A DNA stretch of 64,000 nucleotides from Terriglobia bacterium (GCA_963666975.2 CAXVYR010000003.1:256001-320000), one strand, 5' to 3'. Positions 1-64,000 are shown, counted from the first letter of the stretch. The notes: generated by a model not told the origin, from the letters alone. A program made the numbers and translations.

Positions 1-2
1 AC

Positions 3-800
3 CGGTTTGAAGTGGTCAACGACCGCTTTCTGCTGCCGTTGCTGATGAACATGACCATATTCTCGGCCATCGGCTCCACGGAACGCATGGTGGGCGAATC
101 CACATTCCAGGTGGAGCAGACCATCTCGCTCGACGGGCTTCCGGATGTGAAGCTCGAAAATTATTTCAGCGGCATTGCCAACGGCGCCATCCGGGCCGCC
201 CAATCTGCCACCGCTCCGCTGGTCTATCTGATGCAGAGCGGATTGGGGAAAACGGATATCCAGAAGGTCCACCTCCGGGTTACCTCCACGGACCGCCAGA
301 TGACTCAGACGCTGGATCAGGTTTGGGTGGACCGGCGGGAGGTCAAGGCAGGCGAGAAGATGGAAGTGACCGCTCTGCTCCACTCCCAGAATGGGGAGGA
401 GACGGTGCAAAAGGCGTGGGTGGAAGTTCCGGCCAGCCTGACGCCGGGCCCGCTGACCATTACCGTGGCCGATGGAAGTTCCCTGGACCGGCGGGAGGCG
501 TTGCGGGGAGGCAGGCGGGTTCTGCCTAAAAATCCGGAGCAACTGGTCCGGGCCATTAACAAGTCACGCCGGAACAACCGGCTGTATGTGCGTCTGGAGC
601 GGCGCGAGACAGGGTTTGTTCTCCAAGGGGAGACCTTTCCTTCCCCTCCGCCCTCGGTCGTGCGCGTTTTTTCCACCGATCCTTCACTCGGCACAACCAT
701 CGCCCCGACCGGCCTGTCCACTGTGGCCGACTATGAGCTCGATTCCTTGCCCTCCGTCTTAACCGGGTACAAGAGAATTGCAGTGACCGTAACAAATTGA
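3..800 (+). CDS. SpoIVB peptidase S55-domain-type protein, C-terminal part (5' end outside window)
   Basis: Frame open from the window edge. The tail (…V.VPASL.PG.L.I.VADG…LV.AIN..R.NNRLYV.L) resembles the C-terminus of acidobacterial S55 proteins that precede a propeller gene (recognition, not a search). Confidence 0.6.
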   Translation, partial: RFEVVNDRFLLPLLMNMTIFSAIGSTERMVGESTFQVEQTISLDGLPDVKLENYFSGIANGAIRAAQSATAPLVYLMQSGLGKTDIQKVHLRVTSTDRQMTQTLDQVWVDRREVKAGEKMEVTALLHSQNGEETVQKAWVEVPASLTPGPLTITVADGSSLDRREALRGGRRVLPKNPEQLVRAINKSRRNNRLYVRLERRETGFVLQGETFPSPPPSVVRVFSTDPSLGTTIAPTGLSTVADYELDSLPSVLTGYKRIAVTVTN

Positions 801-1002
801 ATAACGATTGAATGATTGAACGATTGCAGTGATTTTTATGATGTTCCCCAGCAAATATCCGGACCGCGTTTCCACCCGCCGCAGACGGATGGGCAGTCTT
901 TTCTTCCGGCGGCAGGCAGGGCGTGACGCGGCAAAGTTAGTAGCACAGTTCGTAGCGAGGTCAGCCGAGACGGCCCGAGAGACGGCCCAAGAGACGGCCA
1001 GG

Positions 1003-3291
1003 ATGCTCAGGAATGCGGTTGTCTTGAATGCGGTTATCCTAGCGTTGCTAGTTAGCTCCTGGGCGTGGGCCGTCAATACGCAATTCTGGTCGAGCGCGAC
1101 CTTTGAAGATTTTGAGCGCGGCAATCTGGACGGAGTTTCCCTGAGCCGGGAGGGCCGCATGACGCTGGCCCCCAAACTGGAGGAGCTGTTCAGCACGGAT
1201 CAGGCAATGATCTGGGCGGTGGCGCAGGACAAACAGGGAAATGTTTATCTGGGCACAGGGCACAGCGGCAAAGTCTTTCGGATGGGCCCGGAGCTGGAGG
1301 GTTCTCTGTTCTACGACGCTCCCGAGCCGGATATCTTTGCGATGGCTGTGGACAACGACGGGCGGCTGTATGTGGGGACATCCCCGGACGGCAAGGTCTA
1401 CCAGGTAGACTCCTCCGGCGAGGGACGGGAGTTTTTTGACCCGGAGTCCAAATATATTTGGTCTCTCGCGTTTGCCGCCGATGGCGCGCTGTACGTGGGT
1501 ACGGGAGACCGCGGAAAGATCTATCGCGTCCCCGCCAGCGGCGAGGGCGAGCTGTATTATGACACCCAGCAGAATCACATCATGAGCTTGGCCGTGACTC
1601 CGGACAACGAATTGATCGCCGGCACAGAACCGAACGGCCTGCTCTACCGGGTGTCGGGGCCGGGGAAAGCTTTTGTGCTCTATGACTCTCCTATTACGGA
1701 GATTCACAGCGTCGCGGTTTCCCCCGATGGCGACATATTTGCCTCGGCCATGGGACGTCCCGGCCGGGGCGGCTTACGCCAGCTTGGCGCTCCCGTTCGG
1801 GGCGGGCAAACTCCGGTGCGAACTGCAACAACCATCACCGTCCGAGCTGCCGACGAGCCGGGACTTCCCCCAGGCGGGGCGGAAGAAGGACCGGGCCAGC
1901 CGGGAGATCCTAGCAGGCCGGGAAATCAACTGCCGGGGCAGACCGCGGTTCGTACGACGGGCGGCCTTCCCCGGGCGCAAAACCGGCGAACTACCCGAAG
2001 CGCTCTGTACCGGGTTCTGCCGGGCGGCGGTGTGGATACGCTCTGGGATTCGCGGCGCGAAAATATCTTTGACTTGTTGCCCGCCGGAGAAAAGCTCCTG
2101 TTTTCCACCGATCAAAAAGGGCGTATCTATGAGCTGACACTGGACCGGCAGCTTTCCCTTTTGGCGCAGACCGACCAGGAGCAGACCACTCGTTTGATTC
2201 CCTACAAAGATTTTGTGCTGGTGACCACCGCCAATCTGGGGAAAGTGTTTCGGCTGGGGACAAAACCAGCCGCCACCGGTTCATTCGAGTCCGAAGTCCG
2301 GGATGCAGGCAGCATCGCCCGTTGGGGCCAGATCAGTTGGAGCGCCGAGCTGCCTCCGGGATCGTCGCTGGAGCTGCTCACCCGGAGCGGCAATTCCCTC
2401 AAGCCCGACTCCACTTGGAGCGATTGGTCGCAGTCTTACCGGCAGGCAGAGGGGGAAAAGATAAGCAGTCCCCCAGCACGATATATGCAATGGAAGGCCG
2501 TGTTCCGCGCTGCAGCCAGCCGTGCCCCTGTTCTCTCGGAAGTAACCCTGGCCTATTTGCCCCAGAACCGGGCTCCGGTAATGACCGAGGTGAAGGTAAT
2601 CCCTCGTGGCGGCAGTGCCCCGTCAAGACCCACGCCGGCCAATTTAGCTGCGGCCAGGTCCATTCAGAACCTGACATCTGGCCGGGCGGCTTCTTCGCCC
2701 AGTACTTCCTCCCGGCGGGCTTCGGGGCAACAGGGATTGAACATGACATGGCTGGCGAATGACCCGGACCGCGATGAGCTTGCCTATGAACTGTACTTCC
2801 GAGGCGAGGGAGAAGCAGAGTGGAAGCCGCTGGCAAAGGACTTAAAACAGAATTACTTTCAACTGCAGAAAGATGCTCTTCCGGACGGCAAGTACCGGCT
2901 CAAGGTGAAGGCTTCCGATGCCGGAGTGAATCCGCAGGGGATGGCAAAGACGGCGGAGCGGATCAGTTCTCCCTTTCTGGTGGATGGCACGCCGCCCCAG
3001 GTGCAGGTTCAGCAGACCTCCCGCACAGGCCATTCTGCAACCGCCCGGTTTCGTGCCCTGGACCAGGCAAGCGTTCTTACACGGGCCGAGTATGCTGTGG
3101 ATGCCGAGCCGCCGCGGCCCTTATTCTCCGGCGATGGAATTGTCGATTCCAAACAAGAAACGTTCCTAGTGGAGATCGACGACATGGCGGCCGGGGAGCA
3201 TTTGATTACCTTGCGGGTCTACGATTCGGCCGGTAACGTTGGGGTGGGTAAGGCTCTGTTGCCTGCCAGCAATGCCGGGGGCGAGCAGTAA
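1003..3291 (+). CDS. Secreted beta-propeller protein with C-terminal FN3/Ig-like domains
   Basis: ORF 829..3291. The likely start is ATG 1003 (MLRNAVVLNAVILALLVSSWAWA signal peptide). Repeated blades [IW]x[LV]Ax..dG.LYVGT...GKVY; 'W.A.DPD.D.L.Y.LY' FN3-like segment. Confidence 0.75.
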   Translation: MLRNAVVLNAVILALLVSSWAWAVNTQFWSSATFEDFERGNLDGVSLSREGRMTLAPKLEELFSTDQAMIWAVAQDKQGNVYLGTGHSGKVFRMGPELEGSLFYDAPEPDIFAMAVDNDGRLYVGTSPDGKVYQVDSSGEGREFFDPESKYIWSLAFAADGALYVGTGDRGKIYRVPASGEGELYYDTQQNHIMSLAVTPDNELIAGTEPNGLLYRVSGPGKAFVLYDSPITEIHSVAVSPDGDIFASAMGRPGRGGLRQLGAPVRGGQTPVRTATTITVRAADEPGLPPGGAEEGPGQPGDPSRPGNQLPGQTAVRTTGGLPRAQNRRTTRSALYRVLPGGGVDTLWDSRRENIFDLLPAGEKLLFSTDQKGRIYELTLDRQLSLLAQTDQEQTTRLIPYKDFVLVTTANLGKVFRLGTKPAATGSFESEVRDAGSIARWGQISWSAELPPGSSLELLTRSGNSLKPDSTWSDWSQSYRQAEGEKISSPPARYMQWKAVFRAAASRAPVLSEVTLAYLPQNRAPVMTEVKVIPRGGSAPSRPTPANLAAARSIQNLTSGRAASSPSTSSRRASGQQGLNMTWLANDPDRDELAYELYFRGEGEAEWKPLAKDLKQNYFQLQKDALPDGKYRLKVKASDAGVNPQGMAKTAERISSPFLVDGTPPQVQVQQTSRTGHSATARFRALDQASVLTRAEYAVDAEPPRPLFSGDGIVDSKQETFLVEIDDMAAGEHLITLRVYDSAGNVGVGKALLPASNAGGEQ

Positions 3292-3481
3292 GTTGTTTAT
3301 TTTGAATAAAATAAATTTACTGAAGGGCAGCCTCATGGAGGAGCTTCCTGATTGGAGTGTTCCCGAGGCGCGGCCTGTTGATTTTTTTGCAGTTATTGCA
3401 GTTAATTGCGATTCCCATGCAACTTCAGGGAATATTTCCCGCATCTGAGCTAATGAGAGCAGGTGCGATTCGTAGAGCGAT

Positions 3482-4087
3482 TTGAATTCGAGCCCCTACG
3501 ATATTCCCAAAAGCTCGGAAGCTGAGGCGATTGAGCAGGCCAAGAATGGAAATGCCGACGCCTTTGAGCTTCTTTATAATGCCCACAAGCGCAGGGTTTA
3601 TTCGCTTTGTTTACGGATGATAGGGAATACGGCCGAAGCCGAGGATCTAACACAGGAAGTGTTTCTCCAGTTGTTCCGGAAGATCGGCACCTTCCGGGCC
3701 GAGGCGGCGTTTTCCACCTGGGTCCATCGTTTGACCGTCAATATGGTGTTGATGCGGCTCCGCAAGAAAAAGCTCGTGACCGCATCGCTGGAGGATATAT
3801 CCGGCCGGGATACAGAGAACGTTTCCAGCTACGATCCGGGAGCGGCCGATCCGGTGCTGGCCGGGTCGGTGGATCGCCTCAACCTGGAAAGGGCGATGCA
3901 GGCCTTGCCGGCCGGCTATCGGCTGATCTTCCAGCTTCACGACGTGGAAGGGTACGAGCATCAGGAAATTTCCAGCATGGTCGGATGCTCGGTCGGCAAT
4001 TCCAAGTCGCAACTGCACAAAGCCAGGATGAGGCTGCGCGAGCTGTTACAGGGGAAACCCTCTCCAACTCCCAAGAGCCCTCGGTGA
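3482..4087 (+). CDS. ECF RNA polymerase sigma factor (SigW/RpoE-like)
   Basis: Region 2 'AEDLTQEVFLQLFRKIGTFR..AAFSTWVHRLTVN'; region 4 'LHDVEGYEHQEI..VG.SKSQLHKAR'. Confidence 0.92.
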   Translation: MNSSPYDIPKSSEAEAIEQAKNGNADAFELLYNAHKRRVYSLCLRMIGNTAEAEDLTQEVFLQLFRKIGTFRAEAAFSTWVHRLTVNMVLMRLRKKKLVTASLEDISGRDTENVSSYDPGAADPVLAGSVDRLNLERAMQALPAGYRLIFQLHDVEGYEHQEISSMVGCSVGNSKSQLHKARMRLRELLQGKPSPTPKSPR

Positions 4088-4121
4088 AGCTGCTGTTTCA
4101 GCGGGGCGAGAGAGCTGCGTT

Positions 4122-4787
4122 ATGAACTGCGCGGAATTTGAACAACAGTTACAAGAAGTCGATCTATCCCCCCCGTCTCTATCCTCATCTGCCGGGATGG
4201 AAGCGCACCGCCAGGATTGCGCTGACTGCGCGAGCCTGATCGGCGATTTTGCCGACATCAGGCGGCAGGCCCGTCTGCTTCCGGAGGCAGAGCCCTCCGT
4301 GCAGGTGTGGCAGCGGATTCATCAGCAATTGCGGCAGGAGGGCCTGATCCAGGCCCCCGCACCCCTCCCGTTTTCTCCGGCGGCAAGGATAAGGATGGGG
4401 TGGTTCCCGCGCGTGCAGATGGGCATGGCCTACGCTGCCATGTTCCTGGTGGGGCTGGGCGTGGTCTATCTGTACAGTGTGGGCACGGCTACGCCGGATT
4501 TGTTCCGGGAGCCTCCAATCACAGTAGCTACAGTTCCAGCCATTCCGGTGGAACAGAGCCTTTCCGAGGAGAGTGACGAGCCCCTTTTGCATCTCATTGA
4601 GAAGGCTCCCCTGGAGAAGCGCGCCACCTACGCGACGAACCTCAACCGGGTAAACACTTCGATCCACCAGTTGAATGCCTTCCTGGCGGAGCATCCGGAG
4701 GACTGGTTTGCTCGCGAACAGCTTTTGAATGCCTATCAGCAAAAGGAACGGCTATGGAATACCTTGGTCAATTGGGAAGAGTTCTAA
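4122..4787 (+). CDS. Membrane anti-sigma factor with zinc-binding (ZAS) motif
   Basis: N-terminal C...HxxxCxxC (HRQDCADC), single TM helix, directly downstream of the ECF sigma gene. Confidence 0.8.
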   Translation: MNCAEFEQQLQEVDLSPPSLSSSAGMEAHRQDCADCASLIGDFADIRRQARLLPEAEPSVQVWQRIHQQLRQEGLIQAPAPLPFSPAARIRMGWFPRVQMGMAYAAMFLVGLGVVYLYSVGTATPDLFREPPITVATVPAIPVEQSLSEESDEPLLHLIEKAPLEKRATYATNLNRVNTSIHQLNAFLAEHPEDWFAREQLLNAYQQKERLWNTLVNWEEF

Positions 4788-4810
4788 GCCGGGCGGTTTT
4801 GGCGCCCGCC

Positions 4811-5695
4811 ATGCAAATGCCGCATACGGGGCAAACGCTGCGAATGCGGATGCCTGTTGCCGTCGTGGCAGCCGCTGTGCTCTGCTGGGGCATTCCGGCA
4901 ATCCAGGCTGAGCAGATCCAAAAGAACTTTCCCACCTCCGCTACTCCTTCTTTTCTCTTGCATAACCATACCGGCAGCATCTCGGTGAAAAGCTGGGAGC
5001 AAAACGAAATAGAAATCCGAGGTGAGAGCTTCTCCGATGACGTGGAGGTCATGATCGAGGGTGGATCGGAGAAGGTGAGCGTGCAGACACACCCCAAGCG
5101 GGAGGGAGTGCCGCCGCAGGAACTCAGGGTGGACTTTCAGATTCGTGTGCCCCGTCAGGCCACGGTGCGGCTCGATTGCGAGAGCGGAAGCCTCATCTCC
5201 GTGGAAGACCTGCAAGGAGACGTTTTCATTGAGGCGGTCAGCGGGCGTGTGGAATTGTCCCGGATTCAGGGAAGTATCGCCGTCCGCACAATGGACGCCC
5301 CCATCTTCATACGCGATTCCGACGGCCACATTGAAGCCCGGTCCATCAGCGGGGACTTGGAGTTTGTCGGGGTCAATGGCTCCCAGTTGGTCGGCAACAC
5401 CAATTCCGGCACCATCAGCTACGAAGGAGATTTCGGCTCCGGCGGCAATTACATTTTGAACAACCACAGCTCTTGGATCCGCATCCAGCCCTCCCGCCAG
5501 TCCAGTTTTGATTTGAAGGCCCGGGCGGTGGAAGGGGTCATCGAGAGCGATCTCTCTTTCAGTCCCACTCCGCTCGCCACCCCCTTCCGCCGCTTGTCTC
5601 CTCGCAAATTCATTCAGGGCCGCATCAATAGTGGCGAGTCTACCGTCACGATCACCTCGTTTAGTGGTACAATTCGGCTGCACCGTCCTCGGTGA
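4811..5695 (+). CDS. DUF4097/adhesin-like beta-strand-repeat exported protein
   Basis: Signal peptide, repeated 'T.SG.I.' beta motifs; typical third gene of ECF operons. Start uncertain (4811-4850). Confidence 0.75.
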   Translation: MQMPHTGQTLRMRMPVAVVAAAVLCWGIPAIQAEQIQKNFPTSATPSFLLHNHTGSISVKSWEQNEIEIRGESFSDDVEVMIEGGSEKVSVQTHPKREGVPPQELRVDFQIRVPRQATVRLDCESGSLISVEDLQGDVFIEAVSGRVELSRIQGSIAVRTMDAPIFIRDSDGHIEARSISGDLEFVGVNGSQLVGNTNSGTISYEGDFGSGGNYILNNHSSWIRIQPSRQSSFDLKARAVEGVIESDLSFSPTPLATPFRRLSPRKFIQGRINSGESTVTITSFSGTIRLHRPR

Positions 5696-5801
5696 GCGGC
5701 TGGCGTCTGCCGGAGAGCGCTTCTGCATCCCGCAGGAGTTGCTGTTTCCAGAGACTTGCCAGGCGGCGAATAGCGGGAGTGCCGCTCCATCCAAACAGGG
5801 A

Positions 5802-6365
5802 ATGACTTCTCTTTCTTCTCCTTCATCGATTGCGCAAAACGGAGTCTTTTTGGCTGGCTTCATGGGCTGCGGGAAGACCACGGTCGGTTTGCTTCTGTCA
5901 CGGAAGCTTGCCTGGAAATTCATTGATTTGGATGAACAGATCGAGCAAGCTGAAGGCGCGACCATTGCCGAAATTTTCGCGCGGGCGGGCGAAGCCGCCT
6001 TTCGCAAAAAGGAGCGAGAAGCTCTGGGGAGAATCTTGCAGGAAACTGCGCAGGCGAGCGGCCGCGTAGTGGCGCTGGGCGGAGGGACGTTTGCCCAGCC
6101 GCAAAACTTTGAAATGCTCGAACGCTGGGGAGCGACGACCATCTGGCTGGAATGCCCGGTGGAAGTGTTGTTGTTGCGTTGCGCCTTGATGACCCATCGC
6201 CCTTTATTCCGTGACGAGGCCAGCTTCCGACAACTGTACCAGGAGCGGTTGCCTTTCTATCAGCGAGCGACCTGCACGGTTCACGCCGGGCAAGCGGGCC
6301 CCGAGGAGGTAGTGAGCCAGATCCTGGCTGCGCCCGCCTTGAAGGGAGTGGTATGCCGAGGTTGA
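5802..6365 (+). CDS. aroK: Shikimate kinase
   Basis: GFMGCGKTTVG P-loop, FIDLD, GE..FR..E, VVALGGG, RPL motifs. Confidence 0.92.
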   Translation: MTSLSSPSSIAQNGVFLAGFMGCGKTTVGLLLSRKLAWKFIDLDEQIEQAEGATIAEIFARAGEAAFRKKEREALGRILQETAQASGRVVALGGGTFAQPQNFEMLERWGATTIWLECPVEVLLLRCALMTHRPLFRDEASFRQLYQERLPFYQRATCTVHAGQAGPEEVVSQILAAPALKGVVCRG

Positions 6366-7210
6366 AGCACGTCTTGTTCAGAAAAAGCCCGTTGGAAATT
6401 AGCCCGTCTGGAAAAGGTTGGCGCACGATTTCGGGAGACCATCCACGGCCTTCGACGGAACTTCGGGCTGTTAGTTGCTCGTTTCCATTGCTGCTGCTCT
6501 GGCTCGCGACCCTGGCGGCAGGCAGGATGCCGGTCGCCCATGCGGCTCAAGATGCCTCTAGCTCTACCGCTACCTCTATCTCCATCGCCACCTCCAACGC
6601 CACCGAGCAAGGCGTGTTTTCCATTCTTGCGGGAAACCGCAAAATCGGCACGGAGACATTCCAGATTGTTTCCTCCGCTTCCGGCTACGAAGCAACCGGC
6701 GAAATATCTCTGGCCGTCCCTGGAGGTTCCAGCCTGTCGGAAGGCTCCACTTTGCGGGTGGACTCGAACCTGCAGCCGGTCTCATACGACAGGCGACAGA
6801 AAGCCCCGCAACAGGGAAGCGTCACGGCGCGTTTCGGATCACCCGAAACGATGCTGGTTTCCGAGACGGAGGAGGGGTCTCAGAACCGCATCTTCTATCT
6901 TCCCGATACCGATCTGGTCGTATTAGACACGAATTTCTTTCACCACTACGCTTTTCTGCTGCGCCTGTACGACGATTCCAAACCCGGTCCGCAGCACTTC
7001 AACGTTTTTATCCCTCAAGAGGCGGCGCCGGGCACGATCAGCCTGTCGTTCCAGGGCAGGGAAGATCAAACCGCAGGGGGCGTCACCGCAGACTTGAATC
7101 ATTATCAGGTGGTGACCGATCAGATCACCATGGAGATTTGGGCCTCGCCGGATGCAAGGATTCACCGGATTATGATTCCCCAGGCGAATCTGGAAGTCGT
7201 ACGCCAATGA
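6353..7210 (+). CDS. Exported hypothetical beta-rich protein
   Basis: 285-aa ORF with a hydrophobic signal-like segment; true start may be downstream. Confidence 0.6.
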   Translation: MPRLKHVLFRKSPLEISPSGKGWRTISGDHPRPSTELRAVSCSFPLLLLWLATLAAGRMPVAHAAQDASSSTATSISIATSNATEQGVFSILAGNRKIGTETFQIVSSASGYEATGEISLAVPGGSSLSEGSTLRVDSNLQPVSYDRRQKAPQQGSVTARFGSPETMLVSETEEGSQNRIFYLPDTDLVVLDTNFFHHYAFLLRLYDDSKPGPQHFNVFIPQEAAPGTISLSFQGREDQTAGGVTADLNHYQVVTDQITMEIWASPDARIHRIMIPQANLEVVRQ

Positions 7211-7227
7211 GAGGCTGCACGCAAACC

Positions 7228-7393
7228 ATCCGAGCCGCGACTGTAAAGGAGCGGGTTGCGGCAAGGTGCTGGGACATATTCTTGCGGATTGGGTGGGCCT
7301 GACAAAACCCCGCTCCCTCACCCTTCGACTTCGCTCCCTTCGACTTCGCTCAGGGCAGGCAGGGCAGGCGGGGCAGGCTCTCGCGGCTCGGAT
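7228..7393. repeat. REP-like inverted-repeat element with nested CCCTTCGACTTCGCTCAGGGCAGGC mini-repeats
   Basis: ATCCGAGCCGCGA..GGAGCGGG (from 7228) pairs with CCCGCTCC..TCGCGGCTCGGAT (to 7393). The right arm is interrupted at 7321-7378 by duplicated CCCTTCGACTTCGCT and three [A/G]GGGCAGGC units. Confidence 0.75.
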
Positions 7394-7576
7394 TCGGCGT
7401 TTTTCTTCTGACTTCTCTTTTTTGGTTGCCGCTCTGCGTTCTCTGTGTCTCCGTGGCTGAAAAGTCTTTAAGCCCGCTTGGGAATCCCCGCCAGCCTCTT
7501 ACACAATACCCAATCCTCCCCTATAATGCCTTTTTGATCCTCTTGGGTCGCCATCCTTGCGCGCGTGAAGGTGCTC

Positions 7577-10027
7577 ATGAAGTGGAATGTCGAACGAGCG
7601 GTGGTTCTGGGCGCAGGCACGATGGGCGCTCAGATTGCAGCCCACCTCGCCAATTGCGGTATTCCCACACGCTTGCTGGACATGGTGCCCGAGCAACTGA
7701 CGCCGGAGGAAAAGAAGAAGGGTCTTAGCCTAAGTTCGCCCCTGGTGCGCAACCGGCTTGCAAAGGCTGGCATAGAATCTGCCCGGAAAACCAAACCGCC
7801 GGCCTTCTTTCTGCCGGAGAGGGCCTCCTGGATTACTCCTGGAAATTTTGAGGACAATCTTTCCTCGGTGGCTGAGGCCGACTGGATTATCGAGGCGGTG
7901 TCGGAGAACCTGGAGGTCAAGCGCGGACTTTTGGAGCGCGTCTTGGCATTCCGCAAGCCGGGAACAGTGGTCAGCTCCAACACCAGCGGATTGCCGTTGG
8001 GACGCATGGCAGCCGGTTTTCCGGAGGAGTTTCGCCGCCACTGGCTGGGCGTCCATTTTTTTAACCCTCCCCGGTATTTGCATCTGTGCGAGCTGATCCC
8101 AGGTCCGGACACTTTGCCCGAGGTCGTGGAGGCCGTCGCCGGCTTCGCAGACATGCGCCTCGGCAAGGGCGTGGTGCCCGCTCGGGACACGCCCAACTTC
8201 ATCGCCAACCGGATCGGAGCGTTTTTTGCCTGTAACATTTTCCGCGTCATGGAAATGGAAATGGAAGAGGAGGGCCTTGCCGAAGAAAAGTTTGCCGAAG
8301 AAAGCTTTACCATTGAAGAGGTCGATCAGCTCACCGGCCCCGCCTTGGGATGGCCCAAGACCGCCACGTTCGGCACAATCGACCTGGTAGGTCTGGACGT
8401 TCTAGCCAGCGTCACACGCAACCTGCTGGAGAATGTTCCGGGAGACGAGAGCAGGGAACTCTTCCGTCTTCCAGCCTTCATGGAAAAGATGCTCTCGCAG
8501 GGCCTGCTCGGCGCCAAGACGGGAGCAGGCTTCTACAAGCGCGTGAAACAGGCTTCCGGAAGCGGTGACACTCTCGTAATCGATCCAAAAACTCTGGAGT
8601 ATCGCCCGCAGAAAAAAGCTCAGTTTGCTTCTCTAGAGACCGGCAGGGGCATCGAGGACATCCGGGAGCGTGTCCGGATGCTCGCCGTGTCGGATGACCG
8701 TGCCGGACGCTTCCTGTGGAAGGCCTTGAGCCGGACGTTTCTATACGCCGCCCGGCGCATCCCGGAGATTGCCGACCGGATTGTCGAAATCGACCGGGCC
8801 ATGCGGTGGGGATTCGGCTGGAAACTGGGTCCGTTTGAACTATGGGACGCAATCGGGTTGGAGGATTCCGTCCAGAGGATGGAAGGGGAAGGAAGCAAGA
8901 TGCCGGAGATCATTCGGCAAATGCTTTCGTCGGGGCGTAAGAGTTTCTATGAGAATGCGGAACTGGGGTTGTTGTACTTCGATTTCGGCCGGGGCAACTA
9001 CCGGCTGGTAGAACAGCCGCCGGGCGTCCTGCTGCTCGGTGTACAGGGCTCCCATCCCGTCATCGAAAAAAATGACGATGCCAGCCTGCTCGATCTCGGC
9101 GATGGGGTGGCGTGCGTGGAGTTCCACAGCAAGGGGAACGCTATCGGTGCCGGAACCATTGCCATGGTGGAGAGCGGCCTCCGGGAGCTATCCGCGAATT
9201 TTGACGCTTTGGTGATTGCCAACCAGGGGACCAATTTTTCAGCGGGCGCCAATCTGCAGTTGCTGCTGGAGGAAATTCGGGCGGAGCATTGGGAGGCGCT
9301 GGACCGGATGCTCCGCAGCTTCCAGCAAATGAACATGGCGGTTAAATACTCGCCGAAACCGGTTGTGGTGGCTCCCTTCCGGTTCACGCTGGGCGGTGGC
9401 TGCGAGATGGCGCTCGCGGCTTCGCGCGTGCAGGCGTCGGCGGAAACCTACATGGGATTGGTGGAGACGGGCGTGGGCTTGTTGCCCGGCGCAGGCGGCA
9501 CAAAAGAGATGGCGCTGCGGGCGGCGGACTCTCTCCCCGCCGGGTCCGAGTTGCTTCCGGCCATCCGCGAAGTGTTCCAGACGATTACCAACGCCAAGGT
9601 CTCCGGCAGCGCGGAGGAGGCGCGGCAACTGCGGTTCCTGGGGCCTGCCGATGGAATTACGCTGAACCCGGACCGCCTGGCCGCCGACGCCAAACAAACT
9701 GCCCTGGAAATGGCGCGCAATAACTGGAAACGCGCTCATCCGGTCCCGCGCACCGATGTTCGCGTGCTGGGGGAGGGAGGCCTGGCGGAGCTGAAGATCA
9801 GCATCCACTTGTTCCGGAGCGGCGGCTTCATCAGCGGCCATGACGCCCTCATCGCAGGAAAGATTGCCCACGTGCTGTGCGGGGGCAAGCTGACCGGCCC
9901 GGCTGCCGTCAGCGAACAGTATCTGCTGGACATGGAGCGGGAGGCTTCGTTGAGCCTCTACGGCGAGCCCAAAACACAGGCCCGCATCGAGCATATGCTC
10001 CGGGCAGGCAAGCCGCTGCGAAACTGA
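7577..10027 (+). CDS. fadN: 3-hydroxyacyl-CoA dehydrogenase / enoyl-CoA hydratase (FadN-type)
   Basis: VLGAGTMG Rossmann motif, [28 protein letters not shown]; C-terminal GKPLRN. Confidence 0.92.
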
Positions 10028-10103
10028 TTCGCCGTTTGGTTCATCTATTAAAGAGCGGGTGCCGGATCAAAAAGTTGCAGGAAAAAGGAAACGGAGGTTG
10101 GCT

Positions 10104-11300
10104 ATGAAAGAAGCCGTCATCGTAACAAGTCTTCGCACTGCGATCGGCAAAGCGCCCCGGGGGACGCTGCGCTACACGCGGCCCGACGACATGGCCGCCA
10201 CCGTTCTGTCGGAGGCGCTGCGGCGCACGCCTGGCCTCCAGGCTGAGGAGATCGAAGACGTGATTCTCGGCTGCGCCATTCCCGAGGGAGAGCAGGGCCA
10301 TAACATGGCACGCATCGCCACCCTGCGTGCCGGCCTGCCCCCGACGGTTTCGGCGATGACCATCAACCGGTTTTGTTCTTCCGGGCTGCAATCCATCGCT
10401 ATGGCGGCCGAGCGCATCCTGGCCGGTTTTGCCGATGTGATCATAGCCGGGGGAGCCGAGTCCATGAGCATGGTTCCTATGACCGGGCACAAGCTGGCTC
10501 CCAATCCCTACCTGGCCGATTGCTATCCGGATGTTTATATCAATATGGGGCTCACGGCGGAAAACCTGGCCCGCAAGTACAGCATCACGCGCGAGGACGC
10601 CGACGCGTTTGCTCTGGCCAGCCACCAGAAGGCGGCGGCAGCCATCCGCGACGGCAAATTCACCGGCGAGATTGTTCCTTTGGATGTGACCACTACCGTT
10701 GTCTCCAGCGGACAGGACGGCAACGGCGCTAATACGGAAATCAAAAAGAGAACCTTTGCAATGGACGAGTGCCCGCGTTTGGATGCCTCCCTGGAGGCGC
10801 TTGTAAAACTCAGGCCGGTTTTCCATGCACGGGGGACCGTGACGGCTGGCAATTCCTCGCAGATGAGCGACGGAGCCGCCGCCGCCGTGGTGATGTCCGG
10901 GGAGCGAGCCAAGACGCTGGGATTAAAACCCCTGGCCCGCTTCCTGGCATTCGCAACCGGTGGCGTTCCGCCGGAGGTCATGGGGATCGGGCCGGTCGTA
11001 GCAATTCCCAAGGCGTTGCGCCTGGCCGGGGTGAAGTTGGCTGACATCGATCTGGTTGAGTTGAACGAGGCCTTCGCGGCGCAGTCGCTCGCCGTGATTC
11101 AAGAAGCCGGGCTCGATCCTGCCAAGGTAAACGTGAACGGAGGGGCCGTGGCTCTGGGACATCCGCTGGGTTGCACCGGCGCGAAACTCACCGCCACCTT
11201 GCTGGCGGAGATGAAGCGGAGAGGTTCCCGCTACGGCATGGTGACCATGTGCATCGGCGGCGGCATGGGGGCTGCGGGCGTCTTTGAGAATTTGAATTAG
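10104..11300 (+). CDS. fadA: Acetyl-CoA C-acyltransferase (thiolase)
   Basis: [30 protein letters not shown] motifs; RBS GGAGG before ATG 10104. Confidence 0.95.
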
Positions 11301-11544
11301 GGAGAATTTGAATTAGGGGCCGAAGCATCGGAATCTTCGCAAGAATCGGAAGAATATGATTGCCTCACCGCTTTGCCTGGAGAAAAATCGACTTGTAGAA
11401 GCCTGCGCGGGGGGAGGAAAAAGGACGGTGCGTTGTAAAAGCAAAATAAATTTTATGCAAAACAAAGCCAAAAAAGCCACTAACTCATTCGGAATCATAA
11501 GGGGGTCTTCCGGCAATGGCTAAATCAAACCCACGGAGAGGGGG

Positions 11545-13407
11545 TTGGAAATAGCTTCTAAGACACAAATTCCGGGCGGCAGCTTCCTGATCGAAGAACG
11601 CCTTCCGGAGGAGATATTCACTCCTGAGGATTTCACCGAGCAACACCGCCTCATTGCCGAGACCGCAGAGCAGTTCATGCGCAACGAAGTCCTGCCGCGG
11701 TGGGAGCGGATCGAGCGCCAGGAACCAGGGCTGACCCCCGAACTTTTACGCCAAGCCGGCGAGCTGGGCCTGCTCTCCATCGACATCCCGGAGCGGTACG
11801 GCGGCACGGAGATGGACAAGGTTTCCTCGGCCATCGTGGTCGAGCGATTCGCGCAGTACGCTTCCTTCCTCGCCTCGCATGGCGCCCACTCCGTGATTGG
11901 CACGCTGCCCATCGTCTTTTTCGGAAACGAGGAGCAGAAGAAAAAGTATTTGCCGCGCCTGGCCACAGGCGAGATGATCGCCGCGTATTGCCTCAGCGAG
12001 GCGGAGGCGGGCTCGGACGCGCTTTCCATCCGCGCCCGCGCCGCGCTTTCCCCGGACGGGAAACACTACCTGCTCAACGGCGAAAAGATGTGGATCACCA
12101 ACGCCGGCTTCGCTGATCTGTTTATTGTTTTCGCCAAGGTGGACGGGGAAAAATTCAGTTGCTTCATCGTCGAGAAAGACTTCCCGGGTGTTGCGACCGG
12201 GGCGGAAGAAAAGAAGCTGGGGATCAAAGGTTCCTCCACCCGCGCCGTGATTTTGGAGGACGCGCAGGTCCCGGCGGAAAACCTCCTCGGAGAGGTTGGC
12301 CGGGGACACGTGGTCGCCTTCAACATTCTCAACGTGGGCCGCTTTCGGCTGGCTACCGGTTGCATCGGCGGGGCCAAGCAGGCCTTGCAGCACGCCGCCG
12401 GATACGCCAGCCAGCGCCGGGCGTTCGGGAAGGCTATCGCGCAATTCGGCCTCATTCAGGAAAAACTGGCGGAGATGGCCACGCGCATCTATGCCGGAGA
12501 ATGCATGATCTACCGCACAGCAGGCCTCATCGATCCGCTGCTCGCTGCGGCCAGCCCGGATTCCCCCCAGTACGGTGCCGAGGTCCGGCAAGCCATCGAG
12601 GAGTATGCCGTGGAGTGCTCCATCGACAAGGTCTATTGCAGCGAGATTCTGGATTACGTGACCGATGAGTGCGTGCAGATTTACGGCGGTTACGGCTACC
12701 ATCAGGACTACCCGGCCGAGCGCGCCTATCGTGACGCGCGCATCAACCGCATTTTCGAAGGCACGAGCGAGATCAACCGGCTGCTGATCACCGGCATGTT
12801 GCTGAAACGGGCTGCAAGCGGGCGGCTGGGGTTACACGCAGCCATCGAGGGCCTGCTTCGGGAGCCGTCCGACCCGGAACGAAGCGCCGCAGAGAAATGC
12901 ACCGACGGTGTCGGCCTGCTGGCAGAAGAGAAACGCGTGGTGGCGGCGATTAAAAAGACAGCCTTGCTGGTGGCCGGAGTAGCGTATCAGAAGTTTGCAG
13001 ACTCACTGGCCGATCAACAGGAAATCACAGCGGCTATCTCCGACATCGTGATGGAAGCCTTCGCCACCGAATCTGCCTTGCTGCGGGCCGGGAAGATGGC
13101 CGCCCGGTCCGGCGCCCAGCCGGTCTCCCCTAAGAGGTCTGGTTCGGGTCTCGATGAAAGTCCCCAAACGGTAGATGACAAGACTGCCCATGTCCTGGCC
13201 ATGACACGTCTTTTTCTGCACTCCCGGATGGACTGGGTGGAACAGCGTGCCCGCACCGTCTTGGCTGGGGTTAGTGCGGGAGATGCGCTCCGCCAGCAAC
13301 TATCTACCCTGCAACAAGTTACAAGGCACGAGATGGTGGACACCATCGCTCTGCGCCGCCAAATCGCAACGCGGGTCATCCAGAAAGGCAAGTACGCAGC
13401 AGGGTAA
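11545..13407 (+). CDS. fadE: Acyl-CoA dehydrogenase (long, FadE/ACAD9-like)
   Basis: YCLSEAEAGSD, NGEKMWITN, QIYGGYGY, RIFEGTSEIN; in the fad operon. Confidence 0.92.
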   Translation: MEIASKTQIPGGSFLIEERLPEEIFTPEDFTEQHRLIAETAEQFMRNEVLPRWERIERQEPGLTPELLRQAGELGLLSIDIPERYGGTEMDKVSSAIVVERFAQYASFLASHGAHSVIGTLPIVFFGNEEQKKKYLPRLATGEMIAAYCLSEAEAGSDALSIRARAALSPDGKHYLLNGEKMWITNAGFADLFIVFAKVDGEKFSCFIVEKDFPGVATGAEEKKLGIKGSSTRAVILEDAQVPAENLLGEVGRGHVVAFNILNVGRFRLATGCIGGAKQALQHAAGYASQRRAFGKAIAQFGLIQEKLAEMATRIYAGECMIYRTAGLIDPLLAAASPDSPQYGAEVRQAIEEYAVECSIDKVYCSEILDYVTDECVQIYGGYGYHQDYPAERAYRDARINRIFEGTSEINRLLITGMLLKRAASGRLGLHAAIEGLLREPSDPERSAAEKCTDGVGLLAEEKRVVAAIKKTALLVAGVAYQKFADSLADQQEITAAISDIVMEAFATESALLRAGKMAARSGAQPVSPKRSGSGLDESPQTVDDKTAHVLAMTRLFLHSRMDWVEQRARTVLAGVSAGDALRQQLSTLQQVTRHEMVDTIALRRQIATRVIQKGKYAAG

Positions 13408-13658
13408 ATAAGGCGTTTAGGTGCAACTTTGAGTTATTGCTGCCTCTGCGAGGCTGTAAAATTGTTCCGTTTCCTCCTGGATATCCTGCTATACTCGAAG
13501 CGTTTTGAAGGGTCGGTTTGCTTGAATCCGTGCTGCTCCAGTTTTCTTTCTGCCCTACACGACTCCGGCAAATTCCCAAACGCCGTATCGATGCAGTTTG
13601 TTTTTCGTCGGCTGGCTAGTCCACTCCGCCTTGGCGTTGTGGCAACTTCAAGGAGAAA

Positions 13659-14009
13659 ATGAGAATGAAAAATTTGTTTGTCGGCAACATGAGTTTTGAC
13701 ACAACGGAAGGCGAACTGCGAGCGTTATTTGAACCCTTTGGAGAGATTACGCGCATCCAGGTGATCACAGACCGTGACACGGGCCGGCCCCGCGGTTTTG
13801 CTTTCGTGGAGATGACCAATGACGAGGAAGCAACCCAGGCCATGCGCACGATGGCGCTGGACGGAAAAGAGGTAGGCGGCCGCGCCCTGAAGGTAAATGA
13901 AGCGCGTCCCCGGCCGGAGCGCAGCAGGTCGTTCGGCGAAGGGGGAGGCGGGGGAGGCCGTGGTGGTGGTGGCGGCGGCGGGCGCTTCAAGCGCGAACCG
14001 CGCTGGTAG
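13659..14009 (+). CDS. RNA-binding protein (RRM) with Gly-rich tail
   Basis: LFVGNM (RNP2), RGFAFVEM (RNP1), GRALKVNEARP. Confidence 0.92.
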   Translation: MRMKNLFVGNMSFDTTEGELRALFEPFGEITRIQVITDRDTGRPRGFAFVEMTNDEEATQAMRTMALDGKEVGGRALKVNEARPRPERSRSFGEGGGGGGRGGGGGGGRFKREPRW

Positions 14010-14149
14010 TTGGTTATCGATAGAACGGACTCTTCGTGCTATCGGTTTGTTCCCTGCAAGATTCCAGGGCTATGCCTGTTCAGGCGTAGCCCTTTCTCGC
14101 AAGATCGTTGTGTCGCTTCTCGCTTTTCCATCCATAACACATCAGCAGG

Positions 14150-14620
14150 CTAGGCACCGAGCGGACGGCGCAGCAGGAAGAGTTGTCCCAGGTGATAGGC
14201 ATTGTGATCGGCTACCAGCAGGACTTCCCGGAGGATGGTCTGTCCCTCGCCGTGCGGGATGGGGGCAAGCAAGTTGGTTGACGGGTTCATGACGAGCTTC
14301 TCGATGGCCTTGAGGTCTCTGCGAAAGGCTTTGATGCTTCTCTCCCAAGCGTTCTTGTCAGGAGGGGCGTCGCCTGGAGGCCAAAGGCCCTCCGGAAATT
14401 GGGGGGAAACGTGCTTGCTGTTGCGGCTGAACTCGAGGATGTCCCACTGGGCGATCCGCATGTGCTCCAGCAGTTGCCAGGCTGTATGCGGCATCCCGGA
14501 TGGTCTTCTCCCCCGCAGCCTGACGGGCCATCCGCCGATCACTGTATCGAAGTCAAGATGGGCGTCGCGGCTGCCGAGCAGGCTCAGAAGATGCTGGCGC
14601 AAGGCACGGTCGTTCTTCAT
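14150..14620 (-). CDS. DinB-family protein
   Basis: C-terminal 156 aa of the long track ORF ([12 protein letters not shown]…): [17 protein letters not shown]…HNAYHLGQ His motifs. Confidence 0.85.
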
Positions 14621-14631
14621 ATTTACGATCC

Positions 14632-15882
14632 CTAAAGCTTCTTGATCCCGCTGTTCGACAGCAAAAAGCCAATCCCCGTAGATCCCAGCACTACACTTCC
14701 CGCCACCAGCGCCCACGTCGGGCCGATGCGTGTCGCCAGAAAACCGATCGCCAAACTGCCCAGAGGCATCCCGCCGCGGAATGCCAGCATGAAAATGCTC
14801 ATCACCCGGCCGCGCATCTCCTCCGTGGTAGCCATTTGCACCAGGGAAGTGATGGAGGCGAACAGGGTAATCAGGCAGACGCCTCCGAGAAACAATGCCG
14901 CATAACTCAGCGCCAGGTTCCGTGAAAGGGCGAAGGTGGCGAGCAGCACGGCAAAGGCGATTTGCACCCGCAGGGCCAGCCGTCCGTGTCCCAGCCTGTG
15001 CGACATTCCTGCATACAGCAGAGCGCCGGTGATGGCGCCGGCTCCGGAGGTGGCCATCATGCTGGAATAGCCGAGGGCGCCCATGCCGAAAATGTCCCTG
15101 GCGAAAACCGGCAGCAGCGTCATCAGGGGAATCCCGCAGAACGTGCTGATGAAGCCCAGCACGCTCAGTTGCCAGAGCGAACCGCGGCTCCGGACAAAAG
15201 AAAATCCGTTGCGCATTCCCGTCAGGACCGATTCTTCCGTCTTTTGGGGAGTGAAGGTGGCGCGGATCAGATACAGGCTGACGATGACCGCAAGAAACGA
15301 AAGGCCATTGAGCGCAAAACAAAAAGCGGCTCCCGCCGCGGCCAGCGTGATGCCCGCCAGCAACGGTCCGATCGTGCGCGCCAAGTTGAATTGAATGGAG
15401 TTCAGGGCGATGGCGTTGGGGACGTCCTCGCGCTTGACCAAGCCCGGTATCAGCGCCATATAGGCGGGCCCGCCGAACGATTGCCCGGTTCCGACCACAA
15501 ACACCAGCGCCAGCATGTGCCAGACGCGCAGCCAGCCGAGCAGCACCAGCGCGGTAAGGATAATGGCGCAGCTCATCTGTACGTACTGCGATCCCAGCAG
15601 CAATTTCCTGCGGTCGATGCGGTCGGCCACCACTCCCCCGACCAGCGAAAACAGCAGGATCGGCAAATCGCCCAGGAAAGCAATCAGTCCCAGATAAAAG
15701 GCCGAGCCGGTCATCTCCAGCACCAGCCAGGACTCCGCCACCTTCTGCATCCAGGTGCCGGCTGTGGAAACGAAGGCCCCGGCCCACATCAGGCGAAAAT
15801 CGCGGTAGCGAAGGGCCTGGAACATGCGCCAGAAGACTCCAACGGGTTTCGTGGCGAGTGTAGGAGCGGAGTTTATAGCCAT
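14632..15882 (-). CDS. MFS transporter (MFS_3/EntS-like)
   Basis: About 12 hydrophobic helices, [10 protein letters not shown] motif A, NAIALNS…ARTIGP. Confidence 0.9.
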
Positions 15883-15981
15883 AGCACGCAGACTGCCGCC
15901 TGAACCCTCCCGTGCAACTCTTCAAAAATCGCTGTTCCTGCGGAGCTGAATTCAGGCCGCCCTATTTCTGGTTGGAACTTT

Positions 15982-17283
15982 TCACGCCCCAGCCTGCCAG
16001 ACAATCCGTCCCGCCACGATGGTTGCCACGGGACCGCCGCGCAGGGAGTATCCGTGGAAAGGTGTATTGCGGCTGCGAGAGCAACTCTGGTTGACGTCAA
16101 ATCCCCAGCGCCGCTCGGGGTCAAACAGGGTGATGTCGGCCACGGCGCCCGTCTGTAAGGTGCCCCGGTCCAGACCCGCGATCCGGGCCGGGTTGACCGA
16201 GAACAATTCTACCAGCCTCGTCAGGCCGATGTGCCCGCCGTGCAGCAGACGATCCAATGCCAGGCCCAGCGCGGTTTCAAGCCCCGTGATCCCGAAAGGA
16301 GCCATCTCGAACTCCTGCATTTTTTCGCTGCCGGCATGCGGCGCATGATCGGTGGCGATTGCATCCACGGTGCCGTCGGCAAGGCCTTGGAGCAATGCCT
16401 CGCGATCTTGGCGGCTGCGCAACGGAGGCTTCATCTTGTAGTTGGTGTCGTAGTCCTTCACATCCTCGTCGGTCAGCGTAAAGTGATGGGGCGTCACCTC
16501 GCAGGTGACCGGCAAACCGCGAAGCTTAGCCTGGCGGACCATCTCGAGAGAGGCGGCGGTGGAGAGGTGTGCCACGTGGAAATGCGCTCCGGTTTGGGCT
16601 GCCAGCAAAATGTCGCGTGCCACCATGACATCTTCGGAGGAGGAGCTGATGCCGCGCAGGCCGGAGCGCAGCGCCGCGTACCCCTCGTGCATCAGCCCGT
16701 CCGCGCTGAGGTCGAGGTCCTCGCAATGGTCGATCACCGTTATACCGAGACCACAGGCGTAGGACATGGCCTCGCGCATCAGGTTGCTGTTCATCACGGG
16801 CATCCCGTCGTCGGAGAGGGCTGCGATGCCCGCCTCGCGCATTTCTCCCAGGGGAGCCAGCCGTTGCCCGCGGGAGCCCTCCGAGATCGCCCCCACCGGA
16901 TAGACGTTCACCGGCGACTGCTGCTGGGCCGTCTGAATGATGAAATGGGTCACGGCGGCATTGTCATTGACGGGGCGGGTGTTGGGCATGGCCAGAACGG
17001 AAGTGAACCCTCCGGCAGCCGCTGCGCGTCCGCCGCTCTCGATGGTCTCGGCATGCTCGCGCCCGGGCTCGCGAAGATGCGTATGCAGATCAATCAAGCC
17101 GGGAGCGACCACCAGCCCGGAGGCATCCAGGCGCTGCGCGTCCTCGCTGTTGGCCTGGAGGTTCTGTCCGATCGCGGCCACTCGCCCCTCCCGCACCAGC
17201 AGGTCGGCGGAGCTGTCCATTGCTTGCGAGGGATCGACGATGCGGCCCTTCTGAATCAGTAAGTCTCGATTGGAATCCGGCAT
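15982..17283 (-). CDS. pyrC: Dihydroorotase (type I)
   Basis: DLHTHLREPG, MPNT, EVTPHH, KMKPPLR, ATDHAPH; follows pyrB. Confidence 0.95.
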   Translation of the reverse strand: MPDSNRDLLIQKGRIVDPSQAMDSSADLLVREGRVAAIGQNLQANSEDAQRLDASGLVVAPGLIDLHTHLREPGREHAETIESGGRAAAAGGFTSVLAMPNTRPVNDNAAVTHFIIQTAQQQSPVNVYPVGAISEGSRGQRLAPLGEMREAGIAALSDDGMPVMNSNLMREAMSYACGLGITVIDHCEDLDLSADGLMHEGYAALRSGLRGISSSSEDVMVARDILLAAQTGAHFHVAHLSTAASLEMVRQAKLRGLPVTCEVTPHHFTLTDEDVKDYDTNYKMKPPLRSRQDREALLQGLADGTVDAIATDHAPHAGSEKMQEFEMAPFGITGLETALGLALDRLLHGGHIGLTRLVELFSVNPARIAGLDRGTLQTGAVADITLFDPERRWGFDVNQSCSRSRNTPFHGYSLRGGPVATIVAGRIVWQAGA

Positions 17284-17319
17284 TGCTTCAGTCCTTGGAA
17301 GGAGACCAAATGGGGAACG

Positions 17320-18312
17320 TCAATTTGGTGTCGTACTTTCAGTCTGTTTGTATTCCACTCCGCCCAGGAGCAAATCCAGCACCGCCATGCGCACGGCAAT
17401 GCCGTTTTCCACCTGGTTCAGGATCACGGAGCGGGGAAAATCCGCAACCTCCGAGCTGATCTCCTTGCCTCGGTTGACGGGCCCCGGGTGCATTACGATG
17501 GCATCGGGGCGCGCCGCCTTGAGGTGTTCCAATTGCAAGCCGTAGAAACGAAAATACTCGCTGGCCGAAGAGCTCAGGGAAGCGTTCTGCCTTTCAAGCT
17601 GTACGCGGAGCATCATAATGACGTCGGCATCAGCGATGGCCTCTTCAATTCGAAAGGTGCGGGTCACGGTGGGCGAGAAACACTCGAACTCCCGGGGCAA
17701 CATGGGCGGCGGCCCGCACAACTGCACTTGAGCGCCGAACTTGGTCAAAAGGTGAAGGTTCGACCGCGCCACCCGGCTGTGAACTATGTCCCCGATGATC
17801 GCCACACGCAGCCCCGCCAGCGTGGGTTTGTGATCCAGGATTGTCAAGGCATCGAGCAGCGCCTGTGTGGGATGCTCGTGGGTGCCGTCTCCCGCATTGA
17901 TGATCGGCGTCTCCAGCATCCTTGCCATAAAGTGGGGCGCTCCGGAAGCCGAGTGCCGCATCACGATGGCATTGGGCCGCATCGCCGCCAGGGTGTTCAG
18001 CGTATCGAGCAACGACTCGCCCTTGTCGGCGCTCGACCCCTGGGCGCTGATGCTGATCGTATCCGCGCCCAGACGTTTGGCTGCAATCTCAAACGAGGTG
18101 CGGGTCCGCGTAGAGGATTCGAAAAATAGGTGAATGACCGTTTTGTCCCGCAGCACATCCAGTTTTTTCCCGGTGCGGGCCTCAAGCGGCTGGTAGAACT
18201 TGGCCCGGTCCAGGATTTCCTGGATCTCCTCGCGCGTCAACATTTCAATTCCGAGCAAGCCGCGCCGGTGCATTCTCTCCCTTTGGTGAGCTTTTTCCCC
18301 TGCTTTTTTCAA
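17320..18312 (-). CDS. pyrB: Aspartate carbamoyltransferase catalytic subunit
   Basis: [31 protein letters not shown]. Confidence 0.96.
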
Positions 18313-18872
18313 GAAGGCGCTCCCGGTGTCACTTTTTCCAGGACCAAAACCTTCTCCATATTATCTTCTTCCTGGAGCTTTACCTCGATGATCTCATCAT
18401 CGGCTGTTTGGATGCGTTTCCCGATAAAAGAGGCTTCAATCGGCAGTTCTCGGTGGCCCCGGTCGATTAGAGTACAGAGCCGCACCCGCCGGGGGCGGCC
18501 ATGATCAAACAGCGCATCCAGGGCAGCACGGCTCGACCGGCCCGTATAGAGGACATCGTCCACCAGGATGACATCTTTTCCCGCCACTGGGAACGGAATC
18601 TGTGTGGGCTGGACAACCGGCTTGGTGTCCACCGGGGAGAGGTCGTCGCGGTACAGGTGGATGTCCAGGGTGCCCACGGGAATCTGGAGAGAGCAGAGCT
18701 GCTGGATTTTTTGCGCCAAGCGTTCCGCCAAATGAACGCCCCGCCGGCGAATGCCGACCAGCGCCAGGCCTTCCAGGCCGCGCGTCTTCTCCACGATCTC
18801 GTGTGCCAGATGAACCAGAGTGCGGTCAATCTCCGACGCGGTCATGATCTGCGCTTTTTCACGGAGCTGCAT
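18309..18872 (-). CDS. pyrR: Pyrimidine regulator / uracil phosphoribosyltransferase PyrR
   Basis: [34 protein letters not shown]; likely start MQLREK at 18872. Confidence 0.94.
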
Positions 18873-19182
18873 AGACGGAAATGCCTGAATATCGGGGACA
18901 AACGCCATCATACAGAACCCAAGCGGCAGAAGCAAGTCGCGGCCGGAAGCAAGTGACAGGCAGAAGTGAGTCGCAGGAAGAGGTATGTACAGGAAGAGGT
19001 ATGTAATGGTGTGGCGGCTTGCAAAAATCACCGTCTGACAGTAAGATTTTTTTGCCAGCCGCGAAGTTCGTTACGAATCTTTTCCGGGCAAGGCCGTCCC
19101 GCTCGTCCTCACAGCCGGAGGTAATGCCAGCAACACAGTGACGGTCCATGTGGCGGAGTAAACGAATGGGAGGTGATTGCGG

Positions 19183-19656
19183 ATGAACTTCAAAAGGGGC
19201 ATTTTGGCGGGAGCCGTGGCTATGGCGGCGATGATGGCTTTTACGTATCTCGCCCCCCAGATGGGTCTTTATGGCATGAATGTTCCGGTAACGCTCGGAG
19301 GCCTGTTCGTTCTCGACCCGAATGCGGCCTGCTGGCTGGGCCTGACTATGCACCTTGTAATGGGAGTTGTGGTTCTCCCCATTTTTTATGTTGCACTCAT
19401 TGCCCGGTGGCTGCCGGGACCGGCGGCCATTCGCGGGGGGCTTTGGGGAGTGACGCTGTGGGCGCTATGGGCGTTTTTGGGAATGACTATCCTGGCGGCG
19501 GCGCATCCTCAGATTACAGGCGGAATGATGCAGGACCCGGGCCTGCTGATGCAGAACCTCGGGCCGACCGCCGCCGTAGAGAGCTTGCTTTCACACGCTA
19601 TTTACGGCTTGTTCCTGGGCGGAATCAGCGGAAAACAATTGCGTTCCAGGCAGTAA
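19183..19656 (+). CDS. Four-helix membrane protein (DUF2938/DUF6789-like)
   Basis: Four TM segments with conserved-type His residues (MHL..G, SHAIYG). Confidence 0.65.
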   Translation: MNFKRGILAGAVAMAAMMAFTYLAPQMGLYGMNVPVTLGGLFVLDPNAACWLGLTMHLVMGVVVLPIFYVALIARWLPGPAAIRGGLWGVTLWALWAFLGMTILAAAHPQITGGMMQDPGLLMQNLGPTAAVESLLSHAIYGLFLGGISGKQLRSRQ

Positions 19657-19846
19657 CAACAAACAACTCACACCAACCAAACTCCAAGAAAAATCTAGCT
19701 AAGTCACAGGCTGCTTTTGGCCTGAGTTGTAGCCTTATGGCTGCAGCTTTCCGACAGAACTCGGACAGTGGCTACGGAGTGAACGTAGACCGTGAGCTTG
19801 CGAACTCGGCGCTCGGCTGTAGGCCGCGGAAGTTCCCTGTCCCCAA

Positions 19847-19875
19847 TTGCTTTCCCCTCTCCCCTGGTGTAATCT
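19847..19875 (+). promoter_or_regulatory. Shared sigma70-like promoter, copy 1 (TTGCTT-N17-TAATCT)
   Basis: Near-identical motif recurs at 29597, 40498, 57775 and 63016; this copy points at amidohydrolase 20063. Confidence 0.6.
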
Positions 19876-19922
19876 TTCCCCAACAGTTCCAATTGTGCGG
19901 AGGGCAACAACATTCCGCGGAT

Positions 19923-20011
19923 AAACACCTGGGCCTTTTGGAAGCCCTCAGCCCGCAGGTTCAGGATGCATGGGGAAGGTCTATCGTGCCTGGGATACGC
20001 TCCTGGAACGA
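19923..20011 (+). pseudogene. Degenerate 5' stub of a Ser/Thr protein kinase
   Basis: KHLGLLEALSP /frameshift/ GSGCMGKVYRAWDTLLER matches the kinase start pattern LGPYEI..PLGAGGMGEVYRARDTRL.R. Confidence 0.6.
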
Positions 20012-20062
20012 GCGCCATAACCTGCCCGGAAGCCGTTTTCAGCGAAAGGGGAGAAGACCGCT

Positions 20063-21517
20063 ATGAAGTACTTCACTGCTTTGTTCTGCGTTCTGATCTT
20101 TCTAAACTGCTCAGCATCTTTCGCACAGAGGGCAGAGGAAAGAGACGGAGGCCCATCCTTGGTCATTCGAGGGGGAACGCTCATCGATGGTACAGGGGCC
20201 GATCCTGTGGAAAACGCGACGGTTGTTGTTCGCGGCAACAGGATACTGAGCGTCTCTCAAGACACGAGCCAGCCATTACCTCCGGGAGCTCGTTTGATTG
20301 ATGCGGGGGGTAAATACCTGCTTCCCGGCCTGATCGATGGACACACACACTACGCGGGCTATGCCGCACCACTCTACCTTCACTACGGAATCACAACGGT
20401 TATTGATGCAGGAAACATAACCGCGTGGATTCTCGCTCAGAGATGGGCCATCGAACAGCAACTGATTCCCGGACCGAGGATTTACACCGCGGCGTCTCAC
20501 ATTGATAGTCCCCCACTGACCTATGATCACGGCATCCCCGTCGAGTCGGTGGATTCGGCAAGAGCCGCTGTCAGAAGTCAGGTAACACGAGGCGTGGATG
20601 CGATCAAGGTTTATAAAAAACTGCGGCCGAACCTGCTCCGGGCGGTTATCGAAGAAGCGCACCTCAATGGGATTCCCGTAATCGGTCATCTTGCGCTCGA
20701 CGCCAGGGAGGCCGTCTTGATGGGGATTGACTCGCTCGAGCACGCCAGCGGAATTCCCATCGCCACGATGACGGATCGGGAAAAGCTGAAGGAGATCGAA
20801 GAAAAAAGATATACCGATCTGAACTACCTGGTGGACCATGTCACGCTCCCGGAAAGTTTCTATTATATGAAACCCGGGCTGTATGCGGACTTGATCCAAC
20901 TGTTGGTGGAGAAGGGGACTTCCGTGACGCCGACTTTGGTGTGCTACTGGCTGGGAGGCCACGGGTTTTCGAGCCGGTATGAGGAGGAGGACCGAGCTTT
21001 TTTGGCGGACCCTGCATATGACTTTGTCCCCGAATTGGATCGTCTCTGGATTTTCAGGGCCTACGATGAGTTTGGCCGGATCAAGGCGGCTCCAAAATAT
21101 CAGCAGGGGTACCGGAACCTGCAAGCATTCCTGAAGCAATTCGCCCAAGCGGGGGGGAAGATCGTTGCCGGTTCCGATACGACGCCCTACGAGATGTATG
21201 GCGTCAGCCTCCACCGGGAGCTGGAACTTTTGGTCGAGGCGGGGCTGACTCCCATGCAGGCGCTTCTGGGGGCCACCCGGTATGCGGCCGAGAAGTTCCG
21301 AAAATGGGACGAAGTAGGAAGTGTGGAAGCGGGAAAGTACGCGGATGTTCTGATCCTCGATGCCAATCCGCTGGAGGACATCCGGAACACGACGAAAATT
21401 CACATGGTCATTCAAAACGGGAGCATTTTAGATACCCGCCTGGATGGAAATTTCATCGACCAGATTCCGCGTCCACCGAGACCCAAGGAGATGGAGGAGC
21501 GGACCTTTAATGATTAA
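20063..21517 (+). CDS. Secreted amidohydrolase (amidohydro_1-type)
   Basis: Signal peptide; LLPGLIDGHTH, IKVY, GH, EH, AGSD, GSVEAGKYADVLIL. Confidence 0.88.
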   Translation: MKYFTALFCVLIFLNCSASFAQRAEERDGGPSLVIRGGTLIDGTGADPVENATVVVRGNRILSVSQDTSQPLPPGARLIDAGGKYLLPGLIDGHTHYAGYAAPLYLHYGITTVIDAGNITAWILAQRWAIEQQLIPGPRIYTAASHIDSPPLTYDHGIPVESVDSARAAVRSQVTRGVDAIKVYKKLRPNLLRAVIEEAHLNGIPVIGHLALDAREAVLMGIDSLEHASGIPIATMTDREKLKEIEEKRYTDLNYLVDHVTLPESFYYMKPGLYADLIQLLVEKGTSVTPTLVCYWLGGHGFSSRYEEEDRAFLADPAYDFVPELDRLWIFRAYDEFGRIKAAPKYQQGYRNLQAFLKQFAQAGGKIVAGSDTTPYEMYGVSLHRELELLVEAGLTPMQALLGATRYAAEKFRKWDEVGSVEAGKYADVLILDANPLEDIRNTTKIHMVIQNGSILDTRLDGNFIDQIPRPPRPKEMEERTFND

Positions 21518-21899
21518 GTGGTGCGCGTCTTCAGGAGTCAGAATGGCCCGCAATCAGAACCCTGCCAGAGTCCACTGCGGACCTCAGAGCCCTCCGGGCG
21601 GCGGGCCGTGAGGGACGGCCTTCTGATTTCTGGGTCCGGACATCCTCTTTGGCGACGAAGGGAAATCGTTGCTAACAACCCTCAAACAATACCGCCGAGC
21701 TTGCTATTCAATAGCTCGCAATCCATCCCCCCGGCTGTTTTTTGCTGAAATCGCACGGCCCAACTCGCTGCCGGCCGAACACCTGGACAATTGCTACGCC
21801 TTCCGCACCAGAACAGTGCCAGCCTACCCCTTTAACAGCTACAGGCTGTGCTGTAGACTCTTGCTACGAGTGGTAGAAAAATCAAGCTGGTCAATTCGC

Positions 21900-24800
21900 T
21901 TAGAACGAGAATCGCAACGCAAACTGAATCTGCCGGGCAGTACCGATGATCCTATTAATGCTTCCCGCACGGGAATTTCGTCGGCGGGACGCACCCGAGA
22001 AGACAGTAAGGGCGCCTCCGGTACTACCATTGAAATTGGGATGGTTCGGCAGGTTGAAGAATTCCGCCCGAAATTGGAGCCGCCTCTTGGCATCCAGAAG
22101 AAATTCCCTCTGAAGAGAGACATCCATATTTAACACGCTCGGGGCAATGAGGGTGTTGCGCCCGGCATTCCCGAGGGTGCCTAGTGGGGGCACGCTATAC
22201 ACGCAGGGGTCAAAATACAGTTCTGGCCCCCCCAGCTTTTGACCGGCTTCTACCCCCTCACAGCCAGCAGTAACGCCTACGGTTGGGTTATTGTTCTGGC
22301 CAGGAACCAAGTTGGGCCGAGTGGCTGCAAACAGGTAACCCGTGGTACGAACATTGACTTCCGGGGTGGAAGGGGTCCCGGTACGAAACCGGAAAATGCC
22401 TCCCAGCCGCCAGCCTCCAAACACGTGCGCAAGCAAGCCGGAGTCCCACCAGCGCTGGCCGCTCCCCAAGGGGAGAGCGTAGAAGTAGTTGATCGTCAGA
22501 CGATGGCGGATATCAAAATCCGAAAGGCCCCGGTCGAGAGTCCGAAGCAACCCGTACTGGGGGGAATCACCAGAGTGAGAGGAGACGTCATCCACAGACT
22601 TGCTGAAAGTATAGCTGGCTCGCAAAGAAAATCCTCGGCCAAGGCTCTTGTTCGCGGAAAGCTGCAAAGAGTTATAAAAGGATTGCGCATCACTACTCAG
22701 GATGTTAATCCCTCCTTGGAAAGCAGGATTAACGGGGCCCGCAGCGGGACTTGGCACTGGGAGGCAAGTAGGGTTCACATCTGAATCCTTGACCTTGGCC
22801 TCATCGGGGGGGAAACAGAGAGACCCATCCGCCCTCGTGATGGGAACCGGGAACAAGTTGGCTTCATAACTGCGAAACAGATGGTTGCCCCTGGCTCCCA
22901 CATAGGATGCCTGGGCACGCCAGCCTCCGGGAAGCTGCTGTTGGACGGAGAAGTTGTAGCGCAGCACCATCGGGCTCGTCGTGTTCTGGTAATCCAGGAC
23001 TTGAGCCTGGAGAGGAACTCCGGCTTCGGCTCCTGTGGCGGCGGCCACCGCGTGTGGAAATGGCGTGGGGGGATCGTCGGAATCGGGGCAGACTGGCGCT
23101 GAACAAAAGTTGGTTCTCACTGCTATATTGAAAAAAGGAGCTGTATTTTTTCTCTGGTCCACCACGTATTCCAGCAACTGATCGTAGTAAATGCCGAAGC
23201 CTGCCCGCAGCACCGTATTGCTGCTGCTGCCGGGGGACCAACTAATGCCCAGGCGTGGAGAAAAATTGCGCAACGAGGGATTGTTCTTTAGAAAAGGCCC
23301 GATTTGCACCTCGGAGTCCCGCACCGGGTCAGGGAGGAAAACGGTTTTGCCGTCCCTGTCGTGGATGAGCGTGGCAAATCCATAGCGGAGGCCCAGGTTG
23401 AGTTGGAGACGGGAACTGACTGTATAGCCATCCTGGAGATAGAAATTCGCGAGGGTCTGGCGGAAAGCTTTTCTGTTATCCGAGCCCGGCAGAGCAACCT
23501 CCAGTGTGGTTCCCTCCGGCCCTCCCTGCAGAAAGCTATCCAGGCTGTTGAAAGACCAATGAGCTCCTTTCCGCGAACTGGAGAACACATCCCAGCGATA
23601 GCGATGAACCTCAAATCCCAACTTCAGCGCGTGAGCTCCCCGTTGAACTACCACGTCATCGGCAAATTGAAAAGTATTCATAATATTGACTTCCGGTGTG
23701 GTCCTATTAGGGCCGAATGGAGCTAAACCCGGAATTTGGATCTGCCCAAACTGGGGAGCGTCAGGAACGAAGAACAACTGAGGAGGAATCTCAATAGACG
23801 AAAGAGTCTCTCTGGCTGCCACCGGCCGGGTGTACCCAATACGGAACGAATTCAAAACGCTGGGGCTAAAAATATGGCTTTCCACCAAGGTGAAATACTG
23901 CTGGCGACTATTGTTCAGCGTCCTGAAGAGAAAAGTGGCCTGTGGGGAATGGCTGGTGGCGTCGTCAAAGGTGTAGCGAGTGAAGAGGCTGTCCCGTTCG
24001 GAAATCTGGTGGTCCAGACGAATGGTGAAGAAATTTTCATCAGTGGGCAGGAACAGGGGAGCGGCGTTTCGGCGGAGTCCTCCTCCAAACGGGACCGAGT
24101 CGGGTAAAGGAGGATAAAGCGCCAGGTACGGTTGCACGCTCGGGCTCACGGGAACAGTCCGGATCACTTCTCCGGCAGCGTCCGTGATAATCCCCTGCCG
24201 CGTCAGCTCGTCTGGAAAGAAGTCGACCTTAGTCTCAGTCAGCCGGTCGCGCATCGCCTCAAAGCTGCCCATAAAAAAGGTTCTATCTTTCAGGACCGGA
24301 CCCGTGAGCGTAAAGCCAAACTGGTTGCGTTTGAAGGGTGGTGGCTCGGCGCCGTCAAATGATTTACGCGCATCCAGCTTGCTGTTGCGAAAGAACTCAA
24401 AGAAGCTGCCATGGAACTCCGAAGTCCCGGAGCGAGTGATGGAGTTCAACACACCGCCGCTGCCCCGGCCATATTCGGCCCCACCGTTGGTTATGACCTG
24501 AACCTGCAATACCGCATCCGAACCCAGTTGCACGCCTGCTGCGCTCCGCGGGACCCGATTTGCGGTATTCATGATATTGGTCCCATCCAGCAAAAAATTG
24601 TTGGAGGTAGACCGCCCTCCTGCTACGGTTAGATTCCCGCTGCCGCCTCCGCGTGATGCTGAACCACCCGAAGGATCGCTGACACCGGCCTGCAGCGTGG
24701 CCAGTTGGCTATAGCTGCGGCCATTGAGAGGGAGCCCCGCCAGCTGGCTCTCACTAATTTGGCCTGCATTAGTGGCGGAGGACTCTCCGTCTGTACCCTC

Positions 24801-25205
24801 ACCCGGGCCCTCGGCAGTTCGTTCCTGATCTCCAGAACCTCGTTCCAACACCAAATCCAAAGTCACCAACTGCTCCGCGCCCAGTTGCAACCCTTCCTGC
24901 AACCGGCTGACAAAGCCAGCCTGGGAAGCCTGGACTTCGTATGTACCGGGAACCAATCGTTGGATTTCAAACTGTCCTTCTGCGTCGCTGCTGACGGTAC
25001 GGCTCAATCCCGTCTCCAGATTCTTCGCCATCACCGCCGTCCCCGCGAGGGGCGCTCCTGACTGATCCTGCACCGTACCCCGCAGCGTCGCCATGCTCCC
25101 CTGTGCCAGCGCCCCTGTCCTTGCCCAGAAAAGCAGCGTGATCAGGAGCGCTGCCGAAAGAGCCAAACCTTGCATTACTGATTTGTATGCGTGCATGTTT
25201 CTCAT
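21900..25205 (-). CDS. TonB-dependent receptor with N-terminal carboxypeptidase-regulatory-like domain
   Basis: Signal peptide, GTV.DQSGA…G.YEV, LPLNGRSY.QL, AEYGRGSGG, RNQFG, C-terminal RQIQFALRFSF; RBS before 25205. Confidence 0.9.
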   Translation of the reverse strand: MRNMHAYKSVMQGLALSAALLITLLFWARTGALAQGSMATLRGTVQDQSGAPLAGTAVMAKNLETGLSRTVSSDAEGQFEIQRLVPGTYEVQASQAGFVSRLQEGLQLGAEQLVTLDLVLERGSGDQERTAEGPGEGTDGESSATNAGQISESQLAGLPLNGRSYSQLATLQAGVSDPSGGSASRGGGSGNLTVAGGRSTSNNFLLDGTNIMNTANRVPRSAAGVQLGSDAVLQVQVITNGGAEYGRGSGGVLNSITRSGTSEFHGSFFEFFRNSKLDARKSFDGAEPPPFKRNQFGFTLTGPVLKDRTFFMGSFEAMRDRLTETKVDFFPDELTRQGIITDAAGEVIRTVPVSPSVQPYLALYPPLPDSVPFGGGLRRNAAPLFLPTDENFFTIRLDHQISERDSLFTRYTFDDATSHSPQATFLFRTLNNSRQQYFTLVESHIFSPSVLNSFRIGYTRPVAARETLSSIEIPPQLFFVPDAPQFGQIQIPGLAPFGPNRTTPEVNIMNTFQFADDVVVQRGAHALKLGFEVHRYRWDVFSSSRKGAHWSFNSLDSFLQGGPEGTTLEVALPGSDNRKAFRQTLANFYLQDGYTVSSRLQLNLGLRYGFATLIHDRDGKTVFLPDPVRDSEVQIGPFLKNNPSLRNFSPRLGISWSPGSSSNTVLRAGFGIYYDQLLEYVVDQRKNTAPFFNIAVRTNFCSAPVCPDSDDPPTPFPHAVAAATGAEAGVPLQAQVLDYQNTTSPMVLRYNFSVQQQLPGGWRAQASYVGARGNHLFRSYEANLFPVPITRADGSLCFPPDEAKVKDSDVNPTCLPVPSPAAGPVNPAFQGGINILSSDAQSFYNSLQLSANKSLGRGFSLRASYTFSKSVDDVSSHSGDSPQYGLLRTLDRGLSDFDIRHRLTINYFYALPLGSGQRWWDSGLLAHVFGGWRLGGIFRFRTGTPSTPEVNVRTTGYLFAATRPNLVPGQNNNPTVGVTAGCEGVEAGQKLGGPELYFDPCVYSVPPLGTLGNAGRNTLIAPSVLNMDVSLQREFLLDAKRRLQFRAEFFNLPNHPNFNGSTGGALTVFSGASRRRNSRAGSINRIIGTARQIQFALRFSF

Positions 25206-25250
25206 TTCCTCGATAAGGCGGACCTCAACCGGAATTAGTTTTTTGACCCG

Positions 25251-25470
25251 CCGACGGTTGCGAGTATACATCCAATCGCCTCCAACTGCGCCATTCCAGC
25301 GCAGGTTTGCTCTCCGGGGGCTCAGAGTGGTTCGCTCCAGGTCCTATAAAACCATCCCCTCGGCTGATTTCCACTATTTCCCACGGCCAAACTCACCGAC
25401 CGCGCAGCTCCCGGATGCGGGAACTTCCTTCACTGGGTCATGTGGTTGTAGTGACTGTAGTGGGTATATA
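25251..25470 (-). repeat. Leader module B (TATACT-containing) plus partial CACTACA repeat, copy 1
   Basis: Diverged direct repeat of 27218-27431; includes a long identical core TTCCAGCGCAGGTTTGCTCTCCGGGGGCTCAGAGTGGTTCGCTCCAGGTCCTA. Confidence 0.85.
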
Positions 25471-25546
25471 GACGCATTCATTTCTTACTTGAGATATTGG
25501 CGGGAAACTTTTGTGTGGACTACCTACCGCTAAGCTACGAGACCGA

Positions 25547-26155
25547 TTACTCTACGGATCGTCTCCTCCGCAGCCACCAGCGGATAATGCGGGTGGTCCC
25601 ATAAAGCATGGAAGCTATCGCCCATAAAACAACAGTGATTACCGATGCTCCTGCCAAAAGTCCCGGGCCGAAGTAAGCCTGGTGGTGAGTGGGGACAATG
25701 CCGTTTTCGGTCGCCACGTACCAGCCCCGGATCACCCGGTCATCATTCACGGAGGTTTCCACTCGCAAGGACTGGCTTCCAACGGAGCGGCTTTCCACCT
25801 GGAAGCTTTCCCTTGCTCTCCAGGGGGCGGGTGCTCCCTTCCTGCGCCGGAGTAGTTGATTCAGAGCCTCGTCTTCTCCGGCTGGAACGAGATAACTGGA
25901 TTCCCGATGGCTCTCCAGGAAATCGTCTATATTTGCCTGATAGACGATGTGGGCGTCATACCTTTGTTCTCCCTCCACGGGAGTGGCAACTGGAGTAATA
26001 ACCAGAATGGGGAAACCCAGGGGAATCTCTGCCCCCACCTCTTGCTTCATCCTTAGTTCCAGGGACTTGAAAACAACAGAACAGCTTACCGGAAATAGAA
26101 CGAGCAGAGCCGTAGTCCACAGAAGAAAACGAATGGATTTTCTTAAATTGCTCAT
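25547..26155 (-). CDS. Hypothetical membrane protein (two TM segments)
   Basis: ORF with N- and C-terminal hydrophobic helices; start MSNLRK chosen. Confidence 0.6.
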   Translation of the reverse strand: MSNLRKSIRFLLWTTALLVLFPVSCSVVFKSLELRMKQEVGAEIPLGFPILVITPVATPVEGEQRYDAHIVYQANIDDFLESHRESSYLVPAGEDEALNQLLRRRKGAPAPWRARESFQVESRSVGSQSLRVETSVNDDRVIRGWYVATENGIVPTHHQAYFGPGLLAGASVITVVLWAIASMLYGTTRIIRWWLRRRRSVE

Positions 26156-26486
26156 TGCCGGTTCCCTATTTCTGTGCGTTCTTGCCTGCCCCGAGAAATC
26201 ATCTCCGCGATCTTTCAGGTGGCTGGTAGCCAAACGCGGAGCACGTTATCCGGTAACGAAATTTCTGTCCTGACTGAGATGGAAAGATTCTTGCCCCTGT
26301 TTCTGCCTATCGCCCCCCAATTTAATCCGCTTTGCCAAGGATCACGGAGGAATCCGCAAACGAATGAGATACATCGTTTCCGGAGGAAATTGCTGAACAA
26401 TCCGGGCTTGGATATCTGTGCGCCGAAACAATTGTGGTGGCGTCAAAAATCGAGGAGGCGACATGAAGTAAAACGGAATTAATTTA

Positions 26487-27201
26487 GGGGCTGTCCTAGC
26501 TAAGGGTGATTCTGTCTGATTTGATCCATGTCTTCAATTGGTTAAGCAGTGTCCGGTGGTTACCGCCATTGAAGCGCCAGCACTCCTTCAGGAAGAGGTG
26601 AAAACTCTGTTTGGGCACCCCGTTGAAGCGCCGAAGATGCCGCTTTGCCTGGTTCCAGAAGTTCTCGATCCCATTGATGTGGTTCCGTTCGTCGACGAAC
26701 CGTTCCGAGTGGTTGATCCGAACATGGTGGAAGTCCGACACATCCAGAGCATCGTAGCTCGAAAAGCCATCCGTGTAGACGATGCTGTCGGGCTGGATCA
26801 GGCGCTCCATGATCGGCATCAACGTGTCCGTACGGGCATTGGGGATCATCACCGTGTAGACCCTTCCTCCACGCTTCAAAAGCCCGAAAACCGGGACTTT
26901 CCCGCCAGCACCACGACCGCGTTTGCCCTTGCGGCGACCACCGAAGTAACTCTCGTCCACTTCGATTTCGCCGCAAACCGAAGAGGCTTTCTGGGTCTTC
27001 GGCAATCACCGTGCGAATCCGTGTATAGAACGAAGCGGCCGTGTTCCGATGAACCCCGACAAGCTCAGCCGCCGCCCGTGCCGTCGTCCCGGCAACGAAG
27101 TGCTCCACCAACCGATCCCGCTTCGCCTTGCTCAGCCGACTACGCCGTTCGTACATATCGCCATCCTATCCCTAAGCAATCTGCTTAGCTAGGACAGCCC
27201 C
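26487..27201 (-). mobile_element. IS1595-family (IS1016-like) insertion sequence, 715 bp
   Basis: 18-bp perfect TIR GGGGCTGTCCTAGCTAAG; 8-bp TSD TTAATTTA at 26479-26486 and 27202-27209. Confidence 0.93.
26496..27156 (-). pseudogene. IS1016-like transposase, frameshifted near 26990
   Basis: N-terminal HTH part (MYERRSRLS…) and DDE part (EVDESYFGG, VYTD, HINGIENFW) lie in different frames. Confidence 0.85.
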
Positions 27202-27217
27202 TTAATTTATTGGTTCT

Positions 27218-27528
27218 CCGGCGGTTGCGAGTATACACCCCTCAACCTCCAACTTAGCCCCTTCCAGCGCAGGTTTGCTCTCCGGGGGCTCAGAGTGGTT
27301 CGCTCCAGGTCCTAAGAACCCATCCCCCGGTTGTTTGATTTGCTGAGTTCCAACAGTCATCCGCGCAGCTCCGGGATGCGAGGACTTCCTACACTCGATT
27401 ACGTGCTTGTAGTGACTGTAGTGGGTATATATGGGGGTATATGAGGAGGACTCAGGCCAACTCCTCTCCGACTTTTCCCGCATACCCCCTCACAAGTCAC
27501 TACACCCACTACAGGGTCTGCGGAGACG
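27218..27528 (-). repeat. Leader module B copy 2 plus full CACTACA-repeat module A
   Basis: 27218-27431 resembles 25251-25470; 27396-27528 is a near-identical reverse complement of 42707-42840. Confidence 0.88.
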
Positions 27529-27618
27529 AGGCTTTCAAATTGCTGATCACTTGTCCCAGCAGATCCCCATTTGTCAGACGGCCTACCCCACGACGGAAGC
27601 CGAAACTCGGCGCTTCTT

Positions 27619-29472
27619 TTACCACTGGGCGGGATTTCCACCCAATTCCACCTGAGCACCAGTGGGTTGCAGGCCAATTTCACGGGCCAAGGAGGGAACC
27701 AAGTGTTCGATCTTCCCGCCTACCATCGTCATCAATGCGCGAATCTCGCGAATGTCATCTAATGGGACGGTCAGGTAATCCTTATCCATCACGACCAAGT
27801 CTGCCCATTTACCCGGCTCCAGCGAGCCCAGCACTTTCTCTCGCTTCACCGCATAAGCCCCAAACAGAGTCGCGACCTTCAGCATCGATTGCCGGTCTAT
27901 CGCCGTCGAAGGCGCATAGACCGTTCCATTTTGGTCTTTATGCGAGAGGCCACTGTAAAGCACGTCAAAGAAGGTCAAATCGGTGTATTCAATAGGCCGA
28001 TCATTCTCCATATTATTCATCACCCCCGCATCAAACATAGCCTTCCGCGGCACTACCTGCATAACGCCCCGCTCTCCGTAGTCCCGCATAATTTCTCGGG
28101 CACCTCCGTCATAGAACGTTATGTCCCATCCGCTGGCCATCATGCCCAGGTCCTTATACCGCTGAATTTGGTCCGTGCGAGGATACATCGCCATGTGGTT
28201 ACTTATATGGCGCTTTTCTCGAATCTCCTCCGGCGTCAAACCTCCATCCTTGCTGGCCTTCTCAATGATGTCGAGCAGCAAATCAATTTCATGGTCCCCA
28301 ATCATATGATTTCCCGACATTTTACCGCCCGCCTTGACGTATTCGTAGAGAGCTCTGGACACACCTTGCCGTGCATACTGAGGATTTGAGCAGGCCCGTG
28401 CCTTACTTTCTTCCGCCTCAGGAGTGATCGGTGTTAGCTTGGTGCATCCTCCGCCATGCTCAGGGTCCATTCCGTCTAACCAGAAATAATCCGACCCCAT
28501 TCCCTCGAACGCCACCAGTGCCTGAACAAAATAGGGGTCCTCAAAGAAGTCGTTTCGAAATGACCAGAACCAGCTCCAGGCAAACCGCATGGCCAGCTGT
28601 CCTCGCCGGTTCAGCGTGCTGTAAATTCGAATCTGCGCAGGAGTGTACAACGACGTACCGTTCAACGTCTGACCATAACCTGTGTACCACGATAGACCCA
28701 GACGGTAGATCTCTGTCACTGCCTCAAAAGGATACATCACGCCAGATTCACTATACCGATAACCATAAATATTTCTTGTTGCCTCAGGAAGAAACTTTTC
28801 CATTGCCTTGCCGTAGACTCCATCTATCTCATCAATAGCTCTTTGGTTATACAGCGATCCAACAAATCCGAGGCGCACATGCACCGGATTGTTGGGGGCC
28901 GCAAGGTCCAGCATCTGTTTGTTAATCTGTCTCCCAATCAAAGCGGAAATTCCAGTTTGCCACTCAGAGTTGTAGTCTTTTCCATACAGCAGAGAAATCC
29001 GCACCCACTTGCCTGGGGTGTCTTTTGCCTTCAGGACAGCTTCTTCCAACACTTGCGGAAACTGTTCCATTACCTCGTCCGGAGACACATTCAGAAAGCG
29101 CTCGATGTGCATGTCGTCGTTGACCACATGCTGGACAATTTTCGGATTTAATGTGTTCCAATCCTGCGGGTGGTCGTGCGTCACGATAAAGCCAGGAACG
29201 ACGGTCCGGCCATTGAGGTCGATTGATTTTGTATTCGCCCCCGCTAGACGGCGGACATCCGCGTTATTTCCAACCTCGACGAGCTTCCCATCCCGGATCG
29301 CAATCGCCTCAGCGATGGTGCCTAACTCCGAGTTGACCTCATGGTTGTCCACTGTGACGATCTTCCCATTGTAGAGAATGGTATCAGGGCCTTGTTGAGC
29401 CCACAGGAAGTCCTGTCCAGCCCAGCTTACCCACATCATTACCGCCAATCCCCAAACCCATTGCCTTTTCAT
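27619..29472 (-). CDS. Secreted amidohydrolase_3 (YtcJ-like) paralog 1
   Basis: Signal peptide; YNGKIVTVD, PGF..THDHP, H..GD, RH..NH, ENDRP, GSLEPGKWADLVV, TMVGGK. Confidence 0.88.
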   Translation of the reverse strand: MKRQWVWGLAVMMWVSWAGQDFLWAQQGPDTILYNGKIVTVDNHEVNSELGTIAEAIAIRDGKLVEVGNNADVRRLAGANTKSIDLNGRTVVPGFIVTHDHPQDWNTLNPKIVQHVVNDDMHIERFLNVSPDEVMEQFPQVLEEAVLKAKDTPGKWVRISLLYGKDYNSEWQTGISALIGRQINKQMLDLAAPNNPVHVRLGFVGSLYNQRAIDEIDGVYGKAMEKFLPEATRNIYGYRYSESGVMYPFEAVTEIYRLGLSWYTGYGQTLNGTSLYTPAQIRIYSTLNRRGQLAMRFAWSWFWSFRNDFFEDPYFVQALVAFEGMGSDYFWLDGMDPEHGGGCTKLTPITPEAEESKARACSNPQYARQGVSRALYEYVKAGGKMSGNHMIGDHEIDLLLDIIEKASKDGGLTPEEIREKRHISNHMAMYPRTDQIQRYKDLGMMASGWDITFYDGGAREIMRDYGERGVMQVVPRKAMFDAGVMNNMENDRPIEYTDLTFFDVLYSGLSHKDQNGTVYAPSTAIDRQSMLKVATLFGAYAVKREKVLGSLEPGKWADLVVMDKDYLTVPLDDIREIRALMTMVGGKIEHLVPSLAREIGLQPTGAQVELGGNPAQW

Positions 29473-29596
29473 GATTCACCCCCTCGACTATTGTTAGCAG
29501 GTTAATCCAGAAGCTTCGAGTACAAAGTATACGCTCCCTCGTTATCGGTTCCATCTCTTTTCGTCTTTGGATGCAAAGTCCCCGGGGCTGAACCAA

Positions 29597-29624
29597 TTGC
29601 TTCCCCTCTCTACTCGTGTAATTT
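29597..29624 (+). promoter_or_regulatory. Shared promoter copy 2 (TTGCTT-N16-TAATTT)
   Basis: Same motif family; points at the signal-peptide stub at 29682. Confidence 0.5.
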
Positions 29625-29681
29625 TTCCTCAAACGCCGTTCCGGTCCGTTCGTGTTGCGAATCAAAGGGGTGGCATGCCCA

Positions 29682-29765
29682 ATGAATGAAAACGGAGTAG
29701 TGTTTCGGCCGAGGAACTGCATATGGCTCCTCGCGGGGCTGATTCTCTTTTCAGCAGGCCCTGCC
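29682..29765 (+). pseudogene. Signal-peptide stub, probably the 5' end of the TonB receptor at 31278-33517
   Basis: MNENGVVFRPRNCIWLLAGLILFSAGPA ends exactly at the IS left end. Confidence 0.55.
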
Positions 29766-29852
29766 TGTGCCCCGTCAGGGCTTGTTGGACAGGTAGAGGG
29801 TAATAGTTAAGGTGATGTTTTTGGCTCATCGTAGAGACTGAAAGGAACGAAG

Positions 29853-30224
29853 ATGAGACAAAAACAAGACGACAGGGGGGCGGTCGAGAAGGCCGTCCGG
29901 GAGATCAAACGCAGGACGCGGCGCAGGTTCAGCCCGGAAGACAAAATCCGCATTGTATTGCAGGGACTTCGCGGCGAGGACAGCATCGCGGAGCTGTGCC
30001 GCCGCGAGGGGCTGCACCAGAACCAGTATTACCGCTGGAGCAAGGAGTTTCTGGAGGCTGGCCGCAAGCGGCTGGCGGGCGACATAGACCGTGAGGCAAC
30101 CAGTGGCGAAGTCAAGACTCTGCGGGAGCAGGCCGTACAGCTGAAAGAGGCCCTGGCCGAGGCTATGCTGGAAAATCGCCTGCTAAAAAAAAGCGTGATC
30201 GGGGATGGGGAGGAACATACATGA
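29853..30224 (+). CDS. IS3-family transposase OrfA (HTH)
   Basis: RRRFSPEDKIRIV…IAELCRREG…YYRW; ENRLLKK. Confidence 0.88.
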   Translation: MRQKQDDRGAVEKAVREIKRRTRRRFSPEDKIRIVLQGLRGEDSIAELCRREGLHQNQYYRWSKEFLEAGRKRLAGDIDREATSGEVKTLREQAVQLKEALAEAMLENRLLKKSVIGDGEEHT

Positions 30225-31204
30225 GATACCCTGCCTCGGAGAAGCTGGAGATCATCTGCACGGTGGAGCAATCTGCCCTGGGGGTGCGCCGGACGCTGCA
30301 GCAGGTTGGCATTCCCAGATCGACGTTTTACAACTGGTACGACCGCTATGTGTCGGAAGGCTTTGATGGGCTGGAAGACAAAAAACCCGATCCTGGCCCT
30401 GTCTGGAACAAGGTGCCGGAGGAGATAACTCAGCAGTTGGTGACGTTAGCCCTGGCCGAGCCCGATCTGTCGTCACGCGAGCTGGCGGTGCGTTTTACCG
30501 AGGAAAGGCGGTATTACCTTTCTGAATCGACGGTTTACCGCGTCCTGAAAAGCCATGACCTGATTACCGCGCCAGCCTTTATTGTCCTGAAAGCGGCGGA
30601 ACGGTTCGCCAACCCGACCACGGCGGTCAACCAGCTCTGGCAGACCGACTTCACCTACCTGAAAGTCATCGGTTGGGGCTGGTTCTACCTGTCCACGGTG
30701 CTGGACGACTTCTCGCGCTATATCATCGCCTGGCGGCTGTGCAAAACCATGAGCGCAAGTGACGTCTCGGCCACGTTGCGGGATGCTTTGCAAGCCACCG
30801 GCCTCGACCGCGTGGGCGCCCGGCACAGACCTCGCCTCCTGAGCGACAACGGGCCGTGCTACGTCTCTTCCGAACTGCAATCATGGCTGGCAGAAAACAG
30901 CGTGCCGCATACTCGCGGCAAGCCCTATCACCCCATGACGCAGGGCAAGATCGAACGCTGGCACCGAACTCTGAAAGACCGCATCCTGCTCAACAACTAT
31001 TACCTGCCAGAAGAGCTGGAGCGGCAGATCGATGCCTTCGTCAACCACTACAACACCAACCGATACCATGAAAGCCTGAACAACCTGACACCGTATGACG
31101 TTTTTACAGGCCAAGGCAGTGCCATCCTGCAAAAACGGGATCGCATCAAAGAGAAAACTATGATCTTAAGAAAACGGTTGCACTTCAAAAGAAGGGCAGC
31201 CTAA
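30221..31204 (+). CDS. IS3-family transposase OrfB (rve DDE)
   Basis: WQTDFTY, LDDFSR, SDNGPCY, GKIERWH. Confidence 0.9.
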   Translation: MRYPASEKLEIICTVEQSALGVRRTLQQVGIPRSTFYNWYDRYVSEGFDGLEDKKPDPGPVWNKVPEEITQQLVTLALAEPDLSSRELAVRFTEERRYYLSESTVYRVLKSHDLITAPAFIVLKAAERFANPTTAVNQLWQTDFTYLKVIGWGWFYLSTVLDDFSRYIIAWRLCKTMSASDVSATLRDALQATGLDRVGARHRPRLLSDNGPCYVSSELQSWLAENSVPHTRGKPYHPMTQGKIERWHRTLKDRILLNNYYLPEELERQIDAFVNHYNTNRYHESLNNLTPYDVFTGQGSAILQKRDRIKEKTMILRKRLHFKRRAA

Positions 31205-31277
31205 CATCAACCCAGAGGAGCCTGAACGCCACCTTATCTTTTTATGCTCTGTGTCCAACATTATCTGACGACGTACA

Positions 31278-33517
31278 ATCGGCTGAAAGAAAGCAACCTT
31301 GACTACTACCCGGATGAGCAGGCGCGGCTCGGTATCCTTACGGAATCAGACGGAAGCATCACCAAGGTGGATGTAAACCCGAGTGTTGTGCCGTATTTGG
31401 AAGTAATCCCTATTCCGAAGGGTCCGCCTGTGGGCAGAGGAATCGCCGAATACGAGGGCGTTCGGTTTTTGCCGGCAGATGAAAATTTCTTCACCGTGCG
31501 CGTAGACCACAAGATTACCGACCGGGATAGCTTTTTCGCCCGCTATACGTTTGATGACGCTACAAGCGTTTCCGCACAAGGCCCCGTAGATTTCACGCTC
31601 TTGAACGATAGTCGCCAGCAGTACCTTACCCTGGTGGAATCCCACATTTTCAGCCCCAGCCTGTTAACTTCCTTGCGGTTTGGCTACACCCGGCCTGTGA
31701 TAGCCACCGACAATCTTTCTTCCATTGAGATTCCAAAGTCTCTGTATTATGTTCCCGACGCTCCCAATTTCGGTCGTATCCGTGTACCCGGCATGACAGG
31801 TTTCGGCCACAATGCGGTTGCCCCGAAGGCCAATACTGCAAACACGTTCCAATTCGCAGGAGACGTACTGGTGCAGAGAGGGGCACATGCGATCAAAACG
31901 GGACTGGAAGTACATCGCTACCGTTGGGACATGTCCTCCAGTTGGAATAAAGGGGGTTCTTGGGTTTTCAATAGTCTGGAGAGCTTTTTGCAAGGAGGTC
32001 CAACCGGAACTTCTTTGACCGTAGCTTTGCCTGGCTCCGATAACAGCAGGGCCTTTCGAGAAACCTTGCTGGGCTTCTATGTGCAGGATAACTACAACAT
32101 GAGGTCCAACTTACAGGTCAACATGGGGCTCCGCTACGAGTTTGCAACACTCATTCACGACACCTTGGGAAGGACCGCCTTCCTTCGCGATCCGATGCGG
32201 GATATCCAAATACAAAAGGGGCCGTTTTTGGATCACAACCCGTCGCTACGCAGTTTGGCTCCTCGTCTGGGGATCACATGGGCACCGGGCTCCGCCCGAA
32301 ACACGGTGATCAGTACCGGCTTTGGCATTTACTATGATCCATTGCTGGAATATGCTGTGGATCTGCGGAGAAATTCGGCTCCATTTTACGACGTGGTCGT
32401 CAAACAAAACTTTAATTCCGTCAATACGTTCCCTGATGCCGTGGCCGCCGCAGCGGACACGACGCCTTCTAACTTGGCACAAGTGCTGGATTATTCAAAT
32501 CTGACCATCCCAATGGTGTTACGGTACAACTTCTCGCTCCAGCATCAGTTTCCAAGCGGCTGGCGGGCTCGGGCATTCTATGTGGGCGCACGTGGCAACC
32601 ATCTGTTCCGAACTTACGAAATGAACCTGGCCCCGATTCCGGTAGTCCAGCCGGACGGGTCTTTATTCTTTTCTCCCTTCGATCCGGACGGCCCCGACAA
32701 CCGAGTGAACCCTGCTTTCGGAGCCATTACGATGCTCAGCAGTGATGCCCAGTCTTTTTACAATTCGATGCAGCTTTCTGTGAATAAAAGGTACAGCCAA
32801 GGGAACTCTATGCAGGCCAGCTACACGCTCAGTAAGTCCATTGACGATGCCTCCTCCGACTCAGGTAGGGGGGCCGTTCAGGCCACCAGTTCGAGCCAAT
32901 ACGGCTTAATGCGGACGCTGGACCGAGGCCTTTCCAACTTTGATATCCGCCACCGCTTCGTGCTCAGCTACTTTTACAGCCCTCCCTTTGGAACGGGACG
33001 GATGTGGTTGAACTCCGGTTTTCTTTCCAGCATCTTCGGAGGATGGCGCGTGGGAGGCATCATGAGGTTTCGCACTGGGACGCCGCATAGCATTGAGGTG
33101 AAGCTCAAGAAGGAGGGGTACCTGTTTGCCGCCACCCGTCCCAATCTGGTCCCGGGCCGAAGCAATAACCCAATCATTGGCGACCGCCTGAAGTATTTTG
33201 ATCCAACTGCGTTCAGTGCCCCGCCGAAGGGCACGCTGGGTAACCTTGGGCGGAACACGGTGGTAGGGCCCAGTCAGTTCAATATGGATATCTCTTTACA
33301 AAAAGAGGTCTCTATCGATAGCAAACGGCGGCTGGAATTTCGGGCGGAGATTTTCAATCTTCCCAATCACACCAACTTCAATCGGACCACGTCCAGTACA
33401 GTGATCGTCTTTACAGGTGACCCGGACAATCCTAAGGCGAGTCCCAACGCAGGAAGACTGGACCAAACATCCTCGACAGCGCGGCAAATCCAGTTCGTCC
33501 TGCGATTGTCCTTTTGA
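31278..33517 (+). pseudogene. TonB-dependent receptor, N-terminally truncated by IS3
   Basis: Begins at RLKESNLDYYPDE, equivalent to DRLTETKVDFFPDE about a third of the way into the 21900 paralog; ends RQIQFVLRLSF; plug region absent. Confidence 0.85.
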
Positions 33518-33660
33518 CCCGCATTCCCAGTTTGAATTCGTAGAAGCAACCCTCGACTAACCTCAAACATCATTGATGCGGGTTCGAGCATCAACATTGC
33601 CTTCCGGAGGTGGTGAGAGCCAAATACAGCCACTCGGAGTCACTGGCAGCAAATACTGCA

Positions 33661-33698
33661 CTGGACGGGCTCAGTTGGAGGCCAGAGAGTGTATACTC
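33661..33698 (+). promoter_or_regulatory. Module-B-like promoter upstream of TonB receptor (CAGTTGGAGGC…GTATACTC)
   Basis: Matches the reverse complement of 25262-25299, which lies upstream of the other intact receptor. Confidence 0.5.
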
Positions 33699-33749
33699 TT
33701 GACTGCTGGAGGGCCAGAAAACTCATTCCGGTTAAGCAGCAAATGCTGA

Positions 33750-36700
33750 ATGGATGAAGAAGGAGGGCTGCTTTTCATGTTGGTGCCCTATAGGCGCAAG
33801 CCAAAACCGCCCCGAACATTCTCGAAGCGATGGGTGATTTTCATTGCTGTTTTTTTATTCTTCGGATCGAGTATCCGATCCCTGGCACAGGGAGGCACAG
33901 ACTCTGATTCCAGCCAACAAGGACAGGATGATCCGAGCACAACAAGCGAGGAGAGGCAATCTTCCCGCGCCGCGACCCAGCAAATCAGCGAAGCGGAACT
34001 GGCAGGGCTTCCTCTTCAGGGTCGGAGTTATACCCAATTAGCAACACTGGAGGCTGGGGTCAGTGACAATAGCCGTGTTGACCCTTCTCGGGGTGTTGGC
34101 GTTCGGGGGGGATTGAACGTGTCCGGAGCGCGAGGCACGGCCAACGTGTTTCTGCTGGATGGGACCAACATCATGGGCATAGCGAATCGGCCCCCGCGAA
34201 GCGCGGCTGGCGTACAGTTAGGCTCGGATGCCGCTTTGCAGGTTCAAGTGTTCAGCACCAACTACTCGGCCGAATACGGTCGGGGGAGCGGCGGCGTGCT
34301 GAACTCGATTACCCGGTCCGGGACGCCGGAGTTTCACGGAACCTTTTTTGAGTTTCTGCGCAACAGCAAACTGGACGCCCGCAACTTCTTTGATCCGGGG
34401 CCATCGCCTCCTCCTTTTAAGCGCAACCAATTTGGCTTCACTCTTAGCGGACCAATCCGCCCAGAGCGGACTTTTTTTATGGCGAGTTTTGAAGCGCTTC
34501 GGGATCGTCTGACCAGTACAGATGTCAGCACCTTTCCCGATGAGGATGCACGAGTAGGGAGGATAACAGACCGTGATGGAAATGTAATGCGTACCGTGGA
34601 GGTGCACGCTAGTGTAAAACCGTACCTGGAACTTTTCCCTCTCCCCAACTTTGAACGCCTGGGAGGCGGAGTGGGAGAAAGCCGGAATCCCCGGTTCCAG
34701 CCAAGCGATGAAGAGTTTTTTGTTGTTCGGGTGGACCATCAAATTTCGGCGCGGGACAGCCTGTTTGTTCGCTATACCTTTGATGATGCTCGTTCCGTCG
34801 GCGGAGGAACTACCTATTTGTTCCAGAACCAACGGGGGAGCCGGCAGCAGTATTTCACTGTTATGGAAACTCACATTTTCAGTCCAAGTGCGATCAGTTC
34901 CTTTCGTTTCGGATATACTCGCCCTGTGGAGACGAGCGATAACATCTCCGCAATTGAGATTCCCAGAGATATGTTTTTTATCCCTGACTCCCCGGACTTT
35001 GGCCAGCTTAGTATCCCGCGAGTCAGCGGATTCGGTCATAGGGGAGGACCCTCTGGCGATGTGTTGAACACCTTTCAATTAGCTGATGATGTGATACTAC
35101 AAAGAGGGCTACACGCCATCAAGTTTGGGGTCCAAATCCAACGCACCCGCGCGGATACCTTTACGAACAGCAGCAGGGGAGGGGTGTGGTCTTTTAGCAG
35201 TCTGGAAAGCTTCCTGCGTGGAGGCCCTGAGGGGACTACTTTAACCGGCGTTTTGCCCGGCTCCGATGACAGCCAGGCCTGGAGACAGACTCTCTTTGGT
35301 TTCTATATTCAGAATGCGTATCGGGTGCGGGCGAACCTCCGGTTTGATCTCGGTCTCCGCTATCAATTCAGCACGGTCATCCACGACAAGGACGGGAAAA
35401 GCGTTTTCATAGCCGATCCGTTGCGGGACACGGAACCTTTGATTGGTCCCTACCTGGATCATAATCCTTCTCTTCGCAATATTTCTCCACGGCTGGGCAT
35501 TAGCTGGTCACCTGGGACTAGCGGGAAGACAGCCATCCGAACTGGCTTCGGAATCTATTACGATCAATTGATTCCTTATTTGACTGACCACTTGAGCACT
35601 GGGGCGCCTTTTTACAAGCGAACTGTGCGAACCAACTTTAACGCCTCAGGGAAAGAAGCGGATGGAACCTCCCTCCCTTATGCGTTCCCCGATGCCGTAG
35701 CCCCCTTGCAGGGCATGCCCTTGCAGGCTGGGGTCTTGGACCGGAATTTCAAGAACCCCATGGTGCTCCGCTACGACCTGGTGATTCAACAGGAATTGCC
35801 CGGGAGGTGGAGCAGTCAGCTCGCCTATGTGGGGGCCAGAGGCAACCGTCTGGACCGACACTACGAATTCAACTTATATCCATTCCCTGAAATCCGCTCC
35901 GATGGAACCTTGTTTTTCCCGCCGCAATGCGACCAACTCCCGTCGGACGCGCCAACTTCGGAATTGGAACTTTGCCGTCCCTATGCCGGACCGATGAACC
36001 CTGCGTTTGCAGGCGGGTTGGACTATATGGGTAGCGATGGACAATCCTTTTACAACTCGTTTCGGATTGCTGTGAATAAAAGACTCTCTTCCGGGACTTC
36101 TTTTCAATTTAGGTACACGCTCAGCAAGTCCGTAGACGACGATTCGCATCAGGAATATCCGCATATCCGAACGTCGGATCGGGCTCTTTCAGATTTTGAC
36201 GCTCGCCATCAGCTAAACTTGAATTACTTCTATAGGCTTCCTTTCGGCCGCGGCCAGCGCTGGCTGAACTCCAACCTCCTGGCGAATCTTCTCGGGGGAT
36301 GGCGAATCGGGGGAATTGTCCGCTTTCGCACCGGGACAGCTTTCTCTCCGGGCAATAACGTTCGAAGGCCTGGTTATCTATTTGAGACGGGGCGTCCCAA
36401 CTTAGGGCCTGGCCAAAGCAATACTCCTGCGGTCAAGGGAGCCACCGTTGGCTGTGGAAACGACACCATAAAGGCAGAGGAAAAGTTGGGCACGCCGGAG
36501 CGGTACTTTGATCCCTGTATCTACGCCTTTCCAGAATTTGGGACCCTGGGGAATGCCGGACGCAACACCATTACGGCACCGGGCTTATTTAATACCGATG
36601 TTTCCTTACAGCGGGAATTTCCGTTGGGCGGGGATCGGCGTTTGCAGCTTCGAATGGATGTTTTCAACTCGCTAAACCGCACCAATTTCAGCGCTCCCAG

Positions 36701-36821
36701 AGGCTCTGGTGCTTCGGTGTTCAGCGGGGATCGAGATCGTGTTAATCCCTCAGTCGGGAGAATTTCAGGAACTTCTACTACTTCCCGGCAAGTCCAGTTC
36801 GCCTTACGATTCTCGTTCTAA
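33750..36821 (+). CDS. TonB-dependent receptor (no carboxypeptidase-regulatory domain)
   Basis: LPLQGRSYTQL, RSAAGVQLGSDA, AEYGRGSGG, RNQFG, RQVQFALRFSF. Confidence 0.9.
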   Translation: MDEEGGLLFMLVPYRRKPKPPRTFSKRWVIFIAVFLFFGSSIRSLAQGGTDSDSSQQGQDDPSTTSEERQSSRAATQQISEAELAGLPLQGRSYTQLATLEAGVSDNSRVDPSRGVGVRGGLNVSGARGTANVFLLDGTNIMGIANRPPRSAAGVQLGSDAALQVQVFSTNYSAEYGRGSGGVLNSITRSGTPEFHGTFFEFLRNSKLDARNFFDPGPSPPPFKRNQFGFTLSGPIRPERTFFMASFEALRDRLTSTDVSTFPDEDARVGRITDRDGNVMRTVEVHASVKPYLELFPLPNFERLGGGVGESRNPRFQPSDEEFFVVRVDHQISARDSLFVRYTFDDARSVGGGTTYLFQNQRGSRQQYFTVMETHIFSPSAISSFRFGYTRPVETSDNISAIEIPRDMFFIPDSPDFGQLSIPRVSGFGHRGGPSGDVLNTFQLADDVILQRGLHAIKFGVQIQRTRADTFTNSSRGGVWSFSSLESFLRGGPEGTTLTGVLPGSDDSQAWRQTLFGFYIQNAYRVRANLRFDLGLRYQFSTVIHDKDGKSVFIADPLRDTEPLIGPYLDHNPSLRNISPRLGISWSPGTSGKTAIRTGFGIYYDQLIPYLTDHLSTGAPFYKRTVRTNFNASGKEADGTSLPYAFPDAVAPLQGMPLQAGVLDRNFKNPMVLRYDLVIQQELPGRWSSQLAYVGARGNRLDRHYEFNLYPFPEIRSDGTLFFPPQCDQLPSDAPTSELELCRPYAGPMNPAFAGGLDYMGSDGQSFYNSFRIAVNKRLSSGTSFQFRYTLSKSVDDDSHQEYPHIRTSDRALSDFDARHQLNLNYFYRLPFGRGQRWLNSNLLANLLGGWRIGGIVRFRTGTAFSPGNNVRRPGYLFETGRPNLGPGQSNTPAVKGATVGCGNDTIKAEEKLGTPERYFDPCIYAFPEFGTLGNAGRNTITAPGLFNTDVSLQREFPLGGDRRLQLRMDVFNSLNRTNFSAPRGSGASVFSGDRDRVNPSVGRISGTSTTSRQVQFALRFSF

Positions 36822-36828
36822 GCAAATT

Positions 36829-36851
36829 GACCAGACCGATCTTTTGTACCA
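36829..36851 (+). repeat. Downstream motif E (GACCAGACCGATCTTTTGTACCA), copy 1
   Basis: Identical 23-mer at 42548-42570; 2-mismatch copy on the minus strand at 60779-60801. Confidence 0.8.
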
Positions 36852-36917
36852 CTCGTAGTGCGAGTGTACGTCACAGTGACCGGCCCCCGGTTTTTTGAGC
36901 CAAGTTGAGAGTGAGTT

Positions 36918-37823
36918 TTGCGGCAGAATCGAGGACTTAAAGAAGGGGGATATGCCGTAAAACAGAAACGATTCAGCTTTCCAAACTTCGGAGAGCTGCT
37001 TTTGAAGGATATTGCACCATTGCATATGGAACAATTCCTGCAAGACAAGATGCGCAGTGTGTTATCTCCGAAGACAAACCGGAACTTGCTCGGGCTCCTT
37101 CAGGGCATCTTTTCACTTACGGAAGACAACGACCTGATTTCGCGATCTCCGATTCGGAACAGGCATAAGCCCGTTGTTCAACGACAAGAGAAGCCCGTAT
37201 GGACAGAGGATCAGATGAGGGGAATTATCGCTGCGGCACCACAGGTATATCGTGGATTGTTTACGTGCGTGGCGATAATCGGTGTCCGGTTGAGAGAACT
37301 GCTGGGGTTGAAGTGGAAGCACGTGGATTTTGAATCAAGGACACTCAGGATCGAGCAGAGTCTTTGGCAGGGTCAGATCGTGACGCCAAAGACCAAGAGG
37401 AGTACTCGATCGATCGCTTTTGGTGAAATCCTGTCCGGGGTTTTGACTCAACATTTGCAAAGCTCGCTGCATATCGGTCCGGACGATTTTGTGTTCTGTA
37501 AGCCGGACGGCTCTCCACCACACCCAGACGTGCTGCGAAGGGACGTGCTCTATCCAGTGCTCGACCGGCTGGGTATCCCGCGACCTGCGAGGGCAGCCGG
37601 TTTCCACACTTTCCGGCATTCGGCTGCAAGCATCATCAACGCCAAGACCGGCAACCTCAAACTGGCACAGAAGCTCCTCGGACATTCCAACCTGAGCACG
37701 ACAGCCGACATCTACACGCATACCTCGATCGAGGTTGAGCGCGAGGCGGCAGTGGCTGTGGAGCAAGCAGTTTTTGGCAGATCTGTTCCCAGTTGTTCCC
37801 AAAATCGGGAACAGGAACCGTAA
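36918..37823 (+). pseudogene. Phage/island-type tyrosine integrase, probably N-terminally truncated
   Basis: GVRLRELLGL, PKT, FHTFRH, LGHS…TADIYTH; lacks an arm-binding N-terminus; adjacent to the tRNA fragment. Confidence 0.8.
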
Positions 37824-37877
37824 TTTGGCGGTTAGTTAGAGAAGAAAATCATGAGTGCTCATCCTCGCAACCCCAAT

Positions 37878-37903
37878 AAAAAAGCCACCTTCAAGGTGGC
37901 TTT
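37878..37903 (-). terminator. Rho-independent terminator after the tRNA 3' fragment
   Basis: AAAGCCACCT-TCA-AGGTGGCTTT hairpin with a U-tract on the minus strand. Confidence 0.7.
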
Positions 37904-37917
37904 GGGAAGAATAAGCT

Positions 37918-37962
37918 TGGTTGCGGGGGTCGGATTTGAACCGACGACCTTTGGGTTATGAG
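37918..37962 (-). tRNA. 3' half of tRNA-fMet (CAT), likely an att site rather than a functional tRNA
   Basis: Minus strand reads CTCATAACCCAAAGGTCGTCGGTTCAAATCCGACCCCCGCAACCA: anticodon loop, T arm, CCA; the 5' half is absent. Confidence 0.85.
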
Positions 37963-38010
37963 TTTAACCCCTTTTGGCTAAGTTGTTCATTTTGCGGTAC
38001 GCATAGCAAC

Positions 38011-38073
38011 GTTCAGGAAGGTTCAGGAAGGTTCAGGAAGGCTCGGCAATCCTTATCGAACCCTTATCGAACC
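38011..38073. repeat. Short direct repeats next to att (putative integrase arm sites)
   Basis: GTTCAGGAAG x3 (38011-38040) and CCTTATCGAAC x2 (38051-38072). Confidence 0.65.
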
Positions 38074-38357
38074 CCAGGCCATTGCTCACTGAGCGAATTG
38101 CGGGGGCAGGTCACGCCAGCAGAGGATCTAAGTCGGGATCGTGATAGACGTTGCAAGAAAAAAGGCTCGGAAGACTTCATTTTGGCAAGAGGACACGTAC
38201 TCGCCTATGGTGAGTTGCTACGTTTTGGAGCATTTTTTCAACCTCATTCCTCCAAAGCTCAACCATTCTAACGATGCCAACATCCTGTCCCCTGACATAG
38301 GTTCCTGGATGGCTTTCGATTTGGCCATAGACGAGCCTCTTTACAGAGAGCGCTGAC

Positions 38358-38705
38358 TTATAATACAGGGCAGCGGCCCCGGCTGCGCCAACTGTTTGCG
38401 AACTCTTCGAATCGAGGATCCTCCTTAAGAAAAAGTAGTATTGGACTGTCGTTCTCAAGAGACTCATATTCAAGCTTCAAGAAGTCCTGTTCTTGCTCAA
38501 TGATTTCCTTTTCAGCTGCGTCACGCCCATCGATTTCCCAACGTTTGACCGCCGTCGCAAATGTCTCCAAAAGGACAGCAGCCCACTTATGGCAGTTGGC
38601 CATGAGATCATCAGCCAATTTCTTGCGTTGTGCGAAAACGTCATTTTCACGATCGATGTGGCGCTTCAGAATCGCGTAAAGAGTCGCAAGTCCTGGAATA
38701 TCCAT
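38358..38705 (-). CDS. Hypothetical protein (3' end possibly truncated)
   Basis: 115-aa helical, charged ORF with plausible RBS; no recognised motif. Confidence 0.45.
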   Translation of the reverse strand: MDIPGLATLYAILKRHIDRENDVFAQRKKLADDLMANCHKWAAVLLETFATAVKRWEIDGRDAAEKEIIEQEQDFLKLEYESLENDSPILLFLKEDPRFEEFANSWRSRGRCPVL

Positions 38706-39018
38706 ATATCCCTAGCTTTCCTTCTATAGGACCGTCCCTAATTGATCCACCGCAAGTTATTGATTATACAACACGCCAGAAACGCTAAAAAAGCCCAAAA
38801 CGCCGAACCAGGGTACGTAGCGGGTACGCGGAGAAATTCAGTCTGGTCCTCCAAGACGTTCTAGCTGCCCCTACGCGAAAGATCAAGGGACTCTTAACGG
38901 TGCCGAAGTCCCCCGGCGCTCCTGGGTTGGTCTGGCGGGCAGGGCAACCCTAGGCCGGAACCTCCTGCTTTTTCTGCGTGATTTCCATCGCTAAAGACTG
39001 GCAGAAGCGATGCCCAAT

Positions 39019-39432
39019 TTACATTGAGTGCCCGGCATCTCCCCTGCCAGAGATACTGTGGCCGTGCACCATTTCCATCTCCTCGATTTTTTGAAACTGC
39101 GCTTCGGTTAGGATCGGCTTCAGTAGCTCGTGCGAGCGTTCGCCGCACTGATCCTCTAGCGCAATCAGCTCTTTCTGTGCCGCCTCGATTTCCTTCGCGG
39201 GGGCATGGGCCTTTCGGAGGCTATCTCTCTTTGCACGGGCCGCGAGGGTCTTGCTTGTCATCGGGCCAAGTTCGGTAATCACCTTCTCAACCTTTAGTTG
39301 CTGCTCTGCGGTGAGCTGAAGTTCCCGTTTCACTTCGGGCGTGAAGTTGCAATCTACTAGCTCCACTTCTGTAGCAGCCTTGGCGGCGATCGCACACAGC
39401 ACAATCACAATACCTGTCAGCAGAAAACGCAT
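39019..39432 (-). CDS. Periplasmic Spy/CpxP-like (LTxxQ) helical protein
   Basis: Signal peptide, LQLTAEQQ and ILTEAQ motifs; RBS AAGGAG. Confidence 0.7.
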   Translation of the reverse strand: MRFLLTGIVIVLCAIAAKAATEVELVDCNFTPEVKRELQLTAEQQLKVEKVITELGPMTSKTLAARAKRDSLRKAHAPAKEIEAAQKELIALEDQCGERSHELLKPILTEAQFQKIEEMEMVHGHSISGRGDAGHSM

Positions 39433-39562
39433 ATTTGAACTCCTTCAGATTGGTGAGGTTCGGGCAGTTGAGAGTATATCATTTCATCGGACAAGATCAT
39501 TATCAAGCAAGAAAGTGCTTTACAAACCCCGCGTAATGATATATGATATATATATAACACTT

Positions 39563-39784
39563 ATGGGCTTTGAGCTTCTAAACTCGGCACAGGCAGCCAA
39601 TTCGGCTGGGATTTCGCTAATGACGTTGCAGCGTTGGATTGCCGCCGGCAAGCTGCGACCTCCAAAGCTGACGATTCGGAACGGAAAGGCTGTGAGGCTA
39701 TGGAACAAGGAAGCATTTCATCGGCTCAGGAAAGCCAAGGCGCTGCATTACGGCCAAGGGAAAGGAAACAGGAGGAAGCGGTGA
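39563..39784 (+). CDS. Small MerR/excisionase-like HTH protein
   Basis: SAQAANSAGISLMTLQRWIAAGKL…VRLW; its stop overlaps the recombinase ATG (TGATG). Confidence 0.7.
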   Translation: MGFELLNSAQAANSAGISLMTLQRWIAAGKLRPPKLTIRNGKAVRLWNKEAFHRLRKAKALHYGQGKGNRRKR

Positions 39785-40584
39785 TGGCTGGAAACAGACG
39801 AAAACATCCTCCTGGAGATGCTAAAGTGGCCGCCGCATCTAGCGAATACGAAATCCGTGTTGCCCTCTACTCCCGAGTCAGCACAACAAGCGGCCAAGAC
39901 CCCGAGATGCAACTTCGCGAACTGCGGGAATATTGTCAACGCCGAGGCTGGGGAATCGCGAAGGAATATGTGGATGTGGGGATTTCCGGTACAAAGGAAA
40001 AGCGACCGGAATTAGACCGTCTTTTGGCTGATGCCCACCGCCGACGATTGGATGCCGTGGTGGTCTGGCGATTCGACCGCTTTGCCCGTTCGGTTTCTCA
40101 CCTGCTGCGTGCACTGGAAACGTTCCGGGCTTTGGGCATCGAATTCGTTTCCCTCTCGGAACAGGTGGACACCTCAACCCCTACCCGTAAGATGGTGTTC
40201 ACTGTCCTGGGTGCCGTAGCAGAGCTAGAGCGCAGCCTGATTGTGGAGCGGGTCCGGGCTGGCCTCCGCAACGCCCGAGCTAAGGGCAAGCGGTTGGGCC
40301 GACCCAGAATGTTAGTGGATGTTGACAAGGTGGCCCTCCTTCGGGCGCAAGGAACATCCTGGCGGGCCATAGGGGCCATGCTTGGATTGTCACCAGGAAC
40401 CGTTTTTAGCCGGATTCGCTGTCACACATTCGCCGAGCGGCTTGATGGAAGCTCCTTCGCGGAATCGGCTACCTATCGAGTTGGATATATTTGTGAAAGA
40501 TTACACGAGGGGATAGGGGAAAGCAATTGGTGTCCGGAGCATGACCGTTGGAACAATAGAGGCAAAAAGAGATGGAACCGATAA
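39784..40584 (+). CDS. Serine recombinase (resolvase/invertase); C-terminus probably fused to non-coding sequence
   Basis: ALYSRVST, RFDRFARS, AELERSLIVERVRAG, LGRP, HTH. The tail after about 40420 runs through the shared promoter module. Confidence 0.85.
   Translation: MAGNRRKHPPGDAKVAAASSEYEIRVALYSRVSTTSGQDPEMQLRELREYCQRRGWGIAKEYVDVGISGTKEKRPELDRLLADAHRRRLDAVVVWRFDRFARSVSHLLRALETFRALGIEFVSLSEQVDTSTPTRKMVFTVLGAVAELERSLIVERVRAGLRNARAKGKRLGRPRMLVDVDKVALLRAQGTSWRAIGAMLGLSPGTVFSRIRCHTFAERLDGSSFAESATYRVGYICERLHEGIGESNWCPEHDRWNNRGKKRWNR
40498..40526 (-). promoter_or_regulatory. Shared promoter copy 3 (TTGCTT-N17-TAATCT), divergent from paralog 2
   Basis: AGATTACACGAGGGGATAGGGGAAAGCAA on the + strand. 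Confidence 0.5.
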
Positions 40585-40653
40585 CGAGGAAGCGTATACT
40601 TTGTGCTCGGAGCTTCGGGATTAACCTGCGAACATGAGCTGAGGGGGTAAATC

Positions 40654-42531
40654 ATGAAAAGGCAATGGGTTTTGGGATTGGCGATATTGATGTGGGTAAG
40701 CTGGGCTGGACAGGGCCTCCTGTGGGCTCAACAAGCCCCGGATACCATTCTCTACAATGGGAAGATCGCGACCGTGGACAATCATGAAGTCAATGAGAAT
40801 GTAGGCACCATCGCTCAGGCGATTGCGATCCGGGATGGAAAGATTGTAAGGGTGGGGAGCAACGCTGACGTTCGTCGCATGGCAGATAGTAACACCCAAT
40901 CCCTAGACCTGAAGGGGAGACTGGTAACTCCGGGTTTTGGGGCCACGCACGATCATCCGGCGGACTGGGACCCGCTGAATCCGTATATCGTAAGAAAAGT
41001 GGTGACCGACGATATGCACATTGAGCGTTTTTTGAATGTTCCTGCGGATGAGGTGCTACAAAAGTTTCCCCAGGTTCTAGAGGAAGCGGTCCAGAAGGCC
41101 AAGCCCGGCCAATGGATTCGGATCAGTTTACTGTATGGGAAAGAATTTCGGTGGAGGAGAGAGATTTCAGCGTTTTTGGGGCGGCAGATTAACAAGGAGA
41201 TGCTGGATCTGGCAGCTCCCAATAACCCTGTGGAGGTTCGCGGGGGGTTTACCGGAATGTTGGTGAACCAACAAGCGATTGACAAAGTAAAAAAGTTCTA
41301 CGGGGATCAATGGAACAAGTTTCTCTACCCACCGCTGGGAGACCAGGGTGGTGCTCCTACAAATTTTGAGGAGAGAGGAGTCTGTAGCGTCTGCTATCGT
41401 TACGTAGAACAGGACGCACTCTACCCACCCGATGTGTTGCGGGAGATGTACCGTCTGGGGCTGTCCTGGATGGGGGGGTATGGGGTTACCCTCAACGCAA
41501 CGTCGCTGTACACCGGGGGTGCGATTCGGGCCTATAATATCTTGGATCGCCGGGGTCAGATGGCCATTCGCCTTCCCTGGGGTTACTACTGGCCATACCG
41601 GAATGACTTCTTTTCGGATCCCTATTTTATTCAAGCCGCCGTCAGCCGGGAGGGCACAGGCTCGGATTATTTCTGGAATGCGGGCATGACTTCGATGATG
41701 GGCACGGGTTGCAGCGAGTTGCCCGGCACTTCGCCAGAGGTCAAGGAACGGGAACCTGAATGCAGATTTGACAAGCCGGTGAATCGGGCTGTGGAGGCTC
41801 TTTATGAATACGTTAAGGCGGGAGGGCGGCTGACCGGGGATCACATGACGGGAGATAAGGGCATTGATATCGTCCTGGATACTATCGAGAGGGCAAGCAA
41901 GGATGCCGGCATGACGTTGAAGGAGATCCAGGCCAAGCGCCATGTCACTGAACACATGCGTATGTATCCTCGACCGGACCAAATCCCGCGGTTTAAAGAG
42001 CTAGGTATTATGACCAGCGGTTTGGACTTTTACGTTTGGGATGGAAGCGGGCAGGAGACTCTGCGGGATTATGGCGAGCGGGGCGCGATGCAGGTGGTTC
42101 CTCGCAAGAGTCTCTATGACGCTGGTATCATGAACAGTGTCGAAATTGATCGGCCTTTTGGATACACCGACCTGACTTACTTCCATGTGTTTTATGCCGG
42201 CATTACCCGGAAGGATTGGGACGGGAATGTGACCGCCCCGCAGCAGGCAGTGAGCCGAGAAGCGATGTTGAAGTCGGCGACGCTTTGGGGGGCGTATGGC
42301 ACTAAGCGGGAAGATGTCCTCGGTTCCCTGGAGCCGGGCAAGTGGGCGGACTTGGTGATTCTGAACAAAGACTATTTGACGATCCCTGTGGATGATATTC
42401 TGACGATCCGAGTCCTCATGACGATGGTGGGCGGCAAACCGGTGCATCTGGTTCCGTCCCTAGCGCGGGAGTGGGGAATGCAACCCACTGGAGCCCAGGT
42501 GGAACTCGGCGGACCAGCGGCTCAATGGTGA
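40654..42531 (+). CDS. Secreted amidohydrolase_3 paralog 2 (closest to paralog 1)
   Basis: MKRQWVLGLA signal peptide, THDHP, HMTGD, RHVTEH, EIDRP, VELGGPAAQW. Confidence 0.88.
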   Translation: MKRQWVLGLAILMWVSWAGQGLLWAQQAPDTILYNGKIATVDNHEVNENVGTIAQAIAIRDGKIVRVGSNADVRRMADSNTQSLDLKGRLVTPGFGATHDHPADWDPLNPYIVRKVVTDDMHIERFLNVPADEVLQKFPQVLEEAVQKAKPGQWIRISLLYGKEFRWRREISAFLGRQINKEMLDLAAPNNPVEVRGGFTGMLVNQQAIDKVKKFYGDQWNKFLYPPLGDQGGAPTNFEERGVCSVCYRYVEQDALYPPDVLREMYRLGLSWMGGYGVTLNATSLYTGGAIRAYNILDRRGQMAIRLPWGYYWPYRNDFFSDPYFIQAAVSREGTGSDYFWNAGMTSMMGTGCSELPGTSPEVKEREPECRFDKPVNRAVEALYEYVKAGGRLTGDHMTGDKGIDIVLDTIERASKDAGMTLKEIQAKRHVTEHMRMYPRPDQIPRFKELGIMTSGLDFYVWDGSGQETLRDYGERGAMQVVPRKSLYDAGIMNSVEIDRPFGYTDLTYFHVFYAGITRKDWDGNVTAPQQAVSREAMLKSATLWGAYGTKREDVLGSLEPGKWADLVILNKDYLTIPVDDILTIRVLMTMVGGKPVHLVPSLAREWGMQPTGAQVELGGPAAQW

Positions 42532-42706
42532 TATAGCTGCGTCCCAGGACCAGACCGATCTTTTGTACCAGCGTGACTGACAGAGTTTACATCACTGCCT
42601 AGGGTTGAGAAAGTGGATTTGGTGCGGGATGTGGGAGGGCTAGCTCTGCCCTGGAGCGGCGGGCGCAACAATTGTCCAAGGGGTTCAGCCGGTCGGCGAG
42701 AATGGC

Positions 42707-42891
42707 CGTCTCCGCAGACCCTGTAGTGGGTGTAGTGACTTGTGAGGGGGTATGCGGGAAAAGTCGGAGAGGAGTTGGCCTGAGTCCTCCTCATATACCC
42801 CCCCTATATACCCACTACAGTCACTACAAACACGTAATCGGTTGAGAGGTGCTCGGCCCGCAGCTTGATTTCCGATCAGCGGTTCTGCATT
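42707..42891 (+). repeat. CACTACA-repeat module A with extension
   Basis: 42707-42840 is an inverted copy of 27396-27528; 42798-42891 is directly repeated at 43963-44055. Confidence 0.88.
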
Positions 42892-43962
42892 CGAAGTGAC
42901 GAGTAACGCGCCGTAGCGGATCGGGAAGTATGCCCTGGCCGAGGCGTTCCCATGGTTTCTTCACGGTATGAAATCGGATCGCAAGAAACGCTGGTTCTGT
43001 CTGCGTGGATGAGAATACGCGGCAGTTGGAGCAAGACGTTCTCTTTTCCGCACGTCCCGAAAAATGCGGCTCTCGCAGAGTTGTGAAGACAAAGAGTCGC
43101 TCGAAGCGGATGTACCGCTCGATTGATCGTAAATCCAACCGTAGAACGCGCCCGCTCCGGAACCTCGTCCGAGGATGTTGACATCGTGCACGGCACCGGC
43201 CGTGCTCACGGCGGAGAAACGTGATTCGGGATTTTTGCCCTGCAGGTCTCAGCAGCGTATGCGCTGACGGCAGCCTTACCAGCTGATTGTTGGAATACTT
43301 CCTCGGAGATCGTGGCCCACGGAAACAGCGCAGAGGTCGCAAATGGTGGCTGGAGTCCAGCGGAGGCTCTGACCCAGTCGACGCTTCCCGATCCCCGCAC
43401 ATCGCGCGCATCCACGCCCACGGGCCGTGATGCCGATACCAACCCTCCAGGGCGAAGTCCGACCGTCGGATGCGCCAGTCTCTACCAGTGCGACTCGTTG
43501 GCATCGGCCAGTCCCGGTCGAGTCTTCGCGCCACGTTGCCGCGCAATCCGATAGTCCGCGTCAAAGAGTTTGCTAACGTCTGGAACGCATGACACGCCTC
43601 GATGTCGCGGAGAGCTGGGCTCGCGGTAAGTCACCATTGAGCGCCCATCAGGCCAGAAACTGGTCCCAGCAAGCAGGCAACGCTTCGCAGGTGCCATCGC
43701 GTCTCTCCACGGTATGCGCGTGACGCATTTGTGAAACTCGTACATGAGGGCACGTGATCCATGATAAGCTGAGCGAAAACGGTGCGACCGATGCTTCATG
43801 CACTGATTCTGTCGCCTACCCCAGTCTTTACGTTGCAAAGCCATTTTTCGCCCTCGAAAAGAGGAATTTCAAATCGATAAAATGCTCCAAGGTGCCCGTT
43901 GGAACCTTTTGCTCTCATTTGAGACTTGTTGGCTGTTCTGAAATTTTAGCCGGACAGCAGTG

Positions 43963-44055
43963 CCCCCCTATATACCCACTACAGTCACTACAAACACGTA
44001 ATCGGTTGAGAGGTGCTCGGCCCGCAGCTTGATTTCCGATCAGCGGTTCTGCATT
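43963..44055 (+). repeat. Direct repeat of module A right part
   Basis: CCCCCCTATATACCCACTACAGTCACTACAAACACG…GGTTCTGCATT identical to 42798-42891. Confidence 0.88.
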
Positions 44056-44427
44056 TCAAGGGACTGGCCCGATTCGCACGATCTCCAGTGTGTTCCCATC
44101 CAGAGACGCGCTGACCGCGACCTGCTCCCCGGCGAATCTCCTCAACTCCTCGGCGTCGCCTCGGAGGTTATGGATGACGCCCTCAATGAGCAGGACGTAG
44201 TCGGAGCCATTCTCTACGCAGGCAATGGTGCACTGCTTAGGGTCATCGGTCTTGTGCATCATGCCGCAGGAAGCGTCAGAGATAACGCCCTCGAAGGTAT
44301 GAACGCCCTGGAAAGATTGCTGGGTCTCTGCGGTTTGTTCGCCACTATCAGGCCGCGTGCATCCCGTCAGGACTGCGACGACTAGCAAGGCAACGGAATA
44401 TATACTAACGTAACGCCATATCACCAT
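44056..44427 (-). CDS. Small lipoprotein with Cys/His motif (DUF5818-like OB fold)
   Basis: Lipobox LTGC; GVISDASCG..H……CTIACV..G..YVL. Confidence 0.7.
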   Translation of the reverse strand: MVIWRYVSIYSVALLVVAVLTGCTRPDSGEQTAETQQSFQGVHTFEGVISDASCGMMHKTDDPKQCTIACVENGSDYVLLIEGVIHNLRGDAEELRRFAGEQVAVSASLDGNTLEIVRIGPVP

Positions 44428-44446
44428 TTTGCTATCTCCTTTCCAA

Positions 44447-44503
44447 CCGGTATTTCCATTTTGAGCTTCCCCTTTTCCTCAAAACATACGCCTTGACTGT
44501 CTG
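44447..44503 (-). mobile_element. IS1380-type right-end remnant
   Basis: Minus strand GAAGCTCAAAATGGAAATACCGG, homologous to 57578-57600, 47745-47762 and 52502-52519. Confidence 0.55.
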
Positions 44504-45088
44504 TCATTCCTGCGGATTCACTTGAGCGTTCTTTTCCCGGATCGCCTTTGCACGGGCTTCCATCTTTGCAGCTTCGCTTTCCCTGTTCGTCTTCCGAAGG
44601 AGGTCGGCGTAGTTCTCCAGGCTAATAGCCACGTTCAGATGCTCCAGGCCCAAGGTCTTTTCACGGATCGCCAGTGAACGTATATACAGAGGCTCGGCCT
44701 CGGCGTACTTCCCCTGGAAACGGTAGAGCGTCGCCAAGTTATTGAGGGTCGTGGCCAGGTTCGGATGCGCTGGCCCGGGAACTTTCTCCTGGATTACCAG
44801 CGACCTCTGGATGAACGACACGGACTCGGCGTAATTGCCCAACTTAATGTACAGCGTCGCTAGACTGTTGAGGTTCCTTACTAGGCGAGGGTCTTCTGGC
44901 ACGAACTTTTCCGCTTCCTGGAGCGCGGCCAGCAACTGCTTCTCAGCCTCGTCGTTACGGCCTTGCCGATAAGCCTTCCTCCCAGCGGTGAAGTATCTTT
45001 CCCATAGCGTATCTTGGGCGGATGCTTGTTCAGAGACCAGCATCAAGCACAAAACACCAAGCAGCGACAAACGAATCTGGGTGCTCAT
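44504..45088 (-). CDS. Exported tetratricopeptide-repeat protein
   Basis: Signal peptide (MSTQIRLSLLG…ASA); LNNLATLY..QGKYAEAEPLY.RSLAIREK TPRs. Confidence 0.88.
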   Translation of the reverse strand: MSTQIRLSLLGVLCLMLVSEQASAQDTLWERYFTAGRKAYRQGRNDEAEKQLLAALQEAEKFVPEDPRLVRNLNSLATLYIKLGNYAESVSFIQRSLVIQEKVPGPAHPNLATTLNNLATLYRFQGKYAEAEPLYIRSLAIREKTLGLEHLNVAISLENYADLLRKTNRESEAAKMEARAKAIREKNAQVNPQE

Positions 45089-45448
45089 TAGGCCTCCCTC
45101 TATTTCAACGCTCGAACTTCCCAACCCCTGGAGGACATGATTAGCAAGTCTTGCCACGCTTATAAACCTCCTGGCTGTTGAATTCAAGAGCGTTTGTGAG
45201 GGAAGTGCGACTGGGAGCCGGTGGGACCATCTGGGAGAAAACCCCGTGCCCAGAGGCTCTACTGGGGGCAAAGGGGGTATACTGTCAACCGCCGAAAGGT
45301 CAAAAAACTAATTCCGGGTTAATGAAGGAAGTGCCGGTGAAGTAGTCTCTGACTCTGCTTCTGAAGGTAGTTCACACAATCGGTTCGTCTATTTAATTTC
45401 TCCGACTATTCGATCACTCAGAAGTCGGCTAATCACTGGATTTCAAAA

Positions 45449-46897
45449 ATGACCGTTCTCTTCGACAACACCTATGCCCAACTGCCGGAACGTTTCTTTG
45501 CGAAACAGGAACCCGCCCGTGTTCCGGAACCGAAGCTCATCCGTCTCAACTTGGAACTAGCGGCAAAGCTCGCGATCGACGCTGACTGGCTGAAATCAGT
45601 TGACGGCGTGGCAATGCTCGCGGGGAATGCAATTCCCAAGGGTGCCGAGCCGATTGCACAAGCCTACGCTGGCCATCAGTTTGGAGGATTCTCCCCACAA
45701 CTCGGCGACGGTCGCGCGCTCCTTCTCGGTGAAGTTGTCGACATCGACGGCGCACGGCACGATCTACAGTTAAAAGGCTCAGGGCGTACGCCATTCTCGC
45801 GAGGCGGCGATGGCAAATCTGCACTCGGCCCGGTGATCCGCGAATACATTGTCAGCGAGGCCATGGCAGCGCTCGGGGTTCCCACGACCCGGGCACTCGC
45901 CGCAGTTACCACCGGCGAAAGAGTAATGCGTCAAGAAGGGCCGCTCCTGGGCGCTGTCTTCACCCGTGTTGCTGCAAGTCACATTCGCGTTGGAACTTTT
46001 CAGTATTTTTTAGCACGAAACGATATCGATGCGCTGCGACTGCTCGCCGATTATGTCATTGCCCGGCACTATCCGGACGCCGCTGAAGCGCCAAATTCTT
46101 ATGTGGCTTTGTTAGAGTCGGTCGCGGCTGGCCAAGCGGATATGATCGCCCATTGGATGTCTCTAGGTTTCATTCACGGTGTGATGAACACGGACAACTC
46201 CGCCATCTCTGGGGAGACGATCGACTATGGCCCGTGCGCGTTCATGGACGCCTTCCACTCGCAGCGTGTCTTCAGTTCCATTGACTCCAGTGGCCGCTAT
46301 GCCTGGGGCAACCAGCCCGACATTGGGCTTTGGAACGGCACCCGTTTCGCAGAAACCCTGCTGCCATTGTTTTCTGAAGACCCTAACGAGGCGATCAAGA
46401 TCGCCGAAGCCGCACTATCCGGATATCCTGAGCGATTTAGTAGCCAATATATCGCCCGCTTCCGCGCTAAATTGGGCCTCCCATCTGAGGCACCGGTCGC
46501 GCTCATTCAGGAGTGTCTCGACCTACTCGATGACCAATCGGTCGACTTCACACTCTTTTTCCGTAATCTCACACGTGTCGCCAGCGGAGAGGATACTAAA
46601 ACGCTTGATGCGATGTTTTCTAGAAGTGAGCCTTTTGGAAAATGGTTCACTAAATGGGATAGAGAAGCCAACCCCGCCAAGCACCTCGCCGAGATGCGAG
46701 CTGCCAACCCGATCCTAATCCCGCGCAATCACCGCGTCGAGCAAGCCATCCAAAGCGCCTATGATGGTGATTTTGCCCAATTCCACCGTCTCGTCGATGC
46801 CCTAGCTGCGCCCTACGCTGATCAACTCGAATACGCGGATCTGGAATCGCCACCGCGACCAGAAGAAATCGTCCAGGAAACTTTCTGCGGCACCTAA
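45449..46897 (+). CDS. selO: Protein adenylyltransferase SelO (YdiU family)
   Basis: AYAGHQFG, LGDGRA, LQLKGSGRTPFSRGGDG, HGVMNTDN, TIDYGP, C-terminal TFCGT. Confidence 0.95.
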   Translation: MTVLFDNTYAQLPERFFAKQEPARVPEPKLIRLNLELAAKLAIDADWLKSVDGVAMLAGNAIPKGAEPIAQAYAGHQFGGFSPQLGDGRALLLGEVVDIDGARHDLQLKGSGRTPFSRGGDGKSALGPVIREYIVSEAMAALGVPTTRALAAVTTGERVMRQEGPLLGAVFTRVAASHIRVGTFQYFLARNDIDALRLLADYVIARHYPDAAEAPNSYVALLESVAAGQADMIAHWMSLGFIHGVMNTDNSAISGETIDYGPCAFMDAFHSQRVFSSIDSSGRYAWGNQPDIGLWNGTRFAETLLPLFSEDPNEAIKIAEAALSGYPERFSSQYIARFRAKLGLPSEAPVALIQECLDLLDDQSVDFTLFFRNLTRVASGEDTKTLDAMFSRSEPFGKWFTKWDREANPAKHLAEMRAANPILIPRNHRVEQAIQSAYDGDFAQFHRLVDALAAPYADQLEYADLESPPRPEEIVQETFCGT

Positions 46898-47322
46898 CAC
46901 CCGATTCATTAGCGCAAGAAATGATTCGTCATGCTCGTCTGCTTCTGAAAGTAGCTTGCGAACCTAATTCGGACATTCAATTTGAATACTATGGTCACAT
47001 CGAGGAAGTAGGCCCGAATCCTCTTTTATTTAAAACTACGGCAGATTTTCCAGCAGTACAACGACGGCCCTGGCCAAGACCCATACCCCCATTCGCAAAA
47101 GCCCAGTGGCGGGGACCCCCATTCGCAAAGCAAGTGACCCGTGGGCGACCCCCTCTGCCGTTTTTTGTGGGAACGGAAATCGAGTGGATGGTTGCAAGCC
47201 GGCCAAAAGATTTCCTGTCCTTCTACTATTAGGACCCTTGCCTTGCCCTCTGTTGCATCGTCCTTAGCCATCTCGGCCCCATATACCCCCGATTCAGGCA
47301 AGGGCAGGCTAGGGTCACCATT

Positions 47323-47762
47323 ATTGCCTATAATCTCGGCAACCTGTGGCGGCGACTGGTGCTGCCACAGAGAATCGAGAACTGGTCGTTGACGAGTTTG
47401 CAGCAGCGGCTGGTGAAACACGCCCGGTACAATTGGTTGCTGGTGGCGGAGAGTCATCTGACGCGGCGGCTGTTTGGAGCGATGGTGGGGCGAATCGGGG
47501 CGTTGTCGATGCCTGCAGGGTAGCCGAAACCGCCCGGCAGGCAGAAAAATCCATCAACTAAAGATGTAAGGGACGGAGTAGTGTCTGGGAAATCGCATGA
47601 AAATGAGGCGATTTCTAGTTTTCCCATACCCGGAAGAGGCAGGGATGGCCCCTTCGTAGGCCGCCGGAGTCGTTCGGGATGGAAAGGATGAAAATACGGT
47701 CCCAACGGAGGCGCTTGGGTGTATGCTGGCAGTTCGCCGGGAAGGCAAAATGGAAATCCTGG
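47323..47762 (+). mobile_element. IS1380-family remnant: transposase C-terminus (47323-47523) plus right end
   Basis: IAYNLGNLWRRLVLPQRIENWSLTSLQQRLVKHARYNWLLVAESHLTRRLFGAM…* followed by GCAAAATGGAAATCCTGG. Confidence 0.75.
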
Positions 47763-47824
47763 CTAAGGTATGAAACCATAGAAGTGTTAACAATACCGAT
47801 ACAGCCAACAGCAGGAGGAGACTT

Positions 47825-48448
47825 ATGATGCAAGGACGAAAGGTCCTCGCGCTGATTGTTTCGATCTTCGCGTGGGTTGTGATGTCTAACGCCCAAACAC
47901 CGGCGCTGCTCGTCAGCTATCCAGAGTACATTCTTTACAACGGAAAGGTGGTTACGGTAGATAATCCGGACACCACCACAAATCTTGGTACGATTACTCA
48001 GGCAGTTTCCGTCCGGCAGGGAAAGATTCTCGCTGTCGGGTCCAATGCACAGATTCAAATTCTTGCCGGACCACAGACCAAGAGCATCGATCTGAAAGGT
48101 CGAACCGTATTGCCGGGCCTGATTTCCACCCACGAGCATATTCCCGATTGGGCGTACATGAATCCGAGAGCCTACGGAACAGTGGTTACTGACAATGATG
48201 CTGTTAGTCGATATTTAACAGGAACTCCAAAGGAGCAAGCCGCCAAGTTGCAGCCAACCATCGTAGAGGCGGTTAGAGCGGCAAAGCCCGGGCAATGGAT
48301 CCGGATCTATTCGGATTGGGGCTATCTCCGGGTAAACATGGGAGCAGTGAGTGCCGCGATGCGCCCCGTTATATCAAAGAGTATCCTGGATAATTTAGCG
48401 CCCAATAACCCCATCGTGGTTATCGCAGGTGCCGGCGGAGTTGTGAAC
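47825..48448 (+). pseudogene. Amidohydrolase_3 paralog 3, N-terminal fragment
   Basis: RBS AGGAG, signal peptide, THEH, LAPNNP; cut by the IS3 end at 48449. Confidence 0.85.
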
Positions 48449-49395
48449 TGTACGTCGTCAGATAATGTTGGACACAGAGCATAAAAAGATAAGGTGGCGT
48501 TCAGGCTCCTCTGGGTTGATGTTAGGCTGCCCTTCTTTTGAAGTGCAACCGTTTTCTTAAGATCATAGTTTTCTCTTTGATGCGATCCCGTTTTTGCAGG
48601 ATGGCACTGCCTTGGCCTGTAAAAACGTCATACGGTGTCAGGTTGTTCAGGCTTTCATGGTATCGGTTGGTGTTGTAGTGGTTGACGAAGGCATCGATCT
48701 GCCGCTCCAGCTCTTCTGGCAGGTAATAGTTGTTGAGCAGGATGCGGTCTTTCAGAGTTCGGTGCCAGCGTTCGATCTTGCCCTGCGTCATGGGGTGATA
48801 GGGCTTGCCGCGAGTATGCGGCACGCTGTTTTCTGCCAGCCATGATTGCAGTTCGGAAGAGACGTAGCACGGCCCGTTGTCGCTCAGGAGGCGAGGTCTG
48901 TGCCGGGCGCCCACGCGGTCGAGGCCGGTGGCTTGCAAAGCATCCCGCAACGTGGCCGAGACGTCACTTGCGCTCATGGTTTTGCACAGCCGCCAGGCGA
49001 TGATATAGCGCGAGAAGTCGTCCAGCACCGTGGACAGGTAGAACCAGCCCCAACCGATGACTTTCAGGTAGGTGAAGTCGGTCTGCCAGAGCTGGTTGAC
49101 CGCCGTGGTCGGGTTGGCGAACCGTTCCGCCGCTTTCAGGACAATAAAGGCTGGCGCGGTAATCAGGTCATGGCTTTTCAGGACGCGGTAAACCGTCGAT
49201 TCAGAAAGGTAATACCGCCTTTCCTCGGTAAAACGCACCGCCAGCTCGCGTGACGACAGATCGGGCTCGGCCAGGGCTAACGTCACCAACTGCTGAGTTA
49301 TCTCCTCCGGCACCTTGTTCCAGACAGGGCCAGGATCTGGTTTTTTGTCTTCCAGCCCATCAAAGCCTTCCGACACATAGCGGTCGTACCAGTTG
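48449..49395 (-). mobile_element. IS3-family element copy 2, inverted, 5'-truncated
   Basis: Reverse complement of the right 947 bp of copy 1; one synonymous SNP seen at 49338; abuts copy 3. Confidence 0.92.
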
Positions 49396-49482
49396 TGTGC
49401 CCCGTCAGGGCTTGTTGGACAGGTAGAGGGTAATAGTTAAGGTGATGTTTTTGGCTCATCGTAGAGACTGAAAGGAACGAAG

Positions 49483-49854
49483 ATGAGACAAAAACAAGAC
49501 GACAGGGGGGCGGTCGAGAAGGCCGTCCGGGAGATCAAACGCAGGACGCGGCGCAGGTTCAGCCCGGAAGACAAAATCCGCATTGTATTGCAGGGACTTC
49601 GCGGCGAGGACAGCATCGCGGAGCTGTGCCGCCGCGAGGGGCTGCACCAGAACCAGTATTACCGCTGGAGCAAGGAGTTTCTGGAGGCTGGCCGCAAGCG
49701 GCTGGCGGGCGACATAGACCGTGAGGCAACCAGTGGCGAAGTCAAGACTCTGCGGGAGCAGGCCGTACAGCTGAAAGAGGCCCTGGCCGAGGCTATGCTG
49801 GAAAATCGCCTGCTAAAAAAAAGCGTGATCGGGGATGGGGAGGAACATACATGA
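49483..49854 (+). CDS. IS3-family transposase OrfA
   Basis: Identical translation to 29853..30224. Confidence 0.88.
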   Translation: MRQKQDDRGAVEKAVREIKRRTRRRFSPEDKIRIVLQGLRGEDSIAELCRREGLHQNQYYRWSKEFLEAGRKRLAGDIDREATSGEVKTLREQAVQLKEALAEAMLENRLLKKSVIGDGEEHT

Positions 49855-50834
49855 GATACCCTGCCTCGGAGAAGCTGGAGATCATCTGCACGGTGGAGCA
49901 ATCTGCCCTGGGGGTGCGCCGGACGCTGCAGCAGGTTGGCATTCCCAGATCGACGTTTTACAACTGGTACGACCGCTATGTGTCGGAAGGCTTTGATGGG
50001 CTGGAAGACAAAAAACCCGATCCTGGCCCTGTCTGGAACAAGGTGCCGGAGGAGATAACTCAGCAGTTGGTGACGTTAGCCCTGGCCGAGCCCGATCTGT
50101 CGTCACGCGAGCTGGCGGTGCGTTTTACCGAGGAAAGGCGGTATTACCTTTCTGAATCGACGGTTTACCGCGTCCTGAAAAGCCATGACCTGATTACCGC
50201 GCCAGCCTTTATTGTCCTGAAAGCGGCGGAACGGTTCGCCAACCCGACCACGGCGGTCAACCAGCTCTGGCAGACCGACTTCACCTACCTGAAAGTCATC
50301 GGTTGGGGCTGGTTCTACCTGTCCACGGTGCTGGACGACTTCTCGCGCTATATCATCGCCTGGCGGCTGTGCAAAACCATGAGCGCAAGTGACGTCTCGG
50401 CCACGTTGCGGGATGCTTTGCAAGCCACCGGCCTCGACCGCGTGGGCGCCCGGCACAGACCTCGCCTCCTGAGCGACAACGGGCCGTGCTACGTCTCTTC
50501 CGAACTGCAATCATGGCTGGCAGAAAACAGCGTGCCGCATACTCGCGGCAAGCCCTATCACCCCATGACGCAGGGCAAGATCGAACGCTGGCACCGAACT
50601 CTGAAAGACCGCATCCTGCTCAACAACTATTACCTGCCAGAAGAGCTGGAGCGGCAGATCGATGCCTTCGTCAACCACTACAACACCAACCGATACCATG
50701 AAAGCCTGAACAACCTGACACCGTATGACGTTTTTACAGGCCAAGGCAGTGCCATCCTGCAAAAACGGGATCGCATCAAAGAGAAAACTATGATCTTAAG
50801 AAAACGGTTGCACTTCAAAAGAAGGGCAGCCTAA
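49851..50834 (+). CDS. IS3-family transposase OrfB
   Basis: Identical translation to 30221..31204. Confidence 0.9.
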   Translation: MRYPASEKLEIICTVEQSALGVRRTLQQVGIPRSTFYNWYDRYVSEGFDGLEDKKPDPGPVWNKVPEEITQQLVTLALAEPDLSSRELAVRFTEERRYYLSESTVYRVLKSHDLITAPAFIVLKAAERFANPTTAVNQLWQTDFTYLKVIGWGWFYLSTVLDDFSRYIIAWRLCKTMSASDVSATLRDALQATGLDRVGARHRPRLLSDNGPCYVSSELQSWLAENSVPHTRGKPYHPMTQGKIERWHRTLKDRILLNNYYLPEELERQIDAFVNHYNTNRYHESLNNLTPYDVFTGQGSAILQKRDRIKEKTMILRKRLHFKRRAA

Positions 50835-50907
50835 CATCAACCCAGAGGAGCCTGAACGCCACCTTATCTTTTTATGCTCTGTGTCCAACATTATCTGACG
50901 ACGTACA

Positions 50908-51904
50908 CCTGGACGAACGGGGAGAGATGTCCATTCGCACGGGGTGGGGTTATCTGGGCCCCGATTATTCGCAAGGAACATTGGAAACCATGGCCAGCCT
51001 GGTGGGCACCGGAACGGATTACATGTGGCTGGTGGGTGCTTGGGCGGTGAAAAACGGAGGTTCTTGCACCACTATCAATGCGAAGCCGGAAGTCAAGGCG
51101 AGGGAAAATTGCAACTTTTCACCTCCAGGTTCTGAAGACTTCAAGGAAACCGGCTATCAGCAGATGTACGACATCATCAAGAGTGGGCTGCGAGTGGCTA
51201 CGATGCACTCAGGAGGCGACAAGGACATTGACCAGTACATGGACATTATAGAAAAGGCGAGTGCGGATGCTGGTATGACCCTGGATGAAATCCGCGCGAA
51301 GCGCCACACTTTTGACCATCTAAGTCTTGCTCCTCGTCCGGGGCAACTGGATCGGCTCAAAAAGTTGGGAATGATGACCAGCGGGAACCCCATGTACGTG
51401 TACAACACGGCCCCTGACGTAGCCAAAGATTACGGTGAAGAATACACAGCTTGGATCGATCCGAGGAAAAACCAGGTCGATGCCGGGATTATGAGTTCAT
51501 TAGAGACAGATACTCCACTTAGTCAGCATGAGGGCACGATCTTCGAAGTGGCCGTCGTCGAGTTGACGCGCCGGTCCATGGATGGGAATCTCGTCGAGTT
51601 GACGCGCCGGTCCATGGATGGGAAGGTGCATTCACCCAATATGCAAATGGATCGTGAACGGGTATTGAAATCAATGACGACCTGGGGAGCTTACTACTTA
51701 ATCAGAGAGAAATTGTTAGGATCGCTCGAACCCGGAAAGCTGGCAGACATGATCATCATTGACCGGGATTACCTGACAATTCCAGAAGAGGAGGTTGGCA
51801 AGATTCAGGTGCTGGCAACGATGGTAGGCGGGAAGTTCGTGTATGCGGGTCGGGACTTTGCGACCGAAAACGGAATGAGCCCAGTCGGCTACCAAAGGAA
51901 CTAG
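50908..51904 (+). pseudogene. Amidohydrolase_3 paralog 3, C-terminal fragment
   Basis: Resumes at LDERGEMSIR; MHSGGDKDID, RHTFDH, ETD, GSLEPGKLAD; includes a 36-bp in-frame duplication. Confidence 0.85.
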
Positions 51905-52162
51905 CAATGAGTGGCACCGCCCTTGTGGTGGACACGGCCGTGCGGCACACTTGGCTCTAAAAAAAACGCTGGAAGCCACCACGATAAGGACGAAAGCAGT
52001 GTCAAGGCAAAAGGAAATGATCTGTGCCTCGATCATGGCCCACTAGGGCACTACCTGCGAGGAGGCCCGGCGGAAGCGTAACACTGGTTCCGCCCGAGTG
52101 ACGGCGTACTCGGAATGTATGGTCCGCTGATCCGGCCCGAAACTCGACCAAAAGTTCGCCAA

Positions 52163-52190
52163 GCGCCCCAGAAGTCCGGTTATGGGAAGT
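52163..52190. other. dif/Xer-like site S1
   Basis: GCGCCCCAGAA-GTCCGG-TTATGGGAAGT (11-6-11); spacer and right arm identical to S3. Confidence 0.65.
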
Positions 52191-52292
52191 TAGGGGCGAA
52201 CGGCACTCTCTGGGATAGATCGCGAGTAACGGCGCAGTAGCGACCTATCCTGCCCGCCGGATAGGTAAATACTACGCGACAAGGCAGGATCT

Positions 52293-52320
52293 ATTTCCCA
52301 GAACGCCGTTTATGTCCAAC
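52293..52320. other. dif/Xer-like site S2
   Basis: ATTTCCCAGAA-CGCCGT-TTATGTCCAAC; right arm resembles XerD arms (TTATGTtAAaT). Confidence 0.55.
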
Positions 52321-52476
52321 TACACTACGGCGTCACTCGCAGGTAAACGTGGCAAATGTGTCCGCTGAGGGCTATTCTGCTAGGGAGTCGTATCTGAACA
52401 GGGGGTGAATCATCTGGGAGGCCGTTACGGGAAGCTGCTGATGGGAAATTATCGGGGGCTCCGACTCTGATTATTG

Positions 52477-52519
52477 TGTATGCTGGCTGGTGGCCGGGAA
52501 AGCAAAATGGAAATCCTGG
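52477..52519 (+). mobile_element. IS1380-type right-end remnant
   Basis: GTGTATGCTGGC…GCCGGGAA.GCAAAATGGAAATCCTGG matches 47719-47762. Confidence 0.65.
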
Positions 52520-52600
52520 CTAATACGAAAAGGAATTATCAAGCGAGAGACGTTTTACTGAACCGGAGTTTTGACTTTTGAAACCGGAGGGCCCGACTGA

Positions 52601-54439
52601 ATGAACCTGGCAAAATTATTATTGATGCGCAGAAAATTCCTAGTTTTCTCCTTTTTGCTGTTTTTCATCTCCCCAAGTGCTTGGGGACAGTCCAATGTAG
52701 CGGCCCTGCTGGGCTACCCGGACCTCATCGTTCACAATGCCAAGATTGTGACCATGGACGATGCCACGTTCGAGTCGAGGGTAGGCACCATCGGGCAAGC
52801 GATGGCGCTGCGCGGGGACAAGGTATTGGCCGTCGGATCCAACTCGGAGATTCGCGCGCTGGCCGGGCCGCAAACCCGGCAGATGGACCTAAAAGGCCGC
52901 ACCGTGCTGCCGAGCTTCATCATGACTCACGAGCACCCCACCGACTGGGCCTTCGCCGAGCCTGAGGCTCTGAAGCACGCCCTGCCTGCGGATAGTGATG
53001 TCATGGTCATGCGGTGGCTGGAAGGGACCGCACAGCAACAACTGGATCAATGGGAGACCGTGCTGAGAGAAGCCGTCGCCGCAGCCAGCCCGGGCCAGTG
53101 GATCTGGCTGAGTTTTTTCTGGGGAACAAATTATGAGCATGCAGATGAACTTTGGCAACAATTTCCCCGTGTGGTCACCCAGGAGCGCCTCGACCAGCTT
53201 GCGCCGAACAATCCTGTCAGGGTTAAGAATAGCTGGCCGCTAATGTCGGCGAACAACACCAAGGCTGTGGAAGAGTTGAAGAAAGTCCATCCGGAAGCTA
53301 GTGCGGGAGCGAACCGCCTGTACGAGCCTAATGTGATCTTCCAGGGCTGGACCGAGGTCTTGGCGGATGTGCTTAAGGCCGAAATGGAGCTGTGGGTGGC
53401 TCAAGGCATCACGACATTTGGCTCCTCTCCTTATGCCTATAACAACTTCCAGGCATTGGCGTATCTGGATCGAAGAGGAGAGATGCCTGCTCGTTTCGCC
53501 TGGGGCTACACCGGCCCCGATTTTCACATCGAGACATTGCGTTACGTTGCGGGATTGGTGGGAAGTGGCAGCCCGTATCTTTGGAACGTGGGTGCCTGGG
53601 ATGCGTCCGGGGGTAGCTGTACGACGCTCAACGCTCGCACGCCCGAAATCAAGGCCCGCGAGAGCTGCAACTTTGCTCCAGGGAGCCCGGGTAGAAAGGT
53701 TCTCGATGATATCATCCGGACCGACGGCCGGGTGGCCACCATGCACACCCAGGGAGACAAGGATATCGACTATTTCATGGACGCTATTGAGCAAGTCAGC
53801 AGAGAGGCAGGCATCTCCTTGGAAGAGATTCGGGCCAAGCGCCACGCCTTTGATCACGCTTCTGGCGCCCCCCGACCGGACCAGATTCCACGCGTTAAGA
53901 ATTTGGGGATGATGGTCAGCATGATCAACACCATGTTGTGGGAAACCCACCGCACTTACGATACTTCCAGCCGTGTGCGCGATTATGGAATCGAGTATGC
54001 CAACCTGTCGGTGCCCCGAAAGAGCGTGACAGACGCGGGAATCATGAACACCTTTGAGATCGATCGTCCGCTGCCGCACCTGGTGTTCACCATGATTCAC
54101 AAAGGCATCACCCGATACAGCGATCAAGACGGCGCAGTCTACGGGCCCCGGGAAAGGACCGACCGGATCATCCAGTTGAAGGCGTTAACGGTGTGGGGAG
54201 GCTATTACGTGCTGCGGGAAAATCTATTGGGAACGCTGGAGCGCGGCAAGTACGCCGATTTCATTGTGCTGGACCGGGACTATCTGACCATTCCGGAAGA
54301 CGATATTCCCAATACCAAAGTCTTGATGACAGTGGTCGGTGGCAAGACGATGCACTTGATGCCTTCTCTGGCGGCGGAGAACGGGATGCAACCGGCGGGC
54401 CCGGTCACGTGGAGCACAAAACCCCTGGAGAATTACTAA
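52601..54439 (+). CDS. Secreted amidohydrolase_3 paralog 4
   Basis: Signal peptide, THEHPTDW, MHTQGDKDID, RHAFDH, EIDRP. Confidence 0.88.
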   Translation: MNLAKLLLMRRKFLVFSFLLFFISPSAWGQSNVAALLGYPDLIVHNAKIVTMDDATFESRVGTIGQAMALRGDKVLAVGSNSEIRALAGPQTRQMDLKGRTVLPSFIMTHEHPTDWAFAEPEALKHALPADSDVMVMRWLEGTAQQQLDQWETVLREAVAAASPGQWIWLSFFWGTNYEHADELWQQFPRVVTQERLDQLAPNNPVRVKNSWPLMSANNTKAVEELKKVHPEASAGANRLYEPNVIFQGWTEVLADVLKAEMELWVAQGITTFGSSPYAYNNFQALAYLDRRGEMPARFAWGYTGPDFHIETLRYVAGLVGSGSPYLWNVGAWDASGGSCTTLNARTPEIKARESCNFAPGSPGRKVLDDIIRTDGRVATMHTQGDKDIDYFMDAIEQVSREAGISLEEIRAKRHAFDHASGAPRPDQIPRVKNLGMMVSMINTMLWETHRTYDTSSRVRDYGIEYANLSVPRKSVTDAGIMNTFEIDRPLPHLVFTMIHKGITRYSDQDGAVYGPRERTDRIIQLKALTVWGGYYVLRENLLGTLERGKYADFIVLDRDYLTIPEDDIPNTKVLMTVVGGKTMHLMPSLAAENGMQPAGPVTWSTKPLENY

Positions 54440-54507
54440 TTTCCTGGGCCGCTCATTGTGCGTTAAAACTGGACCTTCTTTATCTTCATCCAACCGCATT
54501 TTTGATT

Positions 54508-54544
54508 CCGGTGGCTGGCCGCTTTCTGAGAGGCCAGCCACCGG
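54508..54544. terminator. GC-rich hairpin downstream of paralog 4
   Basis: CCGGTGGCTGGCC…GGCCAGCCACCGG 13-bp stem; no clear U-tract. Confidence 0.5.
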
Positions 54545-54921
54545 GACTCACAAGCGGAGACCTTTGTCTTCCTGATGGGAAGGTCTAGCTCGCTACAGCG
54601 GTTTCTTTCTTATCCACCTTCTCCACCCGAACCGAAACCGGCACCGACTTGGAAACGACGTTGAACACAGGAGAATAATTGGTCGGTTCGGCCATTTCTT
54701 CCGCTGTAATGGCCATTCTGGTAAAATACTTTAAAGCCCTATATAGGAGATTTTCTCTCAATTCAGGTGATTGGATAGGGGCGAAGGCTCCGACGCATCC
54801 CGCGTAGACTTTGGTTGGTTTGGAGAGAAGTAAACTGTTGGCGGGAAGCAAAGCTTCGAGGCTGGGATCTATGAGACTATCGCTGGTTGGTAGCTACTCG
54901 AAATCAAGTCTTCGGGCGTTC

Positions 54922-55431
54922 TCAATTCAGCGTGACGTAGCGCTCTAACCTGGCGACTTCGTTCTCGTTCACATACTTGCCAATCTCGCGCCGGAATTGA
55001 TCGATATTCCGGTACGGGCGGTACTCCTTAAACTCGCGCAGCATCCGGGCACCCACACCGGGGATACTCAGGATGTCTTCGTCGCTCGCAGTATTGAGGT
55101 TGATCGGCACGAAGATGTACTGCTCAAGGCGAGCCACTTCCGCCTCGTCCACGTACTTGCCGATCTCCCTGCGGAACTGCGCGAGCGTTTTGTACGGCCT
55201 GTACTCGAGAAACTCGCGCAGCATCCGGTTCCCCTCGCCAGGGATCATCAGGATCTCCTCCTGCATCGCAGTGTTGAGGTTGATATGGACGAACATCCTT
55301 GCGTACAGCTCAGACAGTTGTTCCTTGTTGAGCGACTGAATGAGGAACGAATGCAGTTCCGTCATGCTCAGGAAGGGGCGTCGCTCTATGATTCCCTTCA
55401 CGATCGCCGTATCGAGGTGCGGAAGCGCCAT
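54922..55431 (-). CDS. Helix-hairpin-helix repeat protein (ComEA-like), probably N-truncated
   Basis: Tandem units INLNTA..E.IL.IPG.G.RMLREF.EYRPY….QFRREIGKYV; the first unit is incomplete. Confidence 0.75.
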   Translation of the reverse strand: MALPHLDTAIVKGIIERRPFLSMTELHSFLIQSLNKEQLSELYARMFVHINLNTAMQEEILMIPGEGNRMLREFLEYRPYKTLAQFRREIGKYVDEAEVARLEQYIFVPINLNTASDEDILSIPGVGARMLREFKEYRPYRNIDQFRREIGKYVNENEVARLERYVTLN

Positions 55432-55572
55432 TCCTTATTATTTCGAGTAGCCACCACTTGCTCTGACAAACGCACCCGTGAGGTTCCTGCCCCTTCCTGG
55501 AAGCGGTTCCCGATTGGGGAACTCGACTTCAGTCCTGTCTTCGCCTCCTTCCCCAATCGGTTCTCTTCTGCT

Positions 55573-57462
55573 TTACTGTGACACGGAGTGCCAGCCTGAG
55601 TGCCAGCCCGGTGGAATCTGCTCCCTCCACGTCGTCGGCCCCACCGGCTGCATCCCAACCTCCCGGGCCAACGCGTCCCCCAAGTGCACCGTCTTGCCGC
55701 CGACTACCGTCATCAGTACTTGAATGTTTGGAATGTCATCATCCGGAATCGCCAGAAAGTCCCGATCCAGCACCATGAAGTCCGCAAACTTGCCCGGCTC
55801 CAGCGTTCCCAATAGGTTCTCCCGCATCAAATAGTAGGCACCCCACCGGGTGTGCGCCTTCAACTGGATGATCCGATCCGTCCTCTCCCGCGGTCCATAG
55901 ACTTGTCCATCATCTTTGTTGACTCGAGTCATTCCTTTGTGAATGAACAGGAACACTTTCTCCTGTAATCCCCGATCAATCTCGGCGCCGGTCATCACGC
56001 CCGCATCCGCCATGCTCCTCCGCGGGACAACCCAATTGGCGTATTCAATCCCATACCTCTCGGCTTTCAGCTTTGCCGTGTCACTCCACAAATAGGTGTT
56101 GTTCTGGCTGGCCATCATTCCCAAATTTTTCATCCGGAGAATTTGATCTGGGCGCGGGGCGCCGCCACCGTGGTCAAAGGTATGGCGTTTTGCGCGGATT
56201 TCCTCGAGAGTTAGGCCCGCCCTCTGGCTGGCTTGCTCGATCATATCCATGTAATAGTCGATATCCTTGTCCCCTCCAGTATGCATCGTTGCCACTCGAT
56301 TGCCAGTTGCTATGATCCGTTCCAGAATCTCCCTGCCTTGTGCACCTGGTGCGAAATTGCAGCCTTGCGCCGCCCTCGCGTCTTCCTGACCGGCCCGTAA
56401 GGGAATGCTCATACATTCGGAGCCGATTTCCGCCCAGGCACCCGTAAGCCATAGATGGTCAGTGCCATGTCCCGTCATAGCCGCTATTTGGCGCAGGGTA
56501 TCCATGCTAAAGTCAGGACCGAGATAGCCCCAAGCGAAGCGGGCTGGCATTTCTCCCTTCTTGTCTAAGTAGTCCAGAGCTACGAGGTTGTTATACGCAT
56601 AGGGAGCAGAAGCAAAGGTAGTAATCCCATAGCGCGCCCACACCTCCATTTCGGCTTTGAGAATCTCGGCGAGCACCGGAACCTTGCCCTGGAGCATAAC
56701 ATCCGGTTCTATCGCCCGGCTGAAGCCACTCCCTGTCTTAAAAAACTCTTCGGGGGCCATGATGAACACCGGAGTGGGGGAAAAAATCGAGATGTCCGGA
56801 TGAACCTTGAGCGTCTCGTCAATGGCGCTCTGGTTGGCTACGCCGCCAACAAATCCATTTTTTATCTTCACCGGGTTGTTCGGCGCTAATGTATCGAGCC
56901 ACTCCTTTTTGATGCTGGTGCGAAATAGCTCGGACACTTCATCTATCCATTCATAATTTGGTCCCCGGGAGAAGCCAATTAGAATCCATTGCCCTGGTCT
57001 TGCCTTCGCCACCGCCTCTTTCAGGGTCGGCTCAAATTGTATCAACTGATCCCTCGCGGGACCGCCCCGCAGCCAGCGGTGGACAATGACATCATCATTG
57101 GGCAACGCATGAGTCATGGCTCGTGGTGTCGAAAAGGCCCAATCGGTAGGGTGCTCATGCGTCATCAGGAACCCCGGGAGCACCGTCCTGCCCTTCAGGT
57201 CAATCACCCTGGTCTGGGGCCCCGCCAGCGGCCGAATCTCGGCGTCGCTTCCCGTCGCCAGAATCTTCCCGTCCCGAATCGCCATTGCCTGAACAATGGT
57301 TCCTACCCGAGACTCAAACGAGGCATCATCCACCGTAACAATCTTGCCGTTGTAAATAATCATCGGCGGATAGCCCAGCTTGGCCATGATATCTGCTTGC
57401 TGAGCCCATCCACCAACACACCAAAACATCATTAGCACCGCCGACCAACATCTCTTCTTCAT
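55573..57462 (-). CDS. Secreted amidohydrolase_3 paralog 5
   Basis: Signal peptide, THEHPTDW, MHTGGDKDID, RHTFDH, EIDRG. Confidence 0.88.
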   Translation of the reverse strand: MKKRCWSAVLMMFWCVGGWAQQADIMAKLGYPPMIIYNGKIVTVDDASFESRVGTIVQAMAIRDGKILATGSDAEIRPLAGPQTRVIDLKGRTVLPGFLMTHEHPTDWAFSTPRAMTHALPNDDVIVHRWLRGGPARDQLIQFEPTLKEAVAKARPGQWILIGFSRGPNYEWIDEVSELFRTSIKKEWLDTLAPNNPVKIKNGFVGGVANQSAIDETLKVHPDISIFSPTPVFIMAPEEFFKTGSGFSRAIEPDVMLQGKVPVLAEILKAEMEVWARYGITTFASAPYAYNNLVALDYLDKKGEMPARFAWGYLGPDFSMDTLRQIAAMTGHGTDHLWLTGAWAEIGSECMSIPLRAGQEDARAAQGCNFAPGAQGREILERIIATGNRVATMHTGGDKDIDYYMDMIEQASQRAGLTLEEIRAKRHTFDHGGGAPRPDQILRMKNLGMMASQNNTYLWSDTAKLKAERYGIEYANWVVPRRSMADAGVMTGAEIDRGLQEKVFLFIHKGMTRVNKDDGQVYGPRERTDRIIQLKAHTRWGAYYLMRENLLGTLEPGKFADFMVLDRDFLAIPDDDIPNIQVLMTVVGGKTVHLGDALAREVGMQPVGPTTWREQIPPGWHSGWHSVSQ

Positions 57463-57577
57463 TATTCCCTCCTCATACTTATCCCAAATTCGATTACCTC
57501 TGGCTGCTTACCTCGAAGTACCCGGCGTGTGGCACAAGATTGGAGCCAGGAACGAACCAGCCGGCTGGAGCTCTTAG

Positions 57578-57642
57578 CCGGAATTTCCATTTTGAGCTTC
57601 ATCTTCACCCGAAAACCTATGCCGCCTACCCTGTCGTGTCAA
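57578..57642 (-). mobile_element. IS1380-type right-end remnant with outward promoter
   Basis: Minus strand TTGACA-N17-TAGGTT…GCTCAAAATGGAAATTCCGG. Confidence 0.6.
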
Positions 57643-57665
57643 GCGTGATCGTCATGGCATGGGGC

Positions 57666-57737
57666 CCCCATACCACCCGCACCTAGTGGGCTGAGGATCT
57701 CATACGAGCCAAGACGGGCACCTGGGGATATGGGCAA
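57666..57737 (-). pseudogene. 5' stub of a Ser/Thr protein kinase
   Basis: (TTG)PISPGARLGSYEILSPLGAGGMG. Confidence 0.75.
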
Positions 57738-57774
57738 GTTTTACCCCCCCCCGATGATTGAATTTAATGGGAAA

Positions 57775-57803
57775 AGATTACACGAGGGGAGAGGGGAAAG
57801 CAA
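57775..57803 (-). promoter_or_regulatory. Shared promoter copy 4 (TTGCTT-N17-TAATCT)
   Basis: Points toward the kinase stub and paralog 5; divergent from the recombinase. Confidence 0.6.
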
Positions 57804-57857
57804 TTGCTGGAAGAGGGATAAGCTGAACGGCAGTACGGGGCGGACAAGTCCCGGATT

Positions 57858-57885
57858 ACTCCCCATAAGTCCGGTTATGGGAAGT
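57858..57885. other. dif/Xer-like site S3
   Basis: ACTCCCCATAA-GTCCGG-TTATGGGAAGT; arms are 10/11 inverted repeats; 98 bp upstream of the recombinase. Confidence 0.75.
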
Positions 57886-57983
57886 GTGGGAGGACGGCAG
57901 TCGCCAGGATAGATCTTGAGTAACGGCGCAGGGAAGAGTTTCGGCGGCATTCTTGGCGGCGACGGCAAAGGAGGCCGTCGCCA

Positions 57984-58934
57984 ATGCCAAAATCTAGGAA
58001 GAAGCGGAAATCGCCGAAGCGGGTCCTGGCGCTGCCTGATCTGGAACAATCAAAGTCAGCGGTCCTAAACAGCCTAACGTCAAAGAGTGGTCAACGAACA
58101 TACAACCATGCCATCGACGAGTTTGTCGGGTGGTATTGCTCAGAACCACGCCTGGCTTTCAATCGCACCGTCGTCCTGCGTTATCGAATCCATCTCGAAC
58201 AGAAACAGTACGCTCCGTCAACAGTCAACCTGCGCCTCGCTGCAATCCGGCGTGTTGCGTATGAGGCTGCCGATTCGGGCCTACTCAGCCCGGAGTTGGC
58301 CGCAGGCATCCGCCGGGTCAAAGGAGTTAGGCGGCTCGGTATCCGTGTCGGAAACTGGCTTACTGCTGAACAGGGCAAGCGCCTGTTACAGGGATCATCC
58401 CATGATCACCAGCGTGGCAAGAGGAATTACGCCATGCTAGCGATGCTCATCGGGTGCGGTCTCCGACGCGGCGAACTGTTGGCCTTGAATCTGGACTCGA
58501 TTCAGCAACGGGAGGAACACTGGGTCATTGCGGACTTGATCGGAAAAGGAGGCCACATTCGCACGGTGCCAATCCCAACCTGGGTCAAAGTGGCAATCGA
58601 TGCCTGGACGGAGTCCAGCGGAATCCGGGATGGGCGTGTATTCCGGTCCATCAATAAGGCTAGCAAAATCTGGGGTAACGGCATGACCGAGAAAGTACTC
58701 TGGGAGATTGTTCGAGAAGCGGCAAGTCGGGCAGGGATAGAAAAGCTCGCTCCGCATGACCTGAGACGCACGTGTGCCCGGTTCTGCCATCTGGCGGGTG
58801 GTGAACTGGATCAGATTCAATTCCTTCTCGGGCACGTTTCAATACAGACCACGGAAAGATACTTGGGTTGCAAACAGAGGCTTCATTGCGCTGTCAACGA
58901 CAAGATGGGGATTGAACCAGAGGGTTTCTGTTGA
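57984..58934 (+). CDS. Tyrosine recombinase (Xer-sized, intact)
   Basis: RBS AAGGAGG; GLRRGEL (R), GKGG (K), HDLRR, LGH, TTERY. Confidence 0.92.
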   Translation: MPKSRKKRKSPKRVLALPDLEQSKSAVLNSLTSKSGQRTYNHAIDEFVGWYCSEPRLAFNRTVVLRYRIHLEQKQYAPSTVNLRLAAIRRVAYEAADSGLLSPELAAGIRRVKGVRRLGIRVGNWLTAEQGKRLLQGSSHDHQRGKRNYAMLAMLIGCGLRRGELLALNLDSIQQREEHWVIADLIGKGGHIRTVPIPTWVKVAIDAWTESSGIRDGRVFRSINKASKIWGNGMTEKVLWEIVREAASRAGIEKLAPHDLRRTCARFCHLAGGELDQIQFLLGHVSIQTTERYLGCKQRLHCAVNDKMGIEPEGFC

Positions 58935-59135
58935 TCGCGATAGGCTACCGGCCAAACGGGGCGGAATAGCCCGCCCCTAGGCGACTCTTCGTTTCCTGTC
59001 GCCGAAACGCTTGCCTCTTGTGCTAATGCAGTCCCTCGAATGGGATTGTGACGAAATCAAGCCTTGATCCAGTAAAGGAACCAATTGAGCGTGTATAATT
59101 GGAAACCGATTCAGGACTCTAAGGAGGCACCAGGC

Positions 59136-60023
59136 ATGAAGACTGTGACGCACTTGTGGAGGAGCCGCATCACGGTGGGTATGTTAGCTCTCAGCGTTGG
59201 GTTGATATCAAGTTGCTCCGGGCCAGCCGAGCCCAACCCAGGCACCGTAGCAACCCCGCCCGAAGCGGGACATATCGCCTATGCGCCGACAGCAGAGGAT
59301 GAGCTGCCGCCAGCGATTCTCGGGCAAGCGCCGGCACCACAAGGAACAAACCTCCAGTACTTGGAGGACGACCCTTCGACGAATGGCTATCTCGCGCTGC
59401 CCGCTGGCGAAGGTTCGCATCCCGCCCTAATTCTGGTGCACGAGTGGGACGGGCTCAACGATCGCGTCCGGCAGGTCGCTGACGCGTTCGCAGCCGAAGG
59501 TTACGTGGCGCTGGCGGCAGACCTCTATCAAGGCCGGACGGGTAGCAACCCGGAGGAGAACATGGCCCTCGTCAATGAAACGATGGCCCAGCCGCAGAGG
59601 GTTATCCAAAACCTGAATGCGGCTGCGGCGACGCTTCGCAATCACCCCGCTGTGAGCGGCCGGATTGCTGTCATGGGGTGGTGCTTCGGAGGTGGCGTAG
59701 CCTTGAGCTACGGTCTCGACGGCGAGGAGCACGACGGAACCGCGATGTTTTACGGTCGGCTCGTGCAGGATCCTGAACAACTCGCGAAGCTGAACCACCC
59801 GATTTACGGCACTTTCGCGTCGGAAGACACAGGCATTCCGCCCGCCGACGTCGAAAGGTTCGTCGAAGCGCTGCGGACGGCAGGCATCGAGAACGATGTG
59901 CACATCTATGACGACGTCAACCATGGCTTCTGGCTGTGGGTTGATCAGGTCCCGGCGCGGACGGAGGCGGCGCTGGGCGCGTGGCAGCGACTGAAAGCGT
60001 ACCTGAATCGCGTGCTCGGATAG
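59136..60023 (+). CDS. Dienelactone hydrolase-family lipoprotein
   Basis: Lipobox-like ISSC; HEWDG, GWCFGG nucleophile, ED, HGF; RBS AAGGAGG. Confidence 0.88.
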   Translation: MKTVTHLWRSRITVGMLALSVGLISSCSGPAEPNPGTVATPPEAGHIAYAPTAEDELPPAILGQAPAPQGTNLQYLEDDPSTNGYLALPAGEGSHPALILVHEWDGLNDRVRQVADAFAAEGYVALAADLYQGRTGSNPEENMALVNETMAQPQRVIQNLNAAAATLRNHPAVSGRIAVMGWCFGGGVALSYGLDGEEHDGTAMFYGRLVQDPEQLAKLNHPIYGTFASEDTGIPPADVERFVEALRTAGIENDVHIYDDVNHGFWLWVDQVPARTEAALGAWQRLKAYLNRVLG

Positions 60024-60696
60024 TCGTCGGCTATTCCTCCAGCGGACTCTCGGTCCTCACGGCCTTGGTGCTCGCGATCTACTCCTGAGTAACGGCGTAG
60101 TGGCGACCTATCCTGCCCGCCGGATAGGTAAACACTTGGCGACTTATGGGGAGTAATCCGGGACTTGCCTCCTCGACCGAACTCGGCGTTGCCCTGGCCA
60201 TTTCTTCCACCAAAATCAGTTTCATGCCCCAGGCTGTGATGTACATTCGCACACTGGTGATACATCGGTCGAAGGGTCACCAAACAGTTGCAGGTTGGGA
60301 GACGGGTTGAGTCTTCTCCGGCGCGATCGCAAGGCCCGGAGACGGAGGCGGATACGCCGTTTGGGCGCATCGTCGAACTCGCCGTGGCCAGCAATTGAGT
60401 CGTTTTCCGCACACCGACTGAAAGCGTGGATGGCCTGGGAGTCCCCTGATCCGTAAATCGCGTGCTCGGATAGTCGTCGGCTATTCCTCCAGCGGACTCT
60501 CGGTCCTCACGGCCTTGGTGCTCGCGATCTACTCCTGAGTAACGGCGTAGTGGCGACCTATCCTGCCCGCCGGATAGGTAAACACTTGGCGACTTAGCTT
60601 GGGGAGTAATCCGGGACTTGCCTCCTCGACCGAACTCGGCGTTGCCCTGTAGCCATTTCTTCCACCAAAATCAGTTTCATAGCCCCAGGCTGTGAT
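60006..60696 (+). repeat. Imperfect direct duplication (60006-60240 and 60456-60696)
   Basis: Offset 450; copy 2 has three small insertions totalling 6 bp. Confidence 0.9.
60127..60154. other. dif/Xer-like half site S4 (inverted relative to S3/S5)
   Basis: Right arm TTATGGGGAGT (60144-60154) preceded by GAC; left arm degenerate. Confidence 0.55.
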
Positions 60697-60898
60697 TCAG
60701 ATCCACCACCGGCAACAGCATCTGTCCTTGAGTTGGTTTGGCAAAACTTCCCCTTGTGGTTTCACATTCGCACACTGGTGGTACAAGATATCGGTCTGGT
60801 CACCACAGACAGAGACTGAGTCAAAAAACTTCTTCTTGGTCGTCGCAAAGATCGTGGCTCACCCTGGATACACCGTCATCGCGCCCGAGTTTTGCGGC

Positions 60899-62827
60899 TC
60901 AGTACGCCTTTGGTTCCCACCCCGTGGGGATGGGTTCCGCCCAGGTGGTTGGCCCCACCTGCTGCATCCCGAACTCCCTGGCCAGCGTAGCACCCAAGTG
61001 GATCGTTTTGCCACCGACCACAGTCATCAACACCTGGGTCTGTGGGATTTCCGCTTCTGGTATGGCCAGGAAGTCCCGATCGAGCACGATGAAATCCGCG
61101 AACTTCCCCGGCTCCAGCGTTCCTAGGAGGTTCTCCCGCAGCACGTAATAGCCGCCCCACACCGTCAGGGCCTTCAACTGAGTGATCCGGTCGGTTCTCT
61201 CCCTCGGCCCATAGACCCTCTGGTCCCGGTCGTTGTACCGGTTCATCCCCTTGGTGATGAAGAAGAACACCTTGTGGGGCAACGGCCGGTCTATCTCAAA
61301 GGTGTTCATGATCCCGGCGTCCGTCACACTTTTTCGCGGCACTACCCAGTTCGTGTACTCGAGCCCATACTGCTTCGCAATCACTGAGGCCCCCCGATGA
61401 GTCTCCCACAAAATCGTATTGAGCATGCTCGTCATCATCCCCAGGTTCTTAATCCTAGGGATTTGCTGCGGTCGAGGCGCTCCCGCGCCATGATCAAAAG
61501 CATGCCGCTTGGCGCGAATCATTTCCAGCGTCATCCCAGCCCGTCTACTTCCTTCCTCAATTGCATCCATGACGTAGTCAATCCCTTTGTCTCCTCCTGA
61601 ATGCATTGCTGCAATGCGGCCGCCGGATTGGGCGATTCTCGCATTCCTTTCATACCCAGTCGTGCCAGGAGCATTACTGCACTTTTCCTCCCGTGGACTG
61701 CCTCCTAACGCCGCCCTCCATTGAGGTCTTTCAGAAACCGAGAAGCAGCCACCATCAGAACCTCTAGCTCCCATGTTCCACACATGATCTGTCCCATGCC
61801 CCATAATGCCAGCCAGAACATGCAACGCTTCTAAGCTCCAACTCGGTCCGTCATAAGACCACGCAAACCGAGATGGCATCTCTCCCTTCTGATCCAAAAG
61901 ATGAAGGGCTCGCAGGTTAGAAGTAGTATAAGGTCCCGAACCAATGGACGTAATTCCGTAGCTGGACCATATCTCCATTTCTGCCTTGAGTAAATCAGCC
62001 AAGAGTGGCAGCTTCCCCTTGAGCATGACATCGGAACCTACCGGACGTTCTAATCTACCTGATCGGGCAATCCTACTAACAATCTCCGGATCGCGTCGGG
62101 TCTCATCAATGCCTGCATTGCGAAGATTGTAAGCATTAGTCAAATCCGGATGCACACTGCGATATTCTTCCACACCCTTCGTATTGGACATGCAAGCGCT
62201 TGTAAAGCCATTACTGATGCAGACCGGGTTGTTGGGCGACAATACATCGAGGTATTCTTTCGTGATGGAGTCGTTCCAGAATCCGCCACGTGGCCCCCTA
62301 AATTCTTCCGCCCACTCGTAGTCCGGACCCCAGTTGGGAATCACCCGGATCCACTGACCCGGTTTTGCCTTCGCCACAGCCTCCCGCATCGTTGGCTCAA
62401 ACAGCGCCAACTGTTCCCTCGCAGGAAGGCTTGGCAACCAGCGAGAAATGATCACATCATCGTTAGGGAACACTTGCCGGAAAGCTCGAGGCTCTGTCCA
62501 CATCCAATCCGTCGGATGCTCGTGCGACATGATGAAGCTCGGCAGCACCGTCCTGCCCTTCAGGTCAATCGTCTGGGTCTGCGGCCCTGCCAATGCCCGC
62601 ACCTCCGCATTTGTCCCCATCTCCAGGATTTTCCCGTCCCGGACCGCCATCGCCTGCACGATTGTCCCCACCCTCGACTCAAACGAGGCATCATCCATCG
62701 TCACGATCTTGCCGTTGTAGACAATCATCTGGGGATAGCCCAACTTGGCAGCCACATCCACTCCCTGAGCCCACCCCCACACGCCGCATAGAACTGCTGC
62801 AAAAGCTATAGTCAATGTTTTCTTCAT
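60899..62827 (-). CDS. Secreted amidohydrolase_3 paralog 6
   Basis: RBS GGAGGAG, MKKTLT signal peptide, SHEHPTDW, MHSGGDKGID, RHAFDH, EIDRP. Confidence 0.88.
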   Translation of the reverse strand: MKKTLTIAFAAVLCGVWGWAQGVDVAAKLGYPQMIVYNGKIVTMDDASFESRVGTIVQAMAVRDGKILEMGTNAEVRALAGPQTQTIDLKGRTVLPSFIMSHEHPTDWMWTEPRAFRQVFPNDDVIISRWLPSLPAREQLALFEPTMREAVAKAKPGQWIRVIPNWGPDYEWAEEFRGPRGGFWNDSITKEYLDVLSPNNPVCISNGFTSACMSNTKGVEEYRSVHPDLTNAYNLRNAGIDETRRDPEIVSRIARSGRLERPVGSDVMLKGKLPLLADLLKAEMEIWSSYGITSIGSGPYTTSNLRALHLLDQKGEMPSRFAWSYDGPSWSLEALHVLAGIMGHGTDHVWNMGARGSDGGCFSVSERPQWRAALGGSPREEKCSNAPGTTGYERNARIAQSGGRIAAMHSGGDKGIDYVMDAIEEGSRRAGMTLEMIRAKRHAFDHGAGAPRPQQIPRIKNLGMMTSMLNTILWETHRGASVIAKQYGLEYTNWVVPRKSVTDAGIMNTFEIDRPLPHKVFFFITKGMNRYNDRDQRVYGPRERTDRITQLKALTVWGGYYVLRENLLGTLEPGKFADFIVLDRDFLAIPEAEIPQTQVLMTVVGGKTIHLGATLAREFGMQQVGPTTWAEPIPTGWEPKAY

Positions 62828-62898
62828 CTCACTTATCTCCTCCGCAAAAATCTTCCCAAGCAAAAAGGCGCTTCCAGAAATACCATGCCCCCAATGAT

Positions 62899-62979
62899 AT
62901 ACACCTCCCTCATGCCGCCCCCACCAATAGGTGCGAATATCTTGTAAGGACCTAAGTTTTTGCCTGGGGAAATGGCCAC
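62899..62979 (-). pseudogene. 5' stub of a Ser/Thr protein kinase
   Basis: RBS GGAGG, (GTG)AISPGKNLGPYKIFAPIGGGGMREVY. Confidence 0.75.
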
Positions 62980-63015
62980 GCCGTTGCCTCCCACTTGTTT
63001 GGAACTGTTGGGCAA

Positions 63016-63044
63016 AGATTACACGAGGGGAGAGGGTAAATCAA
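63016..63044 (-). promoter_or_regulatory. Shared promoter copy 5 (TTGATT-N17-TAATCT)
   Basis: Same motif; points toward the kinase stub and paralog 6. Confidence 0.6.
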
Positions 63045-63112
63045 TTGGGGACAGGGACTTGCTCAGTCTACGACCGAGCGCCGAGTGTGGTCTAGGAAGC
63101 AAGTCCCGGATT

Positions 63113-63126
63113 ACTCCCCATAAGTC
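63113..63126. other. dif/Xer-like half site S5, interrupted by IS30
   Basis: ACTCCCCATAA-GTC, then the IS30 left end. Confidence 0.6.
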
Positions 63127-64000
63127 GGGTGATCTCAACTGGTGGATGCAACACTTTACGCGAAAGGAAAAGGTGAAGTGTATGCGAAAGAAACAAAAGA
63201 GGAAGCGGCGAGGTTTCACAGCGACGGAGCTGGCCGAGGTGTGGGATCGGTGGCAGCGAGGAGAGTCTTCCAAATTGATCGCACGTGTGCTTGGGAGAGG
63301 GTCGTCTGTGTACTCCGTGCTTTTGCGCCACGGTGGTATCCGTCCCCGTCCCCGATTGCGCTCACGCCTGGCGCTGAGGTTAGCCGAGCGTGAGGAGATG
63401 TCCAGAGGCGTGGCGGCGAAGCAGTCGATCCGATCGATTGCCGTGTTGCTCGGACGCTCACCATCGACAGTGAGCCGGGAGATCTGTCGTAACGGCGGCT
63501 ATGATAAGTATCGGGCGTCGACTGCAGATGAGTAGACATGGGAGCGGGCACGTCGCCCGAAGCCCTGTCGGCTGGCCCGCTGTTCCCGGGTACGCCAGCT
63601 TGTTGAAGAGAAGCTCCGGGAGGACTGCTCCCCTCAACAGATTGCGGGCTGGCTAAAACGCACCTACTCGGAAGACGAGTCGGTTCACGTGTCACACGAG
63701 ACGATCTATCGCAGTCTTTTCATTCAGGCCCGCGGGGCTCTGAAGAAAGGACTCTCACAGTATCTGCGTACCAGACGCACGATTCGCCGGTCCCGGCATG
63801 CGACCCGCAAAGGCCGTGGTGGCGGGCAGATCCCGGACCTCATATCCATCCGTGAGCGTCCGGTTTCAGTGGAAGGCCGGGCGGTACCCGGTCACTGGGA
63901 AGGTGACCTGATTGCCGGATCGAAGAACACCTACATTGCGACTCTGGTGGAACGTCACTCGCGTTATGTGATGCTGGCGAAGGTGCCCAACAAGGAAACC
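63127..64000 (+). mobile_element. IS30-family element (runs off window); transposase from 63182 with in-frame TAG at 63533
   Basis: Left end GGGTGATCTCAACTGGTGGATGCAACAC; LGRSPSTVSREI, SPQQI, VSHETIY, PGHWEGDLI in one frame across the stop. Confidence 0.88.

Follow-up and report, generated by a model that had tools for sequence, protein, structure and literature searches.

Genes and candidate sites at the locus

The window analyzed here is a stretch of 64,000 nucleotides of a Terriglobia genome (C3:256,001-320,000), whose right part carries three amidohydrolase genes (A1 to A3), a gene for a helix-hairpin-helix protein, a gene for a dienelactone-hydrolase-family protein and a gene for a Xer-like tyrosine recombinase, interspersed with short repeated sites (Table 1). 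A first-pass annotation had described five 11-6-11 sites or half-sites there (S1 to S5), alternating in orientation and provided with their own tyrosine recombinase, as the boundaries of amidohydrolase cargo. The existence of these sites as first described was partly confirmed and their first interpretation is partly supported: all five strings are present in the sequence, yet each belongs to a longer dispersed repeat, and the first list omitted a twin of S4 (S4'), four 15-8-15 palindromes with the centre AACGGCGY and an IS30-type element within S5.

Table 1. Coordinates of genes, sites and repeats in the region, counted from the first letter of the window.
Feature	Coordinates	Strand	Details
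S1	52163-52190		AGTC-class, GCGCCCCAGAA GTCCGG TTATGGGAAGT; left edge of mini-module
Mini-module	52163-52324	+	arm b, left stretch, L site, 8 bp, R site, S2
Complete L site	52213-52250	+	15-8-15 palindrome GGATAGATCGCGAGT AACGGCGC AGTAGCGACCTATCC; arm scores 9/9 and 8/9
R-type site of mini-module	52259-52296	+	GGATAGGTAAATACT ACGCGACA AGGCAGGATCTATTT; register set by comparison with S4
S2	52287-52324	+	first annotated at 52293-52320; L-type centre AACGCCGT at 52302-52309, left arm GGATCTATTTCCCAG
Amidohydrolase A1	52601-54439	+	Amidohydro_3, 612 aa
Helix-hairpin-helix protein	54922-55431	-	169 aa, two internal repeats
Amidohydrolase A2	55573-57462	-	629 aa
27-nt repeat with arm a1	57845-57871	+	arm a1 GGATTACTCCCCATA; end of a ~90-170 bp dispersed repeat; also perfect at 63100-63126
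S3	57858-57885		complete AGTC-class, ACTCCCCATAA GTCCGG TTATGGGAAGT
L site 5' of recombinase	57907-57944	+	15-8-15 palindrome; good outer arm GGATAGATCTTGAGT, centre AACGGCGC at 57922-57929, poor inner arm AGGGAAGAGTTTCGG
Tyrosine recombinase	57984-58934	+	Xer-like, simple, 316 aa
Right end of recombinase unit	58958-59001	+	GC hairpin 58958-58977, R centre AGGCGACT at 58979-58986, weak outer arm
Dienelactone-hydrolase-family protein	59085-60023	+	312 aa; cargo between R site and next L site
Complete L site	60076-60113	+	15-8-15 palindrome GATCTACTCCTGAGT AACGGCGT AGTGGCGACCTATCC
S4, R site	60122-60159	+	first annotated at 60127-60154; GGATAGGTAAACACT TGGCGACT TATGGGGAGTAATCC; outer arm is the inverted 27-nt repeat at 60141-60167
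450-bp direct duplication, second copy	60456-60696	+	first copy 60006-60240; holds L site and S4'
L site in second duplication copy	60526-60563	+	15-8-15 palindrome
S4', twin of S4	60577-60607	+	3 extra bases
Amidohydrolase A3	60899-62863	-	654 aa
S5	63100-63127	+	first annotated at 63113-63140; 27-nt repeat with arm a1 and first spacer bases
IS30-type element	starts ~63128		splits S5

Of the arms claimed for S4 and S5, each has only one, formed by the terminal part of a 27-nt repeat of which both are copies. The other half of S5 (TTCTGGGAAGT and the shared stretch) lies 3' of the IS30-type element, about 360 bp past the end of the window, the element being positioned in the S5 spacer, that is in the centre of an S3-type site. 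The near-symmetry of S3 holds, since this site is a 28-bp palindrome with arm complementarity at 10 of 11 positions, and the orientation in S1-S2 and S4-S5 is as first described, but S4 has on its left a distinct arm, GGATAGGTAAACACT, and not a degenerate TTATGGGAAGT. The amidohydrolases could not be upheld as a special kind of cargo: they have 87 full-length paralogues, and such a gene lies behind only 2 of the 16 copies of the a1-ended repeat. As the other copies precede unrelated genes, this repeat was also rejected as a leader of amidohydrolase genes.

Common arms and three classes of centre

At least ten sites of the tyrosine-recombinase type were recognized in the region, built from an 8-bp centre between two inverted 15-nt arms that start with GGAT, which look like 11-6-11 sites in the register first used. 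The arms are common to all classes, while the centres are of three kinds: L (AACGSCGY, including S2), R (GSCGAC, or AGTCGSC on the opposite strand, including S4) and AGTCnnGT (S1, S3 and S5), the last having its outer arm and the AGTC half-centre in common with R. The tyrosine-recombinase geometry and the role as module boundary that had been proposed for these sites are both supported. The arm ACTCCCCATAA followed by GTC is joined to four different partners exactly at the site centre.

The repeat families are real although the bare pattern CATAA-N6-TTATG occurs only once in the 4.23-Mb genome, roughly as expected by chance (~1.3, estimated from base composition). Scans of this genome and its relatives found the 27-mer (≤3 mismatches) in 8 copies here and 7 in one same-genus genome, and the S3-type 28-mer at 4 loci here and 2 in the same-genus genome G002, to which two genomes S3-type sites are restricted; backwards-read controls gave 0 for the 27-mer, and the control count for the 28-mer was also 0. 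S2, a weak-looking site when taken by itself, is one of a family with 9 copies in the genome and a constant centre (CGCCGT in 8 and CACCGT in 1). Both arms score at least 7/9 at 13 of the 1077 AACGSCGY centres of this genome, and the L sites outside the region lie on both strands. The L-site 27-mer is present in 6 copies here, in none in the same-genus genomes G001 and G002, and in 1 across 38 other genomes. An unoccupied palindrome in which both arms are a1 was looked for in this genome, G001 and G002 and not found. Rfam (gathering threshold) and ARAGORN detected no RNA gene in the whole window, so that the repeats do not correspond to a known RNA or tRNA target.

An intact Xer-like recombinase distinct from host XerC and XerD

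The proposal that the array has its own tyrosine recombinase was supported as far as the gene is concerned. The protein matches Pfam PF00589 with 84.9 bits and aligns over its full length to the models of XerD, XerC and XerA, which give it about 100 bits against cut-offs of 220-335; with 102.4 and 100.8 bits against NCBIfam equivalog cut-offs of 329.6 and 335.15, it scores as an orthologue of neither XerC nor XerD. The catalytic R, K, HxxR, H and Y were all found (RRGE161, KGG188, HDLRR258, LGH282 and ERY291), the closest solved structures are the XerC-like 4a8e and XerD 1a0p, and the protein consists only of a core-binding and a catalytic domain, as in the simple (Xer-like) tyrosine recombinases grouped in PMC8138268. 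The score with the integron integrase model TIGR02249 is below the cut-off (48.2 bits, cut-off 265, with residues 229-300 alone aligning), and models of tyrosine-type DNA invertases are matched weakly (33.6 and 20 bits, cut-offs ~221).

XerD and XerC proteins of the host itself are encoded elsewhere, the former scoring 362 bits (cut-off 329.6) and the latter 327 bits. The host also has a candidate dif, ACTTTACATAA TATATA TTATCAGACGT, which is single-copy and lies at C3:603,309, 30 kb from the GC-skew turn; 10 of 21 genomes conserve it, and controls gave no hits. This candidate is about 290 kb from the sites described here. S3 was itself considered as the chromosomal dif and rejected, being multi-copy and located at C3:313,858, far from the C3 skew maximum at 633,524. 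S3 has two arms of a single kind, and of the two host dif arms it is the left one alone that they resemble, at 8/11 and 9/11 positions.

The recombinase gene and its flanking sites across Acidobacteriota

A search of genome contigs returned 128 relatives of the recombinase, from which 79 loci were kept, nearly all of them in Acidobacteriota metagenome-assembled genomes (MAGs) and sometimes as two copies in one MAG. Of 41 related genomes, just three had close homologues, namely G033, G005 (a partial one) and G026 (fragments); none was found in the same-genus G001 and G002, of which the G002 assembly is 83% complete. This patchiness argues that the family is horizontally mobile within Acidobacteriota.

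In all-against-all blastn comparisons of 80 loci, the shared block mostly extends from about -60 to -105 upstream of the gene through about +40 to +70 downstream, and these limits hold even between copies that are 96% identical. The L centre AACGSCGYAG (≤1 mismatch) occurs at -50 to -160 in 32 of the 80 loci, and positions outside the search pattern are conserved around it (T at -12 in 30/32, T at -8 in 26/32 and G at -4 in 25/32), this conservation being lost beyond -15; a subgroup of the loci has a different upstream motif. On the other side, 53 of the 80 loci have GSCGAC no more than 130 nt from the gene end, compared with 213 of 1276 random stretches, and in 47 of these 53 a T stands two positions ahead of the motif. 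The 15 nt that follow it score at least 7/9 in 19/53 cases against a background of 39/1581; the scoring rule was derived from left arms, so that only this right-side test is independent. A palindrome search downstream of the homologues mainly recovered the GC hairpin. The outer arms of L017 and L019 are unrelated, with elements that are 92% identical.

These comparisons point to a conserved unit made of the recombinase gene, an upstream L site and a downstream R site, with the inverted arms carried by unrelated flanks. The conservation that had been predicted beside recombinase homologues was thus found for the AACGSCGY centre upstream, GSCGAC downstream and the common arms, but not for the exact S3-type site, which occurs within 400 bp of the gene at only 1 of 79 loci. 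The upstream site could be conserved in part as a promoter or operator, and the hairpin in part as a terminator. A simple attL/attR interpretation of GAGTAACGGCGYAG, which is directly repeated at 57919 and 60087, was retained as no more than one element of the whole, the conserved unit ending much nearer the gene, at the R site. A search for L-plus-R composites in the flanks of the 79 foreign loci gave only 5 L sites with two fair arms; L069 looked composite on visual inspection, and L084 was the sole locus to pass the scripted GSCGAC test.

A miniature unit and module joints at site centres

The left part of the mini-module is 83% identical to 57861-57931, next to the recombinase gene. At the closest foreign locus (L013), whose recombinase is 87% identical to that of the window, the recombinase gene is flanked by this left stretch and by a site of the S2 type, and homology with the window begins at 57867, within the S3 spacer. 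The terminal 11-mers co-vary, TTATGGGAAGT being found with TTCTGGGAAAT here and TTCGAGGAAAT with TTCGAGGGAAT in L013. With both end regions shared, the gene absent and several copies in existence, the S1-S2 mini-module is, by this comparison, a recombinase-less miniature of the recombinase unit.

Joints at site centres were also seen in a 914-bp module with an AlgH-like gene, which has the same 10 bases AAGTCGCGTT at both joints, in the centre of an S3-type site, and for which an unoccupied site with this centre is present elsewhere in the genome. This module has site-like ends of its own and occurs in two contexts with 98.5% identity, the second copy having unlike centres at its two joints. 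Besides the inverted pairs S1-S2 and S4-S5, the recombinase unit also lies between inverted arms, and the genes between sites run in both directions. When the window was compared with G001 and G002, A1 alone had a clear orthologue (82-86%), the homology ending at 52527 or 52581, about 200 bp to the right of S2; the remaining genes had only paralogue matches, with no match at all for the dienelactone-hydrolase-family gene in either genome.

Weighing the candidate explanations

The explanation that we favor, with modest confidence, is that the region would be a nest of small modules bounded by candidate sites of a simple Xer-like tyrosine recombinase. It builds on the sites themselves, on their conservation beside the gene family, on the module joints at site centres and on the patchy distribution, all of which are observed. 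According to this module reading, the recombinase gene would travel as a unit of ~1.1-1.2 kb, with the L site 60-100 bp upstream and the hairpin and R site 30-60 bp downstream, each end being enclosed by inverted arms of the GGAT type that belong to flanking DNA with no other relationship; the unit of the window lies inside a copy of a genus-restricted repeat and has its hydrolase gene between its own R site and a further L site. Dimers of the recombinase may attach to the inverted arms, with strand exchange in the centre of two sites that have the same centre, and segments would thereby be inserted, removed or swapped at these sites, while S1-S2 and similar miniatures, which keep the sites without the gene, could be served in trans. 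Because the centres of the L and R ends differ, excision of the unit by one crossover is not expected. Counted against the module reading were the presence of the L centre in only 32/80 loci, the scarcity of exact S3-type sites beside homologues (1/79) and the presence of the 27-nt repeat and S3-type sites in G002, an 83%-complete assembly with no close recombinase homologue found.

More tentatively, and with the odds in our view against it in this full form, Acidobacteriota may have an undescribed gene-module system in which one dedicated Xer-like recombinase acts on two or three mutually incompatible centres (L, R and AGTC-type) between common GGAT-type arms to insert, remove and swap modules, amounting to a natural recombinase-mediated cassette exchange with miniatures moved in trans, and this system would have contributed to module-rich islands in this genome.

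It is unlikely, in our judgment, that S1, S3 and S5 (and perhaps S2) are instead served by host XerC/XerD, as pdif modules or integrative mobile elements exploiting Xer (IMEX) are, with the adjacent recombinase an unrelated passenger. The host does possess both enzymes and a conserved single-copy dif candidate, and the likeness of the S3 arms to its left arm implies that XerCD could act on the S3 class; XerCD also remains a candidate enzyme for the S3-type repeats of G002, and the lack of conservation of the exact S3-type site beside homologues fits such a role. However, the G002 argument is weakened by the incompleteness of that assembly, neither S3 arm resembles the other dif arm, and the spacers are GC-rich and variable, unlike TATATA. 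Moreover, by the arm rule of the recombinase family the outer arm of S3 (GGATTACTCCCCATA) scores 8/9, the AGTC half-centre of S3 is the conserved right-end centre of that family, and L013 retains the inner arm and spacer beside its recombinase.

We consider it quite improbable that the sites are passive REP-like intergenic repeats of regulatory or structural nature, duplicated and broken by insertion sequences, beside a decaying recombinase unit with no present exchange. Repeat families and insertion sequences abound in the genome, IS30-type elements favor palindromes, and the a1-ended repeat lies upstream of diverse genes. The arrangement is also the same across samples: Logan contigs of 4 runs from 4 studies contain an identical 2217-bp piece (57899-60115) and an identical S5/IS30 joint, and no recombination product or new joint of this locus was found in them, rare forms being invisible in contigs. 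Skips in the contigs, for example from 52294 to 60083 and, across 12 intervening letters, from 57928 to 52247, correspond to paralogous repeat copies such as C4:1235786. Since the contigs break within repeats, orientation, inversion and excision cannot be read from them. Against passive repeats stand the intact gene with all its catalytic motifs, the recurrence of the site build beside homologues in distant orders, the amplification of the L-site 27-mer solely in the genome that has the enzyme, and the own site-like ends and identical 10-bp joints of the AlgH-like module.

Finally, a recombinase-flipped switch inverting the 2.3-kb segment between 57845-57871 and 60141-60167 would agree with the perfect (27/27) inverted repeat and, weakly, with the invertase-model matches, but it is highly improbable, as the centres beside the two copies differ (AGTCCGGT and AGTCGCCA), the 27-mer occurs 8 times in the genome and mostly unpaired, reading of the ORFs revealed no evident outward promoter or split gene at either edge, and the contigs cannot tell orientation.

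Relation to known systems

Gene modules bounded by XerC/XerD sites (dif or pdif modules) are known from Acinetobacter plasmids and chromosomes (PMC6449649, PMC13141974, PMC12907356, PMC7399989). As described there, they resemble the region in their many sites of ~28 bp with 11-6-11 geometry, in small gene modules between oppositely oriented sites, in the occurrence of one module in different contexts (here the AlgH-like module), in very small, near-empty modules and in an insertion sequence at a site, of the IS1202 type in Acinetobacter according to PMC10132070. Compared with these same descriptions, the region lies on an acidobacterial chromosome and not on a gammaproteobacterial plasmid, its sites have three kinds of centre and apparently no pairing of XerC-type with XerD-type arms, and sites of this build are accompanied in their travels by a third, dedicated Xer-like recombinase. 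The region is best regarded as a pdif-like module system with its own Xer-like enzyme, one that is probably undescribed in print.

Integrons likewise combine an Xer-clade recombinase with an adjacent array of imperfect palindromes that separate accessory genes, the cargo varying between copies. Here, however, no integron-integrase signature was detected (TIGR02249 below cut-off), the sites are 38-bp palindromes of the double-stranded type and not attC, and genes and sites are of mixed orientation, unlike co-oriented cassettes, with the recombinase gene between two sites. IMEX and the single-recombinase Xer modules XerS/difSL and XerH/difH have in common with the region that foreign DNA is inserted in the middle of a dif-like site and that a recombinase gene adjoins its site, but the region is 290 kb from the host dif, the sites are multi-copy and the host keeps XerC and XerD. 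MITE- or CIME-like units are non-autonomous derivatives of integrative elements, which the S1-S2 unit resembles in keeping sites without a gene in several copies; its ends are candidate recombination sites and not transposase inverted repeats, and it would be mobilized in trans.

Outside integrons and Acinetobacter dif modules, we know of few systems in which short sites cut genomes into exchangeable modules, and how dif modules move is, to our knowledge, still open in the field. Should the module reading be true, a recombinase with its own sites and miniatures would offer a tractable case, with one enzyme and three short sites, and natural incompatible centres for one enzyme would be of interest to genome engineers. 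Acidobacteriota are a dominant, little-studied soil and marine phylum, and part of their accessory-gene turnover might then be explained. Should one of the alternatives be right instead, the analysis would still have placed the host dif on the map and added a new family of IS-targeted palindromes, an ordinary outcome. The genome as a whole is rich in repeat families and insertion sequences, with IS256-type ends at at least 48 places and elements of the IS481, IS3 and IS30 types.

The five sites are pieces of longer repeats

The first-pass annotation had described five 11-6-11 sites or half-sites (S1 at 52163 to S5 at 63113) as an array of Xer-like sites partitioning amidohydrolase cargo and possibly served by the adjacent tyrosine recombinase. 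All five strings are present at their coordinates in the host assembly (G000; 4.23 Mb in 4 contigs, 58% G+C; the window is C3:256001-320000), and this observation is partly confirmed: the strings are real, but they are pieces of longer repeats rather than free-standing sites. A 27-nt string that includes the arm ACTCCCCATAA has perfect copies at 57845-57871 and 63100-63126 and an inverted copy at 60141-60167. About 70 bp to the right of S1 and S3 is common to both, and a 57-nt stretch at 52224-52280 is repeated at 60087-60143 and 60537-60593. The last of these copies lies within a 450-bp direct duplication (60006-60240 and 60456-60696) bearing a second S4 with three extra bases (S4′), which the annotation had overlooked. 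The duplication also contains end remnants (60271-60312 and 60692-60750) of a ~1.3-kb IS256-family element, whose ends match at least 48 genomic places.

S3 is the single match in the genome to the bare pattern CATAA-N6-TTATG, of which we would expect about 1 from base composition. The repeat families are real despite this chance frequency. With up to 3 mismatches, the 27-mer has 8 copies in G000 and 7 in the same-genus genome G002, and none in 19 other genomes searched or in backwards-read controls; the S3-type 28-mer is found at 4 loci in G000 and 2 in G002 (controls 0), and the S2 family counts 9 copies, with the centre CGCCGT in 8 and CACCGT in one. Two more intergenic repeat families, at 57574-57645 and 57667-57810, lie upstream of many genes, with at least about 20 and at least about 25 copies, respectively, among the matches listed (by eye).

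Features of the window, with sites read as 15-nt arms around 8-bp centres (L, centre AACGSCGY; R, centre GSCGAC)
Feature	Position	Strand	Remark
L site	52213-52250		perfect build; arm scores 9 and 8 of 9
R site	52259-52296		centre ACGCGACA
L site (S2)	52287-52324		centre AACGCCGT
Amidohydro_3 protein A1	52601-54439	+	
Helix-hairpin-helix protein	54922-55431	-	
Amidohydro_3 protein A2	55573-57462	-	
S3	57858-57885		
L site upstream of recombinase	57907-57944		outer arm good, inner arm poor
Tyrosine recombinase	57984-58934	+	
Hairpin and R site	58958-59001		between recombinase and hydrolase gene
Dienelactone-hydrolase-family protein (hydrolase gene)	59085-60023	+	
L site	60076-60113		
R site (S4)	60122-60159		
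Duplicated L and S4′	60526-60563 and 60577-60607		
Amidohydro_3 protein A3	60899-62863	-	
S5	from 63113		divided by IS30-type element
IS30-type transposase	from ~63128		

The recombinase gene and its short flanks form a conserved unit

The recombinase is a simple two-domain Xer-like enzyme with a complete set of catalytic motifs. It aligns over its full length with the XerD, XerC and XerA models (~100 bits, far under their cut-offs), and its closest solved structures are the XerC-like protein 4a8e and XerD 1a0p; an integron is ruled out by the integron-integrase model, which matches the C-terminal part only (48 bits). Among 41 related genomes its distribution is patchy: G033 carries an 81% identical copy and a 61% paralogue, G005 a partial copy and G026 fragments with stops, and both same-genus genomes gave XerC/D-level matches only, without a close copy. 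One-genome-per-species contigs yielded 128 relatives, of which 79 loci (52-87% identical, nearly all from Acidobacteriota of several orders) were kept; some MAGs have two copies of the family.

The expectation that S3-type sites would be conserved beside recombinase homologues failed, since a search for the site itself (up to 6 mismatches over 22 arm positions) found 7 matches in the 597 kb of the 79 loci, just one within 400 bp of the gene (reversed control, 0). The conserved unit is instead the recombinase gene with short flanks: in all-against-all blastn comparisons, even copies 96% identical mostly have in common only the gene, ~60-105 bp upstream and ~40-70 bp downstream, and cargo is not shared. 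The upstream boundary is a site with the centre AACGSCGYAG at -50 to -160, found in 32 of 80 loci. To its left, unselected positions are conserved (T at -12 in 30/32, T at -8 in 26/32, G at -4 in 25/32) over 15 positions and none past -15. At two loci, L017 and L019, elements that are 92% identical have unrelated left-arm sequences, and the arm is therefore part of the flank and not of the element. Downstream, the unit is bounded by a GC-rich hairpin and then T(T/G)GSCGAC; 53 of the 80 loci have GSCGAC there, compared with 213 of 1276 random stretches, and 47 of these 53 have T two positions ahead of it.

To test the arm rule independently, we reverse-complemented the 15 nt that follow GSCGAC and one further base, and scored them by the left-arm rule. 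Scores of at least 7 of 9 were reached by 19/53 right-side arms against a background of 39/1581, and scores of at least 6 by 34/53 against 216/1581. Together with the left arms, these scores show that the gene unit is flanked on both sides by one arm type, GGATnGnTCnCGAnn, in inverted orientation to each other, within DNA that is otherwise unrelated between loci. The two ends of the unit differ in their centres (L and R). Genome-wide, both arms score 7 of 9 or higher at 13 of the 1077 AACGSCGY centres; in the reversed genome, counted by single arms, 5 of 1354 centres reached 7 on the left and 5 on the right. The L-site 27-mer (up to 3 mismatches) has 6 copies in G000, none in the two same-genus genomes and one in 38 others.

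By eye, some homologous loci have a small gene pair of toxin-antitoxin-like appearance between the recombinase gene and its upstream site (L016, and at ~60-350 bp upstream in L015 and L025); one such protein looks BrnT-like, another of nucleotidyltransferase or HEPN type.

A miniature version of the recombinase unit

The S1-S2 mini-module (52163-52324) is a miniature form of the unit that lacks the recombinase gene. Its left-hand portion and 57861-57931 match at 83%, and in L013, a Terriglobia MAG locus with an 87% identical recombinase, the same left stretch lies upstream of the gene, including spacer and inner arm (GTCCCG TTCGAGGAAAT). Downstream of that gene, GGCGAC is followed by ATTCCCTCGAA CGCCGT TTCTGGACAGC, an S2-type site, and locus L018 has the same post-gene layout. 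The terminal 11-mers co-vary, TTATGGGAAGT with TTCTGGGAAAT in the window and TTCGAGGAAAT with TTCGAGGGAAT in L013. Between the L and R centres, the mini-module has a 38-bp hairpin and L013 has the gene; the corresponding interval of the window comprises the gene, then an R site, the hydrolase gene and another L site. The window and L013 are homologous from position 57867, within the spacer of S3, as far as the R centre, 52 bp beyond the stop codon.

Relation to the host Xer/dif system and to known modules

Contig C3 reaches its cumulative GC-skew maximum at 633,524. Outside the window, 30 kb from this maximum, ACTTTACATAA TATATA TTATCAGACGT lies at G000:C3:603309-603336 (locus L119, 310-337), and with up to 3 mismatches it has exactly one copy in each of 10 genomes out of 21, among them 9 of the 12 from the same family (controls 0). 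It is likely the host's chromosomal dif, and S1-S5 are ruled out in that role by this separate, single-copy and conserved candidate near the skew turn. Contig C4 encodes XerD (TIGR02225, 362 bits, over cut-off) and XerC (TIGR02224, 327 bits, slightly below the cut-off of 335), and the annotated sites are therefore additional to the ordinary Xer/dif system.

The main rival explanation, which we consider unlikely, is that host XerCD acts on the S3-type class. By our comparison, the two S3 arms agree with the left arm of dif at 8 and 9 positions out of 11, and G002 (83% complete assembly) has the 27-nt repeat and S3-type sites, with no close recombinase homologue found in it. The class also resembles the R sites: S4 reads on the other strand GGATTACTCCCCATA AGTCGCCA and then its inner arm, and S3 reads GGATTACTCCCCATA AGTCCGGT and then its own, so that the S1/S3/S5 class has the outer arm and AGTC half-centre of R sites; in the same reading, the conserved right-end centre of the recombinase family is aGTCGSCmA. 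The earlier interpretation is partly supported, and we lean, with modest confidence, towards a module system built on predicted recombination sites of the recombinase family as the most likely reading.

Judging from the portions of the literature consulted, Acinetobacter dif modules have the closest architecture; the window system differs in its host, in lacking paired XerC/XerD-type arms, in the variety of its centres and in a dedicated recombinase travelling together with sites of like build. An IMEX at dif is ruled out, the host dif candidate lying elsewhere (C3:603,309). A full-text literature search found no description of such a system in Acidobacteria; this phylum is absent from the main text of a classification of simple tyrosine recombinases (PMC8138268), whose data sets or supplements may contain the family.

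Joints at the site centres and cargo

The arm ending the 27-nt repeat, a1, followed by GTC has four different partners: the shared stretch (S3, C3:353214, C4:1235831), an inverted R arm (S4, S4′ and two copies that have diverged), a module of 914 bp (two loci) and the IS30-type element (S5). The module encodes an AlgH-like protein (PF02622, 121 bits), and its two copies are 98.5% identical. Its C3 copy has AAGTCGCGTT at both joints, and an unoccupied site with the centre of these joints lies at C4:1235831; because the two centres of the C4 copy are unlike, this joint signature is suggestive and not proof. At S5, 13 near-full matches in G001, a genome of the same genus, set the left end of the IS30-type element (~63128), and the missing half-site, TTCTGGGAAGT with the shared stretch, lies beyond its right end; the element therefore divides a complete S5 site within its spacer. 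Contigs from 4 runs of 4 studies, which end in the repeats, showed no rearrangement: the 2217-bp stretch 57899-60115 and the junction of S5 with the IS30-type element are identical in all four. The element itself (63128-64000, on to ~C3:320353) is single-copy in G000 and 82% identical to the G001 matches, and its reading frame here is in two pieces, an HTH part and an rve part.

The view of amidohydrolases as special cargo does not hold, as the genome has 87 full-length paralogues and they lie behind 2 of 16 a1-repeat copies only; other copies are upstream of a sensor protein, a kinase and a small secreted protein (by eye). In this 4.2-Mb genome a single secreted Amidohydro_3 family has expanded very strongly, its paralogues often lying in tandem runs. 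At 49851-51904, an IS481-type transposase gene adjoins the C-terminal half of an amidohydrolase, which makes the gene to the left of S1 a broken copy. This truncated gene (50927-51904) contains a perfect 34-nt direct repeat, 36 nt apart (51555-51624), of which contigs from 3 of 4 runs skip one 36-nt unit. The helix-hairpin-helix protein carries an internal tandem duplication (54934-55293) of two 180-nt units that are 72% alike.
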